Positions 1-64,000 of a DNA stretch of 64,000 bases are shown one piece after another. Position numbers and translations under genes: made by a program. Position 1 is the first letter of the stretch, and each line of letters begins with the position of its first letter. Origin of the DNA: Eledone cirrhosa (Eukaryota); the NCBI GenBank assembly GCA_964016885.1, contig OZ024741.1, positions 115,940,001 through 116,004,000 on the forward strand, given 5' to 3'. The notes beneath the pieces were generated by a model. It had not been told where the DNA came from, made no database searches, and saw nothing but the letters and a program-made list of their open reading frames with translations.

Positions 1-2597
1 GATATCCCCTGGCCTACTGTCCCCTCCTTCAGTACAGCTCTGAGCATTGGCTCCTTACTATAGGTCAGGTATTTGTATAGGTTGTTTTTCTCCATCTGAA
101 CACAGTCCTCTATGCTGATAAGACCTCTTCCACCCTCAGATCTCCTTAGGTAGAGTCTATCGACATCACTCCTCTTGTGGAACATGTTGTAGATAGTCAA
201 TAGCTTCCTAGTCTTCCTATCCATTTCTTTTTGTTCAGCAACATTCCATCTCAGAATTCCCGCACTGTACCTAATAATAGACACAGCTCGGGAATTTACT
301 GCGCTTATGGCATTTCTGCTGTTCAGATGTGACTTCAATACGCTCCTTACTCTCCGAATGTATTCAGTTCTTAACAATTCCTTCATTTTTTTGTTCTTTA
401 TGCCATCAGCCTCCAGAACGCCCAAATACTTGTATCCTTCCTCAGAGTCAATTTCCTTTATCATCTCACCTGTTGGTATCTGGATCCCGTTACTTCTGCT
501 CAACCTACCCCTCTTCATCACAATGACTCCACATTTACCAATACCAAACTGCATACATATATCACTGCTGAAAATACGGACAGTGTCAACAAGCACATCC
601 AACTCCTTCTCACTTTTCCCGAAGAGCTTAAGATCGTCCATGAAGAGGAGGTGATTGATGGTAAGCTCTCCCCTTCCCAACTTGTATCCTGCTCTCACTT
701 TTCGCAGCATAATGGTCAAGGGCATCAGGGCAAGGACAAACAACAGAGGGGACAGGCTATCTCCCTGGAAGATACCTCTCTTGATCTTCACGCTTCCCAA
801 GGATACTCCAGTTGATGTCAACTCTGTCTCCCAGGACCCCATACTCCTGCCCAGCAACTGTCTGATGTTATCTGCCACCCTGAAGATCTCCAGGCTTTTG
901 GTGATCCAGGAATGAGGCACCATGTCAAATGCCTTTCTGTAGTCTATCCATCCCATGGCAAGATCAGTGTGTCTCCTCCTGCAATTCCCCATTACCATCT
1001 TATCAATAAGCAACTGGTCCTTTGTACCACGTGACTTCTTTCGGCATCCTTTCTGTTCGTCCGGTAACAAGTTGTTTGTGTGGAGGTGATGGCAGATTTC
1101 CTCAGACACAATGCTCGTCAACAGTTTCCACATTACGGGCAGACATGTGATAGGTCTATAGTTGGTAACATCATTACCCTTGATTCGGTCTTTCATTATC
1201 AGAACTGTGGTACCTTTTGTCAACCACTCTGGCACCTCACCCGACACCAAGCAGTCATTGAACATGGCCGTCAGCTTCGGGTGGAGGGATGTTAAATGTT
1301 TAATCCAATACCCCTGCACACCATCTGGGCCTGGTGATTTCCAGTTGGTTAGTTTTTTGGCTTGCCCCTTAAGAGTTTCAACTGTGATACTCAAATCAGT
1401 CTGTTGTTGTGCCTGCTCACCGATCTCCCTCTGTACTGTCTCAATCCACCCTGCCTGGGCATTGTGTCTAACATCCTGCTCCCATATTCCTCTCCAGAAT
1501 GTTTTAGCTTGTTCCGCCCCAGGGATCAAGTCGTTGCCTCTTTCTTTCCCCTCAAGCTGTCCAAACAGCATCTTCTGGTTGTTGTCGAACATGCGGTTCT
1601 GTTTATACTGACTGACTCTGTTCTCGTATCGCCTGATTTTGGCACTCTTTGCTACAATGCGTTGCTTCAATTCCTCTATGATAATATTTAGCTTTTTACT
1701 CCTAGTTTTGTATTTTATTTCCAGTCTATTTTTAGTGCCTATGTTTTTTAGTGTCCCATTCAGTAGTGACTCAAGCTTTCCTATGTCATTTCTCATTTCC
1801 CCGATTTGCCCACTCAGTCGCTTCTTCCACCACGGCTCTGCTCTTTCTTGTCTGTTGTTTCCTCTCGCTTTTATACCAAGTAGTTTCCTCACCGTATTTG
1901 CTGTTGCTTTGAGGATATTGTTGCACTGGTGAAGACTCCTCGCCTCAAGGTATGGGATGACTTTGTTTACCTTAGCTGTTGTTTCTTTTAACTTTTTCCT
2001 GTCTACAAATCTTAGGTTCATAGGTCTCCCACTATCATTGTTCAACTCATCTACCACTAAATTTAGGATGTCAACCGAATCTTGTCCTAGCCCGTCAGCA
2101 TTCATCTCCTCGGTGGCCGTATCTCTGTTCCAGGTATTATTTATCTCAGTATTCAGATCATTGTCTGCTTCGGGTGGTTCCTCCGTTCTCAGGACCTCCT
2201 CACCTTCATTTCCCACCGGCTCGCTTGTCTGGCATACTACACCCGCCATCTCCAAGCCATTCTCTCTGCTCAGTTCCTCCAGTTCCAGCTCGCTTATCCA
2301 CCCATTAGTTCTTATTACCCGAGCCTGCCCGGCCAATTTTTGTTCATCTAATTTAAATAAACCAATCTCGTTCCAGATGTTATGCATCCGTCTCCTGTAG
2401 CCCCTCTCCTTGGGGTTACTTTTCAGGTAGCATTGCATAACAGTTCTATTCAATTCTTTCGTCCAGTTGGTTCTGGCCCCTTTCCTTCTTCTTCTTCCTC
2501 CAACATCAGCAGTATTTGGTTGACAGTCAGGTTCCTGCTGCTGAGCCAGGGGGCACCTGTTGGGTGAGAGTCTGTCACATGACGTTCTAGTCTCCAT
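1..2597 (-). CDS. R4/Dong polyprotein (N-terminal Myb-like region plus RT), partial and apparently uninterrupted
   Basis: Motifs [44 protein letters not shown]. No minus-strand ORF is closed in 1-2600 in the ORF track, consistent with an open frame running off the edge. The first ATG of the other copies is ATA here, so the next ATG (2597) is used. Confidence 0.75.
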   Translation of the reverse strand, partial: METRTSCDRLSPNRCPLAQQQEPDCQPNTADVGGRRRRKGARTNWTKELNRTVMQCYLKSNPKERGYRRRMHNIWNEIGLFKLDEQKLAGQARVIRTNGWISELELEELSRENGLEMAGVVCQTSEPVGNEGEEVLRTEEPPEADNDLNTEINNTWNRDTATEEMNADGLGQDSVDILNLVVDELNNDSGRPMNLRFVDRKKLKETTAKVNKVIPYLEARSLHQCNNILKATANTVRKLLGIKARGNNRQERAEPWWKKRLSGQIGEMRNDIGKLESLLNGTLKNIGTKNRLEIKYKTRSKKLNIIIEELKQRIVAKSAKIRRYENRVSQYKQNRMFDNNQKMLFGQLEGKERGNDLIPGAEQAKTFWRGIWEQDVRHNAQAGWIETVQREIGEQAQQQTDLSITVETLKGQAKKLTNWKSPGPDGVQGYWIKHLTSLHPKLTAMFNDCLVSGEVPEWLTKGTTVLIMKDRIKGNDVTNYRPITCLPVMWKLLTSIVSEEICHHLHTNNLLPDEQKGCRKKSRGTKDQLLIDKMVMGNCRRRHTDLAMGWIDYRKAFDMVPHSWITKSLEIFRVADNIRQLLGRSMGSWETELTSTGVSLGSVKIKRGIFQGDSLSPLLFVLALMPLTIMLRKVRAGYKLGRGELTINHLLFMDDLKLFGKSEKELDVLVDTVRIFSSDICMQFGIGKCGVIVMKRGRLSRSNGIQIPTGEMIKEIDSEEGYKYLGVLEADGIKNKKMKELLRTEYIRRVRSVLKSHLNSRNAISAVNSRAVSIIRYSAGILRWNVAEQKEMDRKTRKLLTIYNMFHKRSDVDRLYLRRSEGGRGLISIEDCVQMEKNNLYKYLTYSKEPMLRAVLKEGTVGQGI

Positions 2598-3670
2598 TTC
2601 ACCGTTATTCGAACTGTTTATGTTCGATATTTAAACACTCTTATCGAGGATTGGCGAATGTATGTTTACATAGCCATCTGTGGATCCGCCATCCCACTTG
2701 GCCCTTGTGTGGCATTATCACCACGCTGTATACGAACACACATAAACAAACAAACACACGGGCAGAAAGGGCCCCAAAAATGAATAAGCATAAGTTTCAT
2801 TGTAATGTAGTATTCGAATGTCTGACTTAGTTTTTGTTTTTTAAGTTTTACTTTTTCCCCCCTCTTCTCTGTCCGCCCGCCTGCTTCTCTCTTCATTCTT
2901 ATTTTCTTTACGTTTTTGGGGTTTCTTTTTTTGTTTTTGTTTTTCTCTGTTTGTTTTCTCGTTTTTTGCTGTTGTTGCTGTGCTGCTTTGGTTTTGTTGT
3001 TTGTTTTTTCTTTTTTCTTTTGAGTCTATCTATATATTTTGATGCCTTCCTCTTTGTTAGTAGTAGGAATTCTATAATGTGGAAGTGGCAGCCAGCAGAG
3101 ACTGGCGGCGTTGGCGATACTGAGACAGTGGTGGTGGTGATGTCGATACCGAGGCAGTGGTGGCGGTGATGCGACCGTATTACTGTAGTGATGGTGCTGT
3201 AGCGGTGGCAGCAGCAGTGAAGGAGTCAAGGGGTGGTGGCGGCGGTGATGGGATAGTGGTGGTAATGATGGCCGTAGTGAGCGGTGGCGGTGAAGGTGAA
3301 AATGCTGTTGTGTTTAGTGTACACAGATGATGGGGTGGGTGGTGTATCTAGTTTCTGGTGTTGGTGAGTTTAGCTGTCCTATATAGTGTAGCCAGAGGAG
3401 AGGAGGGGGGGGGGGGTTCTTCTTCTTCCATTTATAGCCATTTTTTTTTTTTTTTTTTGGATATACAGTGTACAATACAAAGTTGAATATTTGAATATTT
3501 GAGCCTTATAACAATATATTTTGGGTCCGAATTTTTTGGGGCTCAAGCCGGGTGCGTTACGTAGCATTTGTACTAAGAGTTGTTATTTCACAAATGATTT
3601 AAATATGTTAAAAATTCAAAACTTACGGGTGCTATTTCATGACCTCCGTCACCTCGTGCGTCTTCTTCCC
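1..3670 (-). mobile_element. R4/Dong-like RLE non-LTR retrotransposon, family A copy 1 (5' leader plus ORF; 3' part runs off the window)
   Basis: Reverse complement closely matches the elements at 53453-57165 and 57205-61653. The 5' end GGGAAGAAG abuts the (TTA)n tract at 3671-3728. Confidence 0.9.

Positions 3671-3728
<58 letters not shown>
3671..3728. repeat. (TTA)n microsatellite between two R4-like elements
   Basis: Direct reading; analogous tracts at 8719-8773, 42885-42915, 44883-44953, 48219-48240, 53420-53452, 57165-57198, 61654-61675. Confidence 0.97.
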
Positions 3729-6700
3729 TGCATTTATCTTGCTTTATGTTCATACGAGTTATCACCAAGTCACAACCAGTGACCTCAAGAGACAACAAGG
3801 TCCGCCATGTTCAAGAAAGAACATACATATTCACACATGCATCCTTAGTGTTTAGACTTGTGATGTACTTATATTGACAGGATCTTCCTTAGTATATGGG
3901 CAGTTCCCATTAGTACTATCTTTTGTATTTCTCCTATACGCGGGTTTCCTGGGATTTGCGATAAGTAGTCGTTAGACCCCTTAGGTATCATTCCCAGAGC
4001 GCCTACAACCACTGGTATTGTTTAAGTTCTCAATTTCCACATTTTTCCAATTTCTATCTCCAGGTCCTTACACTTGCTCAATTTTTCAAATGTTTTTATA
4101 GATACATTCTTGTCTATTGGAACAGACATATCAATTAGCAGGCATACCCTCCTTTGAAAGTCCTTCAATATTATATCAGGTCTATTTGCATCTATTTTTC
4201 GGTCTGTTTGGATGCTAAAGTTCCACAAGATTGAGATGTGATCTTTTTCAAGTATGGGAGGTGGTTGATGCTCACACCAATTCTTTTGATGGGGCAGGTC
4301 AAAATGCTTACACATTATCCAATGTATGTATTGTGCAGCTCTGTCATGCCTGTTTAGGTATTCGGTTGGAGCTATAGGACTGCACATTGAAATTATATGG
4401 TCAATGGTCTCTGGTTGTTTTTTGCATACACGGCATAATGGGCTGCACCCATTTTTTATTATGTTGGCTTGGTAATTTTTTGTTGGCAGGCACTAATCTT
4501 GTGCCGATATAATCAGTCCTTCAGTCTCCGATTTCAGTCCAGAGGATGCCAACCACTGATGGGTTAAGGTTTTGTCAACATCAGGATTGTTAGCTCGCTC
4601 TGGGTATTTTTCATACAGAGGCTTTACTTGCCATTTCTTAGCCAGTTTCTGTAGCGGTTCTTTCTTTGCAGTTACTTTTACCTGCTTTGCTTTTTCTGTA
4701 TTTTCCATTTCAGCAGTAAATGGGACTTCCGAAATGTGTAGTCCATTACTGTATCTTTGTGCATCTTTTGTAATGGAATATGATCTTTTGATGCTTTCGT
4801 GTTTCAAAACGAGTTTGATCATCCAATCATGTGATTCCCTTAGATATGTGGATAATCCAATTGTTGCAGTTTTCAACGCAATGTCTAACTGGATTAACCC
4901 ACGTCCTCCTTCTTTCCTAGGGAGATATATTCTATCTATGTCTGCCTTAGGGTGATGCATTCTGTGCATGGTTAAGAATTTTCGGATTTTTGTATCGAGC
5001 CTACGGATCTCTGTGCTTGACCAGTTGATGACATTGTAACTGTAGGTTACTACTGGTATGGCAAGCGTGTTTATGGATTCGATCCTATTCCTTGCATTCA
5101 ATTCCGTTCTTAAGATTGCTCTGACTCTGCGGTAACATTCCTTCCTTATCCTTTCCCTCATTCTCGAGTGCTTGATTCCGTCTCCTTCACAAACACCTAG
5201 ATATTTGTAAGTTTTTTCTTGATCAAGCTCTCTTATCACGTTCCCCCGATCAAGATTAATGTCTGAACTCTTCAGCAGCTTTCCTCTGGTGAACGTTGCT
5301 TTGGCGCATTTATCCAGTCCAAACTCCATTTTAATGTCATCACTGAACTGCTTCACAGTGGATAATAGCCCTTGCAATTGTTCATCATTTTTTGCAAATA
5401 GTTTCACGTCATCCATGTAGAACAAGTGATTAATGGTTTTGTCATAGACTCTATATCCATGTTTTGTTTCGTTGAGCATTTTACTTAATGGTATAAGTGC
5501 GATGCAGAATAAAAGCGGTGATAAAGAGTCACCCTGAAAAATTCCACAATTAATATTAACTACTTCAGCTTCCAGTGATTTTGTTTCACTATTCAAAATG
5601 AGTGTCGTTCTCCATGTCTTCATACTGAATGAGAAAAACCTCCTGACAACGGGGGATATTTTGAAAATCTCTAAACATTTTTCAATCCAACTGTGTGGCA
5701 AACTATCGAATGCTTTTTTATAATCTATCCAAGCAATCGATAGATTTTTGTGTCTATTATGACAATCTTCCAGTATCATTGTTAATCAGAAGCTGATCCT
5801 TACAGCCATATGAGCCTCGTTTACACCATTTCTGCTCAATGGGAAATAGGTCATTTGTTATCAGGTGGTCATATGTGTATTCAGTTAGGACTGATGTTAA
5901 CATTTTATACATTGTGGTCAAGCAGGTTATCGGTCTGTAATTTTGGGGATTGTTTGTCTCATCATTCTTCGGTAGCAGGAATGTAATGCCGTTAACTAGC
6001 CATGATGGTATCTTTTCTGGCTCCTTAACTATTTCATTGTAAAATTGGGCTAACAGCTCATGAGACTCTGTGAAGGCATTTATCCAAAAGATTTGTATTT
6101 TGTCTTTTCCTGGGCATTTTCATTTGCTGGTTTTTCTTAGAGCCAAGCGCAACTGTTCAACTGTTATATTTTCCCATGTTTGTTCTTCAAGGTGAGCTGT
6201 TTCATTCATTTGTCTGTCTATCCATGGGGCATGTATGTTATGAACTTTTCCTTCGGCCCAGATCTTTTCCCAGAATTCTTGCACTTCCTCCTTGGGTGGT
6301 ATTGATTTAGCAGTTATTGTTGACTTACCAATTTTTCTGTAGAAGTTTCTTTGGTTGTTTTTGAACATATTATTGTCCTTATAGAATACCAGTAATGCAC
6401 TGGGTAATTGCTGGCCTTGTGCCTAAAGTAGAAACAATTATTGTCCTTATAGAATCTAGATCGTTTTTCAAAGCGCCTTATACGAGCAGCTTTGGCCGAC
6501 ACTTTTTGCTTGATTATTTCTATCAGCATGTCTATGTCACATGTTGATTTTATACTGTACTTTTTTTTCAATTTTCTAAGTTTAGTTTGTTTAACATGTT
6601 CACCTACTTTATAGTTTGTTAAAATTTCTATGTCAGATCGGAGAAGGTTTATTTGGCGATTGATGTTCTCTTGCCAAGTAGATTTCTTGTGGGAATTCCT

Positions 6701-7760
6701 TTGTTTTTTCATCTTCACTCCACATAAGTGAGTGGTGACTTTAGCCGATGCATAATAGAGATGATTTAAATCAGTAATGTTTAGTTTGTTTGTGATGATA
6801 ATGGTTTTGAGAATTATGTTAGTCTTGTGTATTATCTTTTGGTTCTGTTTGGAGTTTTGGTTCTTAGGGAGGGTGTCTCGTTGCTCCATGTCAGATTCTT
6901 TCATTTTCATCCATTCGATCATAATTTCATCCTTCAAGTTGGCAAGTTCATTCTCATTCATTTCTTTATCATTTACGATCTCATTATTTTCATTTGGAGT
7001 TTCATCCTGAGCATGCACTCCCTCTCACTTTTTCGATCCTTTCTTTAATTTGTTCTGTTGCCAGTGATTCCGCCCCAACCCTGGGGTTCGAAGTGTTACA
7101 GTTTACCTCGTTTTCACTGACACATGTTTCATTTTCCCTTCGCTGACTTTGTGCTAATAGCTTGATCTGATCACTTTCTATATCAGTTAGTAACTTTTTT
7201 CTTACAATATTTCTTCGTATATTGGCTAGTTTGTTACTGTCAATATAGCCTCTGTTTTCGGGATGTTTCTTTTTCCAGTTGATATATGTCTGTTCTGTAT
7301 TCGATGTATTTGATGGGTAGTACTTGGTAGTGCAGAAAGCCTCAAGGACTTCTTTATTATCTTCCCTTGACCATTTTTCTCTCTTTTTCTTTGGATTTCT
7401 TGGTGGGGAGCATGGAGGGCCAACAGTAGGAGTATTCCGGTTATGGGAGGTCTCCAGCTCCGAAGTAATGGAAAGGTTTGAACCATTAGCTGATTTTTCG
7501 ACTCCAGTCTGGTTCCTCTCTGAGGGACGTGGCCCTTTTTTACGGCCGATCCGGTATGAGATTTTATCATTAGACATTTACTTTATTTTGTCGCGTTTTA
7601 TTTTTATCCGCCAAGGGGTAATCATTTCGTGTTACCACTTCTAGAACGAGTGTCAACCAAGACTAGAGGGGTCGTTCTCCCCTAGCGACACGGCTATTCC
7701 CCGCCGGCCGCCATCCCGGTATTTCTTGGTCACGGGGTTTTCTTTTTTGTTGTTTTTTTT
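3729..7760 (-). mobile_element. R4/Dong-like RLE retrotransposon, family B, degenerate (ORF about 7577 to 3869 with stops and frameshifts)
   Basis: REKWSRED N-terminus, [21 protein letters not shown] knuckle (CRVC...TIDHI), RLE motif NRPDIILKD...LIDMSVP, C-terminal GTAHILRKILSI*. Confidence 0.9.
6387..6441 (+). mobile_element. 5'-truncated SINE tail inserted in R4 family B ORF
   Basis: ACCAGTAATGCACTGGGTAATTGCTGGCCTTGTGCCTAAAGTAGAAAC flanked by target duplication ATTATTGTCCTTATAGAAT. Another tail lies at about 7830-7876 (minus). Confidence 0.85.
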
Positions 7761-7879
7761 AAATTGTTATTATCATGAGTGGTTCCTTAATGTGAGCACT
7801 GCGTGGCTTAAGAATGAAATTATTAATAATTGTCTCCACTCCAGGCACAAGGCCAGCAATCACCCAGTGCATTACAATA

Positions 7880-8718
7880 ATATAATATACTTTTTGTTGT
7901 AGTTGGCTGTTATTGTTGTTGGCTATGTCGATGGTGGTGCCGGGGCTTTTTATATTGTTGGTGAGGAAGGGGTGAACCAGCAGTCCCATAGTTGTTGATG
8001 TTGACGTTTGGTCGGTGGCCAGGTCACTAAGTCAATCTATTTATATCTTTTGCTAGCCTCTCCCTTGTCTAGCGATACCGCCACCTTCCCCTTTCTCTCT
8101 CAAGTTAACAGGGGAATAGTGGTGGTAGCATTTAAGGAGTGTTGGCGGCGACGATGGGATAGTGGTAGAAATGATGGATGTGGTGGGGTGGTGGCAGCGG
8201 TGGCGTTGTGTTTACTGATATGTAGTATCTATGAGTTTGTGTTTGTATGTTTAATATATATTTTTATTATATTTTGTGTTGACATATTCCCGTAAAATTG
8301 GAATTAAACATTTTTTTTAAATTTGAGACAATAATAATAGTAATTCTTATTATGATGCTGGTGAAATTGCCGTTAACTGGCTGTTATATTTAGTGTGATG
8401 GGATAGGTGGTGTATCAAGTTTCTGGTGTTGGTGAAATTGCTGTTATTTGGCTGTTCTATATAGTGTAGACAGAGGGTGTTTTTTTTCCCATTTATAACC
8501 ATTTTCTTTTTTTGAATACAAAATATATAATACAAAATTGAATATTTGAGCGATACAACAATATAATATGGATCCGAAACTTTATGGGACCTGATTCGGT
8601 GGTTTATGCAACATTTGTACTAAGAATTGTTATTTCACAATTGATTTAAATATGTGAAAAATCAAAAACTTACGGGAGCGATTTCATGACCTTCTACCAC
8701 CTCGCGGGTCTTCTTCCC
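7880..8718 (-). mobile_element. R4-associated 5' leader homologous to 3000-3670 and 57205-57700
   Basis: Shared start GGGAAGAAGAC...GAAATCGCTCCCGTAAGTTTTTGA...AAAAAATGG(C/T)TATAAATGG and downstream CAC-rich tract. Confidence 0.75.
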
Positions 8719-8772
<54 letters not shown>

Positions 8773-8774
<2 letters not shown>

Positions 8775-10447
8775 GGCGACCTACGTAGCAAATCGTATTA
8801 TCGTGAGCTCCACAAAGGTTTGTTGTTTTCAGTTGTTTCAAATTGCCAGTTATGGAAAGTTTTTGTTGTTAAGTGTTTATAAGTTCACATATATTGCTTT
8901 GTGAAAAGGACACTCAATAATATTGGGGCCTTGAGCCCAAAATTTAAACATTTTATTTATCAAACAAAATATTTCTTCGAAAAAAAATACATGGGCGACA
9001 AATCTCCCGTTTTTAACAGACTAAAATCTCCCACCCCCACCACCATTGTAAACCTTGCTACGGTTGCTAACACTGAAAATATAATTAATAGCAGTCTCAA
9101 TTATTTAAATTTGCTGCATACAGAGATGGATTTACCGCCATTACCAATAACTGCAGCTGTTAAAGCCGCCAACTCCACCACCACAATGTCAAAAAGAACA
9201 ACCAACACCGTTGATACCACCACCACCACTACCACCACAGCGACAACAGAAAAAACAACAACAAAATTATTATCTTGTGACATCGAAATGGATTCACCCA
9301 GAATCGACTTTTCTACGCCGAACTCCACTACAACTGAAACTAAAAATAAGAATAACAGAATCGACTTTTCTACGCCCATCTCCACTACAACTGAAACTAA
9401 AAATAAGAATAACAAAAATAACAATAACAACAACAGCAACAACAACAACAATAAGAATAACAAGAACAACATCAACACCAGCGTAAAACAAAATGTGTCG
9501 TTTGCCAAAGCCGCCAAGAAAAGCGAAACAATCGAGGTAAGCCAGGATGAATTGAATGAAGCCAAGCGAATGGTAAAAAAAGATGGGTACAGGGTCAGCC
9601 CCCCCCCCATCTAATAAAATGGAGCATCGGTGCCTATGTACCGTGTGACATCGTACGATAAACACAAAATCACGCTGAATGGAACGGGCATCCGAGTCCC
9701 AGATACAGAATCTTTGGGACAAGTGTGGGCGAAAAAAACCCACATTAGACGTGGGCTGAAATATGGAACCATGGACGTGCTCTTTGGAACCCCACAGGAA
9801 ACCACAGAGCACTCCATGGCCCCATTAAGAAGTGACGCGTTCACACTCATCCCAAGCTATTGTGGTCAGAGACTCGTGAAGATCAGGGTGACCCACGTTC
9901 CGCTGGCCATCGAAATTCTCTGACTAATGGTTGCCGCCCTCGCCGACATCGAGGCCAACACTAAAATAATTGAGGTAACAACATTAAAGCAGGAGAACTG
10001 CTCCGGATCGGGGATGGAGCTCCTGATCCAAGTGGGCCAAAAAAACATTGAGGAAATTCCAGAGGTGATAGACCTCAATGACGGCAGTCACATCACCGTA
10101 ATCGTTGAGGGTAGCAGGCCTAGGTGTGTCATTTGTGGCGAAGGAACCCACATAAAGGCTTTCTGCCCTCAGGCTAAAAAGTTCAGGCCACCTCTCCTAC
10201 CCACCCCAGTGACTCAACCATCAAAACCACCCCCAGCAGAAATGGCAGCAACAACTGTAGTAGCAACAACAGAAGCAACTGTAGCAGCAACAACCCCAGC
10301 AACTGTAGCAGCAACATAGCAAAACCAACACCACCACCACTCACCGCACTAGAATTAGCACCAGCGCCTCCACCACGTCACAACCAAATCCAACGCTTGT
10401 GGAGGATTTTCCACTCCCCGATCTATCGCAACTGGAGACAGACTGTA
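8773..10447 (+). mobile_element. L1/Tx1-like retrotransposon 5' part (5' UTR plus disrupted gag-like ORF1), cut off by a Penelope element
   Basis: Zinc knuckle RPRCVICGEGTHIKAFCP and Thr/Asn-rich N-terminus; homologous to 51880-53420 (minus). Confidence 0.85.
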
Positions 10448-10494
10448 GTTTCTAGCTATATTAGCTCCGCATACGTGTCTCCTACTTCCTCTCA

Positions 10495-11982
10495 ATGGTT
10501 ATGCGCCCCATAATCAAGATGTCCCCAGATGTATGTGATAGTACAGAGGACCTCCTCAGCAGAATCAGTGAGTGCAACAAAAACAGGAACCTATCCAACT
10601 GCATAATAGGCAGCATGGATGTTGTATCACTGTACCCATCCATTAACATTGATTTTGCTGTGGAAAAATGTGTGGAGATGATCATTGAGAGTGAGGTGGA
10701 GTTCTGCGACGTCGACACAGACGAACTGAGCCTCCTACTTAGACTTACCTACGACACTGACTACCTAGACAGGCATGACCTTAGACGTTTCTGCCCTAGT
10801 AGACCCATAAGAGGTAGACCTCCCACCATAACCTCAATGGCAAAAAAGACTCCCATGGGAAGGTGGATTGGGTGGACCAAAGCTATACGGACCCCCCAAA
10901 ACAATGATCAGGTAAGAAAAATGGTCGCACATGCAATAGGTGCTAGTATCAAAACTACCCTAAAGGGCCACATATTCAAGTTCAACGAGAAGATCTACAC
11001 CCAAAACGAGGGAGCAGCCATTGGTGTCAGCATAGTTCGTGATGTTGCAAACCTTTTTATGGTATGGTGGGAAAAGAGACTTAAAGATCTCCTTATTGAG
11101 AGCTCCATAAACCTCATCATGTACTCTCGTTACGTAGACGATATCAATATAGTTATAAGAACTTCCCCACTAGAGAGCACTAACAAGTTTGATTTAGAAC
11201 GTAGCACAATGGAAAGCATCCAGCAGATAGATAATTCCATACACCAGAGTATAACTGTAACTATCGACTACCCTTCCAAACACCCTAACAATAGGCTACC
11301 TGTATTAGACACGGAACTCTGGATTAACACTATAGACGAGAGAGCCCAAATTCTCCACTCACACTATGCTAAACCCATGGCCTCCAAATACCTAATACTC
11401 AAAAACTCAGCAATGTCCAGTAGTGCTAAGTTTAATATTCTGAGCGCAGATTTGGTACGAGTGATGAAGAATGTGTCCCGCATGTGCGACCCAACAGAAG
11501 TGGAAAGACACATCCAACACTTCATCAACCGCATCCGGTTCTCTGGCTACAACCAAAGAGACAGAGTCAGAGTATACGAAGGAGCCATGGAGAAGTATAA
11601 GACCCTCATAGGACTGGACATGAAAGGAATTTTCCCATTATACAGGAGCAAATCATGCAATAGCTTAAATAGGGCTAGACATAAGATAGGGAAATCTACC
11701 TCATGGTACGACAACCAGAGATACCAGAGTGTCATGTTTGTGGACGCTACCCCTGGAGGGAAATTAGCTAACCAGTGTAGAAAGGCCCTGAGAAAGACCC
11801 ACTTAAAGAATAAGGTGGTAGAAAAGCCAGGAACCACCATAAAATCCCTGATCAGCAAAACCTACCCTTTTAAGAAAACCCACTGTACTAATAGGAAATG
11901 TATCATATGTAAGGTAAACCTCCGGATAAACTGTAAAACTAGAAACGTAGTCTATAGCATAAGATGTACAGAGGGTACTTGA
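10495..11982 (+). CDS. Penelope-type reverse transcriptase (495 aa, truncated)
   Basis: ORF track; RT motifs as above. Confidence 0.8.
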   Translation: MVMRPIIKMSPDVCDSTEDLLSRISECNKNRNLSNCIIGSMDVVSLYPSINIDFAVEKCVEMIIESEVEFCDVDTDELSLLLRLTYDTDYLDRHDLRRFCPSRPIRGRPPTITSMAKKTPMGRWIGWTKAIRTPQNNDQVRKMVAHAIGASIKTTLKGHIFKFNEKIYTQNEGAAIGVSIVRDVANLFMVWWEKRLKDLLIESSINLIMYSRYVDDINIVIRTSPLESTNKFDLERSTMESIQQIDNSIHQSITVTIDYPSKHPNNRLPVLDTELWINTIDERAQILHSHYAKPMASKYLILKNSAMSSSAKFNILSADLVRVMKNVSRMCDPTEVERHIQHFINRIRFSGYNQRDRVRVYEGAMEKYKTLIGLDMKGIFPLYRSKSCNSLNRARHKIGKSTSWYDNQRYQSVMFVDATPGGKLANQCRKALRKTHLKNKVVEKPGTTIKSLISKTYPFKKTHCTNRKCIICKVNLRINCKTRNVVYSIRCTEGT

Positions 11983-12546
11983 AGAAGCATGACAACATAC
12001 ATAGACGAGACAGCTCGTAGCATAGGTGAAAGGATAGACCAACACTGGGGGAACTAAAAAGACGAAAAAACGGGTCAGTACTATACGAACATGCTAGACA
12101 ACAACATGACGGTAACATAGACAACATAGAAATTAAAATAATATCTAAACATAGAAATGACCCAGCAGATAGGCAAATCAGAGAGGCCAGTGAAATAGAA
12201 CTTAGAAGGCCAAGACTAAACAGAAAGAATGAATGGAATAACAACAACACCCAAACAAACAACACTGACCTAAGAGAAGTATAAATAAATAAATAAATAG
12301 ATAAATAAATAAAAAAATACATACACAAGCACAATAACAACAAACACATATAAACACACACTAGTAAAGATACCAATACACAGTCACCCAATCACGAACA
12401 CACATCAAACAAAACACTAAACACACGCACAAACGCATGCGCAAAGAAGACAAAATAAAATAAACAATCAAACAAATAAATAAATAAATATATAAACAGA
12501 CTAAATAAAGATGGCGTAGCCATACAACGTAACGGGATGAAACAAT

Positions 12547-12595
12547 AGCACCACTGACGATGTTGCAGATGTGCAACGAAAGAACTTTGATAAAC
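12547..12595 (+). ncRNA. Degenerate type I hammerhead ribozyme in Penelope 3' terminal repeat
   Basis: CTGACGA-t-GTTGCA-gatg-TGCAAC-GAAA; stems I and III weak. Confidence 0.6.
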
Positions 12596-12834
12596 TATAT
12601 ATATGTGTTTGTGTCTATATTGTATCTGTATTTTTTACCGTTGGTCAGTCAATGGCACCATTGAGGACCGAATAAATTAGATTACCGATATAAAAGACAC
12701 AGTAGCGAAAAGCGAAAACCAACCAAACAGTGAGTGTGTTCTGTTATTAATTCTGGCAACATTATACAAATATGACCCTCCCCAAGTATAACAATATTTG
12801 TTTCGACACACGACACACGATTTCATATAAAAAA

Positions 12835-12900
12835 CCTCGCAAAACTAATTCACCGCCGTTATATATATATATATAACGGCGGTGAATTAGTTTTGCGAGG
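12835..12900. repeat. 66-bp perfect palindrome centred on (AT)n
   Basis: CCTCGCAAAACTAATTCACCGCCGTT-(AT)n-AACGGCGGTGAATTAGTTTTGCGAGG. Confidence 0.9.
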
Positions 12901-13084
12901 GCGGTGGATTGGCAGTAACGGTAGAGGGTCGGACGCCATGCTTTCCAGCATAGTTACGTCCCTTTACGATCCGAGTTCAAATCCCGCCGAGGTTGACTTT
13001 GCCTTTCACCCTTACGAGGTCGATAAAATAAAGTACCAGTAATGCACTGGGTAATTGCTGGCCTTGTGTCTAAAGTAGAAACAG

Positions 13085-13088
<4 letters not shown>
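12899..13088 (+). mobile_element. tRNA-derived SINE, full length (~190 bp)
   Basis: A box TGGCAGTAACGG, B box GAGTTCAAATCC, tail CTGGCCTTGTG..AAAGTAGAAAC; more than 10 copies in the window. Confidence 0.88.
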
Positions 13089-13122
<34 letters not shown>

Positions 13123-13313
13123 TTTATCTCGGGAGTCAGTTCTTTCGTTGCTACAGACCCCGCGGCTGAATTACCGGTCGCTATCTTTAATTTGCAAAGC
13201 CCGTTAAACTATATTATTACTCTGAGTTCTATACCTTGTCGAGTGCTTGGCTGCACTGCTGAAAGCATTCTTCGGCATAGCTGCGGCTCGAGCTTCAAAT
13301 ATGCTCTACTTTC

Positions 13314-13807
<494 letters not shown>

Positions 13808-14468
13808 CATATATATATGTCTGTGTGTATATATATATATGTATCATAAATAATGCATATATGTTCACATATATATATATATATATATATTAATAAATAT
13901 ATATACATATATATACGTGTATGTGTGTGTGTGTGTTTGGGTATATTGTTGGTGTGTGGGTGTGTGTGAGAGTGTGTGTATGTGTGTGCGTGCGTGCATT
14001 GAGGTGGTGCTTGTGTATGTGCACTTGTGAGTGTATGTAACCAAATATTTTTGCTGTACAAATATGTAATACATTTCTTGCAATACATATTTTCTTTTTT
14101 TATGAATCGTCTGCCAAATGAAATATTTCAAACGACGCACTAAGAGCTAAGAGAGTAGTAGGGGAAATTGTTTAAACAATGTTTTCAGGTACTTTCCTTC
14201 AGGTTTCCTAGTACTATACGTACATATATATATGTATGTGTGTGTGTATATGCACACACACACACATACACTCACACATATGTATAACACATATAATATA
14301 AATATATACATAAAATTACGCATACCTACACACAAATATACACACTTATATATATATATATATATATTTATATATACCTATGTTCATGTATATATATACG
14401 CACATATATATATACACATACATATAAACACACACACACATATATATATATACATACACACACATATA

Positions 14469-14530
<62 letters not shown>

Positions 14531-14553
14531 GTATGTGTGTGTGTGTGTGTGTG

Positions 14554-14667
14554 TATAGGAAAAGAGTCAGGACCCCAACGGTTGAACTCCGGTCGTTTCA
14601 ACAGCGTCCGGATCTATCTGTCGAAACGGTCAGAACTCAGCCGTCGGGGTCCTGACACTTTTCCTAT
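14554..14667. repeat. Imperfect inverted repeat containing the 3' half of an HHR (PLE terminal-repeat-like)
   Basis: ATAGGAAAAGAGTCAGGACCCC...GGGGTCCTGACACTTTTCCTAT; GAAAC-GG...CC-GTC at 14623-14645; homolog at 27060-27240 (minus). Confidence 0.7.
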
Positions 14668-14747
14668 TATCCACTCTACTACACTAAGTATTGAGTACTC
14701 TGGTGCGTTATGGTCCACCTGGAATGTTACCACACCCTCTTTGTTAA

Positions 14748-14788
<41 letters not shown>

Positions 14789-14895
14789 TATATACATAGG
14801 GATTGTAACGTCCAGATACTGTAGATTCACCAGAATGAGCACCCGATGCGTAGTTTCCAGTTCGTATGGAGCTGTAGTACTAAGTAAAGTGTAAT

Positions 14896-15085
14896 AATTG
14901 TTTCTACTTTTGGTACAAGGCCAGCAATTATACCAGTGTATTACTGGTACTTTATTTTATCGACCCCGTAAGGATGAAATGCAAAGTTAACGTCGGCGGG
15001 ATTTGAACTCATACCATAAAGGGCCGTAACTCTTTGCTGCAAAGCATGGCATCAGACCCTTTTCCGATACTGCCAATCCACCGCC
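14896..15085 (-). mobile_element. tRNA-derived SINE, full length
   Basis: Same consensus; TSD GTGTAATAAT. A 5'-truncated plus-strand copy follows at 15144-15258. Confidence 0.88.
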
Positions 15086-15279
15086 AAGGAGTGTGTAATA
15101 ATAAACGCAATGAAGACATAACAAAACGTCCTTGTTATTATTAGAGTTCAAATCCCGCCAGGTTAGCGTTGTTTTCCATCCTTACGGGGTCGATAAAATA
15201 AAGCACCATTAATGCACTGGGGTAATTACTGGCCTTGTGCCAAAAGCAGAAACATTATATATATATATGTATATATATA

Positions 15280-15355
<76 letters not shown>

Positions 15356-15517
15356 TATATATAAATATATGCATGGCTATGATTTTTAACTCTTAATAAT
15401 CCATCTATTACTCGCCAACAGTCTATTCTTCACTACCCCTCTGTTGACCGTAAAACCTTGCTTTCGAAAATTGTAACTGGTAGCGATCAGTTCGGGGAAT
15501 CAGTGCTACACCGAGGG

Positions 15518-15609
15518 AGTCTCTTGATAAGCCGACTATCTCACAGTTTAGGTGCAATTTAACTGCATCTTAGCTCCACTCCTGCGGGCGAAACTGCTCA
15601 ATCGGGACT
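15518..15609 (+). ncRNA. Degenerate type I hammerhead ribozyme
   Basis: AGTCTC / TTGATAA / GCC...GGC / GAAAC...TC / GGGACT: stems I and II retained, core mutated from CTGATGA. Confidence 0.5.
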
Positions 15610-15790
15610 ACGAGGAAAAATTAGGTAAATGTTGTCTATTTATTCTTAACACTTATAAATATATATATAGTTTTGATTAATTTATTATTTATTTAATTCA
15701 TTCGTGGTTAGCTACGAAGAAAAATTGGGTAAAATTGGGTAAAATTGGTCTTTACACTTACAATTTCATATGGGTCGGATTAATTGATTA

Positions 15791-16900
15791 CACCGTGTAA
15801 CATATTTTTGTTCCTCGGTTCTAAGTGTCATTTCATGGTTTGTTATATCCCATTATTATTTTAAAAAACACTATTATTTAATAAGAAGTTTGGGTTTGTG
15901 GTCAGGAGTTTGATATTTCGAAATTTTCATATTTTTCAAGAAAAATCACATTTCAAAAAAAATTTATCAGTTCATATAATTAAATCAACAGAGTATATAT
16001 TTATTTTATTACACAAGCTTATCAAAAGCAAACAAGTAAAAACAAATAACACTTATAAAGCAACTTATACAGGTCAGAAATGACTGGATTTCCTGGATTT
16101 GTGGTTGTAGTCCAGGTCGCATGCCCGCACTAGCCCCCAGATATAGTCCCCCATCATTTTTTCATTGTAGTGGCCCTGGTACCTCCGCTCTATCTCTTTC
16201 ACATCTTGGTGGAATCGTTCGCCTTGTTCTTCTGAGTAGACGCCCATATTGACCTTGAACTTTTCCAGGTGAGCGTCCATCGTATGGAGTTTAAGCGACA
16301 TCCTGCATCCCATGGCGCCAAAGGCCTTTATCAGATCCTGCACCAGTTGCTGGTAGTTTTCAGCTCTGTAGTTGCCCAGAAAGCCCTTAACAACTGCCTT
16401 GAAACAGTTCCATGCTGTTCTCTCAAACCTATTGAGCTTATTGGAGAACTCGGTAGACTCAAACACCTTCTTTATCTGAGGTCCAACAAAAATTCCACCT
16501 TTGATTTTGGCTTCAGATAACTTGGGGAAGAACTCAAGAAGGTACCTAAAAGCGGCTGATTCTTGGTTGAGAGCCTTCACAAACTGCTTCATCAACCCCA
16601 ACTTAATGTGCAGTGGCGGCATGAGCACAATCCTAGGATGAACCAGTGGCTCCCACATGACGTTCCGGGTCCCAACTACAAATTCTGTTCTTTCAACTAC
16701 AATTCAGTTCTTTCTTTTGTAGTGGTCAGAGCTGGCTCTGCTGTCCCAAAGGCAGAGGAAGCATTGGAATTTGATAAAGCCTCCTTTCAGTCCAAGCAGG
16801 AAATCCACCATCTTGAAGTCTCAATGATTTCCTAATTGTACTGGTTGTATTTCAGAGCTTCCAAGAGGACTTTCACACTGTAGTAATCTTCCTTCAGGCA
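15791..16900 (-). mobile_element. Chapaev-like (CMC) DNA transposon remnant with transposase C-terminus (16074-16658)
   Basis: PPLHIKLGLMKQFVKAL, GIFVGPQI, MSLKLH, SEEQGERFHQD, MMGDY; probable terminus CACCGTGTAACA at 15791. Superfamily assigned from recalled motifs. Confidence 0.75.
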
Positions 16901-17187
16901 GATTTTTTAAGGTGCTTCTACGAGATCCCAAATCTTTTACTTTTAATGCGTAAATTACAAATTATCTAATTTTTAACCTTCAATCCCTGACTCTTAGGCC
17001 CTTTTCAAATTCTCTTAACTCCCCATAACCCATCCCTTTTACAACTCCGAAAACTAATATAAAAGAGCCCCCTTAGAATATAGACCCCAAATATACAAGC
17101 GGAGCTGCTGATGTATACCACAATTTCAAACTGCTAATCTTAAGTGAAACGTTGATGTAAATAATGAACTTGCAATCACATGTTATA

Positions 17188-17234
17188 TGCCTTGAAACGT
17201 CCCACCATATGGTCGGACGAAACGGCTGTCGGCA
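17188..17234 (+). ncRNA. Degenerate type I hammerhead ribozyme followed by AATAAA
   Basis: TGCC / ttgaaac / GTCC...GGAC / GAAAC-ggct-GTC / GGCA: all three stems present, CUGANGA box corrupted. Confidence 0.55.
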
Positions 17235-17289
17235 ATAAACTTGTTATAATGTTCTTTTTCATGTGTATATATATATATATATATATATA

Positions 17290-19146
<1,857 letters not shown>

Positions 19147-19665
19147 CGCAAGGTTTTTGATATGAAATCGTGCGTTGAAACAAATAATTTTATATTTGGG
19201 GAGGACCATATTGTTATAACATTGCCAGAAGTAATAATAAAAAACGAAACAGTGATTGTGTTCTATTACTATTTGTGTTCTATTACTATTTTTGTTGGAC
19301 AAAAAGTGGACGTGGTTGCCTAAACACTGTACGGCGTAATTCGGGCTGTTTGTTTACAAACAAACAAAAAACCGAGCATTATAATAAATTGTCGGTAAAC
19401 CCATACGTGCATATATATATGTGTGCATGTATGTATTTATATATACATACTACTGTACGTCTGTATACATATATGTACGTATACATACATACATACATAC
19501 TTACATTTAAGTAAGTGCCGTACTAAGAGTGAGAAATGAAATTTCGTTTCATTCTATTCCATTTATCGTTTTCAGTGTGCCCGGCCGACTGAACTCACTC
19601 GATATGCAAATTAGGCTGATCAGCCGCTAATATGCAAGACGTTCGACCATCTGGCAGGAAGGTAT

Positions 19666-19709
19666 ACGATGCTGATGAATAGCTAATAAGCTTGAAACTA
19701 GTACATCGT
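19666..19709 (+). ncRNA. Type I hammerhead ribozyme, unit 1
   Basis: ACGATG / CTGATGA / atAGCT-aata-AGCTt / GAAAC-ta-GTA / CATCGT. Confidence 0.85.
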
Positions 19710-20115
19710 TCCTGTGTCAGTGTTGAACAAAAAGGTGACGTGGTTGCTTAACACTGTACGGCGTAATTCGGGCTGTTTGTTTGTTTAGAAACAAAGAAAC
19801 CGAGCATTATAATAAATGTTCGGTGAACCGATACGTGCATATATATATATGTGTGCATGTATGTATATATATATACATACTACTGTACGTCTGTATACAT
19901 ATATGTATGTACGTATACATACATACATACTTAGATTTAAGTAAGTGCTGTATTAAGAGCGAGAAATGAAATTTCATTTCATTCTATTCCATTTATCGTT
20001 TTCGGTGTGCGCGGCCGACTGAACTCACTTGATATGCAAATTAGGCTGCTCAGCCGTTAGTATGCATAAGGAAAGTATATACTTTCAGACGTTCAACCAT
20101 CTGGCAGGAAGGTAT

Positions 20116-20158
20116 ACGATGCTGACGATAGCTAATAAGCTTGAAACTAGTACATCGT
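20116..20158 (+). ncRNA. Type I hammerhead ribozyme, unit 2
   Basis: ACGATG / CTGACGA / tAGCT-aata-AGCTt / GAAAC-ta-GTA / CATCGT. Confidence 0.87.
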
Positions 20159-20557
20159 TCCTGAGTCAGTGTTGAACAAAAAGGTGATGTGGTTGCCTAA
20201 ATACTGTACGGCGTAATTTGGGCTGTTTGTTTGTTTACAAACAAACAAACCGAGCATTACAAAAAATGTTCGGTAAACCGATACGTGCATATATATATGT
20301 GTGCATGTATGTATATATATACATACTACTGTACGTCAGTATACATATATGTATGTACGTATACATACATAATTACATTTAAGTAAGTGCCGTACTAAGA
20401 GTCAGAAATGAAATTTAGTTTCATTCTATTCCATTTATCGTTTTCGGTATGCCCGCCCGACTGAACTCACTCGATATGCAAATTAGGCTGCTCAGCCGTT
20501 AGTATGCATAAGGAAAGTATATACTTTCAGACGTTTAACCATCTGGCAGGAAGGTAT

Positions 20558-20600
20558 AATATGTTGACGATAACTAATAAGCTTGAAACTAGTACATCGT
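20558..20600 (+). ncRNA. Mutated hammerhead ribozyme, unit 3
   Basis: Core TTGACGA (C3 to U); stems I and II damaged. Confidence 0.7.
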
Positions 20601-20963
20601 TCCTGTGTCAGTGTTGAACAAAAAGGTGACCTGGTTGCCTAAACACTGTACGGCGTAATTCGGGCTGTTTGTTTGTTTACTAACAAACAAACCGAGCATT
20701 ATAATAAATGTTCGGTAAACCGATACGTGCATATATATATGTGTGCATGTATGTATATATATACATACTACTGTACGTCTGTATACATATATGTATGTAC
20801 GTATACATACATACATGAGAAATGAAATTTCGTTTCATTCTATTCCATTTATATATACACATATATATATATATATACATGAGTCCCGAATTCAATCGGG
20901 GGTAAACGCAATAAGTAAGGTGCTCGACACATTAGTACAGTGTAAACATCATCTTTAATATAG

Positions 20964-21559
20964 AACATATATATCTGCTAGCGTAGGTATGCATCTGTAT
21001 ACATATGTCGGTAGATATATTAATTCTTTATATTCTACTCCAAATTATTTGTTGAGCAAAATTTGCCAAATTACTACTGTGACTGATAGTAGTGGCTAGG
21101 CTCTGTCTTAATAGCACCCCCACTCCAAGCTGGTTAACCTCAGTGTCACGTGATTAATTCTTTTGAATTTGCCACTTGACCAAGAAGGCAGCGAATTTTT
21201 CAGTTTCTTAGAATCTAGCCCCGCTCGATTTTTTCGCTTTTTTCCATCCACTGAATTATTGTTATATAAGCTTCCAGTGTCCCCGCATTGCCTGGTGGCT
21301 TAGCTGAGAATAGACTCCCTGATGACGTAAGGCTTCTCTACAGGTATTACATAACTGTATTTATCCCCTTACAGAAACTAATTAGTTGGAGTGAAATTTT
21401 AGTAAGTAATTCAATTTTCATAACTTTCTTATTTACGTCTTTCATATAATTGTTCTGCATTCCCCGGCATAGAACTACAACGTTACTAAGACAAAACATA
21501 TATATCTGCTAGCGTAGGTATGCATCTGTATACACATGTCGGTATATATATTAATTCTT
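20964..21559 (+). mobile_element. ~531-nt HHR-bearing monomer with ~65-nt terminal direct repeat (another retrozyme/pLTR-like family)
   Basis: AACATATATATCTGCTAGCGTAGGTATGCATCTGTATAC...ATTAATTCTT at 20964 and 21495. Confidence 0.75.
21314..21392 (+). ncRNA. Type I hammerhead ribozyme with long stem II
   Basis: ACTCC / CTGATGA / cGTAAGG...CCTTACa / GAAA-CTAATTAG-TT / GGAGT; palindromic stem III. Confidence 0.75.
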
Positions 21560-21655
21560 AATATTTATATATATATATGTATATATGTATATATATATGT
21601 ATATATATGTATATATATATATATGTATATATATGTATATATATATATATGTATA

Positions 21656-21729
<74 letters not shown>

Positions 21730-21790
21730 ATATATATACATATATGTATGTATATATGTATATATGTATGTATATATAGTGTATTTTGCA

Positions 21791-21955
21791 ATACACTGTA
21801 TTCCTAATTGTTTCTACTATTGGCACAAGGCCAGCAATTAACCAGTACATTACTGGTACTTTGTTTTACGGGGTCGATAAAATAAAGTACCAGTAATGTA
21901 CTGGGCAATTGCTGGCCTTGTGCCAATAGTAGAAACAATTAGGCATACAGTGTAC
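21791..21955. repeat. Inverted pair of SINE tails including duplicated flank
   Basis: TACACTGTATTCCTAATTGTTTCTACT...AGTAGAAACAATTAGGCATACAGTGTA. Confidence 0.8.
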
Positions 21956-22391
21956 TAAGAGTGAGAAATGAAATTTCGTTTTCATTTTATTACAACTGAT
22001 CGTTTTCGGTACGCCTGGCCGACATAACTCACTCGATATGCAAATTAGGCTTCTCAGCCGTTAATTTACATAAGGAAAGTATATACTTTCGAACGTTCAA
22101 CCATCTGGCAGAAGGGTATACGGTGCTGATGATAGCTAACAAGCTTGAAACTAGTACATCGTTCCTGTGTCAGTGTTGAACAAAAAGGTGACGTGGTTGC
22201 CTTAACACCGTACGGCATAAATTCAGGCTGTTCAGTTTGTTTACAAACGAACAAAGCGGGCGCTATAATAAGCGTCCGCTAAACTGATACGTACATATAT
22301 GTATGTGTACCTGTATGTATATATATATATGTGTATATGCATGCTACTGTACGTCTGTATACATATATGTATGTACGTATACATACATACT

Positions 22392-22395
<4 letters not shown>
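21951..22395 (+). mobile_element. Solo ~445-nt retrozyme monomer with intact-looking HHR (22120-22162)
   Basis: ACGGTG / CTGATGA / tAGCT-aaca-AGCTt / GAAAC-ta-GTA / CATCGT; octamer at 22038-22045. Confidence 0.85.
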
Positions 22396-22428
<33 letters not shown>

Positions 22429-22442
22429 CCAACGCATGCGGT

Positions 22443-22478
<36 letters not shown>

Positions 22479-22741
22479 CCAACGCGTGCGGTAGGTATAT
22501 ATATATATATATATATTAACTAGAAATAGATTGACACATATATATATATAAAATAAACACATGAAACAATCTCAGGGAATAATTTGTAAAGTGTGTAAGC
22601 ACACATAGCTAGGCAGGTAACCAATTAAAGTTTATATATATATATACAGTTATATCTGCATAAGTATAGAAGGGGTAACTGAAATTGCACCAGCGTCTAT
22701 ATAAACACACACACACACACACACGCACACGCACACACACG

Positions 22742-22782
<41 letters not shown>

Positions 22783-22796
22783 CCTTTCTCTCTATT

Positions 22797-23015
22797 ATTA
22801 GTTTCTTATATAGGCACAAGGCCAGTGATTTTGGGGAAGGGGAAAGTCGATTAAATCGACCCCAGTGCGTGACTAGTACTTTATTTCATTGACCCCGTGA
22901 GGATGAAAGGCAAAGTTAACCTCGGCGGGATTTGAAATCAGATCATAAAGGGCCGTAACTCTTTGCTGCAAAGCATGGCGTCCGACTCTCTACCGATACT
23001 GCCAATCGACCGCCC
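22797..23015 (-). mobile_element. tRNA-derived SINE (longer variant)
   Basis: Consensus match; TSD TCCTTTCTCTCTATTATTA. Confidence 0.85.
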
Positions 23016-23484
23016 TCCTTTCTCTCTATTATTAGAAAGAAATTTCAATCAGTCTCTCTGGACCATTTAAAAAAAAATAAATGTAAGAAATGCTTTTAAT
23101 CCTTTGTCGTTGGTTTTGCGTTCTGTCCATAATATTTTCTCTAAACCATTTTTTATAATCACATTTCTAAAATATTAATACGAATCCTACATGTCACTTT
23201 AATATCCTTTAATAGTCGTTTTCTGCCATAATATTAATTTTCGTAAGGTCAGCACGTTTGACATGTTATCAAACGAAGATCTTAGTATCTCAATCTTTCT
23301 TTTGATTTCTGCTTCACATCTTTTTTATGATTGAAATATAGCTCAAATATATAACCTTGGGTGCCTGTTCAATATCCCAGGTATTTTAACTTCGTCCGCT
23401 TTTACATTAGTTTTCTCGCAATCTATTTTTGATTAAATAAAAAATAAATAAATAATTTTCGCTCTACATGGCTGAATATAATAA

Positions 23485-24107
23485 ATGTAATCTGAGTTTT
23501 TCGAATATTAATAATAACATTCGATTCGTTTGCAATTATACAAACAAGCCTCATTTTTATAGCCATGTCAGTAGAATGAACCCTTCATTCTCGTTCTTGT
23601 GTTGTCATGTAAACAGAACTGCAGACACTAATCTTTCTGGGTAGCACTCTTCATCAGTACAGCTCACTGGTCACCTGCCAAACTGCCAGAGCTAGTGAAA
23701 ATATATGCTATTTTCTAAAATATACAGTGACTGATAGGCCTGATTTGCATATTAGCAGACTGGCTGATCAGTCAGATTTGCATATTAGCAGATCCACTGA
23801 TCAGCCAGATTTGCATATCAGCAGACTGGCCAGTCTGCTGATATGCAAATCAGGCCAATCAGCCACTGTATATTATAGAAAATAGCATATATTTTCACTA
23901 GCTCTGGCAGTTGGCAGGTGAACAGTGAGCTGTACTTATGAAGGGTGATACCCAGAAAGATTAGTGTCTGCGGTCCTGTTTACATGCCAACACAAGAGCA
24001 AGAATGAATGGTTCATTCGACTGACATGGCTAAAAAAATGAGGGTTGTTTGTATAATTGCAAACGAATCGAATGTTATTATTAATATTCGAAAAACTCAG
24101 ATTACAT
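23485..24107. repeat. ~620-bp inverted repeat: head-to-head pair of HHR-bearing units with a central octamer cluster
   Basis: Arms are reverse complements around GCAGACTGGCCAGTCTGC. HHR-like motifs at 23604-23679 (minus, CTGATGA) and 23913-23988 (plus, CTTATGA). Four ATTTGCAT/ATGCAAAT in 23740-23850. Confidence 0.85.
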
Positions 24108-24306
24108 GTATTTTTTATTAGAATTATTTTTCTTTTCGATGACCATTGTTTGTTTTTATTTCACATCAATTTCCATTCAATACGACATTCTCCTGACATT
24201 TACGACAGCTGCGAGGTTAATTGTGTTAAATGTTAATAAGGCAGCATCGTCTGTTAATAGTCATCCCTCTTACTGACACTCTGAAATAGCATAAAATTCG
24301 TCTCCG

Positions 24307-25980
<1,674 letters not shown>

Positions 25981-26409
25981 TCCATCCGCACACACACGCA
26001 CGCACACACATACACACACACACACACGCGCGCGCATGCTCACGCGAACACTAACATACAGACAGAATACACACACGCACGCACACACATACACACACAC
26101 ACACGCGCGCGCATGCTCACGCGAACACTAACATACAGACAGAATACACTCACACACTTCTCCGTATAAGACAAGCGCTGAAAAGTATGTTTCAACAGGT
26201 TGAAATAACCCCCCCCACACACACACACACACACACATACACACACGTACACACACATTCCTACTGACCGATTCATTTCCATTATCGCAACAATGAACCA
26301 CTTTACTAACCCCCCCCCCCCACACACACACACGTACACACACATTCCTATTGACCGATTCATTTCCATTATCACAAAAATGAACCACTTTGCTACACAC
26401 TCACACACA

Positions 26410-26901
26410 TATTTGTCTTAATAGACACCTGAATTGTTGACCTCTCAACATGGCTGCAACTCAGTCAAGCGGAAAAGGACACTCTTCGATAAACCTACAT
26501 TTGGCGCGAAACCAGCTCGCGCTAAAATCAATTTAAACATGCACGTGACTTCTACCGACCAATCAAAATTATTTTGGCTACAAGAATTTTTGCAACACGA
26601 ATTGGCGCGAAATTTATAGTGCTTATTCACGTGACATTCAACAACCAACCAAATCTTAATACCTTCCAAGCCACTTTTTTCACATAAAACAGAAAGAATT
26701 TCCAAAACGGATCAGATTAGAGCAAAAATCACGAGTACTCTAACTCAAAATTATTTTTGAAAAGCATAAGAAATGCGCAACCGGTAAAAACTTAAAACTA
26801 AAACTGAATACTAACTAATACTTATTACTAATTTATACTTATTCCTAATTAAACTATTTTTCACTGGGAAAAATTTTTCAGCATTTTCTTTTTTCTTTTT
26901 A

Positions 26902-26905
<4 letters not shown>
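26410..26905. repeat. Unclassified interspersed repeat (reverse-complement copy at 33345-33535)
   Basis: CAGATTAGAGCAAA...GAAATGCGCAACCGGTAAAA...CTTATTCCTAATTAAACTATTTTTCA present in both orientations. Confidence 0.7.
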
Positions 26906-26991
<86 letters not shown>

Positions 26992-27332
26992 TTTCGTTTC
27001 TGAACTTGGCAACATGACCCTCCCTAATATAACAATATATATATATAACGAAGGAATTGTGGTAAGGAACCAGATGGACCATAACGCACCAGAGTACTCA
27101 ATACTTAGGGTAGTAGAGTGGGTAATAGGAAAAAGTATGACCTCGACGGAAGAGCTCAAGCCGTTTCGATGTCTATTTCTGGACTAAATTAGAATTTTTA
27201 GCTTGGTAAATAAATAGCCGAACTTGTCAAGTGGTACTTCCTTATATGGGAAGAGTGTAGTTGTCGATAGGATTGGTCAAAATTTGTTGTAAACACAAAT
27301 AAGTCTATCCTTTGGTGGGAGGTAGGAGTGAC

Positions 27333-28824
27333 TGAACTTGCCTATAGAACAATGAGGGAGTGAGTGGAGCCGGTCAAGCGTTGAAAGTGAAATCTATACA
27401 GCAGATTCAAAGGATAGTGTATGAAAAGTCGAAAAACTGTTCTGGAGAAAATGTAGGAGGGAGGTTATAGAATAGGTAAGTCAAATGAGAGTAGGAGACA
27501 TTAAAAAATAATAGAAAGAAATATAACAATATATAACTAGATAGTGATAAATGAATAAAAAGAAAAGTAGAGTCTAGAAACAGCTGCTCTAATTAGTAGG
27601 TGTTGCTTGTACGGCCAAAGCTATAGAAAAGGTTAATAAGTTGAGAATGGAAAATATTAAGTAAGAAATTGTAGAAGTGGGTAGTGAAAAAATATACTGC
27701 AAACTTTTCAGGGGTGTAACACAGCTGCTATAAACAGTTAGTAGAGCGTATTCCCCAATGCTATCTTACAATTACAGGTTAATAAGTTGAGAATAGAAAA
27801 TACTAAATAAGAAATTTTGAAATTGTAGAATTGGAGAGTAACAAAAATGATACAAAATTACAGGGGTCTAACACATCTGCTATAAATGGTTAGTAAAGCG
27901 TATTCGGCCAATTCTATCTTAAAATTACAGGGGTGGGGGTACTGAGGCTACAGAGGCCCGATGGGCCGCATCGGGGTAAGCGAAAGGGGGAAAACAGACG
28001 AGGAAGAAGATCGGGGTGGAAGGAAGTGATAGGATGAGACAGGGGGAAGAAGAAAACATCGAGGAAAAGAAAAGAGGTACATCTACCTATGTAAGCTGGG
28101 GTTTCCCCTAACTTATTCGGCAAGTGGGGGGTATCAACCCTTGTCTACCCACCATGGTCGTTATGGGGTTTGAGGGCGAGGTAAGTCCTACGCAATCTGT
28201 CTTTGCATGATAGCATTGGCAGAATACGCTTCACTAACTATTTATAGCAGCTAGTTAGACACCTGAAAAGTTTGCATTATATCGGTAGAAAGTCGGACGC
28301 CATGCTTTCCAGCATAGTTACGTCCCTTTACGGTTTGAGTTCAAATCCCGCCGAGGTTCACTTTGCCTTTCATCCTTACGGGGTCGATAAAATAAAGTAC
28401 CAGTAATGTACTGGTTAATTGCTGGCCTTGTGCCAAAAAAGTGGAAACAATTATATTTTTTCACTACCCACTTCTACAATTTCTTATTTAGTATTTTCCA
28501 TTCTCAACTTATTAACCTTTTCTATAGCTTTGACCGTACAAGCAACACCTACTAATTAGAGCAGCTGTTTCTAGACTCTACTGTGTTTTTTTCTATTCAT
28601 TTCTCACTATCTGATTTTATATATATTTTTTCATATTTCTTTCTATTATTTTTTATTGTCTCCTACTCTCATTTGACTTACCTATTCTATAACCACCCTC
28701 CTCCATTTTCTCTAGAACAATTTTTCGACTTTTCATACACTATCCTGAGAATCTACTGTATAGATTTCACTTTCAACGCTTGACCGGCTCCATTCACTCC
28801 CTCATTGTTCTACAGGCAAGTTCA
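27333..28824. repeat. Large inverted duplication (arms about 27333-27760 and 28210-28824), with a SINE (28282-28453) in the right arm
   Basis: GAACTTGCCTATAGAACAATGAGG...AAGCGTTGAAAGTG versus its reverse complement ending at 28824. Confidence 0.8.
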
Positions 28825-28980
28825 TATATATATAACTTCGATACTCACCTGGCGCACATTTTATTATATATATATATCCCATACACATACACATATTTTG
28901 TTCTTCTTTCTCCCGACTCTCACCTGTTTTAGATAAACTGAACAAGGAAAGTCCGAATATCCATATATTATTTAAAATAA

Positions 28981-29171
28981 GGGTGGTGGATTGGCAGAAT
29001 CAGTAGAGGGTCGGACGCCATGCTTTGACGCATAGAGTTACGGTCCTTGCCATTCTGAGTTCAAATCCCACCGAGGTTAACTTTGCCTTTCATCCTTACG
29101 GGGTCGATAAAATAAAGTACCAGTAATGTACTGGGTAATTGATGGCCTTGTGCCAAAAGTAGAAACAATTA
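28981..29171 (+). mobile_element. tRNA-derived SINE, full length
   Basis: Consensus; TSD ATTATTTAAAATAAG. An older diverged copy lies at 29794-30010. Confidence 0.88.
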
Positions 29172-29237
29172 TTTAAAATAAGTTTATTTCTCGTTACTCA
29201 AGTTTCATATCACTGCAATCTACGAACGAGAAACACC

Positions 29238-29772
29238 TTCTTCTTCTTCTTCTTCTTCTTCTTCTTCTTCTTCTTCTTCTTCTTCTTCTTCTATACAACC
29301 ATCTTGCTTGGAAGTTACCCTTGGATCCCTTGCCGCCGGGTGGGTTTGCCTGTAAAAATCTATCCAGTGATTCTTTTCTGAGACATTCTAACCACATACC
29401 CATAATATTGGAGCTGTGATCTCTCATTTCGGAGAAGTAGTGGTTCTACGTGGAGTGACTCTCTGATCTCCGCGTTATGCGCTTTATCGAGTAACGTTAC
29501 ACCGAGGTCCCTTCGGTGGAATCCCATTCCAGCCGCTTGTATTCGCGATCATATTCTTTTGGTCATTATCCAAGATAAAAGGCAGCGAGTTTGGCTTTTA
29601 CACGTACCTCCCTTCTTCTGGTTACTGAATGCTAAAGCTCCTGTAATTCTTTCACATAGTTCGGCCTCCTGCATGCCATCACTTGTGAAAACAGACCCGA
29701 GATACTTGAACTTTTGTTCTTGCTTCAGTGGGACTCCATTCACATGTAGAATGCATTGCGCAGGCTGAGTAG
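29238..29772 (-). mobile_element. RTE-like LINE 3' fragment with (GAA)n tail
   Basis: GVPLKQEQKFKYLGSVFTSDG; (CTT)n at 29238-29290; possible TSD GAACGAGAAA. Confidence 0.65.
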
Positions 29773-30789
29773 TGAACGAGAAATTATTATTATTGGGTGG
29801 TGGATTGGTAGAATCGTTAGACCGTCGGACAAAATGCTTCGAGTATTCAGTTTTCGAAGTTTACGTTTTGCGTACAAATCTAACTGTGTCAACTTTATCT
29901 TTCTTTATCTTCTGAAGTCGCTAAAATAAAGTACAAGTCCAGTACTGGAGTTAATTTAACCGACCTTTAGCTTTCTCCAAAGTGCTGGCCTTGTACCCAT
30001 GTAAGGATTAATATTATCAATTTTATATTTAAACGATTGTTCTCTTACTAAGACGAAAAAGACCACTCCATTGGATTGTAATAATTTTCATGAAATACTG
30101 TATCTTATATTTCCCTGCTAAACGTTATCTGCATGAATGGGGAATAATGTGATAAAACGTGGAAACAGGAAATAAGCTGATATTAACCTCATGGTAAATG
30201 TAAAAAAAGTACGCACTTTGTCCTCAACAACTTCAGATAACCGTTGGGTAAGAAATAAACGATAATTGCCATTCTGGTTTTATACGAGACAGTGGAATAT
30301 TGTAACTACGTAACAATTACGAAATATATTTGAGTATTTAGTTCTGTTTCTCAACCATCTGTTATAAATCCTATCTTTCGGCATTTTCCAGATATAAACT
30401 ACAATCAACATAACCGTATTTCTTTTCAGGAATTGGTATCACTGTATTTGATAAATGTAAGAACGGAAGTTCAACTATTCTACTTGCACATCTATGGAGA
30501 ACTATAGTAACTTTTCTATCTGCATATCTATGGAGGACTATAGTTTATAGTTTAGGTTGAAAATAACTGAAAATGCTTCATTGATTGAATTATCATTTGG
30601 AAACCACAAGCGTCAAAAAGAGTTGTTTATCAATCGGATATTCAAGTACACTTTCTGAAACAGTGGAAACACTTCTTCAGATACTATATAGTTTCCTGAC
30701 AAAGTATCGGCCGCTTTCTGTTAGGTTTATCGTTGAATATATAGAGGTAAATCTGGTGTCTTGAGTCCATGGGCCATTTCCATACTTAC

Positions 30790-30923
30790 TGCTATCGGGC
30801 TGGACATAGCTTTCCATAAGAATGCACCGTGTGATTTAGACTGGAGTTTCAGTGCATCTCCCTCGCTACCTTTCGGCGTAACGCATTTACCATCCTGTTC
30901 TCCGGGGTCCAGAAACAACTTGC
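30790..30923 (-). CDS. Candidate internal host exon (134 nt; KLFLDPGEQDGKCVTPKGSEGDALKLQSKSHGAFLWKAMSSPIA)
   Basis: Acceptor ATTTCAG|G, donor GCA|GTAAGT, only one open frame, GC-richer than flanks, lies in the only apparently unique DNA. Confidence 0.45.
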
Positions 30924-32579
30924 CTGAAATTATTTATGAATTCTGGTTGAAAACAAATTCAGTTTCACGAGTCAAAGCAGAGAATAAAAACATTACGATA
31001 TGCCATGGGGTGTTTAGAGTTTCCAATATCCACCACTCTAATTTTGTGTAACATCTAACTAGTTTATTCATATCTTTATTATTGTTCAATTCGGTTCCTT
31101 TAAGTTATGAAGGATGAGATGTATGAGTTGGGTGGATGAGCTGATGTAACTGACGTTCAATTTTATCTTTAGTAGTAAATACGTATGGGAACTGAAATAG
31201 TAATCTGTATGTTTATATGGATCCGTAGCTAGTGATGGAGTCGTAGTGACATACGTCGTTTCTGGCGTTTAAAAAGGGTTGAACACTGCCCATTTCTTCC
31301 AAGGAGGAATGGCAAAATTGACCACACTGGGAGCCAAAACGAATACCACAAAGCATTCTATCTGATACTTTAATAACCCTTCCAATTCACCGTCCAGTGA
31401 GATATATTATTTCCGAAAACGATGTTCCCATATATTTGTGTGTTTGTGTATTTGATGTCAACGTATAGATGTACATATCTTTGATTTTAAGTGGCTCATC
31501 TAAATAGCCTTCGAAAGCATTTTAATTGAATGGAAACTGAATCAAGTGACGTCTTTATATTTTCATTTATTTCCTTAGAATAAATGCATTTTTTAAATGC
31601 CTTTAGGCAATAGATACCGAGCTTATCATTAGATATACCATCGTAAATGACGTATTAGAATGGCAAGATAAGAAAGAATAAGAAAGAAAAAAAACAACAC
31701 ACCGTTTATAGTGTTCTTTCGGTTATCGATGTTAGATATTCTAAATATCTTCCATCCTAATGCATCGAAAAGAATTGCCGAATATTGTGTATTACGTACG
31801 TTTCTGGGAGAAATGCTTTCAATCCGAATCGATCTCATGACACTTCACGCTAAATAACTCCAATTTCTAACATGATGTTAACAGCGTTCAGTGTATAATA
31901 ATAATTCCAAGGTTTTCATTAGATTTCCAGCTTTAAATCTAAATCTTAATATAAAGTGTCATATTTCATATATAGATATTTTCACAGAAAGAAGCCAATT
32001 TCACGCTTCGAAAAGATGTACGTCATACACAATTTTACCACCAATGTTCTCCACAAAAATATCTTTCTCCGAAACTCTATTATAAAGCGTTTAAATATAT
32101 CTCTTGTGCCTTCTGTTTTAAATTACAACTAAATAAAAAGCAGAATAAATTAAAACCAATCCAACGATGTTACGTTTAATGGACAACGATTTCGGGTACA
32201 TAAGCACTAAACAAATTTCAATGTTTTACTCAGCAAAATATTTCCTTTGTTAACTCCAGAACTTACATACATTAGGTTTCTATAGATTACTTGGTAAAAA
32301 AAACGTCATTGGTTACGAGTTTGGAACGTTGCCAATCATTAATTCGCCGCATCACTGAAGGCAATGGGGACAAAGGAGCGTCTATAACTTGATTTCTCAA
32401 GAAACGTTATTCGTAAACCATGGTGTTTTCCTTCTTCTCGGCGATGTTTTATAACGTTCATCAATGAATATTAGAGAATTCGAAGATCTAAACTATAATA
32501 AAGCAAGGAGCGCGGGACAGCTTCCAGAATATAATTTTTTTTATCCCGTTTGTAAAATAAGTTGCATTACTTTGAATAA

Positions 32580-32768
32580 ATAATTGTTTCTACTTTAGGA
32601 ACAAGGCCAGCAATTACTCAGTGCATTACTGGTACTTTATTTTATCGACCCCGTAAGGATGAAAGGCAAAGTCAACCTCGGCGGGATTTGAACTCAGATC
32701 GTAAAGGGTCGTAACTATTCTGGAAAGCATGGCGTCCGACCCTCTACCGATAAGCCAATCCACCGCCC
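32580..32768 (-). mobile_element. tRNA-derived SINE, full length
   Basis: Consensus; TSD TTACTTTGAATAAATAAT. Confidence 0.9.
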
Positions 32769-32822
32769 TTTTACTTTGAATAAATAATGAATGAATATTA
32801 CATAATTTATCTACTAAAATTC

Positions 32823-33209
<387 letters not shown>

Positions 33210-33288
33210 GTGACATATTTGGTAAGTCACATATTTGGTAAGTCAGACGTGATCATCGCGATTCACATACGACCTACCATACATCTTA

Positions 33289-33346
<58 letters not shown>

Positions 33347-33529
33347 TAAACGGAAAAGAAAATGCTGACAAATTGTTCACACTGAAAAATAGTTTAATTA
33401 GGAATAAGTGAAAATTACTAATAGTATTGGTTAGTATTCAGTTTTGGTTTTAAGTTTTACCGGTTGCGCATTTCTAATGCTTTTCAAAAATAATTTTGAG
33501 ATAGAGCGCCCGTGATGTTTGCTCTAATC

Positions 33530-33624
<95 letters not shown>

Positions 33625-33628
33625 TTTA

Positions 33629-33760
33629 TTTTATTTTATAGAAGGAGCTTCTACAGGACTAGTACTGTTTCATTCAGATGAAATCTTCAGGAAGCTTCCT
33701 GAAGATTTCATCTGAATGAAACAGTACTAGTCCTGTAGAAGCTCCTTCTATAAAATAAAA
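33629..33760. repeat. 132-bp perfect palindrome encoding an HHR on each strand
   Basis: Centre AAG|CTT at 33694/33695; arms checked base by base. Confidence 0.92.
33693..33743 (+). ncRNA. Type I hammerhead ribozyme (mirror copy at 33646-33696, minus)
   Basis: AGCTTC / CTGAAGA / tTTC-atct-GAAt / GAAACAG-tactagtc-CTGTA / GAAGCT; GUA cleavage triplet at 33735-33737. Confidence 0.82.
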
Positions 33761-33829
33761 AAAGTTTACTCTGCCATGTATTGAGTACCTTACTTACTGT
33801 GGTTATCCCCGACTCAACCCGGGACCTAC

Positions 33830-33869
<40 letters not shown>

Positions 33870-34020
33870 GGATACTATTTATAGTTATGTATATTATAAA
33901 CTTTTTATAGTTATGTATATTTTAAACCATAAACAAGGAAGGTCAGTAATTTATTACTACCTTATTACCAGTAAGATAAATAGCTAAATGTAATAACATC
34001 AGTAGTTCAACAGAGCAGTT

Positions 34021-34099
<79 letters not shown>

Positions 34100-34105
<6 letters not shown>

Positions 34106-36105
34106 ATATTAAATAAATGGAAACTATATTTATAAAACCATATTTATGTTCTTATATATATTTCAAGGGTACCAAGTCAACATTGGTACGCTTTCATCAG
34201 ATAAAATACAAAGTCTGTGTTACAAATAGAGACATACCCATGAAAATCATACCTTATCGGTTGTAAATTCACTGGATAGCGGAAATATATTAGGGATTAT
34301 TCAAACTTATGTGTGAATATGCAAATGAATATGTAAATAATTGAAAACCAACCGTTTATTTAAACGACACCGGAGAAAGAGAGAGAGAAGATATACGAGA
34401 GAAAGATAAAAATATTACGAGAATGAGAGAGAGAGAAGAAATAAACAAGAGAGGATGAATAAAACTCATATAACGTTAATTTGAGGGAAATATATTCTAA
34501 GTATATATCTTAATAGTACGTGTATTTACGATTATTAGTTGTTTAAAATTCGTTTATAATATAATAGTTTCTGTTATAAGTAGATAAATAAATAAATAAA
34601 TAAATAAATAGATAGGTATATCATGTTATAGATAATTGTTTTAATGAGTTATGGGGGATATTGGTTTTGTATTTAATGTAAGTAAATATTAAGTTAAATT
34701 AAATTAAATTAACTGAGTTAATAAGAATATTTATATTTATATATTTTTAAAATGGGAAGATACGGAAAAACTCCAATTTAATTTATTCATTCGTTAGTAT
34801 GAGACTATTTAGTCAAATTAAGTATAAATGTTGAAAGATATATTTAGCCAGAATCAGTTAGTGGTTATAAATCTAACAAAAAATATTGAAAAAATATTAA
34901 AAATTTGAGAACATTTAAAAACAAAAAAATTTATAAGAGATAAGTAATTTTTAAAAGAAATAAAAATTAAAGAAATAAAAATAAAGAATTAAAAATTATT
35001 AAGATTAAAATTACAATTAAAATTAAAATTAAAATTAAAATGTTTAAGGAAATTAGAATTATATATGTATATATTTTATGAAACTTTAAGAAGTGAAAAT
35101 ATAGCAAATGTTATAGATATTATGATTTAGAGATATCAATATATTAAAACCAAGTGGATAAGATTGTTATGGAAATAAGTAGAAATATTATAAGTATAAT
35201 TATAATTTATATATAGTTCTGAATGTTGAATTCAGGCGATGTCTACAATAATTAAATAAATTCGTTCTTAGATTAATAGAGTTCTTACATTTAAGTATGA
35301 AAGAGATTTCCTCAACACACAATTTACAGAATCTAGATAAAGCTGTGTTTCGGTACGCGGGTGCCTTCGAAACTATTTCCAAAGTTAATGAATAGTCCAT
35401 ATTCTTGCATTTTAAGTTCCATATCAGGTTTGATAGCGAAGTTGAAGATTTTTTATCATGTTTTCGGAAAGAGCATTTGTGATTATTCCAGCGACTTTTA
35501 AATTCTGTAGAAGTTGCACCTACATAGTTAAATATATTATCACTGGTTTTGACTGTACATTTATAGAACACGTCCTCATCTAAACACTTATTTTGTAAAG
35601 GACAGTTTGATTTAATTCTACAGTTACATTTTGCGGAGTTGTTGTTATTCAGAACGGTACTATTCTAGAGATATTACTGCTATTTTTGTTATTTTGGTTA
35701 GGGTTTAAATTTCTATTATTAATTCTATTTATATTTTGTGTTATGTTCGTAGTAGTAGAGTAGGATAGTTTTATAGTATATCTGTTAAAGATTGAGTGGT
35801 ATCTGTGGGCTTTAGGAAAACATTTATCTAGTGCTTTAAAGAATAGCTTTGCTAAAGGTGTTTTTACGCTTCATGAGAATGGGGGTGAATACCAAATAAT
35901 ATTTCTAGTCCTATTTCTTCTGTTAGTTTTAGAGTTTAAGTTAAATTTTTATTATAATCATAATTAATAGTAGGGTTATTTGCCTTATTACTGTTTTCGA
36001 TGTATTTAATCTTATTTATATAGCCTGCTCTATTTAAAGCTTCATTATAATATTCAGCCTTATCGTCAAAAATGTTTTTATTAGCAGAGATGCGTGAAAT
36101 ACGTT
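34100..36105 (-). mobile_element. Penelope-like element 3' part (GIY-YIG at 35200-35600 plus AT-rich 3' region)
   Basis: IIWYSPPFS, KLSYSTT, CNCR..CPL..KC, VFYKCTV...YVGATSTEFKSRWNNHK, CKLCVEE, CRH. Confidence 0.8.
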
Positions 36106-36109
36106 GTAG

Positions 36110-39100
36110 GGTGATTAAAGTTAAAACTTACATAGTTTAGATTCTCATTTTTAAATATACTGAAATATTTCGATATCACTCAAGCAGGAAATTCTTTTCT
36201 CCATAAGATACGGGCATATAATAAAGTGCTTGCCCTAGCTTCAATTGGTTGCAAAGAGATTAAAGCACTAGGATTTAGTCCCTCATTTAAGATCCAGGGT
36301 AAGATTTGTCATATTATTTGATCACTACTTCCAAGTGATGTTTTACCCAAGTTTGTGCAGCTTAACTCTATGATACAGATCATGAGCTTCAGAATCGCTT
36401 GCGTCATGCTAATTTAGATGCTGCTGTCCTGCAGGACCTGCAAGAAGACTTGCACTACTGCAACACCTATATAAGAAGCTTCAAGTCAGTCATTGAAATG
36501 CCAGTTTCTGAAAATGTGAATATTGTCCTACATGCTGACAAAGTAAAACCTACTGATTTTCATTGTCGCACATATAATCTTCCCATGGCATCTGAGATTG
36601 CTGTTATTCAACCTCATACAGCATTAGGTCTTTTGGATGTCATCATTTATAAAAGAGATGGTGGTCTTCAGAGGATTCATCAGTTGCACCGTTCTTATCA
36701 TCCTCTGCATTATGTGCTACTGTCTCCTTGGGGGAATGATGGGTTTCAGGTTGGTTTGAAAAGGATTGACAATAACCACACACTCACACCCACTGATTTC
36801 TACTGTTATCGGTTTCAGGTTAGGCAAGGTGTAACATTATCGTGAGGGCAGGCGGCTGATGCAGCAATATGCTGTAGATGCCCAGTCAAAAATAGAACAT
36901 TGTCGCCTCAAATGGGCCCGCAACAATCAAACCATGATACGAGCTGAAAAGTATGAGAGTTTGTATGATGATGTGGCTGAAGGAGATTCAGTAAATGCAG
37001 GCCGGTTCACCTCGCTTATACAGTGAGTGCTTTCAGAATTCGATGACTGTGGTTCGACACATGTGAAAGCCATCTTATTTCATCACGGTAACAACTAACC
37101 CTAACTGGGACGAAATAAAAAATAGTTTGCACCCTAGTGAAGAACCTAGAGACCGTCCTGATATTTGTGCAAGAGACTTCAAGATCAAGTATGACAGCTT
37201 CATGGATGACATACTGAAAAAAATAAATGTCCTAGGAAAAGTTGTGGCTACAATAGAGTGGCAGAAACGAGGCCTCACTCATGCTCATATTCTGCTGATA
37301 ATGGCTGAAGATAGCAAACCCCAAACTGCTGATGTCATTGATCAGGTAGTGTACATTGAGATTCCTGATAAAGAGACCAATCCAATTCTGCATAAGATCA
37401 TCACATCCTGCAACATTCATGGCCCATGTGGACAAGCTAATATGATGTGCCAATATGATGTGCCATTATGATGTGCCATTGCTCAAAAAGTTATCAAAAG
37501 TCATTCAGACAAACGACATTTGTTGCCGAAAATTCCTTTCCGGAGTATAGAAGAAGTATAGAAGTATAGAAGAAGGGATAGACAGCATGGTGGTCACACC
37601 CATACAATCCAACTTAAAGGTCAAGAATTTACTGTTGATAATCATTGGATTGTTCCATACAACCCTTTCCTCTCATTGCGATATCAGTGCCACATCAATT
37701 GTGTGGTTGTACACAGTGTCAAGGCTGTTAAGTACTTATATAAATACATCACGAAAGGATCAGCCAAAATCACTTTCACTATTAAGGATAATCAAGGAAA
37801 TTGTGTCCATGCCCAAAATGAGATTGAGACCCAAAATGAGATTGCACGGTACATCTCAGCCAGTAAAGCATTCTGGAGAATCTATAAATATCCATTACAT
37901 CATCGAAAACCGCCAGTTGAAAAGTTGCCTTGCCAACCTGGGGAACAAATAGTCGTGTATGAGCGAGGGCAGGATGAAAGTGTTGTTTCTAGGGGACAGC
38001 CAATGACTAAATTGACGGAATATGTTCAACTGAATATTAGAGATCCACTGGCACAAATCATATTGTATATTGATATTCCTAAATATTTAACTTGGACAAA
38101 CAAAAAGGGGAAAGAAGAAAAAGGGAACATCTGGATGGTGATCAACAATTTATGAGTGAATCTCTTGGACGCATTCCAACAGTATCTCTCAGTAGACATC
38201 AATCTGAATTATATTACCTCAGGATGATCCTACATCACAAGGCTGGGTCAACTTCATACAAAGAATTGAGGACAATTGAAGGAGTTGAAATTTCAACATT
38301 CCAAGAAGCATGCAGGAAACTTGGTCTGGTAGATGATATGGAGAAAAAGACAAAGCTATGGAAGAGGCCTCATCCATTACGCTTGGTCCTCAGCTGCGAG
38401 AGATCTTTTGCACCATTTTATGATACTGCATGCCAAATGACCCTCTGCAGTTCTGGGAGAAATGGAAGACTTGTCTTGCAGAAGATATCATGCATGAACG
38501 TCGTGAGCAAGTCATGTCCATGTAAACCGTGCAGATTGTTCTACAGAAGATCCAACAAAGACTTCAACATGATGGCTTGGATATTCATCCCAACTATGGA
38601 CTTCCTCGGCCAGATCCAACTATTGTTGCCATACCAGAAATCAACAGGGTTCTTATAGCAGAAACTGATTTCAATACACACCAACTGCAAGCAAACATAA
38701 ATGAACTTCTGCCAACATTGAATCCTGAGCAACTGGTTATTTTTTACAAAGTAATCACTTCTGTAAATGAAAATGAAATAGAATTTTCTGCTTGAATGCA
38801 AGTGCAGGTACAGAAAAGACCTATGTCATAAACATCCTATTGGATTACCTCCGATCTTAAAAGAAAATTGCACTTGCCACTGCCATATCTGGAATAGCAG
38901 CCACTTTGCTTCACAAAGGTAGAATTCTTCATTCCAAGTGCAAGATTCCTCTCAATGTGACTGCTGAATCAACTTGCTTCTTCACAAAGAGGGATGATCC
39001 AGGTAAACTTATGCAGTAAGTTGATCTGCTAATCATTGATGAGATAGGTATGGATGGGACATAAGCATATCTTTGAATGCCTTGACAGGAGCTTCAAAGA

Positions 39101-40737
39101 TATTCGAGATTGAAAAAAGCCATTTGGTGGTCTAACAGTATTACTATCTGGTGACTGGAAGAAAATTCTTCCAGTTGTACGTCATGGTGCTAGACCACAA
39201 ATAGTTGAGGCAACGATCAAGAGATCCTATCTCTGGAACTATATGGAAACCATGGAGATGACAACCACTCAACGGTTAATTAATACAGAGGATTCTGATG
39301 AAAGACAGTTTGCAAACTACCTTCTTCATGTGGGAAATGGTAACATTCCAACTGTAGGTGCATTAACAATTCTTCTGCCAAATGAACTTTGTCTGGAATA
39401 TGGTAATGTGTCTAGACTGTGTGATTTTGTGTATACAAATCTTCCAAGAAACTACACAAACCCACTATGGTTTGCAAATAGAGCCATTATCACTCCAACA
39501 AATGATGCAGCAAGATTGGTGAATGAATTCATGGTCAACAAGTTCCCTGGTCATGAAATAATCTACAGAAGCTATGATATAGTAGATAATTGTTTCTACT
39601 TTAGGCACAAGGCCAGCAAATACCCAGTGCATTACTGGTACTTTATTTTATCGACCCCGTAAGGATGAAAGGCAAAGTCAACCTCGGCGCGATTTGAACT
39701 CAGATCGTAAAGGGACGTAACTATGCTGGAAAGCATGGCGTCCGACCCTCTACCGATACTGCCAATCCACCATTATCTACTATGATATATTATATAATGA
39801 ACTGCAATATCCAATTGAGTTCATCAACAAACTTACCCCATCAGGCTTCCCAACACACATACTTAAACTGAAGAAAGGCGGTTGCATCATGCTTCTGAGA
39901 TATCTGGATCCTCTAAACGGGCATTGCAATGGTACACGCTACATCATCAGTTTACATAATCATGTAATTGAATCTGAAGTGGCATTGGGTCCCAATGCTG
40001 GAACAAGGTTGCTAACCCAAGGATACCACATGTATCTCAAGAGCTTGAGTTCCCTTTCAACTTTACTCGCAAGCAATTTCCTGTCAAACCAGCCTTTGCC
40101 ATTACATGCAACAAGGCACAAGGGCAGACATTTGAAAAGATAGGTGTATATCTACCGACACAATTCTTCTCACATGGTCAGATGTATGTTGCATTATCAC
40201 GAGTTACAAAAAAATAAATATAAAAATATTAAATGAAGGGGGTCTGTTTGCTGACAACTGTGTCTACAAAGAAATTCTACAGTGATGTGAAACAGCTATC
40301 ACTCTTTTTTAGTTGAAATGCATTTCAGTTTCTTTTTAATTGCTAGAAAAGGGACACTACAAAAACTTATGTCTATATGTGAATAAAGTAAAACAACAAT
40401 ATAACGAAGGTCAACTTTCATATTGGTAAATGTAATTCATAGCAGCAGCATCTATTTTCAAATTCACTGCTTGAAGCCTCCCATCGACATTCTCAAGTGA
40501 AGATTCATGAACATTTTCCGTTAGCGGTTTCATCGCTTTTCCATCTCCATTATCGGCTTTTTTTTAAATGTATCATGGATTACTTTACTGATTACAGAAG
40601 TAAGTGTAACACAGTCTTTGTTCAGTTTATGTGCATATTGTCAATTTACATATAATATCTATGTGCATATATATTTGCGTATATCAATATGCACACTATA
40701 TGTGCTAGCAGAAAACTACCCGAGGCGGTTCTGCTAG
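36110..40737 (+). mobile_element. Degenerate Helitron (Rep/PIF1-like helicase pseudogene about 36150-40285)
   Basis: HUH motif EWQKRGLTHAHILL, VKYLYKYITKG, Walker-A-like [39 protein letters not shown]; 3' hairpin plus CTAG at 40704-40737. Confidence 0.9.
39588..39772 (-). mobile_element. tRNA-derived SINE inside the Helitron helicase region
   Basis: Consensus match. Confidence 0.88.
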
Positions 40738-40801
40738 TAAAATATAATGACAACATTCTCCCTTATGTTCTAAACAGAATAGTCATTATTAACCTTCCGT
40801 T

Positions 40802-40837
<36 letters not shown>

Positions 40838-40893
40838 ACTTCACCTGGGTGTGTATGTATACATATATATATATATATATGTATATGTATATG

Positions 40894-40958
<65 letters not shown>

Positions 40959-40959
40959 G

Positions 40960-41184
40960 GAAAAAATGAAACGAAATTTCATTTCTCACTCTTAGTACGG
41001 CTGTTACTTAAATATAAGTATGTATACGTACATACATATATGTATACAGACGTACAGTAGTATGTATATATATATATATATACATACATGCACACATATA
41101 TATATGTACGTATGGATTCACCGAACATTTATTATAATGCTCGGTGTGTTTGTAAACAAACATCCCGAATTAAGCCGTACAGTG
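40960..41184 (-). repeat. Retrozyme monomer fragment (no HHR) directly abutting a Tx1 fragment
   Basis: Reverse complement of CACTGTACGGC..ATTCGGG..GTACTAAGAGTGAGAAATGAAATTTCG. Confidence 0.8.
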
Positions 41185-42883
41185 TCCCACGCGAACTAGG
41201 ATGCGGGAAATCCGAGTCGGCTTACGCCGACGACGTCACCGTGGTGCTGTCGAGCACCAGACACGTCCAGATGCTCGGCACCGCTCTCAAGTAATACTAA
41301 GCGGTGACAGGAGCAAAGATAAACCAGGAAAAGTCGGTGGGCTTGCATCTCGGCACCTGGAGAGGCAAGTCCATGCCGTCCGACAGCGTCGTGGGGCGTT
41401 GGACGGACGGACCGGTTACATTGCTCGGGGTCTAGTTCGGACCGGACCTCCAGATGGAGAAAAACTGGAACGAGGTGACGAGCAGGGTGGCCTCCCTCAC
41501 CCAGAAATGGGCTGAGAGGAAGCTGTCTCTGAAGGGCCGGGCGGAGGTGGCGAATGCATACATCGCATCCGTCAACTGCTGCCACCTCACCGTCGTCCCT
41601 TGCTCCAGTCCAACTCTCACCAAAATGGAGCGCCTCTTCTTCCGCTTTTTGTGGAAGGGACGCGCTCCCATGGTCAGACGATCCATCTGCTATCAACACC
41701 CGTTGCGTGGAGGACTGGGCATGCCATGGCTGATGATGCGCAAACATGCGCTGAGGCTGCGACATCTCTGGTGCTTCCTTGATGGTAAACAGGTGTGGTC
41801 GCCGTTCGCCAGGCACGTTTTCCCACAGCTCGTCTCCTTGAAGGAGCTGCAGTCCTGGGTCAGAAAAAGACCGAGGGATAGCGCTTGGAAACTGGAATGT
41901 CTCCACGCGCTCACTGCCTTTTGCCAGCTGGGCACCAGTATCGGTGGAATATCCACCACGGCGTTCTATAGAGGACTAGTGGAGGGGAAGAGCGACGACA
42001 TTCTTGGAGAGATCCTGGGCGTCGAAGAACATCAGCTGTTTGCTCTCTTCCGGAGAACTTTCAGCCCGGGGCCTATGGATAACTTCCAAAAATCCCTGTG
42101 CTACCGGGGAGCTACCGGGGAGCGCTGCCGGTTCGAGATAAGCTCTACAGGCGCGGAAGTGCCGTCAGCCGAGCCTGTCCGAGATGCGCGCAGAGCGACG
42201 AAACCGTCGTGCACGCACTCGTTCAGTGCCCGAGCATTGCTGACTTGTGGAGCTATGTCGAACAGTTGCTGTCGCGTCTAGGACTGATCCGGCTGTCGAC
42301 TGAGTCCATTGTGCAGATGGTCTCGCCGTCTTCCCTCGAGGAGCAAAGGCAGGTGGTTTTCATCTGCCTGGTGGCTATGGCGAAAGAGATTGTTGTGTGG
42401 ACAAGGTTAAAAGGGTTAAAGACAGACACTTTCCTCTTCGGCGAATCCCTAATTAACTTTTTCAAGTTTCACTTGAAGAGGCAAATCAGGGTGGAGAGGC
42501 AAGTGCTGCCTTCTAGCAAGTTTGTTAAAAGGTGGGTGAATGTAGCGAGAATGGTCCGAGTGAACGGGACCACTCTGAATATACGTCTTGAGAGATGGAA
42601 AAATTGAGAGAGGGCGCTTGCCCTGGTGGTCAGGGTGGCCATGGCCTTTTGTGTGGTTTTCGCCACGAGTAACCCTCGGAGGTTTCCCCCCTATTGGGGA
42701 ATTTTTCATTGTTTCAATTTTCATTTTTATTGTTTATATATATATGTGTTTCTATGTACTTTTTTTTTCTTCTTTTCTTATATAAATAATAAAAAATATT
42801 TACACGCACAAAACCCACATCGTACCGTCCTGTGCCGTCTGTAATGTTTTTCTTGATGTCTGCCCTTGTGGCCAATAAAGAAA

Positions 42884-42884
<1 letters not shown>
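41185..42884 (+). mobile_element. L1/Tx1-like element, 5'-truncated (RT end, C-terminal zinc finger, 3' UTR)
   Basis: SAYADDV, KLSLKGRA, GGLGMP, CPRCAQSDETVVHALVQCP; ends CCCTTGTGGCCAATAAAGAAATC(ATT)n. Confidence 0.9.
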
Positions 42885-42915
<31 letters not shown>

Positions 42916-42921
<6 letters not shown>

Positions 42922-44885
42922 TTCCTGGACCCAGAAGGTAAGTCGGTGGTGCTGGACGTGACCGGCAGCGAAGGCAATGCTTTCAGGCTAGTAGCCGTCT
43001 ACGCCCCAACAGGGGCAGGACGGCCAGATTTCTTCAGACATCTAGAGACCTTTCTTGGAACGTCCCGCTCTTTAGTGTTAGTGGGTGACTGGAACGGTAT
43101 CTTGGATGCACGCTGGGATCGTGTGGGGCTAGTGGATAGGGGAGGAGGGTGCAAGAGCCTCACCAACCTGCTCAGACGTTTTGCACTGTCTGACAGGTAT
43201 CGACTGGATCACCCGAATGTGCCAATGTGGACATGGACAAACCGCATCGGGTCATCCAGATCGTATCTAGATAGGGTATTCTGCAGGGAACTAGATAAGG
43301 CTAGTATAAGTTGTCCACAATTTAAAATAGTCGACTACACAGACCACAAATTTGTGATCTGTGAGATCGACATAGACAGACTTCATAGACAAGGGCCTGG
43401 TTACTGGAAGCTGAACGCATCTTTCCCGGCGCGCAAGGCTTACAGAGACCGGATTAGCGTATTAGTTAAGCGGGCGTTGACGAGAGCGGTCGTCAACAAC
43501 AGGTGGTGGTTCGCCCTGAAAAGGGCAATTAAAGTAGAGTCGATTAGGTTTAGCAAAGGAGTAGTGATAGAGGAAAATAGAGTAGAGGGAGAGCTAGTCA
43601 GAAAGCTAGAAGAGGCGTTTAGGACAGGCATCGCAACCGACGTGCTTGCGGCGAGATTGGCACTCGACCAATTCTTCAACGCAAAACACGAAGGCTGCAT
43701 TGTCAGAGCTAGAGCGCGTGCTCTGAAACACGAGGGGACAAAAGCCGTCCAATGGGCCCGAGTAGCAGAGGCGCGACGTGGCAATAAAGCCACAATTCGG
43801 TCTTTGTCTGACCAAAACGGGTGCGTGATTCTCGAACCCGAGCGGATGTGTGAAGCTTTATAAATAATAAAAAGACCGAGGGATAGCGCTTGGAAACTGG
43901 AATGGCTCCAGGCGCTCACTGCCCTCTCCCAGTTGCGCACCAGTATCGGTGGAACATCCACCTCGGCGTTCTATAGAGGACTAGTGGAGGGGAAGAGCGA
44001 CGACGTTCTCGGAGAGATCCTGGGCGTCGAAGAAGATCAGCTGCTTGCTCTCTTCCGGAGAACTTTCATCCCGGGGCCTATGGATAACTTCCAAAGATCC
44101 CTGGCCTGGCAGTGCTACCGGGGAGCGCTGCCGGTTCGAGATAAGTTCTACAGGCACGGAAGTGCCGTCAGCCGAGCCTGTCTGAGATGCGCGCATAGCG
44201 ACGAAACCGTTGTGCATGCACTCGTTCAGTGCCCGAGCATTGTTCACTTGTGGAGCTATGTCGAACAGTTGCTGTCACGTGTGGGACTGATCCGGTTGTC
44301 GACTGAGTCCATTGTGCAGATGGTCTCGCCGTCTTCCTTTGAGGAGGAAGGGCAGGCGGTTTTCATCTGCCTGGTGGCCATGGCGAAAGAGATTGTGTGG
44401 TGGACAAGGTTAAAAGGATTAAAGACAAACACTTTCCTCTTCAGCGAATCCCTGATTAACTTTTTCAAGTTTCACTTGAAAAGGAAAAACAGGGTGGAGA
44501 GGCAAGTGCTGCTTTCTAGCAAGTTTGTTGAAAGGTGGGTGAATGTAGCGAGAATGGTCCGAGTGAACGGGACCATACTGAATATCTGTCTGTAGTTTGA
44601 GAGATGGAAAAATTGAGAGAGGGCGCTTGCCCTGGTAGTCAGGGTGGCCGTGGTCTTTTGTGTGGTTTTCTCCACGAGTAACCCTCGGAGGTTTCCCCCC
44701 TATTGGGGAATTTTTCATTGTTTCAATTTTCCTTTTATTGTTTATATATATATATGTTTTATGTCTTTTTTCTTTTCTTATATAAATAATAAAAATATTT
44801 ACACGCACAAAACCCACATCGTACCGTCCTGTTCCGTCTGTGATGTTTTTCTTGATGTCAGCCCTTGTGGCCAATAAAGAAATCA
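42916..44885 (+). mobile_element. L1/Tx1-like element with internal deletion (APE endonuclease joined to C-terminus)
   Basis: VAVYAP, LVGDWN, SYLDRVF, YTDH, GPGYWKLN; junction near 43865 removes the RT domain. Confidence 0.9.
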
Positions 44886-44954
44886 TTATTATTATTATAA
44901 TCTGGCCTTGTGCCAAAAGTAGAATTAATAATTATTATTATTATTATTATTATA

Positions 44955-45105
44955 TTTATGCAGTTTATTTTATAATTTGTATATCTTCATTGTTAAATTA
45001 GTCTTGCCATTGTGCACTTTTACTCGACCTTATTGTAAACCCCACTGTCCCTGTCTTTGTATTGTCCCCTACATGTCTGTTCTTGTGGCTAATAAATGAA
45101 ATCAT
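44955..45105 (+). mobile_element. Tx1-like 3' tail fragment
   Basis: ...TTCTTGTGGCTAATAAATGAAATC(ATT)n. Confidence 0.65.
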
Positions 45106-45115
45106 TATTATTATA

Positions 45116-48100
45116 ATGATTTCTTTATTGGCCACAAGGGCTGACATCAAGAAAAACATTACAGACGGCACAGGACGGTACAGGACGGTACGATGTGGGT
45201 TTTGTGCGTGTAAAGATTTTTATTATTTATATAAGAAACGAAAAAGAAAAAAGACATAGAAACATATATATATATAAACAATAAAAATGAAAAATTCCCC
45301 AATAGGGGGGAAACCTCCGAGGGTTACTCGTGGCGAAAATCACACAAAATACCACGGCCACCCTGACCACCAGGGCAAGAGCCCTCTCTCAATTTTTCCA
45401 TCTCTCAAACTACTATTAAATACGATCTGGATGACCCGATGCGGTTTGCCCATGTGCACATTGGCACATTCGGATAATCCAGTCTATACCTGTCAGACAG
45501 TTCAAAACATCTGAGCAGGTTGTTGAGACTTTTACACCCTCCTGCCCTATCTACTAACCCCACATAATCCCAGTGTGCATCTAAGATACCGTTCCAATCG
45601 CCCACTAACACTAAAGAGCGGACGTTCCAAGAATGGTCTCTAGACGTCTGAAGAAATCTGGCCGTCCAGCCCCTGCTGGGTCATAGACGGCTACTTGCTG
45701 GAAAACATTGCCTTCGCAGCACCACCGACTTACCTTCTGGGTCCAGGAAGTTGGCCCGTTTGGCGAGATGCAAGCATCTCCAAAAAAGCACGGCAACCCC
45801 TCCCTCCGATCCTGGACGTCTGGGAGATGCGATTACATCGTAGCCGCCGAAGATCGGTGCGAAGGCTCGTGCTTCGGAGATTCTGGTATCTCTGATGGCC
45901 ACCACATCTATGTTTAGTGACCTGAGGTTGTTGAGCAGATGAGCCCCAGGGCACGTACATTTATACTGCCTATTATAAGTACAGCCATGTTGGATGAGAA
46001 ACGGGGAAAGTGATAAAGGATCACTTACCTAGATAGTGTGGTGAAGGGACAGTGGAACCGTCCCTTTGGCTGGTCATGGGTGTTTCCAAGAGGATGTCGG
46101 TGTATATCCACTTGGTAACCGACCCTCTGAAGTCTCCAACAGCGTTGGGGAATTTTTGTTTTAAAAATTTGTACTGTTCTATTTTGATTTCAATGATCCT
46201 TATGTTTGTCGGGTGAGTTCTTGGTGTTGGTGGGGTGTAGTAATGTTTTACTGTGATGTCTGTGTGTTGCTTTATATGTGGTATGAGTTCTTTATTTGCC
46301 ATGTTTATGGCTGTGTACTTTTTGGGGGGAGGGGTGATTTTGTTGCTGTTTTCTTGTTGTTGCTGTTGGGTGTGTCTGTTTTGTTGTGTTTGCGATGTTG
46401 GTGTTTTTGGTAATGCTGGTGGTGGTGTGGTTGTTGTTGGTGGTGACGCTTGGGGTGGTGATGGTGATGGTGGTGCTTCAAGTCTCCTTGCAGCCTTTAC
46501 CCCTCTTTGTCTGCCTTCGTTTTTGTAGGGTGAATCTAAAGGGTTTTTCCTCTTTTGTTTTTTTGTGGCAGACCGTTTGCCACCTCCCTCCCGCCTCATA
46601 CTCCATGTCAGATTCCGTGGCGTCCGGGAGGGGTATGAGCTCCACTGCTGTTGGTGGTGGTAGTGGAGCCAACACCGAGGATTTGCCGCCGGTGTGGCTA
46701 CTGTGACTGTTGGTGTTGCCTCCACTGCTGCCGCTGCTTTAGTTGTCCGTGGCCTTGGTATGGGTGCCACAGACGTTGCCCTCCTACTCACCATGGAAGG
46801 GTCTTCTGCCTCTGTTGCCTGCCCTGCTCTTGGTAGTAGCGCATCAGGCGTCGGGAGGAGGGGGGGGGGGCGGCTTATATTGGCTGTCTTCTGCGGGCAG
46901 AAGGCCCTGAGGTAACCCTTCTTCCCACAGAGATAGCACTTTGGGCGCCTTCCTTCCATGCTTATAGGGAGTTGGAGCCCTTCTTCGGGGTCTATGATGT
47001 CTGGGGTGGCCTCGATGCATTCTTGGTCAGTATGTATTAGCATTTGCATGCATATTCCTGACCAGTTCTCTCTTCCCATTCTCTGTATTTGCAGTATGGT
47101 GGTCTTCTCCTCGATTCCAGCCAGTACAGACGCGGCCAGCCTAGGTATGGGCACGGCGGGCGGGACCTGGGTCACTTTGACCCTCACAATTTTCTGCTCG
47201 CAGTAGGAGGGCACCAAGACTATCTCCTCACTCTTTAGGGTTTCCAAAGAGTGAGACTTCGTCTCTTGCGGGGTGGCGAAAAGTACGTCTACTGTGGCGT
47301 ACTTTATACCTCGGGTGATGTGGGTTTTTCGCGCCCAGACGCAGCCTAAGGCCTTTTGGATTTGAGCCTCCGTGGCTTTCCACCCGATGTGAAATTTTGC
47401 TTACGGTGCGGTAAGTAACCGTGCGCAGCTGCTGGTCTTTGAAGAAATCGGGTGGAGGTTTCAGGGAAACTCTATTGTCGTTTCTCGACACCATGGCTAT
47501 TGCGTCTGCCATCTCTTCCTCCGTGACTAGCACTGTCTCTATATTTCGGGCCACACCTGCGAAAGAAGTAGCCCCTTTTTCAGCGCCACCCTTATTGCTG
47601 CCGCTACTGGTCTTTTTGTTGGTGCTGTTGCTGTTGCTACTGCTACAAACGGTGTTGTTGGTGTTGTTGCTGTTATCACTGTTGTAGTTGGTTGTGTTTT
47701 TGGTGCCACCGTTGTTGTCATTTTCGGTGCAATTTGTATTGTTGCTGTTGGTGTTGTCGTTGTTTATTTTCTTGTTAGTGGTGTTAATATCGTTGTTGCA
47801 TTTGTTGTCATTTTTTCTGTTATCTGTATTTTGGTTGACGCTGTTATTGTTGTAGTTGGTGTGGTAATCTTTTCAAAATTAGTGTTCTCAGTGTTGTCTT
47901 TGTTCACGTTGTATGTGGTGGTGTCCGTTGTATGAGTTTCACTAACCCTCCTCTCAACTTTTACGCTGTTGTCACACGACAGCCGACATATTGCTGGGGT
48001 GTATGGCTCAGCCATGTTTCTTTTATTCAAATAATTTTTAAAAGTAAAATGTTCAAATATTTGGGCCAAAAAGCCCAAATATTATACTTTCCCCTTCACA

Positions 48101-48218
48101 ATCAAAGTCTAAGGGCTTATATCCCTTACACAGCAAGAAATATTTAACAACAAATAATTTTAACAGGCAAATAAAGCGACTTACTGGGAGCGATCAAAAA
48201 TAGGTCCGAACAGACCGA
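45116..48218 (-). mobile_element. L1/Tx1-like internally deleted element (5' UTR, ORF1, endonuclease start, 3' UTR)
   Basis: ORF1 knuckle RPKCYLCGKKGYLRAFCP (46021-47247); endonuclease remnants GGVAVL, VGDWN; jump to 3' UTR near 45415. Confidence 0.88.
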
Positions 48219-48240
48219 TAATAATAATAATAATAATAAT

Positions 48241-51200
48241 GCTTTCTTTATTAACCACAAGGGTTTACATAAAGTAGACATTAAGGACAGTACAGGACAA
48301 TACAGAACGGTACAAATGGGCATTTCTGCGTGTAAAAAAACTAGAACAGAGGATGTAACAAAAAAATAACAATGAAAAATTCCCCAATGGGGGGGGAGAC
48401 TTCCGAGGGACATTTGTGGAGAAAGCCCATTAAATGGTCACAGTGAGCCTGACCACCAGGGCAAGTGCCCTCTCACAGTTTTCCACCTTTAATTTACAGA
48501 CACATACTCAGAGTAGGCCCATTCACTCGGGCCATTCTTGCCTCTCTCACCCATCTTTCAACAAAATTCTGGGAAGAGAGCACTTCCCTCTCTATCCTGA
48601 TTTTCCTTTTCAAATGAAATTTGAAAATGTTAATCAGGGAATCACTGAAGAGGTAAGTGGTCGTCTTCAGCCCTTTCAAACGTGTCCACCATACTATCTC
48701 TTTCGCCATGGCCACCAGACAGCTAAAAACTGCCTGCCCTTCCCGGATAAAGGAAGAGGGCAGGGCAATCCTCACGATGGACTCAGCTGATAGCTGGATC
48801 CGTCCTACACGCGACAGCAGGTGTTCGACATAAACCCATAAGTCAACAATGCTGGACGAGTGCGTGCAGGACGGTTTCGTCGCCCTGCGCGCATCTCGGA
48901 CATACCCGGCTGGCGGCACCTCCATGCCTTTAGAGTTTATCCCGAACTGGCAAAACTCCTCGGTAGCACTACCAGGCCAGGGATTTCTGGAAGTTGTCCA
49001 TAGGCCCCGGCCCGGAAATTATTCCGAAGAGATTGGCTAGTTGATTTTCGTCGACGCCTAGAGTTTCTCCAAGTACGTCGTCGCTCTTCCCCCTCCACTA
49101 ATCCCCTATAGAACGCCAAGGTGGAGTTTCCACCGATCACATTGCCCGATTGGTCGAGGGCTGTGAGCGCTTGAAGACATTCCAGTCTCCAAGCACCCCC
49201 TCTCGGTCTTCGCTTGACCCAGGACTGCAGCTCCGTCAAGGAGACGAGCTGGGGAAAGACGCGTCTAGCAAACGGCGACCACACTTGATCACCGTTGGGG
49301 AAGAGGTGGAGATGTCGTTCCTGAGCGCGTGTCTGCGCATCATCAGCCACGGCATGGCCAGCCCTCCACGAAGCGGGTGTTGACAGCAGATGGAACTCCT
49401 GACCATCGAAGCGCGTCCCTTCCACAAAAAGCGAAAGAGCAAACGTTCCAGCGCAATCAGGCGGGGCTTAGGACAAGGTACGACGGTCAGGCGGTAGCAG
49501 ATGATGGAGCAGGGGGCCTGATTTATTCCATCCCCGCTCGACCTTTCAGGGATAGCTTCCTCTCCGCCCATTTCAGGGTGAGAGAAGCCACCCTGCTCGT
49601 CACCTCGTCCGAGTTTTTGTCTGTCTGGAGGTCCGGACCGAACCAGACCCCTAGCAATTTAACCGGTCCGTCCGTCCAGCGCCCGACGACGCTGTTGGAC
49701 CGCATGGACCTGCCTCTCCAGGTGCCGAGCTGCAGGCCCACTGACTTTTCCTGGTTGATCATTGCTCCTGTCACTGCTTCGTATTCTCTTAGTGTAGTGC
49801 CGATCGCCTCGATGTGTTTGGCGTTCGACATGACTACGGTGACATTGTCCGTATATGCTGACACGGATCTTCCGCATCCTAGTTCGCGCGGGACCCCCTC
49901 AACGTCTCCAGTTTGTACAGTAATGGCTCGAGAGTCAATACATACAAGAGGGACAAGAGGGGACATCCTTGGCGGACCGAGCGCATGATGATGAACGGTT
50001 CCGAAAGGTGACCGTTCACTCTCACCACAGAGCAGATATCACTGTGCATGGCAGCGATCGAGCCTCTGAAGACGGGCCCAAAGCCAGCCGCCTCAGGACT
50101 GCCTCTAGGTAACGATGGTCGACCCTATCGAAAGCATTCGACTGATCTAAATTGATCAAGGACCTACCCGTGCCAGGTTCCCTAGCTACCCTCTCCACGA
50201 TGTATCGCACGAGGTGGAGGTTGTCGTAGATCGATCTGTCTGGAATGGAGCATGTCTGCGCCTCTCCCACCAGACCACCAGCGACAAGCGACAACCTCTT
50301 TGCTAGCACCTTGGAAAAAATCTTCAACTCTGTGTTTAGCAGAGTTATGGGCCTGAAATTGTCTATGTTATCCCCCTTGTTCGGATCCTTTCTCAGCAGC
50401 GCCATCGCTCCTCGGCTCACAGAGCTGGGAATTCTCCCGTTCTGTTGCCAGTTGCAGTAGACGTCCGCCAAGAGGCCCCCGAACAAGTCTGGCATCTGTA
50501 CGTAAAATTCATAGGGCATACCATCCAAACAAGGTGATTTACCCCTTGTGCAGCCAGTCATTGTGTCCCGTACTTCAGCGGCTGTTATCGGCTTTTCGCA
50601 ACACTCCGCCCCAGTGGCCGAGAGCCGCGGCAGTCCGTCGAGATAGACACTAAAGTCCATCCCCCGATCCGGCCCGCCGCTGCCCCCGAACAGCTGAGCG
50701 AAGTGTCGCTGAAAAGCTTCACACATTTGCCCGGGATCGAGTAGCATGCGCCTGTCGTGGTCCACCAAAGACCGGATCGTGTGCTTTGTTGCCACGACGC
50801 GCCTCCGCAACGCGGGCCCATTGAACGGCTTTCGTCCTCTCGTGTCTGAGATCACGCACCCTATCTCTGACAACGCAGCCTTCGTGCTTTGCATTGAAGA
50901 ATTTCGCCGCAAGTACGTCGGTCGCGATGCCTTTGCTAAGCGCCTCGTCTAATGTTTTAACTAGTTCTCCCTCTGCTCTATTTTCTCTATTGCTAAAGCC
51001 TAACTAAACCTAATGGACTCTATTCTAATCGCTCTTTTCAGAGCAAACCACCACTTGTTGTTGACGATGGCCTCCGTCAACTCCCGCTTAACTAGTTCGC
51101 TAATCCAGTCTCTGTAGGCCTTGCGCGCTGGTAAGGACGCATTTAGCTTCCAGTAGCCGGTCCTCGTCTATGAAGCCTATCTAAGTCAAGCACACAGATC

Positions 51201-53419
51201 ACGAATTTGTGGTCTGTGTAGCTGACTATCTTGAATTGTGGATAGCCTATGCTAGATCTATCTATTTCCTTACAAATTACTCTATCTAGATATGATCTGG
51301 ATGACTTGATGCGGTTTGTCCAAGTCCACATTGGCACATTCGGGAAATCCAATCGGTACCTGTCAGACAGTTCAAAACGCCTGAGCGAAAGCTTGCCCGT
51401 GTAATTTTTGTTTTAGTGTCGTATACGTTTTCTGTGTGATGCGAGTGATTTGTATGTGTGGAGGTAGTGTGAACTTTTGGGGTGTTGTGTAGTCTTTTTC
51501 TGTGATGCTGGTGTTGTGTTGGATGTAGTGTAATAGTTGGTTGTTAAAATTTAATGCTGTAGTGTGTATCGTTTTGGTTGTTTTGTTTTGTTTGCTTTTG
51601 TTGTGGGTTTGTTTCTGTTTCGCTTTTTGGTGACTTTTGTGGTGTTGGTGGTGGTGGTGTTGGGGTTAATGATGGTTATGGTGTTGGTGTTTGTGGTGAT
51701 GGGGTTGGTGATGCTGGTGTGGATGGTGACATAGCTGTCCTAACTTTTTTGTTTGATAGTTTATTTGTTTCCTTCTGTATTTTGTTTTTGGAGGGGGAAG
51801 GAAGGGGATTTTTTCTTTTTTGGTTTCTTTTCTTTTCTTTTTTTCTTTTTTCCTGATACCGTTTCCCACTCCTCATCGTCACAATCTGTCTCCAGTTGCG
51901 ATAGGTCGGGAAGTGGAAAATCATCCACAGGCGTTGTTTTTTGTTGTGGCGTGGTTGATGGTGTAGGAGCTGGTTCTAGTTCTGGCGCGTTGGGTAGTGG
52001 TGGTGTTGGTTTTGCTACTGTTGCTGGAGTTGTTGCTGCTACAGTTGCTTCTGTTTTTGCTGCCATTTCTACTGCTGGTGGTGTTGATATTTGAGTCACT
52101 GTGATGGGTAAGAGAAGTGGCCTCAACCTTTTAGCTTGAAGGCAGAAAGCCCTTAGGTGGGTTCCTTCACCACAAACGACCCACCTAGGCCTTCTACCCT
52201 CGATGATTACGGTGAGGTGGCTGCCGTCAGTGAGGTCTATTACCTCTGGGATCTCCTCAATGCTTCTTTGCTCCGCTTGGATCAGGAGCTCATCCCAGAT
52301 CCGGACCAGTCTCCTACTTTTCTTTTGCTATTTCGATTATCTTGGTGTTGGCCTCGATGCCGGCGAGGACGGCAGCCATTAGCTAGGGAATGTTGATGGC
52401 CTGCTGGAACGTGGGTCACCCTGATCTTCATGAGTTTCTGGCCACAATAGCATGGGACGAGTGTGAAGTCGTCGCTTCTTAACTGTGCCATGGAGTGCTC
52501 TCTAGCCTCCTGTGGTGTTCCAAAGAACACGTCCACGGTTCCATATTTCTACCCACGTCTGATGTGGGTTTTCTTTCGCCCACACATGTCCCAAAGCTTT
52601 TTGGATTTGGGACAAGGATGCCCGTTCCACTCGGCGCGATTTTATGTTAATTGCCCGATAAGACACGGTGCATAGGCGCCGACGCTCCATTTTATTTGGT
52701 GGGGGGGGGCTGACCCTGTACCCATCTTTCTTTACCATTCTCTTGGCTTCATCTAATTCCTCCTGAGTTACCTGGATTGTTTCGCACTTTTTCGCTGCTT
52801 TGGCAATCGACACGGTGTTGTTATTCTCATTGCTGTTGTTGCTGTTGTTGTTATTGTTATTTTTGTTATTGTTATTTTTAGTTTTAGTTGTGATGGTGGT
52901 GGCGTCAGTTGTATTCGGTGTGGAAGAGTTGATTCTGGGTGAATCCATTTCGATATCACGAGATAATTTATTTTTTTCTTTTATTTCTGTTGTCGCTGTG
53001 GTGGGGTGGAGGTGGCGGCTTCAACACCTGCAGTCATTGGTAATGGCGGCAAATGAATGTCTGCATGAGACAAATTTAAATTATTGCTACTGCCTAAATT
53101 TTTAGTGTTGGCAAACGTAGTAATATTTACAATGGTGGTGTTGGTGTGAGGTGTTAGTTTGTGATGAAGGCTCTCAGCTGCTTTGTGTAGTTGTGAGTTG
53201 TCCATGAATTTTTTAAAAGAAATTTTTTGTTTGAAAATTATAAAAGTTTAAATTTGGGGCTCAAGGCCCCAATCTTTTTGAGTGTCCTTTTCCGAAAGCA
53301 AATTTTGTGACTTTATAAACAGTTAACAACAAAGATTTCCATATATGGCAATTTTAAACAAACGAAAACAACAAACCTTTGCGGAGCTCACGATGATACG
53401 ATTTCCTACGGAGGTCGCC

Positions 53420-53420
<1 letters not shown>
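48241..53420 (-). mobile_element. L1/Tx1-like element, near full length, decayed
   Basis: ORF1 remnants 51400-53205; endonuclease SYLDRV/YTDH; RT NFRPITLLN, LDQSNAFDRV, AYTD; C-terminus and 3' UTR. Confidence 0.9.
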
Positions 53421-53452
<32 letters not shown>

Positions 53453-53455
<3 letters not shown>

Positions 53456-56400
53456 AACAATGAATCTTATGCTTATTCATTTTTTAGGGTTTTTTGCCTG
53501 TTTGTTTGTTTGTTTATTTATGTTCGTCTACAGCGTGATAATGCTACACAAAAATCACGTGGAGTGACGGAACCACCGGAGACGATGAATTCACCGGTGG
53601 TTATGTAACCATACATTCGCCAATCCTCGATAAAAGTGGTTAAATGTCGAACCTAAACAGTTCGAATAACGGTGAAATGGAGACTAGAATGTCATGTGAC
53701 AGACTCTCACCCAGCAGGTGCTCCCTGGCTCAGCAGCAGGGACCTGTCTGTCAACCAAATACTGCTGGTGTCGGAGGAAGAAGAAGAAGGAAATGGACAA
53801 AAACCAACTGGACGAAAGAATTGAATAGAATTGTTATGCAATGTTACCTGAAGAGTAACCCCAAGGAGAAAGGCTATAGGAAACGGATGCATAACATCTG
53901 GAACGAGATTGGTCTATTTAAATTAGATGAACAAAAATTGGCCGGGCAGGCTCGGGTAATAAGAACTAATGGGTGGATAAGCGAGCTGGAACTGGAGGAA
54001 CTGAGCAGAGAGATTAGCTTGGAGATGGAGAGTGGAGTATGCCAGGCAAACGAGCCAGTGGGAAATGAAGGTGAAGAGGTCGAGAGAACGTAGGAACCAC
54101 CCGAAGCAGACAATGATCTGAATGCTGAGATAAATAATACCTGGAACAGAGATACGGCCACTGAGGAGATGAATGCTGATGGATTAGGACAAGATTTGGT
54201 TGATATCCTAAACTTAGTGGTAGATGAATTGAACAATGATAGTGGGAGACCTATGAACCTAAGATTTGTAGACAGGAAAAAGTTAAAAGAAACAACAGCT
54301 AAGGTAAACAAAGTCATCCCATACCTTGAGGCGAGGAGCCTTCACCAGTGCAAAAATATCCTCAAAGCAACAGCAAATACAGTGAGGAAACTACTTGGTA
54401 TAAAAGCGAGAGGAAACAACAGACAATAAGGAGCAGAGCCTTGGTGGAAGAAATGACTGAGTGGTCAAATCAGGGAAATGAGAAATGACATTGGAAAGCT
54501 TGAGTCCCTACTGAATGGGACACTAAAAAACATAGACACTAAAAATAGACTGGAAATAAAGTACAAAACTAGGAGAAAAAAGTTAAATATTGTCATAGAG
54601 GAACTGAAGCAACGCATTGTAGCAAAGAGTGCAAAAATCAGGCGATACGAGAACAGAGTCAGCCAGTATACACAGAACCGCATGTTCGACAACAACCAGA
54701 AGATGCTGTTTGGACAGCTTGAAGGGAAAGAAAGAGGCAACGACTTGATCCCTGAGGCGGAACAAACTAAAACATTCTGAAGAGGAATATGGGAGCAGGA
54801 TGTTAAACATAATGACCAGGCAGTGTGGATTGATACAGTACAGAAGGACATTAGTGAACAGGCACACCAACAAACTGATTTGAGTATCACAGTTGAAACT
54901 CTTAAGGGGCAGGCCAAAAACTAACCAACTGGAAATCACCAGGCCCAGATGGTGTGCAGTGGTATTGGATTAAAAATATAACATCCCTCCATCCGAAATT
55001 GACAACCATGTTCAATGACTGCTTGATGTTAGGTGAGGTACCAGAGTGGTTGACAAAGGGTACCACAGTTCTGATAAGGAAAGACCGAATCAAGGGCAAT
55101 GATGTTACCAACTATAGACCTATCTATACCAACTATAGACCTATCACATGTCTGTCCGTAATGTGGAAACTGTTGACAAGTATTATGTCTGAGGAAATCT
55201 ACCATCACCTCCACACAAACAACTTATTACCGGACGAACAGAAAGGATGCCGAAAGAAGTCCCGTGGTACAAAGGACCAGTTACTTATTGATAAGATAGT
55301 AATGACGAATTGCAAGAGGAGACACACTGGTCTTACCATGGGATGGATAGACTACAAAAAGACATTTGACATGGTGCCTCATTCTTGGATCACCAAAAGC
55401 CTGGAGATCTTCAAGGTGGCAGATAACATCAGACAGTTGTTGGGCAAAAGTATGAGGCCCTGGGAAACAGAGTTGACATCAACTGGAGAATCCTTGGGAA
55501 GCGTGAAGATCAAGAGAAGTATCTTCCAGGGAGATAGTATGTCCCCTCTGTTGTTTGTCCTTGCCCTGATGCCCCTGACCAGTGAACTGCGAAAAGTGAG
55601 AGCAGGATACAGGTTGGGAAAGGGAGGGCTTACCATCAATCACCTCCTCTTCATGGACGATCTTAAGCTCTTCGGGAAGAGTGAGAAGGAGTTGGATGTG
55701 TTTGTTGACACTGTCCGTATTTTCACCAATGATATATGTATGGAATTTGGTATTCGTAAATGTGGAGTCATTGTGATGAAGAGGGGTAAGTTGAGCAGAA
55801 GTAACGGAATCCAGGTACCAACGGGTGAGATGATAAAGGAAATTGACTCTGAAGAAGGATACACGTATTTGGGCGTTCTGGAGGCTGATGACACCAAGAA
55901 CAAAAAAATGAAGGAATTGATAAGAACTGAATACTTTCGGAGAGTAAAGAGCGTATTAAAGTCACATCTGAACAGTAGGAATGCCATAAGTGCAGTAAAT
56001 TCCCGAGCTGTGTCTATTATTAGGTACAGTGCGGGAATTCTGAAATGGAATGTTGATGAACAGAAAGAAATGGATAGGAAGACTAGGAAGCTATTAACTA
56101 TCTACAACATGTTCCACAAGAGGAGTGATGTCGATAGACTCTACTTAAGGAGATCTGAGGGTGGAAGAGGTCTTATCAGCATAGAGGACTGTGTTCAGAT
56201 GGAGAAAAACAACCTACACAAATACGTGACTGACAGTAAGGAGCCAATGCTCAGAACTGTACTGAAGGAGGGGACAATAGGCCAGGAGATGTCCAAGGAG
56301 GAAATAACATCAAGGAGAAAGAGTAGCCTTCAGGAAAAATCCGTTCATAGTACCTTCTTTTAGAAAACTGAATTTAGAGATCCACAGACATGGAACTGGT

Positions 56401-57165
56401 TGAAAAGAGGAGACCTTAAAAAGGCTACAGAAGGAATGTTAATGGCTGCGCAGGAGCAGGCCCTCAAAACGAAATGGTTGAAACACCATAGTTACAAGGA
56501 GGAGGCTAGCCCACTGTGCAGGATATGTGGAGAGAGAGAGGAGACTGTGGCTCACATTGTATCCGAGTGTAAACACCTAGCCCAGACTCACTATAAGGGC
56601 TGGAGACATGATGTGATGGGCAGGGTGATCCACTGGCACCTATGCAAAGTAAACAATTTACCACATTCTGAGAAGTGGTATGAGCATAAGCCAGAGGCGG
56701 TGATAGAAAACGATCAGATGAAGGTGCTGTGGGATTTTAGGATACAGACGGACAAGAAACTGGAACACGATAGACCTGACCTGGTGGTTGTGGACAAAGA
56801 AAAAAGATCGTGCCTGATTGTGGATGTGGCCTGCCCATTCGACACGAGAGTGTAAGAGAAGGAGAGGGAGAAAATTAACCGATACCAGGACTTAAAGTGG
56901 GAGGTAAAAAGGATTTAGAACTGCCATGAAGTCAAAGTGATCCCGATTGTCATAGGCGCACTAGGGACTATCTCAAAAAGTTTCCAGGATGGTTAAAGAA
57001 AATTGGCCCCTTCACGCTTTTTGGAACGCTTCAAAACGCATGCTTGCTGGGAACAGCAAGAACCCTCCGATACGTCCTGAATATCTGAGGCTGCAGGTAG
57101 TGGCTTGATATTCATTTCAACAAACGTTCCAGTTAAGTAACATCAATGACTGAGACTCAAAGAGT
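53453..57165 (+). mobile_element. R4/Dong-like family A copy 2 (ORF 53644-57088 with several stops), leader truncated
   Basis: FMDDLKL, CRICGEREETVAHIVSEC, RPDLVVVD...IVDVACP...EKINRY; flanked by (AAT)n. Confidence 0.93.
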
Positions 57166-57204
57166 AATAACAACAACAATAATAATAATAATAATAATAG
57201 AATA

Positions 57205-60200
57205 GGGAAGAAAAATGCACATGGTGGATATATCGTTATGGAATCGCTCCCGTAAGTTTTTGATTTTTACATATTTAAAACAACTGTGATAGAATAATCC
57301 TTATTACAAATGAAACATAAGATTACAGTTTTTAAGTCTCAGCAAGCGACAACGCATCACATTATGGCATAGGGCCCCAATATTTAATATTTAATTTTGG
57401 ATCAGAAATGTTATAATCAAAGAAGAGGAAAATGGCTACGTGGACAGACAGGCAAATAATTTCACCACCAACACCACCACCGCCACCATCACCACTACTA
57501 CACCAAACAAATCTTGCCAAGTTACTCCAACTTATATTTCTGCTTCAACTTCAACACCACTACAATACTACGATCACATCACCACCACCACCACTGCCTC
57601 ATTATCGCTACCGCCGCTATTCTCTCCCACTACCCCCTGCTAAGACAGTGTATCGTAGTATTCCCACTAAGTGAGGAAGGCATCAAAAGATATAAATAGA
57701 CTGATTTGATGACCCGGTCAAAAAATCAAAAAATCAAAAATAAAAATAAAAACAGCACAGCAGCAACGAAAAACGTAAAGAAAAGAAAAAAGAAAAGAAA
57801 AACAAACAAACAAACAAAAAAACTAAGTCAGACATTCAAACATTACATTACAATGAAACTTATGCTTATTTTTTTAGGTTTTTACCTATTTATTTGTTTA
57901 TTTATTTATGTTCGTCTACAGCGTGATAGTGCCACGCTAAAATCACCGGGGGTGATCAAATCACTGGGGGTGATGAAATCACCGGTGGTTATGTAACCAT
58001 ACATTTACCAATCCTCGATATGAGTGTTTAAATGTCGAACCTAAACAGTTCGAATAACGGTGAAATGGAGACTGGAATGTCATGTGACAGTCTCTCACCC
58101 AGCAGGTGCTCCCTGGCCCAGGAGCAAGGACCTGGCTGTCATCCAAATACTGCTGGTGCTGGAGGAAGAAGAAGAAGGAAAGGGACCAGAACCAACTGGA
58201 CGAAAGAATTAAATAGAACTGTTATGCAATGTTACCTGAAGAGTAACCCCAAGGAAAAAGGCTATAGGAAACGGATGCATAGCATCTGGAACGAGATGGG
58301 TCTATTTAAATTAGATGAACAAAAATTGGCCGGGGAGGCTCGGGTAATAAGAACTAACGGGTGGATAAGCGAGCTGGAACTGGAGGAACTGAGCAGAGAG
58401 ATTAGATTGGAAATGGAGAGTGCAGTATGCCAGGCAAACGAGCCAGTGGGAGATGAAGGTGGAGAGGTTGAGAGAACGGAGGAAGCATCCGAAACAGACA
58501 ATGATTTGAATGCTGAAATAAATAATTGCTTCTACTATTTAGCACAAGGCCAGCAATTATCCCAGTACATTACTGGTACTTTATTTTATCGACCCCGTTA
58601 GGATGAAAGGCTAAGTTAACCTCGGCCGGAATTGAACTCAGATCTTAAAGGGACGTAACTATGCTGGAAAGCATAATCCGACCCTCTACCGATACTGCCC
58701 ATTCAGCGCCCTATGCTGAAATAAATAATACCTGGAACAAAGATACGGCCATTGAGGTAATGAATGCTGACGGGCTAGGACAAGATTTGGTTGATATCCT
58801 AAACTTAGTGGTAGATGAAATGAACAATGATAGTGGGAAACCTATGAACCTAAGATTTGTAGACAGGAAAAAGTTAAAAGAAACAACAGCTAAGGTAAAC
58901 AAAGTTATCCCATACCTTGAGGCGCGGAACCTCCACTACTGCAACAATATCCTCAAAGTAACAGCAAATGTGGTGAGGAAATTACTTGGCTTAAAAACGA
59001 GAGGAAACAACAAACAAGAAAGATCAGAGCCTTGGTGAAAGAAACGACTGAATTGTCAAATCAGGGAAATGAGAAATGACATTGGATAGCTTGAGTCCCT
59101 ACTAAATGGGACACTACAAAATATAAACACTAAAAATAGATTGAAAATAAAATACAAAACTAGGAGGAAAAAGCTAAATATCATAGAGGAACTGAAACAA
59201 CGCATTGTAGCAAAGAACGCAAAGATTAGGCGATATGAGAGCAGAGTCAGTCAGTATAGACAGAACCGCTTGAAGGGAAGGAAAGAGGCAACGACGTGAT
59301 CCCTGAGGCAGAACAAACTAAGACATTCTGGAGAGGAATATGGGAGCAGGGTGCTGAACATAATGATCAGGCAGTGTGGATTGAGACAGTACAAAGGAGA
59401 TTAGTGAACAGGAACACCAACAAACTGATTTGAGTATCACAATTGAAACTCTTAAGGGGCAGGCCAGAAAACTAGCCAACTGGAAATCACCAGGCCCAGA
59501 TGGTGTGCAAGAGTATTGGATTAAAAATATAACATCCCTCCACCCGAAACTGACAACCATGTTCAATGTCTGCTTGATGTCAGGTGAGGTACCAGAGTGG
59601 TTGACAAAAGGTACCACAGTTCTGGTAATGAAAGACCGAACCAAGGGTAATGATGTTACCAACTATAGACCTATCACATGTCTGTCCGTAATGTGGAAAC
59701 TTTTAACAAGCATTGTGACTGATGAAATCTACCATCACCTCCACATAAAGAACTTGTAACCGGACGAACAGAAAGGATGCCGAAAGAAGTCCCGTGGTAC
59801 AAAGGAGCAGTTACTTATTGATAAGATGGTAATGAGGAATTGCAGGAAGAAACACACTGGTCTTGCCATGGGATGGATAGACTACAAAAAGGCATTTGAC
59901 ATGGTACCTCATTCTTGGATAACCAAAAGCCTAGAGATCTTCAGGGTGGCAGATAACATTAGACAGTTGTTGAGCAAAAGTATGAAGTTCTGGAAAACAG
60001 AGTTGACATCGGGCGGAGAATCCTTGGGGGGCGTGAAGATCAAGAGATGTATCTTCCAGGGAGATAGTTTGTCCCCTCTGTTGTTTGTCCTTGCCCTGAT
60101 GCCCCTGACCATTATACTGCGAAAAGTGAGAGCAGGATACAAGTTGGGAAAGGGAGAGCTTACCATCAATCACCTCCTCATCATGGACGATCTTAATTTC

Positions 60201-61653
60201 TTCGGGAAGAGTGAGAAGGAGTTGGATGGGCTTGTTGACACTGTCCGTATTTTCAGCAATGATATATGTATGTAATGTGAAGTCCTTGTGATGAAGAGGG
60301 GTAAATTGAGCAGAAGCAAAGGAAACCAGGTACCAACAGGTGAGATGATTTAGGAAATTGATGCTGAAGAGGCATACAAATATTTAGGTGTTCTGGAAGC
60401 TGATGACATCAAGAAGAAAAAAATGAAGAAAAAAAATGAAGAAAAAAATGAAGAAAAAAATGAATACATTCGGAGATTAAGGAGCGTAATAAAGTCACAT
60501 CTGAACAGTAGGAATGCCATAGTGCGGGAATTCTTAGATGGTATGTTGCTGAACAAAAAGAAATGGATAGGAAGACTAGGAAGCTATTGACTATCTACAA
60601 CATGTTCCACAAAAGGAGTGATGTCGATAGACTCTACTTAAGGAGATCTGAAGGTGGAAGAGGGCATATCAGCATAGAGGACTGTGTGCAGATGGAGAAA
60701 TACAACCTACACAAATACGTGACTGATAGTAGGGAGCCAATGCTCAGAATTGTACTGAAGGAGAGGACAATAGACCAGATGTCCAAGGAGGAAATAACAA
60801 CAAGGAGAAAGAGCAACCTTCATGAAAAATCCCTTCATAGTGCCTTCTTTAAGAAAACTGAATTCAGAGATCCACAGACATGGAACTGGCTGAAAAGAGA
60901 GACCATAAAAAGGCTACAGAAGGAATGCTAATGGCTGCGCAAGAGCAGGCCCTCAAAACGAAGTGGCTGAAACACCATATTTACAAGGAGGAAGCTAGCC
61001 AACTGTGTAGGATCTGTGGAGAGAGAGAGGAGACTGTGGCTCACATTGTATCCGGGTGTAAACACCTAGCCCAGACTCACTATAAAGGCTGGAGACATGA
61101 TGTGATGGAAAGGGTGAGCCACTGGCACCTATGCAAAGTAAACAATTTACCACATTCTGAGAAGTGGTATGAGCATAAACCAGAGTCGGTGATAGAAAAC
61201 GATCAGGTGAAGGTGCTGTGGGATTTTGGGATACAGACGGACAAGAACTGGAACACAATAGACCTGACCTGGTGGTTTTGGACAAGGGAAAAAGATCGTG
61301 CCTGATTGTGGATGTACCCTGCCGATTCGACACGAGAGTGCAAGAGAAGCAGAGGGAGAAAATTAACCGATAACAGGACTTAAAGTGGGAGGTAAAAAGG
61401 ATTTGGAACTGCCATAAAGTCAAAGTGGTCCCGATTGTCATAGGCGCACTAGGTACTAACTGAAAGAGTTTTCAAGCATGGTTAAAGAAATTGGTCCCGC
61501 CCCGCTTTTTGGAACGCTTCAAAAGGCATGCTTGCTAGGAACAGCAATCACCCTCCGATACGTCCTGAATATCTGAGGCTGCAGATAGTGGCTTGATATT
61601 CATGTCAACAAACTTTCCAGTTAAATAACAACAATGACTGAGACTCAAAGAAC
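57205..61653 (+). mobile_element. R4/Dong-like family A copy 3, full length, decayed (ORF 58032-61576)
   Basis: Same motifs as copy 2, full leader, (AAT)n flanks. Confidence 0.93.
58524..58711 (-). mobile_element. tRNA-derived SINE inside R4 copy 3
   Basis: Consensus; TSD ATGCTGAAATAAATAAT. Confidence 0.9.
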
Positions 61654-61672
61654 AATAATAATAATAATAATA

Positions 61673-64000
61673 ATTTCATTTATTGGCCACAAGGGCCGAT
61701 ATATAGGGGTCAATACAAAAGTTTGGGACAGTGGGGTTTTACAGAAAAATCGAGTAAACAGTATGAATAACAATAACAAAGTAACAATAACAAAGTAACA
61801 ATAAAGTAACAATAATATTACAAGAAAAAATTCCCCAGTAGGGGGGATGACCACCTAGGGTTCGCTCAGGTACCACACCAGTCCTGAACGACCCGATCAT
61901 TCGAGAGCACCTTGGAAGGGCACCCCTCTCCTCCTCAAATTTACCTACCTACAGCCGCATGACCAGAGTAGGCCCACTCACACGGGCCATTCTCGCCACA
62001 TTCACCCACCTTTCAGCAAATGTACTGGGGTGCAACACTTCTCTCTCCACCCTCACCTTCCTTTCCAAGTGAAACTTGAAAAAGTTGATGAGGGATTGGC
62101 CAAAGGGAAAAGTGTCTGTCTTCAGTCCTTTCAACCTCGTCCACCATACAACCTCTTTCGCTACTGCCACCAGACAGAGGAAAGTTGCCTGCCCTTCCTG
62201 GCCAAAAGAAGGCGGCGGGTCGATCTTCACTATGGACACAGCCGATAGCCGGATCCGTTCTACACGCGACAACAGCTGTTCAACATAACTCCACAAGTCA
62301 GTAATGCACGGACACTGGACGAGTGCGTGCAGAACGGTTTCGTCGCTCTTCGCGCATCTCGGGCAGGTCCGTCTGACAGTACTTTCGTGCCTGTAGAGTT
62401 TATCTCGAACCGGCAGTGCCCCCCTGTAGCACTGCCAAGCGAGGGATTTTTGGAAATTATCCATCGTCCCCGGCTCGAAAGTCTTCCGGTACAGACTGGT
62501 TAGTTCGACTTCGTTGACTCCCAGAGCCTCTCCGAGTGCGTCGTCGCACTTGCCCACCACTAATCCTCTATAGAACTCGAGAGTGAAAGTTCCACTGACC
62601 GCATTGCCCGCCTGGTAGAGCGCAGTGAGTGCCTGGCAACATTCCAGATGCCAGTGACCCAGTCTCGGTCTCTTCTTGACCCAGCACTGCAGCTCAGTCA
62701 AGGAAACGAACTGCGGAAAGGCTCGTCTAACAAACGGCGACCACACCTGTTCACCGTTTAGGCAGAATATCTGGAGATGCCGCAGCCTCAGCGCGTGCCT
62801 GCACATCATTAGCCACGGCTTACCCAGCGCTCCACGTAGAGGGTGCTGGCAGCAGATGGACCGCCGCACAAGCGGAACCTGACCCCCTCCACAATAATTT
62901 TAAGAGGAGCCGCTCCAAGATGGCGAGGCGCGAACGGGGGCAAGGGACGACGGTCAGACGGTAGTAGATGACGGACGCGATGTACGCGTTCGCCACCTCC
63001 GCCCGACCGTTCAGTGATAGCTTCATCCCAGCCCATTTCTGGGTGAGACTGGCTACCCTGCCCGTTATCTCGTCCCAATTTTATCCACCTGGAGGTCTGG
63101 CCCGAACCAAACCCTAGCAACTTTACCGGTCTGTCCGTCCAGCGCCTAACGACACTGTTGGACGGCATGGACTTGCCTCTCCAGGTGCTGAGTTACCGAC
63201 CACCTCGATTTCTGAGGTGTCCGACACCATCACGGTGATGTTGTCTGCATAAGCCGACACAACCTTTCCGCGTCCCGGTTCGAGCGGGATGCACTGCAAC
63301 AGCTCCAACTTCCGCAGTAAAGGCTCGAGAGTCAATACGTACAGAAGGGAGGAGAGAGGGCACCCTTGACGGACCGATTGGGAGACCTGAAACGGTTCCG
63401 AGAGGTGGTCATTAATTTTGACCATCGAGCAGGTGCCGTTGTGCATTGCAGCGATCCAACTTCTGAAGACGGCGCCGAAGCCAGCCGCCTTGAGGACAGC
63501 CTCCAGGTACCGATGGTCGACCCTATCGAATGCTTTCGATTGATCTAAGTTGATCAGAGCCCCAGCGAAGTCAGGACCTGGTTGGGATTGCGCAATTTTG
63601 CGCCTCCCCAACCAAATCCCGACGGCAAGCGCCAACCTCTTCGCTAACACCCTGGCCAAAATCTTAAACTCTGTGTTGAGCAGAGTTATGGGCCTGAAAT
63701 TGTCTAATGTGTCCCTTTTGTTCTCGTCTTTCCTTATCAGCGTCACTAGGCCCCGGCTCACATAATTGGGAATACTCCCGTTTTGCTGCCAGTTGCAGTA
63801 GAGGGCTTCGAGGAGATTGGAGAACAAGTCTGGCATATTTATGTAAAGCTCGTAGGGCAGACTATCCAAACCGGGTGACTTGCGCCTCATGCAGCCGACA
63901 AGGGCATCCTGAATCTCGGCTGAAGTAATTGGCCTTTCGCAGCGCCCAGCGTCAGCCGTCGAGAGTTGCGGCAAGCCATCGAGGTAGGGACTGAAGTCCG
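61673..64000 (-). mobile_element. L1/Tx1-like ORF2 3' part plus 3' UTR (continues off the window)
   Basis: NFRPITLLN, LDQSKAFDRV, SVRQGCPLS, AYAD, CPRCAKSDETVLHALVQCP. Confidence 0.92.

Follow-up and report, generated by a model that had tools for sequence, protein, structure and literature searches.

Can a hammerhead ribozyme repeat contain a promoter of its own, and how would such a promoter be inherited? This question is raised by a locus in the 3.0 Gb genome of Eledone cirrhosa, lying within a window of 64,000 nt (contig OZ024741.1, positions 115,940,001 to 116,004,000). A first-pass annotation had noticed that an octamer and a TATA-like box precede hammerhead ribozymes in two repeat families, here called A and B, and had proposed that each monomer contains the promoter for the ribozyme that follows. 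The repeats were compared with each other, with their genomic copies and with the snRNA-type promoters of the host.

Hammerhead repeats of the window

The octamer ATGCAAAT was located by a position scan at 19604, 20034, 20476, 22038 and 23843, as had been claimed, and is part of a 12-mer, TATGCAAATNAG. Altogether the window contains 12 matches to the octamer against 4.9 ± 2.7 expected, a number attained by 2 of 100 shuffles. The repeating units of about 445 nt described earlier correspond to a family A tandem with a period of 442-444 nt (Table 1), and the array ends at the preferred 3' site of the family, adjoining a (TA)n tract. The palindrome reported for most units was indeed found in those at 20034, 20476 and 22038. 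From octamer to core, three A units measure 88 nt, as annotated, and unit 1, which has its palindrome deleted, measures 68 nt. In unit 2, TATA begins at 20076, which is 43 nt past the start of the PSE-like 12-mer (47-49 nt in host genes). The hammerhead core of this unit (20122-20152) has a 2-bp palindromic stem III and predicted cleavage after 20152. The separate A2 copy has its PSE at 22037-22048, its palindrome at 22075-22090 and its core at 22126-22156.

Table 1. Repeat, ribozyme and candidate promoter features of the window (window coordinates).
Feature	Position	Strand	Remark
Family A (A1) retrozyme array, ~3.5 units of 442-444 nt	19293..20852	+	
U6-type PSE-like 12-mer, unit 1 (TATA palindrome deleted)	19603..19614	+	
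Hammerhead core, unit 1; predicted cleavage after 19703	19672..19703	+	read directly
U6-type PSE-like 12-mer with octamer, unit 2	20033..20044	+	
Palindrome with TATA-like box, unit 2	20071..20086	+	
Type I hammerhead, extended stem I, unit 2	20091..20177	+	motif scan, fold
Predicted transcription start, unit 2	20106..20112	+	inferred: TATA+30 to PSE+79, host U6 geometry
PSE-like 12-mer, unit 3	20475..20486	+	
Hammerhead core with substitution (TTGACGA), degenerate, unit 3	20564..20594	+	read directly
Separate family A copy, A2 type	21951..22403	+	
Family B inverted (head-to-head) pair	23480..24112	.	arms 93-95% complementary
Family B hammerhead core, - arm	23624..23657	-	CTGATGA intact, stems II and III altered
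Three 33-nt repeats, one octamer each (23743, 23776, 23809)	23730..23830	-	
PSE-like 12-mer, family B + arm	23842..23853	+	16.9 bits
Family B hairpin with TATA-like box	23878..23896	+	TATA at offset 46
Family B hammerhead core, + arm	23935..23968	+	broken (CTTATGA)

Each unit contains a type I hammerhead with a conserved core, as judged by motif scan and folds, so that the type I folds announced by the first-pass annotation are present in the window. The cores at 20122, 22126 and 23935 came from the motif scan, and those at 19672, 20564 and 23657-23624 were read directly. An Rfam search of the window returned nothing at gathering score. When nine loci were searched by E-value, family D matched HH9 with 35 bits (E 2.5e-5), under the cut-off of 52, and the other eight had no match to a hammerhead model. 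Since Rfam matches are at most sub-threshold, the ribozyme assignment rests on core motif and fold. Rfam matches to miRNAs on (TA)n tracts were dismissed as chance.

Family B had been described as a single element dissimilar to A. It is an inverted pair which shares blocks with A, and a further family, G, bridges the two; an independent origin of A and B is thereby ruled out. The octamer-to-core distance of 92 nt was confirmed. The TATA word proposed for B, TATATTATA, was rejected as a copy-specific variant in the + arm of the window: TGTATATTTTAG stands in its place in the - arm and in most of 40 B copies. What corresponds in B to the A palindrome is the hairpin with the conserved TATA-like box listed in Table 1. 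The pair holds four octamers, three of them in the 33-nt repeats of the - strand, where the 12-mer at 23740-23751 is the PSE of that arm. Both B ribozymes of the window appear damaged. The base of stem III has G in both arms, against C in most copies, and CTTATGA in the + core is a minority allele (as seen in contigs of two runs of unknown kind); the + arm ribozyme is likely inactive, as judged from its core.

A first look at the genome gave more than 2,000 candidates each for families A and B. The units are non-coding and measure 444 nt (A1), 482 nt (A2), about 438 nt (B) and 461-469 nt (D). The 3' ends of copies fall at preferred sites, T-rich words beside (TA)n: unit position 407 for A1 (9 of 25 loci), positions 427-429 for D (16 of 32) and 264-274 for B (12 of 34). 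Their 5' ends are variable, inverted partners are frequent and many insertions are longer than one unit. There was no clear pile-up of 5' ends at the predicted start, a weak test, as these distributions were taken from fetched loci chosen for whole modules. Penelope-type insertions show such an architecture, according to part of a preprint (bioRxiv 10.1101/2021.04.23.441226), and the copies here look like Penelope-type insertions from a multimeric or circular template. By their sequence, families A and B are non-coding type I hammerhead repeats, that is metazoan retrozymes, with predicted cleavage and predicted circles. Family D forms long arrays of near-identical units of 461-469 nt (30 listed at G000:C1:5738332-5751969), and is the best candidate for an active family. 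SINE-like fragments of very high copy number, with the highest contig depth, were also noted at 21800-21945 and 22800-23015 of the window.

The 12-mer and host snRNA-type promoters

The top-scoring U6-type genes of the host share the word TATG(C/G)(A/T)AAT(T/G)AG, placed between -79 and -77, with GTATA(A/T)A following at -31. The Pol III reference set consisted of three independent loci of U6, namely a tandem array and two single genes with top scores, together with the top-scoring U6atac locus and the sole RNase MRP gene; the likeness to U6 had been noticed before the sequences upstream of U6atac and MRP were inspected. Among 21 distinct U6 upstream regions, the motif is in place in 6, displaced by an insertion in 1 and absent from 14, and seven of eight U6atac loci are without it. 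The motif-less U6 and U6atac loci were set aside, by judgement, as probable pseudogenes. Several U6 copies (the C19 array, L087 type) have PSE and TATA pushed apart by a SINE-like insertion some 190 nt long.

The proximal words differ between the Pol II and Pol III classes of the host. U1, U2 and U4 have AATTA near -90, TCAGT near -57 (-56 to -58) and a TATA-like box near -30, and none of the 11 U1, U2 and U4 promoters contains a word of the 12-mer type. A distal word, TTACCTCCCTT, near -260 is common to most host U1, U2 and U6 loci; it was found neither in the family A and B sequences of the window nor at the U6atac locus (L116) or the MRP locus (L124). Termination signals are T6-T10 in U6 and U6atac, and T5 then T6 in MRP. 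A similar word, GTGCGAATGAG at -71, begins the PSE predicted by similarity for U6 of S. japonicum in a passage of PMC5460494. Candidate promoter elements of U6, U6atac and MRP in Eledone cirrhosa emerge from our analysis and may serve to express guide or circular RNAs in this animal.

A 13-nt matrix was built from the five host Pol III promoters. Eight repeat families, A to H, scored 16.2-20.5 bits on this matrix (20.3 bits for the 12-mer of unit 2), compared with 12.2-19.0 bits for the host promoters in leave-one-out scoring, and the best site in the 11 Pol II promoters reached at most 5.7 bits. Background at the scores of families A-H is about 1e-5 per position, much of it being the repeats themselves. 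Most PSE-like words of the genome appear to come from these repeats (16 of 18 in the 790 kb sampled, 7 from one array). The orientation of the motif is fixed in all families found. A TATA-containing word follows the PSE in all eight, reading GTATATA in A and E as in the host; it is weaker in B and C. The PSE-to-TATA distance is 43-46 nt in A, B, C, D, F and G, of which A, B and D are abundant, compared with 47-49 nt in host genes, and host-like only in E (48) and H (49). In another repeat family, non-hammerhead on inspection, a PSE-like word is followed 10 nt later by GTATATAT (L164:1463, + strand; L167, - strand, offset 6175).

The octamer thus is, by position and sequence, at the proximal site of the Pol III type-3 promoters of this genome. 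As it stands where host U6 genes have their PSE, the vertebrate reading of a POU site, or distal octamer, becomes the weaker one. The module reads best as a U6-type PSE with TATA, and not as a vertebrate-style POU enhancer, protein binding being predicted from this likeness. The proposal of a built-in promoter gained strong support from comparison, with motif, orientation and a TATA-like box kept in eight related families and matching host Pol III type-3 promoters; its POU interpretation was weakened, and the TATA word proposed for B did not stand. The guess of a start near 20100-20110 agrees with the start of 20106-20112 that host geometry predicts for family A.

Conservation of the module and its possible meanings

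Hammerheads were also searched without reference to the motif in 79 evenly spaced stretches of 10 kb (790 kb). The 41 hammerheads obtained were grouped by eye into 16 families. Three of these (A, C and D) have the motif 89-101 nt upstream of the hammerhead, C and D at -100/-101. In the other 13 groups no site within 200 nt scored above 6.9 bits; scoring covered 29 of the 41 hits, as the remaining ones were repeats in loci already represented. By eye these groups are mostly minimal, Penelope-like hammerheads. At 33640-33760 the window also has two minimal, Penelope-type hammerheads arranged as an inverted pair, which lack the PSE motif.

Families E, F, G and H came from motif-anchored searches (G with three copies, H with one). 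Invariance of the motif is therefore circular for them, and A-D form the informative set; in these, identity is 0.92-1.0 for the 12-mer against 0.37-0.70 for the flanks. Over all families, the 12-mer is 0.92-1.0 identical, compared with 0.46-0.57 for five flanking segments and 0.42-0.48 for shuffled sequence. A and B had initially been flagged for the octamer, and all families are related by descent. As G bridges A and B, they have a common ancestor, and the 12-mer represents conservation under divergence, not convergence. Conservation of the octamer across copies and families, which the first-pass annotation had named, together with that of the spacing, as a test of its proposal, was observed in eight related families, A-D being the informative ones.

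Genome-wide, strict modules of motif plus ribozyme number 19,945 and 7,028 in two disjoint spacing ranges (about 27,000, a few places being counted twice), and reversed-pattern controls gave 0. Among the copies of the unbiased sample, 12 of 13 near-full ones of family A (7 from one array) and 4 of 5 of family C have kept an intact octamer. There are 1,343 modules without A at position 10 of the 12-mer; among 100 listed, about 52 are family D with G at this position (counted by eye). The A to G change is thus tolerated in amplifying copies.

These data can be read in several ways. One is a Pol II snRNA-type promoter, in which a YCAG word about 26 nt before TATA would be the core element and the octamer a POU-type activator, as is reported for newt satellite 2. 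A word of this kind stands 26-29 nt ahead of TATA and resembles the TCAGT-like words that host U1, U2 and U4 have at -56 to -58; the resemblance is convincing in B only: with a TCAGT matrix applied 24-30 nt before TATA, B scored 9.0 bits, G 3.7 and A 2.1, but C, D, E, F and H fell below 0. The octamer is triplicated in B and its distance to TATA varies from 43 to 49, as might suit an activator; against this, the octamer word occurs in 0 of the 11 host Pol II snRNA promoters examined, and the bases beside it agree with the Pol III genes. AATTA at the host-matching distance was not seen on inspection of the repeat families. T runs bear on the polymerase as well. Runs of 6 T are absent from those units of A1, A2 and D that were examined; there is one T4 in A1, three T5 occur in D and one T6 in the examined B unit. 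The T5 runs of D and the T6 of B could be Pol III stops, and would be irrelevant to Pol II, whose products the newt hammerhead transcripts apparently are, according to a part of PMC6765202. On balance a Pol II promoter seems unlikely. A reading as pseudo-LTRs of autonomous Penelope-like elements, the module being the promoter of these elements, appears very improbable to us. Penelope-like features are present, namely inverted and 5'-truncated partners, (TA)n targets and a palindromic stem III, but the units repeat head-to-tail without ORF. Moreover, tblastn with two ORFs of the window matched 23 of the fetched loci, with the strict module in 6 of them and at varied distance and orientation, and no consistent adjacency of units to an RT/GIY-YIG ORF was found with these two queries in 1.5-2 kb flanks of the fetched loci.

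The 12-mer might also be kept for a role in RNA, as a hairpin or protein site in circular RNA, with transcription by host read-through and the likeness to U6 as coincidence or relic. In the families, unit 2 included, a hairpin is predicted whose 5' arm holds the 12-mer (z of -0.5 to -4.7, compared with -0.1 to +1.7 for host promoters, which do not fold), so that RNA structure could add to the conservation of the motif. The TATA-like boxes sit in palindromes, the hairpin partners co-vary between families (C versus D), the A to G change at position 10 preserves pairing as G-U, and retrozymes seem promoterless according to part of a review (PMC7761336). However, the motif strand is fixed and the partner strand differs in every family; pairing alone needs no such fixity, which suggests a protein-read sequence wrapped into structured RNA. 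Furthermore, the fixed word matches a host Pol III element whose background is near 1e-5 per position, in the right orientation and with a TATA-like box after it. Within family D, changes in the hairpin give a mixed picture of covariation: 2 are compensatory, 14 one-sided and 15 pair-breaking. We regard a purely RNA-level role as improbable. The reading as a promoter of the retrozyme itself, of U6 type and made of the PSE-like 12-mer and the TATA-like box, appears probable from the sequence comparisons, with start and polymerase predicted from the host genes. That the repeats have a working built-in promoter at all, either Pol III U6-type or Pol II snRNA-type, is very likely on the same grounds.

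Some further observations were made on these sequences. The window contains, by eye, a degenerate Penelope-like RT with a GIY-YIG-like ORF at 10465-12280 (+), with relatives in many fetched loci, and a GIY-YIG-like fragment at 35200-35664 (-); Pfam returned no family for the two Penelope-like ORFs of the window. A change of TAG to TGG recurs inside the promoter hairpin in D and A (D loci L354-L373). Sense-strand A>G versus T>C changes in D are 14:2, or 12:4 (p=0.043) without two loci picked for the A>G allele, and 17:12 in A1, 8:9 in A2 and 34:34 in B. A footprint of ADAR (A-to-I editing) is a weak lead only, since the asymmetry in D is reduced by removal of these loci and is absent in A1, A2 and B.

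Proposed propagation and known systems

A U6-type promoter inside the unit would suggest the following cycle. Initiation, by the snRNA-promoter machinery and most likely Pol III, would take place in the 5' arm of stem I, at about 20106-20112 in unit 2, and transcription would read through into the following unit or units. Successive ribozymes would then cut, after 20152 and equivalent positions, freeing a monomer that contains the promoter of the next unit. In A and D cleavage probably occurs as dimers, given their 2-bp palindromic stem III; a part of PMC6765202 links short stem III to dimer cleavage. The monomer would circularise, and a Penelope-type enzyme would reverse-transcribe it, primed at a (TA)n target. 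Copying beyond one turn would place the promoter again upstream of a ribozyme, and the promoter would be inherited, where ordinary retroposition would lose such an upstream promoter. To give rise to a monomer again, an insertion would need two ribozymes. It may be, at somewhat below even odds, that a retroelement lineage captured an upstream U6-type Pol III promoter of the host, made it heritable through ribozyme-cut circular RNA, which linear SINEs cannot do, and spread about 27,000 intact modules. If true, PSE-TATA modules vastly outnumber true U6-type genes, and the modules could serve as dispersed Pol III start sites or as a SNAPc sink.

Promoters inside hammerhead repeats have precedent in schistosome and newt, and a part of the present finding may have been described earlier. 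A full-text literature search, older newt, schistosome and cricket papers and supplements lying outside its scope, gave no description of a U6-type promoter in retrozymes. A host-matched 12-mer with TATA, conserved across eight families, makes the origin of the high transcription of retrozymes testable with a few point mutants. It also offers a route by which a gene-external promoter could survive retroposition.

As far as described in parts of PMC7229834 (Cervera and de la Pena 2020), the metazoan non-LTR retrozymes resemble the present repeats: they are short, AT-rich, non-coding tandems in thousands of copies, with one type I hammerhead per unit and with proposed circle intermediates and Penelope helpers. 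Their cited length is about 300-390 nt, compared with units of 438-482 nt here. The 2020 review by the same group (PMC7761336) concludes, in the part concerned, that promoters seem to be missing from retrozymes, which would depend on read-through; the present repeats have a conserved module of host type. Penelope-like pLTR hammerheads are similar in their type I ribozyme, tandem and inverted insertions, microsatellite targets and an upstream copy that drives the downstream copy; unlike them, our repeats have no ORF.

The host U6, U6atac and RNase MRP promoters share with the repeats a common proximal word of 12-13 nt, its orientation and the TATA-like box after it. The repeats differ from these type-3 promoters by a spacing 3-5 nt shorter in six of eight families, by the distal element not found in A and B, by the location of the promoter inside predicted hairpins and by having no clear single terminator. 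The promoter of the Schistosoma SMalpha SINE-like repeats is tRNA-like, with gene-internal A and B boxes, in contrast to the upstream U6-type PSE and TATA found here. In both cases a promoter, of Pol III type in SMalpha, is followed by a hammerhead; the SMalpha promoter lands at the 3' end of the cleaved monomer, so that tandems are needed to propagate, according to passages of PMC6765202.

Satellite 2 of newts and salamanders is, like the present repeats, a tandem hammerhead repeat with a short, dimer-type stem III. Coats, Zhang and Epstein reportedly found in 1994 that the newt promoter lies inside the repeat and consists of an octamer and an snRNA-type PSE. The newt repeat is described as Pol II in a part of PMC6765202, whereas the motif here matches the Pol III class of the host. 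Moreover, unlike in newt satellite 2, here octamer and PSE form one word with a TATA-like box after it, in an invertebrate host and in at least eight families.
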